This document shows positions 1-11,692 of a DNA stretch of 11,692 bases, piece after piece (within the stretch, counting starts at the first letter, position 1; the number at the start of each line of letters is the position of its first letter). The notes under the pieces are model-generated. The model had not been told where the DNA came from. It did no database searches and worked only from the letters and a program-made list of their open reading frames with translations. This stretch comes from Promethearchaeota archaeon (GTDB lineage Archaea > Asgardarchaeota > Lokiarchaeia > Sigyniarchaeales > SOKP01). Where the stretch lies: assembly GCA_048938025.1 (NCBI GenBank), contig JBHLMP010000073.1, positions 1 through 11,692 on the forward strand, given 5' to 3'. A program made the translations under genes and the position numbers.

Positions 1-969
1 GAGCAGGGAAATTTTATATCAATTACTAATTTGAATCCAAGATTAAGCAATCTTGATTCTACAACAATAGATTTATTCGCTACTTCTAGTTCAAATATCA
101 CTAAAAAAGATAAAACAATCCAATTAGAAGTTGAATTAGTTAAAAATATTAAACAACTTCAGAGTAGACAAAATATCGTCTCATTTAAAGGAATAATATA
201 TTCAATAGATGACTTAAAAAAAGTTGCTTTAAAAACAGGTGAAGAAATCTCTTTATTAAATATTATAGTAAGTGATGAGACAGATGCAATAAGGGTTAGT
301 GTTTGGGGAGATAAAGCAGAGGAGCTATCTAACTCCCTAACAGTTGGTCAAGGAATAGTATTAAAAAATGTTACACTTAAAACTTTTGTTGGTAGAAAAC
401 AAGCCTCTTTTAGAAAGGATTCAATTTTAGAGAAAATTGATCTAAAGATTTCAAATCTTAAAAGTATAGATTCAACAATAAATATGACCAAGAATGATTT
501 TACAAGAAATTATACAAAAATTAATAAGATTAATTCTTCGAATTTTTACGAAATTAAAGGTATTATAAATGAAGATTTAACAGATAGAAATATAATAATC
601 TATGATGCATGTTCAAAGTGTTTAAAAAAGATTGATAGATGTATGTGTCAAGAGAGTAATACCCCTATAAAACGGATGATTATTAAAGCATTTGTAGACG
701 ATGATAGTGAAACTATCAAAACTACTTTTTTTAATGAACAAGCTGAAAAATTAATTGAGAAAAATGCTGAAGAAGTTTCTAAAAACCTCAACAATAAAGA
801 TTTCTTGGAAGATTTATCAAAAAAATTAAGATCTAAGAATTTAGTAATTAAAGGTAAAGCAGAATTCAATGATTATAATAATATTAACCGATATGAATTA
901 AGAGTTAATGATTTTCAAGATATGAATGTTACTGAAGAATTAGAGGAAATAATGAAAGAAATAGAATGA
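1..969 (+). CDS. rpa: Replication protein A (ssDNA-binding, multi-OB-fold), 5'-truncated by the window edge
   Basis: Frame is open from base 1, so the TTG at 31 is probably internal. Two OB-fold signatures (IVSDETDAIRVSVWGDKAE; FVDDDSETIKTTFFNEQAEKLI). The C-terminal OB fold carries a Zn motif (YDACSKC..CMC), as in RPA70 DBD-C and archaeal RPA. Confidence 0.85.
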   Translation, partial: EQGNFISITNLNPRLSNLDSTTIDLFATSSSNITKKDKTIQLEVELVKNIKQLQSRQNIVSFKGIIYSIDDLKKVALKTGEEISLLNIIVSDETDAIRVSVWGDKAEELSNSLTVGQGIVLKNVTLKTFVGRKQASFRKDSILEKIDLKISNLKSIDSTINMTKNDFTRNYTKINKINSSNFYEIKGIINEDLTDRNIIIYDACSKCLKKIDRCMCQESNTPIKRMIIKAFVDDDSETIKTTFFNEQAEKLIEKNAEEVSKNLNNKDFLEDLSKKLRSKNLVIKGKAEFNDYNNINRYELRVNDFQDMNVTEELEEIMKEIE

Positions 970-1061
970 ATGTAACATTAATATTTTGAAATATACATTA
1001 TCTTCCTAATTTAAGTTATTTTATTAAATTTTCAAAATCACTACAATTTTAATGACTCTAA

Positions 1062-1997
1062 ATGAATAAGGCAGAAATTATTGGTTTAGGGGAAGTTGTT
1101 GTCGATTGGGTTACAGAATTACCATATTTCCCCAAACCAGATGAAAAGATTGATGCATTAAGCGAGAATTATTTTTCTGGAGGAGTTACAGCTAATTTTT
1201 TAGTTGCAGTTGCGAGATTAGGATGTTCTTGCGGTTTTATTGGAGCAGTTGGAGATGATTTACATGGAGATTTCTTAATTAAAGACTTTAAAAATGAAAA
1301 TGTAGATGTATCATTTATAATCAAGAAACTAGGCAAAAAAACTCCAATCAATTTTATATTTATTGCTAAAGGGGAAAAAACAATTATCCAATCACCTCAT
1401 ATGTATAATACAAAATTAAAAATTTCTGATTTAGATGAATCGTATATAGCTGAAGCAAAACTTTTGCATACAACAATAATTCATCCTGAACTTACTAAAA
1501 AAGCGATAGAAATAGCGAAAAAACATGATGTAAAGGTTAGTATAGATTTGGAACCTCAGATTGCTCAGAGAGGGTGGAAAGTTTTAAAACAGATAATTTT
1601 AGAGGCAGATATCCTAATACCTAACAAGGAAGGCGCTAATTTAATTACAAAATGTAAAACGCCTAAAAAAGCTGCTGAAAATTTAATTAAGAAAGGAATA
1701 CCAATTGTAGTTATAACTTTAGGAAGTGATGGGGCTTTAGTTGCATCAAAAGAATTTCAAAAAATAATTCCATGTTTTAAAGTTGATAATATAATAGACA
1801 CTACAGGTGCGGGTGATACTTTTAATGGAGCCTTATCAGTAGCTTATTGGATTAAAAAAATGAATTTGGAACAATCAATCATTTATGCAAATGCTGCTGC
1901 TTCATTAAAAATTCAGAGATTGGGAGCTAGAACAGGAATGCCAAGCGAAAGTGAATTAATAGCATTCTTACAAAGTAAAAATATAGTTAATTTATAA
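1062..1997 (+). CDS. PfkB/ribokinase-family carbohydrate kinase
   Basis: PfkB signature 1 (GGVTANFLVAVARLG...GAVGDD), PNKEG, VITLGSDGA and signature 2 (DTTGAGDTFNGA). Substrate cannot be determined from sequence. Confidence 0.93.
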   Translation: MNKAEIIGLGEVVVDWVTELPYFPKPDEKIDALSENYFSGGVTANFLVAVARLGCSCGFIGAVGDDLHGDFLIKDFKNENVDVSFIIKKLGKKTPINFIFIAKGEKTIIQSPHMYNTKLKISDLDESYIAEAKLLHTTIIHPELTKKAIEIAKKHDVKVSIDLEPQIAQRGWKVLKQIILEADILIPNKEGANLITKCKTPKKAAENLIKKGIPIVVITLGSDGALVASKEFQKIIPCFKVDNIIDTTGAGDTFNGALSVAYWIKKMNLEQSIIYANAAASLKIQRLGARTGMPSESELIAFLQSKNIVNL

Positions 1998-2055
1998 TTA
2001 TTTTGTATTCTAAACCAACTATAAAATTAAGTAGTAAAAATAAAAGATTAATATT

Positions 2056-2496
2056 TTATTGGTCTATTAGGCAAATATTTGCATATTCATGAGGTTTGTT
2101 TATTAAATTTCGATAATTTTTAAGAACCTTCTCAGATGATAAATCTGTGGTTTGTAAATTAAATGGCCAAACTCCTACCACAATATCACCCAATTTTTTC
2201 ACATTTCCAATTAAATAACCTACTTTTGCTCCATCTGATTTAAGTGTATATAATACAATAAAATAATAATTATATGAATATCTAGATTTTTTAGAACCAA
2301 TTACAACAACCTCTTCAATATTTTGAAAATATAAAATGTTTTGACTTAATTCACTCAATTTTTTTAGCTCCAAAATAAATTGAGTTGTAACCTTTATGGG
2401 TTTAGCTGAAGTTATATCTTTAAAGCTCAATGTTAATTTCTTATTTTCAGACCCTTGAACTCCTTTAAAGATTACTTTATAAATATTGAAATCCAT
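2056..2496 (-). CDS. Hypothetical protein (146 aa)
   Basis: ATG-initiated ORF filling the space between the PfkB gene and aIF1, co-oriented with aIF1. No motif recognised. Confidence 0.65.
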   Translation of the reverse strand: MDFNIYKVIFKGVQGSENKKLTLSFKDITSAKPIKVTTQFILELKKLSELSQNILYFQNIEEVVVIGSKKSRYSYNYYFIVLYTLKSDGAKVGYLIGNVKKLGDIVVGVWPFNLQTTDLSSEKVLKNYRNLINKPHEYANICLIDQ

Positions 2497-2571
2497 AGAA
2501 ATTAGGTAAAGATTTATTTTTTTAATTATCTAACTTTTTATATCTAGACTTCTGATGTTAATTATTATTAT

Positions 2572-2904
2572 TTAACTTTTTTTTGTTTTTTCTTGAATGA
2601 TGATATTTTCTTCAGGAAAACCTAAATCAATTAAAAACTTTTTCATCTTAAAACGATGATCTCCTTGAAGTTCAACCTGGTTATTTCTTACAGTTCCGCC
2701 TGAAGCACACTTTTTCTTTGCTTTTGTTAAGATATCTTTAAGATTAACATCAAAGTTCCCTACAAATGTTATTACTGTAACCACTCGCCCCCATTTCCTT
2801 GTGTCATTAGATATTATTATTTGTTGCTCATCAGCACTTAAGCCTTCACAAATACATAGTTCTTTTGGAAAACTACATATTGGACAAATGTCGTCGTCTT
2901 TAAT
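2572..2904 (-). CDS. sui1: Translation initiation factor aIF1 (SUI1/eIF1 homolog), 110 aa, probable non-canonical ATT start
   Basis: The ORF-track call (GTG at 2784) is internal. The frame extends 40 codons upstream as (I/M)KDDDICPICSFPKELCICEGLSADEQQIIISNDTRKWGR, followed by VVTVI...KKKCASGGTVRNNQVELQGDHR, all typical of archaeal SUI1. An in-frame TGA lies at 2916-2914. There is no ATG/GTG/TTG between it and the Cys knuckle; ATT occurs at 2904-2902 and 2889-2887. Confidence 0.9.
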   Translation of the reverse strand: MKDDDICPICSFPKELCICEGLSADEQQIIISNDTRKWGRVVTVITFVGNFDVNLKDILTKAKKKCASGGTVRNNQVELQGDHRFKMKKFLIDLGFPEENIIIQEKTKKS

Positions 2905-2913
2905 ACTCTCTTT

Positions 2914-2917
2914 TCAC
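2914..2917 (-). promoter_or_regulatory. SD-like GTGA ribosome-binding site for aIF1
   Basis: GTGA lies 9 nt before the ATT at 2904. The same motif lies 9 nt before the GTPase ATG (3170-3173) and 7 nt before the thermosome ATG (7899-7896). It matches part of the archaeal GGAGGTGA consensus. Confidence 0.55.
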
Positions 2918-2989
2918 AACCTTTAATATTAAAATCTTTTTAAAATACAATACTTGAAAAATAATAGAACAATATCTTTTAAAAATCTT

Positions 2990-3003
2990 TCACTCTAGAG
3001 TGA
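2990..3003. promoter_or_regulatory. Perfect 14-bp palindrome TCACTCTAGAGTGA, candidate operator
   Basis: Self-complementary and GC-richer than its surroundings. Lies in the divergent aIF1 / small-GTPase intergenic region. Confidence 0.35.
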
Positions 3004-3182
3004 CACTTTTATAATGTAAAAAAGAGGGAACTTAAATTTGATAAATTAAACATTAAAAATTTATCTTTCAAATTTATAATATTAGATTTAATTTATCAAG
3101 TAAAAAAATATATAAAGATTAAATTTTATTTAATATAAAAAACTGTACTCTTTATTTTAGTTTAATAAAGTGAATAATTAAT

Positions 3183-3716
3183 ATGCAAAGTTCATGGATA
3201 TTTAAAGTAATTGTGGCAGGGGCTGGTGGAGTTGGAAAAACTGCTATGATAACTCGTTATTGTACAGGGAGATTCGAACAGGGGTATAAAATGACTATAG
3301 GTGCTGGTTTTCATACAAAATCTGAAATTCTTGATACAGGAGAGGCTGTTAAAATGCAACTCTGGGACTTTGCAGGTGAAAAACGTTTTCGCGAGCTTTT
3401 GCCTGATTATTGTAAAGGGGCTAGTGGAGCTTTCATATGTTTTGATATAAGCGATTATGATACTTTTAGAGAAATTCCTGAATGGCTTAAGATCATCCGT
3501 CAAAAAGCTGGATTTATACCAATAATTCTTATGGGTATGAAATGGGATCTTCCCAACCATGAAGTCGTTTACGAAGTAGCAAATGATTATGCTGAAAAAG
3601 CTAAATGCAACCAGTGCGTATTTTGTTCTTCGAAAGGAAATATCAATATAACAGATTCTTTTCAAGCGATGGCAAAATGGTTAATTTATTATGCCACTCA
3701 AATAGATAATACATAA
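3183..3716 (+). CDS. Ras-superfamily (Rab-like) small GTPase, Asgard-type
   Basis: G1 GAGGVGKT, G2 YKMTIG, G3 WDFAGE, G4 MKWD (NKxD variant), G5 SSK. Rab-like segments KMQLWD and YCKGASG. No C-terminal CAAX/CC prenylation motif. Confidence 0.92.
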   Translation: MQSSWIFKVIVAGAGGVGKTAMITRYCTGRFEQGYKMTIGAGFHTKSEILDTGEAVKMQLWDFAGEKRFRELLPDYCKGASGAFICFDISDYDTFREIPEWLKIIRQKAGFIPIILMGMKWDLPNHEVVYEVANDYAEKAKCNQCVFCSSKGNINITDSFQAMAKWLIYYATQIDNT

Positions 3717-3807
3717 TATTAAAATACTGATTTTAATCTGGCTTCATTAAATAGTAAAAGCTAAATATTATATTTAATAAAATTATTATAAAATTGTTAT
3801 AAAAAGC

Positions 3808-4002
3808 GCCTCTGTAGCTCAGTTAGGTAGAGCACCGCCTAAACTATGTGTGCCTAAAGCACCCGGCTAAGTAAGCTTGATTTCACAGCTTCTCCGGAAG
3901 TTAACCGGGCGGTCGCATGTTCGAGATTCTGTCTGATGATATCCAGACAGAACGGGTTCCATTCAATGTTCGACCTCCGAGCAGTGGGAAAAGCCAGGGG
4001 CG
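3808..4002 (+). tRNA. tRNA-Asn(GTT) with four introns. Exons 3808-3830, 3858-3868, 3900-3925, 3959-3962, 3993-4002
   Basis: The joined exons give a 74-nt cloverleaf: GCCTCTG TA GCTC AGTTAGGTA GAGC A CCCGG CT-GTT-AA CCGGG CGGTC GCATG TTCGAGC CATGC CAGGGGC G, with discriminator G73. Each intron boundary falls at bulge-helix-bulge cut sites. CCA is not encoded. Confidence 0.9.
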
Positions 4003-4042
4003 CTTTACTTCTCTTTTCAAATAATAATAAAAAAGAGAGAAA
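4003..4042. terminator. Probable bidirectional T-rich terminator between convergent tRNA genes
   Basis: Pyrimidine/T tract after tRNA-Asn on the + strand and an A/G tract that is T-rich on the - strand. Inverted repeat TCTCTTTT (4010-4017) / AAAAGAGA (4031-4038). Confidence 0.4.
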
Positions 4043-4071
4043 TCTAAATCTTAGTATTTAGTTAAGTATAA

Positions 4072-4212
4072 TGCTCCCGCCGGGATTCGAACCCGGGTCG
4101 CGGGGGTTTTCCCTATAGATGAATGAGACAGTTCCATATGAAGGCCCCGTATGCTAAGCCCTTTCCTTCTTGATATTGGAGGGATTGGTTGGCCAGACTA
4201 CACTACGGGAGC
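4072..4212 (-). tRNA. tRNA-Glu (most likely TTC) with two introns: D-loop 21/22 (4188-4155) and anticodon loop (about 4139-4108)
   Basis: The minus strand reads GCTCCCG TA GTGT AGTCTGGCCAA^GCAT A CGGGG CC-TTC-^AC CCCCG CGAC CCGGG TTCGAAT CCCGG CGGGAGC A (75 nt), a typical archaeal Glu body. Intron 1 BHB: GGCC/GGCT helix with bulges AA^C and TA^G. Intron 2 has a TATGGA/TCTATA helix. Exact cut sites and anticodon are less certain than the Glu body. Confidence 0.82.
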
Positions 4213-4456
4213 AATTTTTTTTCTAATTAATTTTTTTTATCCTTATGATAGAGTAATCAAATAAAATTATTCAAAGAATTTGTTAAAGCAAAACTGATGT
4301 ATAATTTTGTAATTATTTTTTAATTTTAAATTTTTTCATAATCTATTTTGGATATTTAGATTTAGTAATTAATTGTCTCTTAAAATAAGTAAATTTCGTA
4401 CGAATTCATTGAAATTTCTAAATTTGATATTTTAGTAAATGTTCTATTGAATCTAA

Positions 4457-4541
4457 TGCGGGAAGGGAGATTTGAACTCCCGAACTCCTACGAGAATGGA
4501 TTCTAAGTCCACCGCCTTTGACCAGACTTGGCGATTCCCGC
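4457..4541 (-). tRNA. tRNA-Leu(TAG), intronless
   Basis: GCGGGAA..TTCCCGC-A acceptor stem, GTGGA CT-TAG-AA TCCAT anticodon arm, long variable arm CTC-GTAG-GAG, T arm GGGAG TTCAAAT CTCCC; 85 nt. Confidence 0.95.
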
Positions 4542-4713
4542 TTTTTGAGATTAAATTGTAGATTTATTATTTAATTAAAATGGTTAAGAATAAATAAATT
4601 TTATATTTGTGAACTTAATTCTAAATACGATTGAATTAAAAGAAAAAAAATTTATTATTATACATAATATAAAAATTTTATATTAATAATGAAAAAATAA
4701 GCTTGAGTTTTTT

Positions 4714-5712
4714 ATGAGTGTAAGGGATTCTTTAATTAAACATTTAACATCTATTTTACGGGCATCTGAAGGAACAATCTTAGTAGTTCTATGTGATCAA
4801 AATGGTCTATCTATAGCTAAGATTGGCAGGAAAAGTGATATAGATTTAAACCCAAATCAAATCACAAGTTTAGCATCAGCAGCGTTTTCTGCTAGTCAAG
4901 AAAATTGGGAAGATTTGAACATCAAAGATCAAGTTATTTCATTTTCATATTTTGATAAAATTTGTTTGATAACAATAAGAATTAATGAAACTCTACTTAC
5001 AATAGTTCATGATTATCATAAAGAATGGCCATTAGATGCAGACAATCTAGCTAGTTCTATGTATTATTTAAAACAAAAGTTAGGTGATTTTTTTGGGGGT
5101 GGCGGAGAATCTGAAAAAGATATTGAAGAGTTTTGCGATAAAGTTCGAAGTGCTACATATCTTTTCGGGATGGGATCAGAAGTTCCTTTTGCATCATACC
5201 TCCCTGAAAAAATTGATAAATTAGATATTTTAAATTCTATAAGCACTGTTTTGGATTCTATTCAAAATCCTATATTTATCAGATATAGTTTAGTTAACCC
5301 TTCTGGTTTGACTTTAGATGCTCGAGATGTTAGTGGGAAAAATTTACCCGTTTCTGTTGAAGCCTTTTCAGCAAATGCTAACGTCGCATTTCAAAAAATG
5401 AAAGAAGAATCAGAAGGAAGCTCAATTGGTGATCTCTTAAGTTATATAGCAATCGCCGGTCAAGATACTGAAAACTTTTATGGCCTTCTCGCAAGTCCCT
5501 CAGGAAAAATAAATTTTTCAAAATTGGAGGAGACTTCAAATATTCAGGAAATATCTTTCATTGGATTGTTTACATTAACATATGGAGGTATACCTGTTAT
5601 TAGTGAAGCAAGAAATATTATTTTTTCAATATTAGAGATTCTAGGGAAGGACCAAACGACACAGAACTTCATTGAATCTATAAATGTTCTTACTAGTTTT
5701 AAATATGATTAA
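4714..5712 (+). CDS. Roadblock/LC7 (MglB/LAMTOR-like) domain protein, probably two tandem Roadblock domains
   Basis: N-terminal pattern of helix, VVLCDQNGLSIA, ITSLASAAFSASQ...DLNI, then beta strands. A second similar unit follows (LDSIQNPIFIRYSLVNPSGLTLD ... EAFSANANVAFQKMKEE...IGDL) after a linker containing GGGG. Confidence 0.72.
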   Translation: MSVRDSLIKHLTSILRASEGTILVVLCDQNGLSIAKIGRKSDIDLNPNQITSLASAAFSASQENWEDLNIKDQVISFSYFDKICLITIRINETLLTIVHDYHKEWPLDADNLASSMYYLKQKLGDFFGGGGESEKDIEEFCDKVRSATYLFGMGSEVPFASYLPEKIDKLDILNSISTVLDSIQNPIFIRYSLVNPSGLTLDARDVSGKNLPVSVEAFSANANVAFQKMKEESEGSSIGDLLSYIAIAGQDTENFYGLLASPSGKINFSKLEETSNIQEISFIGLFTLTYGGIPVISEARNIIFSILEILGKDQTTQNFIESINVLTSFKYD

Positions 5713-5794
5713 GGTTAAAAAAAACTCATGATGTATAAGAATATAGATTTCTACTATTAGATAATAATGTAATAGTTCACTTTAAGGTTGAGCT

Positions 5795-6256
5795 ATGAAG
5801 GATGATAACTCTAAAGTATACATGCCAAAGATATATTGTCTTCATTATAGAGAGTGTGATCCAAAAAAATGCACCGCCTTAAAGCTAAAGAAATTTAACT
5901 TATTAAAAATAATAAAAAAAATCAAGGGTGTATTGAATAATTCAATTGTTCTTAATCCTTTCGCTCGAACAGAACTAAGCCTTGATGATAGGGAAAATAT
6001 CATTAGATATGGTCTTATTGTAATTGATTGCTCTTGGAATAAGCTTTTGGAATTAAATAAATTTAATTTAGGAATATCGCGTAGATTACCTCCTTTATTG
6101 GCAGCAAATCCAACAAACTATGGAAAATGGGAAAAGTTGAGTTCTGTAGAAGCATTAGCAGCTGCCTTTTTTATTACAGGTTTTTATCATTATGCAGAAT
6201 TATTGCTATCTAAATTTCATTGGGGTAGTCAATTCAAGAATTTAAATAAATTTTAA
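5795..6256 (+). CDS. tsr3: 16S/18S rRNA aminocarboxypropyltransferase Tsr3
   Basis: Motifs ECDPKKCTALKL, VLNPFA, IDCSW, RRLPPLLAANPTNYG, KLSSVEALAAA and FHWG. The start could be the second Met (MPKIY). Confidence 0.92.
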   Translation: MKDDNSKVYMPKIYCLHYRECDPKKCTALKLKKFNLLKIIKKIKGVLNNSIVLNPFARTELSLDDRENIIRYGLIVIDCSWNKLLELNKFNLGISRRLPPLLAANPTNYGKWEKLSSVEALAAAFFITGFYHYAELLLSKFHWGSQFKNLNKF

Positions 6257-6283
6257 AAAAATAAGTAATATTAAAATAAAGTT

Positions 6284-7888
6284 TTATTCTCCACTACTTT
6301 TTGAGAGTCCTGATGCGGCAATTACATCATCAATCTTCAATATCATAGACGAGACTTCTGTTGCTGATTGTATTGCTTGAGTTAAAATGGACAATGGTTC
6401 AAGAACACCTAATTCTACCATGTTATCTGGTTTTCCAGTATCAATATTTACTCCATTGGCCTTACCGTCATCATTTTCATGTTTTGATCTTAATTCAACA
6501 ATTAAATCAACTGGATTATGACCCGCATTTTCTACTAATGTTTTTGGTATAATCTCCAAAGCATTAGCATAAATTTCTATTGCTAATTGTTCTCTACCAC
6601 CAATTGATCTTGCATATGCCCTTAATCGCTTTGCTAACTCTATTTCCGAAGCACCTCCACCGGGTAAAATATAAGGTAATTCTATTGCTGCTTTTACTAC
6701 TGATAATGCATCATGTAACATTCTTTCTGCTTCATCGACCACATGTTCGATTCCTGCTCTAATTAATATACTAACAGCTTTAGGATCAGCACATTCTGAA
6801 ACAAAGATCATATTGTCATCTCCGATTTTCTTTTCTTCAACTTTTCCAGAATTTCCTAAATCTTGTGGGGTAATCTCCAAAATGTTGTTAATAATTCTTG
6901 CATTAGTAGCTCTTGCTAGCTTTTCCATATCAGATCTTTTAACTCTCCTTATAGTAATTATATTCTCTTTAGCAAGGAAGTTCTGAGCTTTATCATCAAC
7001 TCCTTTCTGGCAAAATACAACGTTAGCACCTACTTCTTTTAACTTCGCAACGCGATTTTTTAACATATTTGCTTCTTCTTCAAGAAATTTATTTATTTGA
7101 TTAGGGGTCTGAACTCTTATTTCAGCATCAAACTCTGTTTTCTCAACTTCTAAAGAAGAGTTTATTAAGGCAATTTTTGCATTTTTAAGAGATTTTGGCA
7201 TCATTGGATGAACTATTTCTTTATCAACAATAACTCCATCAATAATATTAGAGTCTAAAAGGCTTTTTCCTTCTTTTTTGATTATCTGGATTTGATCCAA
7301 ATCAATGATATTATTATCACCACGTTGTTCTTTAATTTGATTAACTGCTTTTACAGCGATGTCAGCAAAATGCCTTTTTACACCCGTTATTAATTTACTA
7401 TTCATTGATGTTTCTGCAACTTTAGTTAATATGTTATTGTCATTGATATCTATTTTGATTGCGAGATCCTGTAAAATTTCTTTGCTTTTTAAAAGAGCCT
7501 TTCTATACCCTCTAAAAATTATTGTAGGATGTACTGATTGTTCCATTAATTCTTCTGCAAGATTTAATAATTCTCCAGAGATAATCACACTAGTCGTTGT
7601 ACCATCTCCAACTTTTTCATCTTGAGTTTTTGCCACTTCAACTATCATTTTAGCTGCTGGATGTTCAACATCAATAGTATCTAAGATGGTTGCTCCATCA
7701 TTTGTTATAGTGACATCTCCTAATGAATCAACAAGCATTTTATCCATGCCTTTTGGTCCTAATGTAGTTCTTACTGCTTCTGCTACTGCTTTTGCGGCGG
7801 CTATATTATTTTTTTGGGCATCTTTTCCACGTTTTCTTTCGGTCCCTTCTTTTAAAATGAGGATAGGAACACCTGACAATTGTGCCAT
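6284..7888 (-). CDS. ths: Thermosome subunit (group II chaperonin)
   Basis: [37 protein letters not shown] and ILKIDDVI motifs. Confidence 0.97.
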
Positions 7889-8000
7889 TTAATTTTCACT
7901 TTCAAAATTTTAATTTTAATTATTTTCTTTATATAGATCTCTAAGTCATAAAATTAAAAAAGTTTACGAAAAATAACTAGTATTAAGTTGTTTAAAGGAT

Positions 8001-8020
8001 ATATTCAAAATTTTGAATAT
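8001..8020. promoter_or_regulatory. Perfect 20-bp palindrome ATATTCAAAATTTTGAATAT upstream of the thermosome gene
   Basis: Fully self-complementary, in the divergent thermosome / ATPase intergenic region. The sub-motif TTCAAAATTTT recurs at 7901-7911. Confidence 0.4.
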
Positions 8021-8264
8021 CTTATCTCTTTCTTTAAATAAAAAGAATAAGATTAGGAACAAACTTACTGTTATTATTTAGAGATTTAAAGACTTAATGA
8101 ATACGGGTTTTTTATCCTTTTATTGTAATAATAAAAATATAAACAAATTTTTACCCAAATTAAAATTTATATTAATTTTTTATGGAATTTGATTCTTTCT
8201 CTCTTTAAATTTTAGGGTTGTTTTTAATCTCAAAGAATTATTTATTGATAAATGAGATATAATT

Positions 8265-10046
8265 TTGATATCTTTTTTAATATTTTTGATTATAAGTTTA
8301 ATTTGTATATTAACAAATATTATTTTCTATATATACAAAAAAAGAAAATATTTGTTATATAAGATTAAAATTTTACTTTACATATTTTTTGGTTTTTCGG
8401 CAATCCTTTTTATAGTGAATATCCCTTTTTTTATTTTCAATCATTCAAATTATTTCATAGATAATGATTATGAATTTATTATTCCTATGATAATCTTTAA
8501 TCTATCAAATTTTATGTTAGGCATATCGATAATTCTATATCTTTTAACCTTTTTTCATTTTGATGAGACCATAATAGATCTTGATATACCCTCACAACTA
8601 GAATCTAAAAAGGGTAATATTCTTATAGGGAGAATTTTAAAGGGGAAAATTAAAAAAAAGAGATTTTTTTTATCTATTAAGGACCTTGAGAAACATATGT
8701 TTATTTGTGGAGCAACAGGTACGGGTAAAAGCAATTTTCTTCAAAATTTTTTAATAAATTTTACAAAAGTTCAAAACATCCCCTTTTTTTTAGTCGAATT
8801 TAAAGGAGAATACCATTTTTTACAAAAAAAAATCAATAATGTACTCATTCTTTGGCCTGGAGAGAATTTTTCAATAAATATCTTTAATCCTGAAAAATCA
8901 AATCCCATTATTCATGCTGAAAGAATATTTGATATTTTAAAAAGTGGACAGCTTCTAGATGATATTTCGGAATATTCTCCTCAAATGGAGAAAGTTTTAG
9001 TTGAAATATTGACAAAGGTTTGCCAAAGTAAAAATCTTCAAAATTGGAAAGGTTTTGAATACTTTTGTGGAGAATATCTTAAAGAAAATAAGGGGAATAT
9101 TCCGATGTTAAACCAAACTCTTATTAGTATTAAAAATCGAATAAGAAGATTTTCGACTGGACCATTGAATTCAATATTTCAAGAAAAAAAGGAAATTAAT
9201 ATAAACAAGTTATTTAAAAGAAATATAATCTTAGATTTGAGCTCAATCATTCGCTTAGGTGGTGAAAAAGAAGATGCACTATTTTTCTTAAATATGATAT
9301 TGAAATATTTATGGGATAAGAATTTATCTAAAGGAGCCTATAAATTCAAAGGTATTGAACACATTACAATAATTGAGGACGCTCAATACTTTGCTCCAAG
9401 GGATTTAATTAGAAAAAATAAACTAACTACTTATTTAGAAGATATTGCATTATTACAGAGAGGGACCGGGGAATGTTTAATTACTTTAGCCTCACGTCCC
9501 GATATCAGCAAAGAAATTCTTGCTAATAATGGAATCGTATTAACTTTCAAAAATCATATAGAAAAAGATATTATGTGTGAGTTGTTAAACCTTGATACGG
9601 AAAAAAAACATTATTTATCAATTTTAGAAGAAGGTCAGTGTATTATAAGGATAAATTCAATCAAAGAGCCCTTTTTATTAAAGATTCCACTAATAAAAGA
9701 TGAATCTCTATCCATTTCAGAGATATATAAAACTAATAGCCTAATTATGAAGTCAATTAAAAGTAATATCAATTCATTACCAAAAATTCAAAAGAAGAAA
9801 TTGTTAATTTATCTGAGAAAAATTTTTAATCTTTTTATTAGTAAAAGTAAAAAATTTTCTTCGATTTTTAATAAAAAGAACAAGAAAATAATAGAAAATC
9901 AAAACTTACCTTTTAAAAATAACCCTGTTTCAAATCAGTTGAATTTTGAAGAGAAAATTATAAATAAAAATTTAGAGAAACATTCTTTTGAAAATTTAAA
10001 ATCTTATATAAATAATTTATATAATCGGCAAATCAAAGAGGAATAA
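8265..10046 (+). CDS. Membrane-anchored HerA/FtsK/VirB4-superfamily ATPase (DUF87-like)
   Basis: About three N-terminal hydrophobic segments, then KHMFICGATGTGKS (Walker A), VEFKGEY, IILDLS, ITIIEDAQ (Walker B variant), LASRP and LEEGQCII. TTG start is uncertain. Confidence 0.8.
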   Translation: MISFLIFLIISLICILTNIIFYIYKKRKYLLYKIKILLYIFFGFSAILFIVNIPFFIFNHSNYFIDNDYEFIIPMIIFNLSNFMLGISIILYLLTFFHFDETIIDLDIPSQLESKKGNILIGRILKGKIKKKRFFLSIKDLEKHMFICGATGTGKSNFLQNFLINFTKVQNIPFFLVEFKGEYHFLQKKINNVLILWPGENFSINIFNPEKSNPIIHAERIFDILKSGQLLDDISEYSPQMEKVLVEILTKVCQSKNLQNWKGFEYFCGEYLKENKGNIPMLNQTLISIKNRIRRFSTGPLNSIFQEKKEININKLFKRNIILDLSSIIRLGGEKEDALFFLNMILKYLWDKNLSKGAYKFKGIEHITIIEDAQYFAPRDLIRKNKLTTYLEDIALLQRGTGECLITLASRPDISKEILANNGIVLTFKNHIEKDIMCELLNLDTEKKHYLSILEEGQCIIRINSIKEPFLLKIPLIKDESLSISEIYKTNSLIMKSIKSNINSLPKIQKKKLLIYLRKIFNLFISKSKKFSSIFNKKNKKIIENQNLPFKNNPVSNQLNFEEKIINKNLEKHSFENLKSYINNLYNRQIKEE

Positions 10047-10080
10047 ACTTTAAGATATTAAGATTCTATAAATAATATAT

Positions 10081-11292
10081 ATGACAATTACAGTAGGGAT
10101 CGTAGGAAAGCCTAGCAGCGGAAAAACTACTTTTTTAAATGCTGCTTGTTTAACCAATGCGAAAGTTAGCGAAATTCCCTTCACTACAATAGAGCCTAAT
10201 AAAGGTGTTACTTACATAAAAACGGATTGTGTGTGTAAAGAATTAAATGTTAGTGATAATCCTAAAAATTCTTTTTGTATTGATGGTTTTCGCTTTATAC
10301 CTATAAATTTATTAGATGTTGCTGGGTTAGTCCCAGATGCCCATAAAGGAAAGGGATTAGGTAACAAGTTCCTCAATGATTTGATTATTGCAGATGCACT
10401 TTTACATATTGTAGATATCACAGGAGCTCTTGATAAATCTGGTAAAAGGGTTTCAATAGGAGAAAATGATCCATATGAGGATATTTTATTTTTAGAGAAT
10501 GAAATAGATTTATGGTTTAAAGAGATTATTGAAAGAGAAGATTGGAAAAGATTCACGAAAGTAATTTTATCAGAAAAGAAAAAGGTTGTTGATGCATTAC
10601 ATGAGAGACTTTCAGGTATCAAAATAAATAAAAAGGAAATTATCTTAGCTTTAAAAAATTCTAAATTAGAAACTAAAAATCCATTAGCATGGACAGCTCA
10701 AGACATTTTACTGTTTTCAAAAAAGTTAAGAGCAATCTCTAAACCAATCATAATTATTGCAAATAAAATTGATAAAGAAATTAGTGAAAAAAACTTAAAT
10801 GGATTAAAGAGTAAATATAGTGGTCCAATTTTTCCATGTAGTGCTTTAGCAGAACAGGTTTTAAGAAAGTACCATGAAGATAAGATCATTGAATATCTCC
10901 CTGGATCAACAGATTTCAAAATTTTAAATCAACAAAAATTGAGCTCTAAAGAATTTGAAACATTAAACAAGATAAAGTATAAAATATTAAAACCTTATCT
11001 AGGAACAGGGATTCAAAAAGCCTTAAGTTTCGCTACATTTAATGTTTCAAATCAAATTTGTGTTTACCCTGTATCTGATATTAATACCTATTCAGATAAT
11101 AAAAATAACGTTCTACCTGATGCTTTTCTAGTTGAAAAGGGAACTTTATTAAGAGATTTTGTCAGGGATAAAATTCATAGTGATTTAGCTAAGAATTTTA
11201 TATTTGGTATTGATGCAAGAACAAAAAAACGGCTTGGAGAAAATTATGAATTAAAACACAATGATATTATTAAAATTGTGACTAACAAATGA
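10081..11292 (+). CDS. ychF: OBG-family translation-associated GTPase/ATPase (archaeal YchF-like) with C-terminal TGS domain
   Basis: GIVGKPSSGKTT, PFTTIEPNKG, DVAGLVPDAHKGKGLGNKFLNDL, ANKID, CSA, and TGS-like C-terminus (LPDAFL...IHSDLAKNF...YELKHNDIIKI). Confidence 0.92.
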   Translation: MTITVGIVGKPSSGKTTFLNAACLTNAKVSEIPFTTIEPNKGVTYIKTDCVCKELNVSDNPKNSFCIDGFRFIPINLLDVAGLVPDAHKGKGLGNKFLNDLIIADALLHIVDITGALDKSGKRVSIGENDPYEDILFLENEIDLWFKEIIEREDWKRFTKVILSEKKKVVDALHERLSGIKINKKEIILALKNSKLETKNPLAWTAQDILLFSKKLRAISKPIIIIANKIDKEISEKNLNGLKSKYSGPIFPCSALAEQVLRKYHEDKIIEYLPGSTDFKILNQQKLSSKEFETLNKIKYKILKPYLGTGIQKALSFATFNVSNQICVYPVSDINTYSDNKNNVLPDAFLVEKGTLLRDFVRDKIHSDLAKNFIFGIDARTKKRLGENYELKHNDIIKIVTNK

Positions 11293-11306
11293 ATTTGAGA
11301 GAAAAA

Positions 11307-11462
11307 TTACTCTTCTTTTGAACTTATTAGTATATATACTAGGATAATAATTAACAAAATAAGTCCAAATAATACGATTACGAAATTAAATAGTTCTATT
11401 TCATCATCTGAAGCTTGATACAAAAAAAGAAGTATTATTATCAGAAAGTAATAAAGTTTCAT
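11307..11462 (-). CDS. Putative small membrane protein (51 aa), absent from the ORF track
   Basis: ATG at 11462 to TAA at 11309-11307: MKLYYFLIIILLFLYQASDDEIELFNFVIVLFGLILLIIILVYILISSKEE. It converges on ychF with a 14-nt gap. Confidence 0.45.
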   Translation of the reverse strand: MKLYYFLIIILLFLYQASDDEIELFNFVIVLFGLILLIIILVYILISSKEE

Positions 11463-11630
11463 GTTACTAATAAATATTTAAAGAAAAATTTAAAAATTTA
11501 CTATTTTAAGTAATGACTATTTGGGGGGTTAATCCAATTTAAATAAAATCAGCAAATATTCTATTATTAATTTTAATTTAATTATCGTATTACTTTTACA
11601 GTCTTTTAATGGTAAACTTTTAAAAATAAA

Positions 11631-11692
11631 TGGACCTGACGGGAATTGAACCCGTGACCTCTTGAATGCAAGTCTTGTAAATCAAGCAAAAT
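11631..11692 (-). tRNA. tRNA-Ala(TGC), 3' part only (5' end outside the window), intron-containing
   Basis: The minus strand reads ..T-TGC-AT TCAAG AGGTC ACGGG TTCAATT CCCGT CAGGTCC A, with U70 and A73 as expected for Ala. The 5' anticodon stem strand (CTTGA) is not contiguous with the loop, which implies an intron. Confidence 0.85.

Follow-up and report, generated by a model that had tools for sequence, protein, structure and literature searches.

The gene coding for the translation initiation factor aIF1 on Promethearchaeota archaeon contig JBHLMP010000073.1 very likely starts at an AUU codon, and, as judged by alignment with its relatives, this codon, the reading frame that it opens and the N-terminal peptide that follows are conserved and under selection. 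By analogy with the behavior of aIF1 in other archaea, we lean towards the view that the aIF1 mRNA is translated from AUU(2904) under negative feedback exerted through the level of aIF1 itself. All coordinates refer to the window, that is, the whole stretch of 11,692 nucleotides that was analyzed, and the features needed to follow the argument at the start codon are the following.

2572-2904, minus strand: aIF1/SUI1 coding sequence, 110 codons plus stop (2574-2572), read from ATT(2904).
2902-2904, minus strand: ATT, the proposed initiation codon, conserved across the family.
2848-2886, minus strand: zinc knuckle C-P-I-C ... C-I-C, codons 7-19, with all four Cys invariant in alignment A1.
2782-2784, minus strand: GTG, codon 41, the first canonical in-frame start; the default ORF call is 2572-2784, 70 aa.
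2914-2921, minus strand: GGTTGTGA, a Shine-Dalgarno (SD)-like motif 9 nt before ATT, whose TGA (2916-2914) is an in-frame stop.
2900-2917, minus strand: out-of-frame mini-ORF GTG AAA AGA GAG TAT TAA, which overlaps ATT and is not conserved as an open frame.

On the minus strand, the aIF1 frame reads TGA(2916-2914) AAA GAG AGT ATT(2904-2902) AAA GAC GAC GAC ATT TGT CCA ATA TGT, letter for letter as a previous reading of the DNA, made from its sequence only, had claimed. From TGA(2916) to GTG(2784-2782), codon 41, this frame contains no ATG, GTG or TTG, which bears out the claim of the same reading that no canonical start lies upstream of the CPIC..PKELCIC knuckle. Its other observations at this site also hold: the mini-ORF GTG AAA AGA GAG TAT TAA is present at 2917-2900, out of frame and overlapping ATT, and the 9 nt found between GTGA (2917-2914) and ATT(2904) likewise separate GTGA(3170-3173) from ATG(3183) at the neighboring GTPase gene.

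The product of the gene matches the SUI1 domain (Pfam PF01253) with 65.2-65.5 bits, above the curated cut-off of 25.5. Residues 5-103 of the query align with residues 3-101 of a solved aIF1 (PDB 4mo0, E = 7.9e-25), and this alignment includes the N-terminal CxxC...CxC knuckle. The first Cys is preceded by Met at a distance of 4 residues in the solved aIF1 and by the ATT codon at a distance of 6 residues here. Both the 65-bit PF01253 match and the alignment to 4mo0 thus agree with the earlier identification, and by sequence similarity the protein is a member of the SUI1/aIF1 family. The assembly (3.52 Mb, 96.7% complete) contains a single copy of SUI1/aIF1. According to the literature on other archaea, its role here would be to bind the small ribosomal subunit and to proofread start codons. 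The surrounding genes were also inspected. A 146-aa ORF without a Pfam match (window 2056-2496) follows aIF1 on the minus strand at a distance of 75 nt and may be co-transcribed with it. The divergent neighbor at 3183-3716 on the plus strand codes for a Ras-family small GTPase, and the ORF at 4714-5712 on the plus strand weakly matches MAPKK1_Int, a roadblock-like family, with a score of 21 bits that does not reach the cut-off. A neighborhood containing a Ras-family GTPase and a roadblock-like match is typical of Asgard archaea.

Within the class, 153 genomes at least 70% complete were searched with a profile, 133 of them yielding a match, and the 5′ regions were then compared. The family count comprises 109 readable primary aIF1 loci from 12 genera, G000 included; seven loci without a readable motif (L033, L054, L057, L222, L225, L226 and L227) and one cut by a contig end (L153) were omitted from the counts. 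If a canonical start is defined as an ATG, GTG or TTG in frame after the upstream stop and before the first Cys, 102 of the 109 loci have none. Four of the seven exceptions are loci of genus g18, in which GGTAGTGT is followed by 8 nt and ATA CCT with GTG in frame; two others, one from g24 and one from g26, carry GTGA, 8 nt and ATT, a spacing that brings the motif's GTG into frame; the remaining one is a g29 locus with GTG. The exact arrangement of GTGA, 9 nt, ATT (90 loci) or ATC (3 loci, genus g27) and AAR was found in 93 family loci. The recurrence of this layout across the family is more than chance. The 5′-end alignment of the relatives' aIF1 genes is also consistent with the start put forward by the sequence-only reading, as ATT or ATC is kept in the family and ATG occurs in 0/109 readable loci.

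In the 79 full-length sequences from g1 and g28, codon 1 is ATT in 79/79 and codon 2 is AAA in 79/79; the Ile codon that precedes the first Cys is variable in the same sequences (ATT 71, ATC 2, ATA 6). Codons 2-40 have a pS of 0.56 and a pN/pS of 0.087, compared to a pN/pS of 0.121 for codons 41-105. The low ratio upstream of codon 41 indicates that the first 40 codons form a translated part of the gene that is under constraint, and the 70-aa product is thereby excluded. At the other end, in-frame stops lie 1-3 codons ahead of ATT. In L006, L014, L098, L101 and L102, an in-frame TAG stands one codon before ATT and the codon between them is AGC, AGT, CGT or CCT, none of which is near-cognate, so that the start cannot be located upstream of ATT in these loci. 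Conservation, purifying selection on the N-terminus and the in-frame stops 1-3 codons upstream all strongly support the proposed AUU start.

Two further observations concern the family loci themselves. In nine family genomes, aIF1 is present twice, the second copy being about 61% identical (L032, L096, L103, L128-L131, L140 and L142). Eight of these nine copies present a strong G(G)AGGTGA followed by 8 nt and by ATT or ATA AAA GA, and L103 lacks the motif; these second copies may be paralogs, genes of mobile elements or contamination of the bins. In the single-contig relative G006 (contig C1), aIF1 is split in two pieces located about 350 kb apart, codons 1-25 at approximately 1032005-1032079 (L058) and the remainder at 1385116-1385373 (L057). 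The first piece runs into N letters, and the split is likely an assembly or masking artifact.

The previous reading had offered a homopolymer error as an alternative, as one A fewer in the AAAA run (2914-2911) would place the GTG of the motif in frame. Along the same line, the gene could be a pseudogene, or be expressed only as the 70-aa product from GTG(2784), which is the form that default gene callers return. We compared contigs from four public DNA runs, one of which may be the source sample, over positions 2700-3100. The A run is spanned by the X2 contig (2851-3100, 0 differences) and by the X7 contig (2702-3100, 1 difference, 0 gaps), no insertion or deletion over 2700-3100 is listed in the contigs of the four runs, and the variants of the runs at positions 2913 and 2910 are base substitutions to the forms found in relatives. 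The 29 other genomes of the genus have a stretch of the same length, GGTTGTGATAAGAGAGT followed by ATT, therefore the AAAA of the window represents a T>A substitution of the ATAA of its relatives. These relatives carry GTGATAAG, equal in length, and most of those in the genus have two in-frame stops (TGA TAA) ahead of ATT. The homopolymer error is thereby refuted. Since codons 2-40 are also under the purifying selection described above and aIF1 is an essential factor encoded by a single copy, the chance that the AUU start reflects an artifact, a decaying gene or a truncated product is, in our judgment, negligible.

Public records already contain both outcomes of this start-codon choice. Entries of 70 aa beginning with MVTVITF... 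are present in the protein collection, and gene calls from ENA, JGI and Logan give products of 70, 76, 84 or 90 aa that lack the zinc knuckle. NCBI records of metagenome-assembled genomes (MAGs) list proteins of 105-113 aa beginning with MKDD[DE]ICP, an N-terminus (MKDDD...) that is obtained when the ATT codon is read as Met. The call of an ATT start is therefore already implicit in public records. The NCBI annotation uses a bacterial family name (stress response translation initiation inhibitor YciH) and states nothing about the unusual codon or its meaning. Default gene callers thus cut an essential aIF1 to 70-90 aa, with loss of its zinc knuckle.

The motif GGTTGTGA upstream of ATT is invariant in genera g1, g28, g27, g21 and g19. 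The 3′ end of 16S rRNA was not found in this assembly, and that of a same-genus genome (...GGATCACCTCC) was used instead. Compared with this 3′ end, GGUUGUGA(U) could form pairs at 6-7 of 9 positions, the two mismatches being central, with GG..GTGA(T) being the part that pairs with GGATCACCTCC. In this genome, G is enriched at positions −14 to −8 upstream of 1481 unambiguous ATG starts, and the distance between GTGA and ATG peaks at 6 (50 cases), 7 (27) and 9 nt (27; n = 173). The 9-nt spacing of aIF1 is thus in range but at the long edge, the mode of the genome being 6. The GTG within the motif is out of frame with ATT at the 9-nt spacing and in frame at the 8-nt spacing observed in g24, g26 and the second copies, and its distance to ATT remains steady at 8-9 nt while its frame changes. 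Because the frame varies and the distance is kept, this GTG is better explained as part of a ribosome-binding motif than as a start codon. We find it reasonably probable that initiation at the aIF1 AUU is led by an SD interaction.

How much of this motif is present on the transcript depends on the promoter, for which two candidates were considered.

2936-2945, minus strand: proximal TATA-like TTTTAAAAAG, 32-41 nt before ATT; an A/T-rich box of variable sequence is found in all aligned g1 loci.
2953-2990, minus strand: conserved upstream block AAAGATTTTTAAAAGATATTGTTCTATTATTTTTCAAG (window form), nearly invariant in 33 g1 loci and recognizable in g18.

If the TATA-like box acted as the promoter, transcription would be initiated near GTGA, and a transcript starting at or after GTGA would leave the motif unable to act as an SD sequence. 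The distal block, 38 nt long, A/T-rich and located 50-86 nt ahead of the start of aIF1, is more conserved than the synonymous sites of the aIF1 gene and is probably a promoter or an operator. As a promoter it would produce a leader of about 40 nt that includes the motif. We rejected the block as a regulon motif, given its single occurrence in the genome. A perfect 14-nt palindrome, TCACTCTAGAGTGA, is located directly upstream of the block (window 2990-3003); among the aligned loci, it is present only in the window and in its closest relatives, L003 and L004. No RNA structure was predicted in the leader region 2880-2992 (z = +0.61), and no Rfam match with an E-value up to 1 was found in 2400-3300.

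The conservation of the motif also bears on a different use of the same letters, in which ribosomes would initiate at the in-frame UUG-UGA start-stop or at the GUG of the mini-ORF (2917-2900) and then re-initiate at the overlapping AUU (AUUAA). The invariance of GGTTGTGA in g1, g28, g27, g21 and g19 exceeds what is expected for an SD sequence with two mismatches, the proximal TATA-like box would set the transcript start near GTG, and the TAA stop of the mini-ORF overlaps ATT in most loci, although this overlap simply results from the conservation of ATT AAA. However, the mini-ORF closes early in L097 (GTG ATT AGT TAG) and in L104 (GTG ACA TAA), TTG-TGA is missing in g22, and in g23, where AAGGAAGGAA is followed by 9 nt and ATT, no NTG is present in any frame within the 28 nt upstream. 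Furthermore, the GTG is in frame at the 8-nt spacing of g24, g26 and the second copies. We consequently regard re-initiation as very improbable.

A programmed +1 frameshift in the style of prfB or antizyme, with initiation at GTG(2917) and a shift at UAU-UAA-A into the aIF1 frame, would make use of the same mini-ORF, which runs one base behind the aIF1 frame, such that a +1 shift would join both, and which ends in a stop codon followed by A. Yet the 9-nt spacer is highly variable and contains no conserved slippery site, the last sense codon is TAT or CAT, and the spacer positions change freely, including to stops in the aIF1 frame. Along with a mini-ORF that is shut early in L097 and L104 and missing in g23, these features argue against both a +1 frameshift and an obligate mini-ORF, and we consider the frameshift scarcely credible. 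Direct initiation at AUU is therefore the reading that we retain in what follows.

Weak starts at aIF1 are also found beyond this family. The rest of the class provided 22 loci, 6 of which are without any canonical start. At the homologous position, [start]-Pro-Lys, the codon is ATG in g8, TTG in g2, GTG in g11 and ATA in g5 and g10, the ATA of g10 following AGGTGA and 5 nt; g13, g16 and g17 exhibit an SD motif with ATA and no canonical codon. In the other classes of the phylum, 60 loci were examined, 56 of which were readable and 12 of which lack a canonical start. ATA follows AGGAGG or GAGGTGA in families f10, f11 and f15, and CTG is the start in f29 and in four genera of f27, the rest of which mostly use GTG. 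ATG is found in f9, f12, f13, f16, f18-f21, f23 and f24. Among the other Asgard families sampled, about half use ATG or GTG, hence feedback through a near-cognate start cannot be universal. Based on these comparisons, a weak or near-cognate aIF1 start appears as a recurrent, though not universal, trait of Asgard archaea.

Near-cognate starts also seem to occur at other genes of this genome. In 2683 stop-to-stop ORFs of at least 150 codons, we analyzed the stretch that runs from the upstream stop to the first canonical start; this 5′-zone analysis was used in place of SD counts over the whole genome, which, when no such restriction is applied, reflect only coding periodicity. SD k-mers of at least 5 letters with an in-frame ATT, ATA or ATC at the aligned spacing of 5-7 were found in 68 cases compared to 53 for A/T-only control codons, against a ratio of ATT/ATA/ATC to control codons of about 0.39 at other spacings. 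Canonical starts at a spacing of 4-9 after SD k-mers amounted to 246. These counts suggest some 47 extra AUH starts among the 2683 long ORFs, or roughly 1-2%. The start of an E2-like gene (C20:19996-20505, plus strand; AGGTGAT, 5 nt and ATC) is ATC or ATT in 22/22 g1 loci; in g28 the codon at this position is ATG (8/8 loci). An EtfA-like gene (C88:1855-3045, minus strand) has CTG in this genome, preceded by AAGGTGAT, and its start across 23 loci is CTG in 11, TTG in 9, GTG in 1 and ATG in 2. Further examples of apparent near-cognate starts with good SD motifs are found at C5:5206-6033 (minus strand) and C56:13876-16023 (plus strand), and the genes for aIF1A and aIF2-beta of this genome have ATG starts. 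ARAGORN was used to look for an initiator-like tRNA with another anticodon and detected no clear initiator, neither among 14 tRNAs nor among the 32 obtained with the intron option, several of which are doubtful; the tRNA set of the assembly is too incomplete to serve as evidence. From these sequence comparisons, near-cognate starts appear to be a trait of the lineage that turns over to canonical codons at both control genes, inside a genus or from one genus to another, and they are seemingly frequent enough here to distort the annotation of further genes.

Given these other near-cognate starts, the AUU start alone is no proof of a dedicated circuit. The AUU start could be real and simply lower the output of aIF1, or be tolerated, with no meaningful feedback on its concentration. 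Such a reading sits well with the enrichment of in-frame ATT, ATA and ATC at the spacing of 5-7, as seen for canonical starts, and with the ATC and CTG of the E2-like and EtfA-like genes in this genome, but it accounts poorly for the fact that aIF1 keeps ATT or ATC through 12 genera, with ATG in none of the 109 loci, whereas both controls switch to ATG or TTG. The contrast favors selection for a weak aIF1 start, bearing in mind that it involves two controls only, both picked for their near-cognate look in this genome. Two additional points weigh against a start without feedback: near-cognate aIF1 starts recur in several separate Asgard families, and the published discrimination of aIF1 against AUU, if valid here, makes some feedback automatic. 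We thus view an AUU start that only reduces or tolerates low output as rather unlikely.

The biochemical premise of the feedback that we favor comes from two other archaea. In 30S complexes of Sulfolobus solfataricus, mRNAs with AUG and with AUU were bound without aIF1 and only AUG was bound with aIF1 (Hasenohrl et al. 2009, as reported in PMC4705826), and in Pyrococcus abyssi aIF1 destabilized complexes formed on non-AUG mRNA (Monestier et al. 2018, PMC6237735). Where these sources establish discrimination against AUU or non-AUG codons, the portions covered do not mention at which codon the aIF1 gene itself begins. Should AUU be discriminated against by aIF1 in the present organism as well, an aIF1 mRNA that starts at AUU would be under negative feedback by construction. 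The 30S subunit would be placed through pairing of the 16S 3′ end with GGUUGUGA, 9 nt upstream of AUU(2904), and initiator Met-tRNA would read AUU with a mismatch at the third position, giving the N-terminus Met-Lys-Asp-Asp-Asp-Ile-Cys. As aIF1 would destabilize non-AUG initiation complexes, a high level of the factor would result in less initiation on its own AUU and a low level in more. The level of aIF1 would also tune the other genes with apparent near-cognate starts, roughly 1-2% of the total.

Two known systems resemble this proposal. The bacterial infC gene, coding for IF3, has an AUU start and is subject to translational autorepression (PMC4705826, citing Butler et al. 1987). As in infC, a factor that rejects non-canonical starts is itself placed behind an AUU conserved over a wide clade, and the expected logic is the same, more factor leading to less initiation on its own mRNA. 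Unlike in the infC case, other genes of the genome share near-cognate starts; in addition, related Asgard lineages also have ATC, ATA or CTG at the aIF1 site, and IF3 and aIF1 are unrelated in sequence. Eukaryotic eIF1 is autoregulated by means of an AUG whose context is poor (PMC4705826 and PMC6237735, citing Ivanov et al. 2010). aIF1 is the homolog of eIF1 (SUI1 family) and the initiation site of its own gene is suboptimal in both cases, but eIF1 relies on AUG in a weak Kozak context on a scanned mRNA, whereas aIF1 would rely on a near-cognate codon behind an SD-like motif. A supposed −1 frameshift in the SUI1 gene of S. solfataricus was judged a possible sequencing error upon re-sequencing (PMC8211752).

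In the literature searched, which included passages of PMC6237735, PMC4705826, PMC7531240 and PMC8211752, we found nothing that says at which codon an archaeal aIF1 gene starts. A 2020 review (PMC7531240) makes no mention of non-AUG, AUU, autoregulation or feedback. Within these sources, an archaeal fidelity factor that limits its own synthesis through a weak start is not described.

The AUU start of aIF1 bears on the evolution of start-codon fidelity, in a manner tempered by the lineage-wide occurrence of near-cognate starts. More tentatively than for the feedback in this organism, we propose that the near-cognate aIF1 start (AUU, AUC or AUA, and CUG elsewhere) could be an old, recurrent and selectively maintained homeostat of aIF1 in Asgard archaea, which would also set the output of a near-cognate-start regulon, and which would correspond in archaea to the autoregulation of eIF1 and may have been its forerunner. 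If true, a conserved AUU, AUC or AUA start of aIF1 in those archaea that are most closely related to eukaryotes would complete the picture provided by IF3 in bacteria and eIF1 in eukaryotes, and all three domains of life would control their start-codon proofreader via its own weak start site.

What the first reader, a model, noticed from the sequence alone, without database searches (positions are those of the whole stretch)
3808..4002. tRNA-Asn split by four non-canonical introns, with a 4-nt micro-exon
Seen: four introns. At 22/23, 3831-3857 (27 nt; helix AGGT/GCCT, bulges AG^A and AA^A). At 33/34, 3869-3899 (31 nt; CCGG/CCGG, CT^A and AA^G). At 59/60, 3926-3958 (33 nt; TTCG/CGGG, AG^A and TT^C, 9-bp inner helix TTCTGTCTG/CAGACAGAA). 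At 63/64, 3963-3992 (30 nt; TTCC/GGAA, AT^T and AA^G). Cutting after the 2nd nt of each 3-nt bulge gives a fully paired 74-nt cloverleaf; 121 of 195 nt are intron, and exon 4 is only CCAT. None is at the canonical 37/38 site. Known: multi-intron archaeal tRNAs are described mainly from Thermoproteales, to my recollection with up to three introns, and need broad-specificity EndA types. Inference: four introns and a site in the 3' strand of the T stem may be undescribed, and standard tRNA finders would probably miss this gene.
Basis: partly seen in the sequence, partly recalled or inferred. Interest (0 to 1): 0.92.

Follow-up and report, generated by a model that had tools for sequence, protein, structure and literature searches.

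The report
Four-intron tRNA-Asn gene, Asgard archaeon
This is the genome's only detectable asparagine tRNA gene, cut into five pieces (one only 4 bases long) by four short introns; the structure is real, but heavily interrupted tRNA genes of this kind have recently been described in Asgard archaea.

Summary
Removing 3831-3857, 3869-3899, 3926-3958 and 3963-3992 leaves 74 nt that ARAGORN folds as tRNA-Asn(GUU). ARAGORN and the Rfam tRNA model both miss the raw locus.

The junctions are supported by comparison, not only by motif-fitting. The same syntenic gene in 44 congeneric genomes has 0 to 4 introns. Two copies have no intron and score 66.5 and 64.9 bits as tRNA. Sister genome G063 has an uninterrupted T arm identical to the predicted join of exons 3, 4 and 5.

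All four introns sit in canonical-class bulge-helix-bulge (BHB) motifs, against 0.84% of random boundaries. No second Asn gene was found. The genome encodes two EndA paralogues, one catalytic-like and one lacking the catalytic His, plus RtcB.

The novelty claim does not hold. Asgard tRNA genes with "up to five" intervening sequences, many in the T arm, are in an October 2026 preprint. I file this as a new member of a known kind.

Points I did not see described: the BHB of intron 4 is built partly from the end of intron 3, which implies intron 4 is removed first, and the locus gets no Rfam tRNA-model match. No RNA data were available, so splicing itself is inferred.

The parts
3808..3830 (+). 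Exon 1: tRNA positions 1-22 (acceptor 5' strand, U8 A9, D-stem 5' strand, D loop, G22).
   Evidence: It aligns base for base with intron-less orthologues L008 and L020.
3831..3857 (+). Intron 1 (27 nt) at 22/23, class HBh': central helix AGGT/GCCT, bulges AGA and AAA, inner helix of 4 bp. Its first 10 nt are an imperfect copy of exon 2.
   Evidence: for the BHB and for the exon-2 copy. Homologous introns at the same site occur in G043, G056, G063, G052, G014, G016, G054 and G057.
3858..3868 (+). Exon 2: positions 23-33 (D-stem 3' strand, A26, anticodon-stem 5' strand, C32, U33).
3869..3899 (+). Intron 2 (31 nt) at 33/34, directly before the anticodon, class HBh': CCGG/CCGG, bulges CTA and AAG. 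The inner helix is 2 bp, one mismatch, then 5 bp.
   Evidence: This BHB conformer is within 0.2 kcal/mol of the predicted minimum-energy (MFE) fold of the primary transcript. A homologous intron occurs in 15 other loci.
3900..3925 (+). Exon 3: positions 34-59 (anticodon GUU, anticodon-stem 3' strand, variable loop, T-stem 5' strand, T loop up to G59).
   Evidence: It is the only 26-nt match in the genome.
3926..3958 (+). Intron 3 (33 nt) at 59/60 in the T loop, class hBHBh': TTCG/CGGG, bulges AGA and TTC, 9-bp inner helix. The outer helix is 3 bp, rising to 5 bp once intron 4 is removed.
   Evidence: The junction is fixed by G063 (L107), whose uninterrupted T arm equals the predicted join.
3959..3962 (+). 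Exon 4, the 4-nt micro-exon CCAT: positions 60-63 (last T-loop base plus the first three bases of the T-stem 3' strand).
   Evidence: Some congeners have only the 59/60 intron and some only the 63/64 intron; G043, G056 and G022 have both.
3963..3992 (+). Intron 4 (30 nt) at 63/64, inside the T-stem 3' strand, class hBHBh' in the primary transcript: TTCC/GGAA, bulges ATT and AAG. The TT of the central helix and the GG of the outer helix belong to intron 3.
   Evidence: Homologous 30-nt introns occur in G006, G009, G017 and G065 (67-80% identity, z 4.9-7.2).
3993..4002 (+). Exon 5: positions 64-73 (end of the T stem, acceptor 3' strand, discriminator G73). CCA is not encoded; the next bases are CTTTAC.

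Best explanation
The locus is the functional, single-copy tRNA-Asn(GUU) gene of a low-GC Asgard archaeon. It is transcribed as a precursor of about 195 nt containing four protein-spliced (BHB) introns at 22/23, 33/34, 59/60 and 63/64. Each intron folds with its flanking sequence into a bulge-helix-bulge motif. The host splicing endonuclease cuts after the second base of each 3-nt bulge. This enzyme is probably an (alpha-beta)2 heterotetramer whose catalytic subunit keeps the Lys/Arg of the crenarchaeal specificity loop. RtcB then joins the exons, and CCA is added afterwards. Removal is probably ordered in the T arm. The BHB of intron 4 borrows four bases from the 3' end of intron 3 and overlaps the BHB of intron 3, so the two motifs cannot form together. 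Intron 4 should therefore be removed first, after which the BHB of intron 3 becomes the predicted ground state. Shown here: the sequence anatomy, the comparative support for the junctions, and the presence of the enzymes. Inferred: transcription, cleavage, ligation and the order of removal.
For: 1. The in-silico joined 74 nt is an ARAGORN tRNA-Asn(gtt) with U8, A14, G18G19, U33, a T loop reading TTCGAGC, G53-C61 and G73.
2. In 45 orthologous loci from 44 congeneric genomes the exons are almost invariant, while intron content varies: 0 introns in 2 loci, 1 in 22, 2 in 9, 3 in 9 and 4 in 3.
3. Intron-less L008 and L020 score 66.5 and 64.9 bits with Rfam tRNA. By my reading of the alignment, L008 differs from the predicted product at three positions (6, 59, 67). 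Positions 6 and 67 are a compensatory U-A to C-G change in the acceptor stem.
4. G063, sister to the four-intron clade on the neighbour-gene tree (support 100/98), has an uninterrupted 3' portion identical to the predicted join of exons 3, 4 and 5.
5. The locus is syntenic: the Ras-like GTPase gene lies upstream in 41 of 45 loci.
6. All 4 introns are in canonical BHB classes, against 0.84% of random boundaries. Among the seven equivalent placements of intron 1, only 22/23 gives a canonical motif.
7. No other Asn gene was found. ARAGORN made 32 calls and none is Asn(gtt); its single 'Asn(att)' call lies in AT-rich sequence. blastn-short of the exons hits only this locus. Three other tRNA-like loci that I read by eye are Gly, Ile and Val.
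8. The enzymes are present. There are two EndA paralogues, each with the N and C domains. The C66 copy matches the A. pernix catalytic subunit 3p1z_B at E 2.4e-35, with the KPR aligned to K44-P45-R46 and with Tyr, His and Lys aligned. In the C33 copy, Ser aligns where the M. kandleri catalytic part has His. RtcB scores 566 bits.
9. Order of removal. After intron 3 is removed, the central helix of intron 4 drops from 4 of 4 to 2 of 4 pairs. After intron 4 is removed, the outer helix of intron 3 grows from 3 to 5 bp. In constrained folds of the primary transcript, the BHB-4 conformer costs +1.4 kcal/mol and BHB-3 costs +3.1. After intron 4 is removed, BHB-3 is the minimum-energy fold (0.0). After intron 3 is removed, the BHB-4 register costs +4.2.
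10. The TTCC/GGAA arrangement recurs in G043 and G056.
11. The DNA is real. Exact pieces 3816-3921 (runs X2, X3) and 3896-4098 (run X1) occur in public contigs. G012, G043 and G056 carry the same four-intron gene at 94-98% identity.
Against: There is no RNA evidence at all: no listed run holding the stretch is on record as RNA, so transcription, cleavage sites, ligation and order are all inferred. Introns 1 and 2 lack the outer helix (class HBh'). The BHB-1 conformer is 5.1 kcal/mol above the minimum-energy fold, because the start of the intron can complete the D stem instead. The minimum-energy fold of the primary transcript shows the intron 4 region in a continuous helix, not the bulged register. 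RNAfold's minimum-energy structure of the joined 74 nt is not the cloverleaf. The assembly is 96.7% complete with 5.1% contamination, so an unassembled second Asn gene cannot be fully excluded. Enforced non-standard pairs cannot be imposed in the constrained folds, so the +4.2 and +7.7 values are approximate. In G043 position 59 is U, so the intron 4 helix would still have 3 of 4 pairs after intron 3 is removed; a strict order is therefore not a property of the whole clade.
Confidence: 0.88

Rival explanations
1. The locus is a decaying pseudogene or relic, and the working tRNA-Asn is encoded elsewhere in an unassembled part of the genome.
For: The assembly has 88 contigs and is 96.7% complete. 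No RNA data exist. Standard finders do not call the gene.
Against: The exons are conserved almost base for base across 45 loci while the introns diverge, and there is a compensatory change at positions 6 and 67. All four junctions have canonical BHB motifs. Nearly all congeners show a single Asn locus in the same synteny; only G057 shows two. No other exon-like hit exists in the genome. Three further genomes keep the same four-intron gene intact.
Confidence: 0.04
2. It is a real four-intron gene, but one or more cut sites differ from those proposed. For example, intron 3 could be cut at 58/59, giving U59 as in most congeners, or intron 1 could be cut anywhere from 22/23 to 28/29.
For: Intron 1 and exon 2 both begin with AGCACC, so seven placements give the same product. 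A cut at 58/59 would give the T-loop sequence that most congeners have. In many congeners the T-loop intron can be placed at 57/58 or 59/60 with different BHB classes.
Against: Only the proposed placements give canonical BHB motifs. Shift -1 for intron 3 has fewer than 3 of 4 central pairs, and shifts +1 to +6 for intron 1 are 'none' or 'relaxed'. Sister genome G063 has G59 in an uninterrupted T loop, as the 59/60 cut predicts.
Confidence: 0.06
3. The locus is an assembly artefact, for example a chimera of strains or a collapsed repeat, that creates an apparently interrupted gene.
For: In the near-identical genome G012 the gene is split over two contig ends. Many related strains coexist in the sediment runs.
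Against: Contigs from separate runs reproduce 3816-3921 and 3896-4098 without a single difference. G043 and G056 carry the whole 195-nt gene on single contigs at 97% and 94% identity.
Confidence: 0.01

Closest known systems
[quoted passage not shown] 2024, PMC11291895; Goswami et al. preprint 10.64898/2026.10.13.758758)
   Same: Asgard host, several non-canonical BHB introns per gene, D-arm and T-arm sites, two EndA paralogues, under-detection by standard tools, and patchy presence among close relatives. The preprint reports up to five intervening sequences in one gene.
   Different: The published focus is on Atabeyarchaeia and on Freyr-/Jordiarchaeaceae. The nearest named records here are labelled Promethearchaeia, Promethearchaeota or Hodarchaeota, and I could not tell whether this genus is in their panels. 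Their census only inspects genes that tRNAscan-SE detects, whereas this locus gets no Rfam tRNA-model match even at E up to 10. In the text I read there is no mention of micro-exons, overlapping BHBs or nested introns (term searches).
Multi-intron tRNA genes of Thermoproteales (Sugahara et al. 2008, as summarised in PMC4033280 and PMC4090602)
   Same: BHB introns at many non-canonical positions, (alpha-beta)2 EndA with a specificity loop, and relaxed motifs (HBh', hBH).
   Different: The maximum reported there is three introns per gene. Thermoproteales introns form families shared between different tRNAs, consistent with transposition. The preprint finds almost none of that in Asgard, and I did not test it here.
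Ordered BHB processing of multi-intron pre-tRNAs in the red alga Cyanidioschyzon merolae (Soma et al. 2013, PMC3728597)
   Same: Several BHB introns per tRNA, including D-stem and T-loop sites. The order of removal was shown experimentally and correlates with BHB stability.
   Different: That is a eukaryotic nuclear system with at most three introns. The order there was demonstrated by RT-PCR, whereas here it is only inferred, and it rests on shared nucleotides between two adjacent BHB motifs.

Membership tests
Archaeal BHB (EndA-spliced) tRNA intron | [quoted passage not shown] | tested here: met
   4 of 4 introns qualify (HBh', HBh', hBHBh', hBHBh'). The null rate is 0.84%.
Archaeal BHB (EndA-spliced) tRNA intron | Removal of the intron restores a canonical cloverleaf tRNA. 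| tested here: met
   (ARAGORN calls Asn-gtt). By my reading of the alignment, the product differs at 3 positions from intron-less orthologue L008, which scores 66.5 bits as tRNA.
Archaeal BHB (EndA-spliced) tRNA intron | The host encodes a splicing endonuclease able to cut non-canonical sites, and an RNA ligase. | tested here: met
   an alpha-like and a beta-like EndA paralogue, KPR aligned with the specificity-loop K44/R46, and RtcB. Substrate range was not measured.
Archaeal BHB (EndA-spliced) tRNA intron | Cleavage and ligation at the predicted sites in vivo or in vitro. | not testable with these tools
   No run on record as RNA holds the stretch.
tRNA-Asn | Anticodon GUU in a 7-nt loop with U33. 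The discriminator G73 as an Asn identity element is recalled, not taken from a call. | tested here: met
   anticodon gtt and 3'-terminal G after a 7-bp acceptor stem.
Split or permuted tRNA gene | Exons on separate loci, or in permuted order. | tested here: not met
   All five exons are colinear on one strand within 195 nt.
Group I / group II (self-splicing) intron | A large structured ribozyme core. | tested here: not met
   The introns are 27-33 nt, and no Rfam intron family matches in 3750-4260 at E up to 10.

The most novel reading that the evidence does not exclude
This locus and its congeners may record how BHB introns arise and depend on one another. First, intron 1 begins with a conserved 10-11-nt copy of the exon that follows it, and the related D-loop introns of congeners end with a copy of the preceding exon. 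These would be footprints of intron birth by short local duplication, a route not tested in the literature I read. Alternatively, the copy could act as a decoy that holds the anticodon-stem 3' strand so that the BHB of intron 2 can form; consistent with that, intron 1 never occurs without intron 2. Second, adjacent introns share nucleotides between their BHB motifs, and in congeners one intron lies inside another. tRNA maturation would then follow a hard-wired order, in a gene that current census methods may not see.
Probability: 0.2. Interest if true: 0.8.

Novelty: new member of a known kind. Interest (0 to 1): 0.5.

Why it matters
The gene is essential, because it is the only tRNA-Asn detected. 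It reaches function only after eight cuts and four ligations, one of which captures a 4-nt exon.

It is a concrete example of the blind spot the 2026 preprint admits, namely genes too disrupted to be detected. This locus gets no Rfam tRNA-model match at all.

Within a single genus the same syntenic gene ranges from 0 to 4 introns, or 5 if the nested intron is counted. Sister species differ by up to three introns. That makes it a compact natural system for studying intron gain and loss, and a ready substrate set for testing Asgard EndA specificity and the order of splicing.

The existence of Asgard tRNA genes with four or more introns is no longer new.

Tried and rejected
1. RNA evidence. The look-up of sequencing runs listed 20 holders and none is on record as RNA, so expression could not be examined. 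Read laying used DNA contigs only. Parts of the stretch without cover in some runs are not interpreted.

2. Tandem duplication reaching into intron 2 as the origin of intron 1. I aligned the remainder of intron 1 to the 5' part of intron 2 in 9 lineages. The z-scores were -2.0 to +0.9, so this is not supported. Only the 10-11-nt copy of exon 2 is robust.

3. Decoy hypothesis. The presence of intron 1 lowers the predicted cost of the BHB-2 conformer by only 1.3 kcal/mol (0.2 against 1.5). The partner bases do not vary, so no covariation test is possible. I keep this only as a lead.

4. Homology of intron 3 to the T-loop introns of more distant congeners. It is not significant outside its own clade (z -0.2 to 3.2), so gain and divergence cannot be told apart.

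5. Gain versus loss. A single neighbour-gene tree of 525 columns has 11 of 31 inner branches open, which is too weak to count events.

6. Whole-genome intron census. I ran only a T-arm-anchored scan. It gave 25 genes of 72-182 nt, of which 15 are 96 nt or longer. Genes with interrupted T arms, such as Asn itself, are missed by design.

7. ARAGORN's 'tRNA-Asn(att)' on C15 lies in AT-rich sequence and I reject it as a false call.

8. My combined constraint for BHB-3 and BHB-4 was overwritten where the two motifs overlap, so that output is disregarded.

9. G024 (L133) lacked the seed used and was not analysed. G012 was left out of the count because its gene is split over two contigs.

10. Literature. 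The search for 'tRNA, intron, Lokiarchae, bulge-helix-bulge' found 3 papers, none on multi-intron tRNAs. The 'nested intron' search found nothing relevant. These are full-text searches of the held library only. Supplementary tables of PMC11291895 and of the preprint were closed and may list four-intron genes, 63/64 sites or this genus.

Full report
**What is in the sequence**

Cutting out 3831-3857, 3869-3899, 3926-3958 and 3963-3992 leaves exons of 23, 11, 26, 4 and 10 nt. ARAGORN folds the joined 74 nt as tRNA-Asn(gtt) with all four stems paired.

With the 9-nt D loop, the sites are 22/23, 33/34, 59/60 and 63/64 in standard numbering. None is the canonical 37/38.

The raw locus is not detected by standard tools:
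- ARAGORN with intron search finds nothing in 3780-4030 and only tRNA-Leu in the whole window.
- The Rfam tRNA model finds only tRNA-Leu at gathering threshold.
- Even with permissive filters and E up to 10 on 3750-4260, it reports the neighbouring two-intron tRNA at 39 bits and nothing for the Asn locus.

**Is it more than chance?**

I scored each boundary with the published rule: four exon bases upstream of the 5' bulge pair with four intron bases upstream of the 3' bulge, the bulges are 3 nt, and flanking helices are at least 2 bp. This is the definition in section 4.8 of the preprint, seen.

| Intron | Class | Central helix | Flanking helices |
|---|---|---|---|
| 1 | HBh' | AGGT/GCCT | inner 4 bp |
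| 2 | HBh' | CCGG/CCGG | inner 2 bp, mismatch, 5 bp |
| 3 | hBHBh' | TTCG/CGGG | outer 3 bp, inner 9 bp |
| 4 | hBHBh' | TTCC/GGAA | outer 2 bp, inner 2 bp |

Canonical classes occur at 0.84% of 200,000 random boundaries of these lengths in the window, and at 48 of 8,265 possible boundaries inside the locus.

**Comparative evidence**

The genome has 3.52 Mb in 88 contigs, 29.3% GC, and is 96.7% complete. It belongs to a genus with at least 54 species genomes held. A BLAST of the locus matched 46 of the 54, counting the window's own genome. It matched none of the 16 genomes from other families of the same order that were drawn.

I aligned the joined exons to each locus, allowing long gaps, and tabulated 45 loci from 44 genomes. 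G012 was left out because its gene is split over two contigs, and G024 was not analysed. The intron counts are:

| Introns | Loci | Genomes |
|---|---|---|
| 0 | 2 | G007, G008 |
| 1 | 22 | |
| 2 | 9 | |
| 3 | 9 | |
| 4 | 3 | G022, G043, G056 |

G012 carries the same four introns as the window, spread over two contig ends.

- The two intron-less genes score 66.5 and 64.9 bits as Rfam tRNA.
- By my reading of the alignment, L008 differs from the window's predicted product at positions 6, 59 and 67. Positions 6 and 67 change together (U-A to C-G) across the acceptor stem.
- G063 has introns 1 and 2 only. Its uninterrupted 3' part equals the predicted join of exons 3, 4 and 5, including G59. On a tree of the neighbouring gene, G063 is sister to the four-intron clade with support 100/98.
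- The locus is syntenic. A Ras-like GTPase gene lies upstream in 41 of 45 loci, and a tRNA-Glu gene lies downstream in many.
- Introns 1, 2 and 4 are recognisably homologous to introns at the same sites in more distant congeners (z 2.2-7.2). Intron 3 is not, outside its own clade.

**Is the DNA real, and is the gene needed?**

Contigs of public runs from different studies reproduce 3816-3921 (runs X2, X3) and 3896-4098 (run X1) without a difference. One of these runs may be the sample the window came from. G043 and G056 carry the whole gene on single contigs at 97% and 94% identity.

No second Asn gene was found:
- ARAGORN's 32 genome calls include no Asn(gtt), and its 'Asn(att)' call lies in AT-rich sequence.
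- Short-word BLAST of the exons hits only this locus.
- Three other tRNA-like loci that I read by eye are Gly, Ile and Val.

**Machinery**

Two EndA paralogues are encoded, each with the N- and C-terminal domains. The 201-aa copy on C66 matches the catalytic subunit of the Aeropyrum pernix heterotetramer (3p1z_B, E 2.4e-35). By my count of the alignment, its KPR aligns with K44-P45-R46. K44 and R46 are the two conserved basic residues of the loop shown to give broad specificity, with K44 the RNA-recognition site (PMC3241643; abstract and passages). Tyr, His and Lys also align. That these three form the catalytic triad is recalled, not taken from a call.

The 200-aa copy on C33 has Ser where the Methanopyrus kandleri catalytic part has His, as expected of a structural subunit. 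RtcB is present at 566 bits. This fits the two-paralogue architecture the preprint reports for 44 of 60 Asgard genomes.

**How it probably works**

The BHB of intron 2 is essentially in the predicted ground state of the primary transcript (+0.2 kcal/mol). BHB-4 costs +1.4, BHB-3 +3.1 and BHB-1 +5.1.

The two T-arm motifs overlap. Bases 3953-3959 are the 3' half of the central helix and the bulge for intron 3, while 3955-3960 are the outer and central helix for intron 4. The two motifs therefore cannot form at the same time.

- If intron 3 goes first, the central helix of intron 4 falls to 2 of 4 pairs (class 'none'), and its register costs +4.2 to +7.7.
- If intron 4 goes first, the outer helix of intron 3 becomes the full 5-bp T stem, and its BHB is the minimum-energy fold.

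I therefore infer that intron 4 is removed before intron 3. An ordered pathway has an experimental precedent in Cyanidioschyzon merolae (PMC3728597). This step is inference. In G043 position 59 is U, which would leave 3 of 4 pairs, so the dependence is not absolute in the clade.

**Against my reading**

There are no RNA data. Two motifs lack the outer helix. The minimum-energy fold does not show BHB-1 or the bulged register of BHB-4. RNAfold does not return the cloverleaf for the joined sequence. The assembly is a draft.

**Comparison with what is known**

Since then, Valentin-Alvarado et al. 2024 reported that 92-95% of tRNA genes in three Asgard genomes have introns and that over half have several. 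The October 2026 preprint by Goswami et al. reports 2.2 intervening sequences per gene in three families and 'up to five in a single gene'. It also reports frequent T-arm and D-arm sites, patchy gains, and two EndA paralogues. Four introns and T-arm sites in Asgard are therefore in print as a preprint.

In the text I could read, I did not find:
- micro-exons, overlapping BHB motifs, nested introns or local duplication (term searches);
- this lineage. The nearest named records are labelled Promethearchaeia, Promethearchaeota or Hodarchaeota, and the terms Lokiarchae, Hodarchae and Promethearchae are absent from the preprint text.

The preprint notes that its census cannot see genes that tRNAscan-SE misses. 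Supplements were closed, so any of these points may be covered there.

**Verdict**

This is a new member of a known kind, with some possibly undescribed details. Interest is 0.5.

Noticed in passing
window 4072-4212 (-): This is a second interrupted tRNA gene, tRNA-Glu (anticodon UUC as I read it), with two introns: about 35 nt in the D loop and 32 nt in the anticodon loop at 36/37 or 37/38. ARAGORN miscalls it Ser(act) with a single 58-nt intron. Rfam finds it only with permissive filters, at 39 bits. Congeners carry it with one to two introns. The anticodon loop appears to read C at position 33; I did not check this further.
   Followed up: partly
L126, L116, L115, L114, L108 and L007 (congeners G042, G045, G046, G068, G052, G022), 63/64 site of tRNA-Asn: The 60-nt intron at 63/64 has no BHB at its own ends in 4 of the 6 loci (G042, G045, G046, G068). 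In the other two, the shift search returned other placements. In 5 of the 6 loci it resolves as an inner 30-nt strict hBHBh' intron inside an outer 30-nt intron that is homologous to the window's intron 4. The sixth locus, L007, gave no hit in its primary context. This looks like an intron within an intron, and G022 would then have five introns.
   Followed up: partly
window 3831-3840 compared with 3858-3868; also L104, L106, L107, L108, L003, L004, L110, L111: Intron 1 starts with an imperfect copy of the exon that follows it, matching 5-9 of 10 bases ungapped in 9 lineages and 9 of 10 in G063 and G052. The null frequency for 9 of 10 is 0.0001. The part of the copy outside the BHB inner helix is also conserved. 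In the minimum-energy fold it pairs with the anticodon-stem 3' strand and variable region. Intron 1 never occurs without intron 2 in the 10 genomes that have it.
   Followed up: partly
D-loop introns of congeners (for example L114, L007, L014, L128, L132, L136): Introns placed at about 19/20 resemble the 22/23 intron: both have a shared ccgc element and a ggtgtgc tail. Their 3' ends copy the preceding exon, matching 3-7 of 10 bases. This could be one intron lineage that has shifted by three bases.
   Followed up: no
neighbour-gene tree of 34 genomes: Intron content changes between sister species. G008 has none and G046 has three (support 97/86). G011 has the T-loop intron and G017 has the 63/64 intron. 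G061 has two introns and G013 has one. G057 has two Asn loci with different intron sets.
   Followed up: partly
G000 whole genome; for example C48:20107-20288: Rfam tRNA finds only 25 tRNA genes in the genome. Of 25 genes anchored on an intact T arm, 15 are 96-182 nt long. The 182-nt gene on C48 looks like a three-intron tRNA by eye, and ARAGORN does not call it.
   Followed up: partly
G012:C73 end and C72 start (L137, L002): In the 98%-identical genome G012, the four-intron gene sits at a contig break with overlapping ends. This may reflect strain variation at the locus.
   Followed up: no
window 3183-3716 (+) and 4714-5712 (+): The window encodes a Ras-family small GTPase (E 5e-37) and a protein with a weak match to MAPKK1_Int, which I recall as the roadblock/LC7-like fold (E 2.8e-4, below the Pfam cut-off). 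Both are typical Asgard 'eukaryotic signature' genes, and they flank the tRNA cluster.
   Followed up: no

Follow-up and report, generated by a model that had tools for sequence, protein, structure and literature searches.

In some archaea the introns of a pre-tRNA are nested, and the last BHB motif forms only once the others have been processed (Soma 2013, PMC3728597, citing Sugahara 2008 and Tocchini-Valentini 2009). Pre-tRNAs with up to three introns, T-arm introns included, are described for Cyanidioschyzon merolae (Soma 2013, PMC3728597; Soma 2014, PMC3978253), where the order of removal, followed by RT-PCR, is reported to track the free energy of the motifs (PMC3728597, PMC3978253). Asgard tRNA genes are reported to hold several non-canonical introns each, at most five in one gene (Valentin-Alvarado 2024, PMC11291895; preprint 10.64898/2026.10.13.758758); the motifs of T-arm introns are frequently canonical, and such introns escape standard tools (PMC11291895; 10.64898/2026.10.13.758758). 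The families on which these two studies focus are the Freyr-, Jordi- and Atabey-archaea, and their available text, supplements aside, offers no analysis of splicing order or of motif sharing between neighbouring introns (PMC11291895; 10.64898/2026.10.13.758758); in the main text of the preprint, so far as available, the words 'nested' and 'sequential' each occur 0 times. The endonuclease of Asgard archaea is described as an (alpha-beta)2 EndA with an L1 insert and broad specificity, which has been tied to relaxed motif recognition (Kaneta 2018, PMC5829648).

The gene described here lies in a window (the whole stretch of DNA that was analysed, 11,692 nucleotides) and encodes a tRNA-Asn with four introns. 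The last two of these, introns 3 and 4, both interrupt the T arm and are adjacent, not nested, with only the exon CCAT between them. Their BHB motifs share bases, and the way in which they do so suggests that one intron may provide a strand of the splice signal of the other.

Anatomy of the gene and its product

The genome comprises 3.52 Mb in 88 contigs, with a GC content of 29.3%. Besides the tRNA genes, the window contains genes for a Ras-family GTPase, a roadblock/MAPKK1_Int-like protein and a thermosome, whose closest named relatives (82-91% identity) are mostly labelled Promethearchaeia or Promethearchaeota. These labels, together with the gene content of the window, point to an Asgard host of a Lokiarchaeia-like class.

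The tRNA elements and introns were read by hand, and the motifs were checked by a script that scores strict BHB geometry, with a 4-bp central helix and a cut after the second base of each 3-nt bulge (Table 1). At this exact geometry the central helix has 4/4 pairs in all four introns, counting G-U pairs in introns 1 and 3, and each intron has at least one flanking helix of at least 2 bp. The central helix of intron 1, AGGT/GCCT, has four pairs, one of them G-U, and is flanked by an inner helix of 4 bp and an outer helix of 1 bp; a repeat of AGCACC (3831-3836 and 3858-3863) allows the pair of cuts to slide with the same product, and the cuts between 3830 and 3831 and between 3857 and 3858 were chosen by BHB geometry. 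Intron 2 has a fully paired central helix, CCGG/CCGG, with 2 bp plus 5 bp on the inner side, and is of the relaxed HBh' type, since it has no outer helix. No dependence of its motif on intron 1 was found, the outer helix being absent in relatives both with and without intron 1. In intron 3 a central helix TTCG/CGGG (two G-U and two G-C pairs) lies between a 3-bp outer helix, ATG/CAT, and a 9-bp inner helix. The central helix of intron 4, TTCC/GGAA, consists of four Watson-Crick pairs, with a 2-bp outer helix, GG/CC, and a 2-bp inner helix followed by a hairpin. Position 59/60 in the T arm is, in its geometry, the exact counterpart of position 37/38 in the anticodon arm.

Table 1. The tRNA-Asn(GTT) gene, its introns and its T-arm splice motifs, in window coordinates
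Feature	Coordinates	Strand	Length and place in the tRNA	Remarks
tRNA-Asn(GTT) gene	3808..4002	+	acceptor 5' end to discriminator G73	five exons, four BHB introns
Intron 1	3831..3857	+	27 nt; position 22/23, D stem	missing in orthologues L007, L009, L015 among others
Intron 2	3869..3899	+	31 nt; position 33/34, anticodon loop	orthologues without intron 2 read CCCGG CTGTTAA CCGGG
Intron 3	3926..3958	+	33 nt; position 59/60, T loop	intron at the same position in 60/95 parsed orthologue sequences
Intron 3 BHB	central 3920-3923/3953-3956; 5' bulge 3924-3926; 3' bulge 3957-3959; outer 3917-3919/3960-3962; inner 3927-3935/3944-3952
Micro-exon CCAT	3959..3962	+	4 nt; tRNA positions 60-63	between introns 3 and 4; placed by intron boundaries
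Intron 4	3963..3992	+	30 nt; position 63/64, T stem 3' strand	intron at the same position in 36/95 parsed orthologue sequences
Intron 4 BHB	central 3957-3960/3987-3990; 5' bulge 3961-3963; 3' bulge 3991-3993; outer 3955-3956/3994-3995
Intron 4 inner helix	3964-3965/3985-3986, plus hairpin 3967-3972/3978-3983
Shared segment GG TT CC AT	3955..3962	+		common to both T-arm BHB motifs; from base-by-base roles in each motif

Removal of the four introns in silico leaves a 74-nt canonical cloverleaf that ARAGORN identifies as tRNA-Asn(gtt) and that matches intron-free orthologues; these, L009 and L015 from the same genus and L034 from a sister genus, are likewise called tRNA-Asn gtt. The T arm of the intron-free orthologues reads GCATG TTCGA(T/G)C CATGC, and it is this sequence that fixes the boundaries of introns 3 and 4. 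The unspliced gene is missed by both ARAGORN and Rfam, the sole tRNA found in the window being a tRNA-Leu at 4457-4541 on the minus strand. A conserved-motif search of the genome, which is 96.7% complete, found no second Asn(GTT) gene, and the only other Asn call in the genome, a 'tRNA-Asn(att)' that ARAGORN places on contig C15, is a false positive in AT-rich sequence (24% GC). As the only recognisable Asn(GTT) gene in the genome, the interrupted gene has to work.

Two other readings of the T arm were considered and rejected. Cuts placed one base upstream at intron 3, which would make base 59 a T and not a G, leave no central helix in that register (judged by eye), and they are also contradicted by the close relative L077, in which G59 stands in an intron-free T arm. 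The 8-nt repeat ATGTTCGA (3917-3924 and 3966-3973) does not mark a second T arm, as no complementary 3' strand follows the repeat; by a rough estimate, one 8-nt repeat of this kind in 195 nt is not unlikely by chance.

Overlap of the two T-arm motifs and its variation among relatives

The initial annotation had described the motifs of introns 3 and 4 as interlocked, and every base that it named is found in place: TTCC at 3957-3960, GGAA at 3987-3990, TTC at 3957-3959, CAT at 3960-3962, ATG at 3917-3919, GCATG at 3915-3919 and GC at 3993-3994. The shared segment plays a different part in each motif. For intron 3 it supplies the end of the central helix, then the 3' bulge, then the outer helix; for intron 4 it supplies the outer helix, followed by the central helix and the 5' bulge. 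The two are mutually exclusive, as had been claimed, with bases 3957-3962 common to both and bases 3955-3956 belonging to the central helix of intron 3 and the outer helix of intron 4. The last two bases of intron 3 (TT, 3957-3958) thus make up half of the intron 4 central helix. The predicted consequences of removing either intron are also borne out: removal of intron 3 turns the intron 4 central helix into AGCC/GGAA, with 2/4 pairs, and once intron 4 is gone the 3-bp outer helix of intron 3 is extended to 5 bp, the full T stem GCATG/CATGC.

Taken by itself, the window gene is a weak case against chance, because TTCC facing the low-complexity sequence GGGAAAA pairs in several registers; when the 3' partner is slid by -1 as a control, 4/4 pairs are again obtained in the window clade. 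It is the comparative data, and not the window gene alone, that indicate more inter-intron pairing than chance would give.

Orthologues were collected by BLAST of 41 relatives and by a pattern search of all 135 family genomes (92 with a match), and their flanks were fetched. This gave 97 distinct anchor matches, of which 95 were parsed, L022 being left out because it reaches a contig end and one copy of L043 because it runs into unrelated tRNA-like sequence. Among the parsed sequences, 47 have intron 3 only, 23 intron 4 only, 13 both and 12 neither. Central pairs were counted in scripts from splice-site geometry, with the slid-partner control. The 12 short T arms with both introns (L006, with its 60-nt intron, excluded) were also aligned with MAFFT, but this alignment was not used for the counts, because it placed a 1-nt length difference in intron 4 within the acceptor stem and so shifted the partner columns in one clade.

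The 13 two-intron sequences represent four lineages. In the window clade (genus g1: L001, L002, L059 and L070) intron 3 ends in TT and intron 4 faces it with AA, giving 4/4 central pairs while intron 3 is in place. In genus g22 (L088, L091, L093 and L104) intron 3 ends in AA and the facing bases are TT, with 4/4 pairs once more; the intron 4 motif there has a 4-bp outer helix, CGAG/CTCG, that extends into the acceptor stem. In genus g16 (L037-L040) TC faces GA, and both of the intron-derived pairs are Watson-Crick, an internal C-A mismatch giving a total of 3/4. After removal of intron 3 the central pairs number 2 in the g1 clade (3 in L059), 1-2 in g16 and 3, with an internal mismatch, in g22. 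The fourth lineage, L006, carries introns 3, 4 and 5, and its AA faces AA; here the dependence is reversed, with 2/4 central pairs in the presence of intron 3 and 3 in its absence, which shows that introns 3 and 4 can coexist without inter-intron pairing. Pairing is thus better with intron 3 in place in 12 of the 13 sequences and in three of the four lineages.

How often would such complementarity arise between introns that have not been paired with each other? When the ends of intron 3 from intron-3-only sequences are combined with the facing strands from intron-4-only sequences, both positions are complementary in 103 of 1081 combinations (9.5%). At this rate the probability of complementarity in three of four lineages is ~0.003, the lineages being treated as independent. 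A 3' strand ending in TT is found solely in the lineage whose intron 3 ends in AA, and an intron 3 ending in TC solely in the lineage with the partner GA. The initial annotation had proposed a covariation check in related genomes; run here, it finds the inter-intron pairs kept with different bases (TT/AA, TC/GA and AA/TT) in three genera, and this compensatory variation backs the claim that part of the splice signal of one intron comes from its neighbour. Five intron-3-only sequences have an intron 3 ending in TT, and AA is the commonest state of the 3' strand; since each exists separately, the match in the window clade could, on its own, be an inherited coincidence.

A second line of evidence comes from base 59, the exon base that precedes intron 3. 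In genes with intron 4 only, this base pairs with the intron in 23 of 23 cases (15/15 with a short intron and 8/8 with a long one, after removal of the intron nested within it). T59 in these genes faces A or G, and where the base is G, in L087 and L100, it faces C, a compensation. The combination of G59 with intron 4 in the absence of intron 3 is confined to the genomes of these two, G111 and G135, among 161 of the class. The initial annotation had expected pre-tRNA intermediates with intron 4 but not intron 3 to be absent or stalled; taken as a statement about genes, this prediction fails, given the 23 distinct sequences of that kind, although each has its own pair between base 59 and the intron. 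In the window gene and in two of its three closest relatives, G59 faces A, unpaired and uncompensated, and in genus g16 base 59 varies between G and T, again uncompensated. Uncompensated drift of this base is what would be expected if the pairing role has passed to the last bases of intron 3. In the sub-lineage of the window gene, the close relative L077 shares the acceptor sequence and introns 1 and 2, has G59 and lacks both intron 3 and intron 4; the other four members carry both.

Metagenome contigs were also scanned for genes with G59, no intron 3 and something following CAT. There were 7 matches, 5 of which were unrelated GC-rich DNA. The metagenome gene L196 is of the compensated, G-C kind at base 59. 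In L197, which has no intron 3, G59 faces G, and 2 central pairs are present after removal of the nested intron; if L197 is functional, two central pairs can suffice for intron 4.

Probable order of intron removal

We propose that the intron 4 motif uses, in place of exon sequence, the GGGTT with which intron 3 ends: the TT would complete TTCC/GGAA, and the GG can form an outer helix with C65-C66. EndA would first cut out intron 4 while intron 3 remains in the precursor, the flank being provided either by the stem of intron 3 itself, stacked alongside the intron 4 central helix, or by the GG/CC outer helix. Ligation would then join CAT to GC and complete the T stem GCATG/CATGC, upon which the canonical motif of intron 3 would become the lowest-energy fold and be cut second. 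Only one motif can form at a time, since intron 3 needs the bases in question for its own 3' bulge and for the last part of its own central helix. We hold this shared-signal explanation, with intron 4 removed first and intron 3 second, to be the probable one, with moderate confidence.

Energies were calculated with ViennaRNA, at 37 C and for naked RNA, the cost of a motif being the energy by which a fold forced to contain it exceeds the minimum-energy fold. For the full precursor this cost is 1.4 kcal/mol with the intron 4 motif and 3.6 kcal/mol with that of intron 3; once introns 1 and 2 are removed, each costs 2.5 kcal/mol. Removal of intron 4 brings the cost of the intron 3 motif to 0.0, that is, to the minimum-energy fold, and removal of intron 3 leaves an intron 4 motif with two central pairs at a cost of 3.4-6.9 kcal/mol. 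When the GG/CC outer helix is also forced, the motifs are nearly equal (-63.1 vs -62.6 kcal/mol). In the minimum-energy fold the register is shifted by one base, and the 5' splice site of intron 4 is buried. In T-arm mini-substrates the intron 3 motif is cheaper once intron 4 has gone in 13/13 two-intron genes, and the intron 4 motif is cheaper in the presence of intron 3 in 8/8 genes of the TT/AA and AA/TT lineages. In the four TC/GA mini-substrates the cost of the intron 4 motif is about the same in both states (6.6 vs 5.7, 5.9 vs 7.1, 6.6 vs 7.1 and 7.2 vs 7.1), and in that of L006 the motif is dearer with intron 3 present. Removal of intron 4 followed by intron 3 is thus supported as the smooth path within the folding model.

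The order of cutting in the cell is what we infer from the anatomy, the overlap, the covariation and these model energies. The sequence 4 then 3 appears to be preferred, and is perhaps required in the window gene, since G59 there cannot pair with the A of the intron. The initial annotation had called the order obligatory; the shared signal stands, and with it a probable order of 4 then 3, but the obligation goes too far, since the intron 3 BHB is already canonical in the unspliced transcript. Before any cut this motif has its 3-bp outer helix and competes with the intron 4 motif for bases 3955-3962. As all of its parts are transcribed before the 3' strand of intron 4, co-transcriptional cutting of intron 3 first would be possible.

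The nature of the endonuclease bears on how strictly an order would be kept. Two matches to PF01974 lie above the cut-off in the genome (105 and 70 bits, in ORFs of 201 and 200 aa); the ORFs lie at L061 1168-1773 (+) and L062 1438-2040 (-). Both paralogues match solved EndA chains, and one looks catalytic and is closest to crenarchaeal catalytic chains. The genome encodes a two-subunit EndA. Such an enzyme, of the type described as broad in specificity, might cut whichever motif forms, so that no order would be enforced, intron 4 could leave an intron-3-less intermediate through a relaxed motif, and the overlap would be a tolerated by-product of introns lying 4 nt apart. We regard this as possible, though rather unlikely. 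The two paralogues of ~200 aa, with their likeness to crenarchaeal catalytic chains, would fit it, as would the relaxed motifs associated with the (alpha-beta)2 EndA and its L1 insert in Asgard archaea (Kaneta 2018, PMC5829648). So would the two central pairs of L197 without intron 3, the reversed dependence in L006, an intron 3 motif that is canonical from the outset and the presence in the same gene of intron 2, which has no outer helix whatever. Against these stand the compensatory inter-intron pairs in three genera, compared with a null of 9.5%, the pair between base 59 and the intron that all 23 intron-4-only family genes have kept, G-C compensation included, and the 3.4-6.9 kcal/mol that the intron-3-less substrate would cost.

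It is very improbable that the complementarity is chance or low-complexity pairing, or that the gene is decaying and improperly spliced. A T/C-rich strand does pair with GGGAAAA in several registers, and the gene does go unrecognised by ARAGORN and Rfam, but no other Asn(GTT) gene was found in the genome, three further species (G012, G075 and G088) have the same four-intron architecture, the central helices are fully paired at exact geometry in all four introns, the product spliced in silico is a perfect cloverleaf, and the covariation extends to other genera. A regulatory switch, in which the two exclusive folds would set the supply of tRNA-Asn through a stalled intermediate, has the near-isoenergetic character of those folds as the sole point in its favour and is likewise most improbable, as no sensor element or conserved extra structure is seen and relatives manage without either intron (12 sequences).

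If the shared-signal explanation holds, can neighbouring tRNA introns entrench each other? Where the last bases of intron 3 serve the intron 4 motif, exon base 59 would no longer be constrained by that motif and could drift, as seen here in the G59 that faces A. We suggest only tentatively that entrenchment has occurred and that introns 3 and 4 are kept or lost together. Were this so, a precise genomic loss of intron 3 would leave intron 4 unspliceable, and the resulting ratchet could help to explain the build-up of introns in Asgard tRNA genes and their persistence at sites where the exon alone supplies no motif. Many closely spaced pairs of introns in Asgard tRNA genes would then be expected to share motif strands, and censuses of motifs in exon context would misclassify such pairs.

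The orthologues offer natural compensatory variants across three genera, together with natural controls in the form of intron-4-only genes, intron-free genes and one lineage of reversed dependence, and so give a concrete and testable set of substrates for the Asgard EndA. They also suggest a route by which introns could become mutually dependent. For annotation, motif scoring that assumes an exon context is liable to misjudge introns that lie close together.

Comparison with known systems

That nested tRNA introns in archaea are spliced in a set order is known, and the window gene represents no new kind of machinery. As in the crenarchaeal nested pre-tRNAs, so far as the available sources describe them, several BHB introns occur in one pre-tRNA, structure would set the order of removal, and EndA and ligase would act repeatedly; a further likeness may be that one motif is complete only after the removal of another intron, the intron 3 motif of the window gene having a shorter outer helix before any cut. 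Classical nesting is in fact present among the relatives of the window gene, although not in the window gene itself. In nine family sequences a 30-nt intron 5 is nested inside a 60-nt intron 4, with a central helix of 4/4 pairs (G-U included) in 9/9 of these long introns, and its BHB is built on the GGGA of intron 4, so that here too a motif is built on the sequence of another intron.

In other respects the cases differ. In C. merolae, a eukaryote and a red alga, the motifs are described as independent, with no bases in common, and the order of removal was measured, whereas in the window gene bases are common to two motifs and the order is deduced. In the Asgard studies, according to their available text, the 5' strand of a motif is exon sequence (PMC11291895, 10.64898/2026.10.13.758758), whereas intron 4 of the window gene uses intron 3. 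A literature search that took in main texts, and few of the subscription papers, found no earlier description of adjacent tRNA introns that share a motif strand; a similar adjacent case may be drawn in Tocchini-Valentini 2009.

The window gene also differs from the crenarchaeal case, as known from the same available sources. The hosts there are Thermoproteales, whereas the host here is an Asgard archaeon. The crenarchaeal introns are nested, whereas introns 3 and 4 of the window gene are neighbours with a 4-nt exon between them. The later of the two motifs in the window gene is formally canonical before any cut is made, unlike its crenarchaeal counterpart, and the 'exon' strand for the intron that would be cut earlier is provided by the 3' end of the intron that would be cut later. 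We conclude that what appears to be new in this gene is a probable order of splicing set by structure between introns that are adjacent and not nested, with one of them acting as a surrogate exon strand for its neighbour.

A fifth intron nested within intron 4

In nine tRNA-Asn orthologues from the host's taxonomic family (loci L006, L048-L050, L057, L060, L063, L066 and L082), and in the metagenome contig gene L197, intron 4 is 59-60 nt long because a fifth intron, of 30 nt, is nested inside it, one base before its 3' end. The gene at L006 thus carries five introns in total. The bulge-helix-bulge motif of the nested intron is built with the GGGA strand of intron 4, implying that the nested intron must leave first. 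Its central helix has all four pairs, counting G-U, in every one of the family genes (9/9), and three of the four in L197.

In the closest relative, G012, the assembly is broken within the same tRNA-Asn gene, between the end of contig C73 and the start of contig C72; the loci at these contig ends, L022 and L002, overlap across ~127 query bases. Locus L043 (G060, contig C199) has two anchor matches, on opposite strands and with ~500 nt between them. One is a normal Asn gene with intron 3 only. The other turns into tRNA-Leu-like sequence after 20 nt, possibly as a rearranged or chimeric copy.

Predicted pairing of intron 1 in the precursor

When the full precursor of the window gene is folded, the minimum-energy structure pairs the start of intron 1 with the variable region and the anticodon stem's 3' strand, a predicted pairing through which intron 1 would mimic the 5' strand of that stem. 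The gene also contains an 8-nt direct repeat, ATGTTCGA, which by a rough estimate is not significant alone.

Neighbouring genes and tRNA gene detection

Features of the window in and around the tRNA cluster
Feature	Position	Strand	Detail
Ras-family small GTPase	3183-3716	+	E 5e-37
Intron 1 start	3834-3840		ACCGCCU
Predicted partner of intron 1 start	3907-3913		GGGCGGU
ATGTTCGA, first copy	3917-3924		T arm
ATGTTCGA, second copy	3966-3973		within intron 4
Second interrupted tRNA gene, by eye	4072-4212	-	acceptor GCTCCCG/CGGGAGC; T arm CCGGG TTCGAAT CCCGG; anticodon loop TTCATAT, anticodon CAT (Met or Ile2)
Protein with weak MAPKK1_Int/roadblock-like match	4714-5712	+	below curated cut-off

Another interrupted tRNA gene, parsed by eye, lies in the window and was recognised there by neither ARAGORN nor Rfam. 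Its length of 141 nt leaves ~65 nt of intron sequence, placed by the same reading partly in the D region and partly in the anticodon stem. For the host genome, which is 96.7%-complete, ARAGORN gives a total of just 32 tRNA genes, including an Asn(att) call that is false; the low total suggests that non-canonical introns hide many others from detection.

The tRNA cluster is flanked by the Ras-family GTPase gene and the gene for the protein with the weak MAPKK1_Int/roadblock-like match, both of them typical Asgard 'eukaryotic signature' genes.
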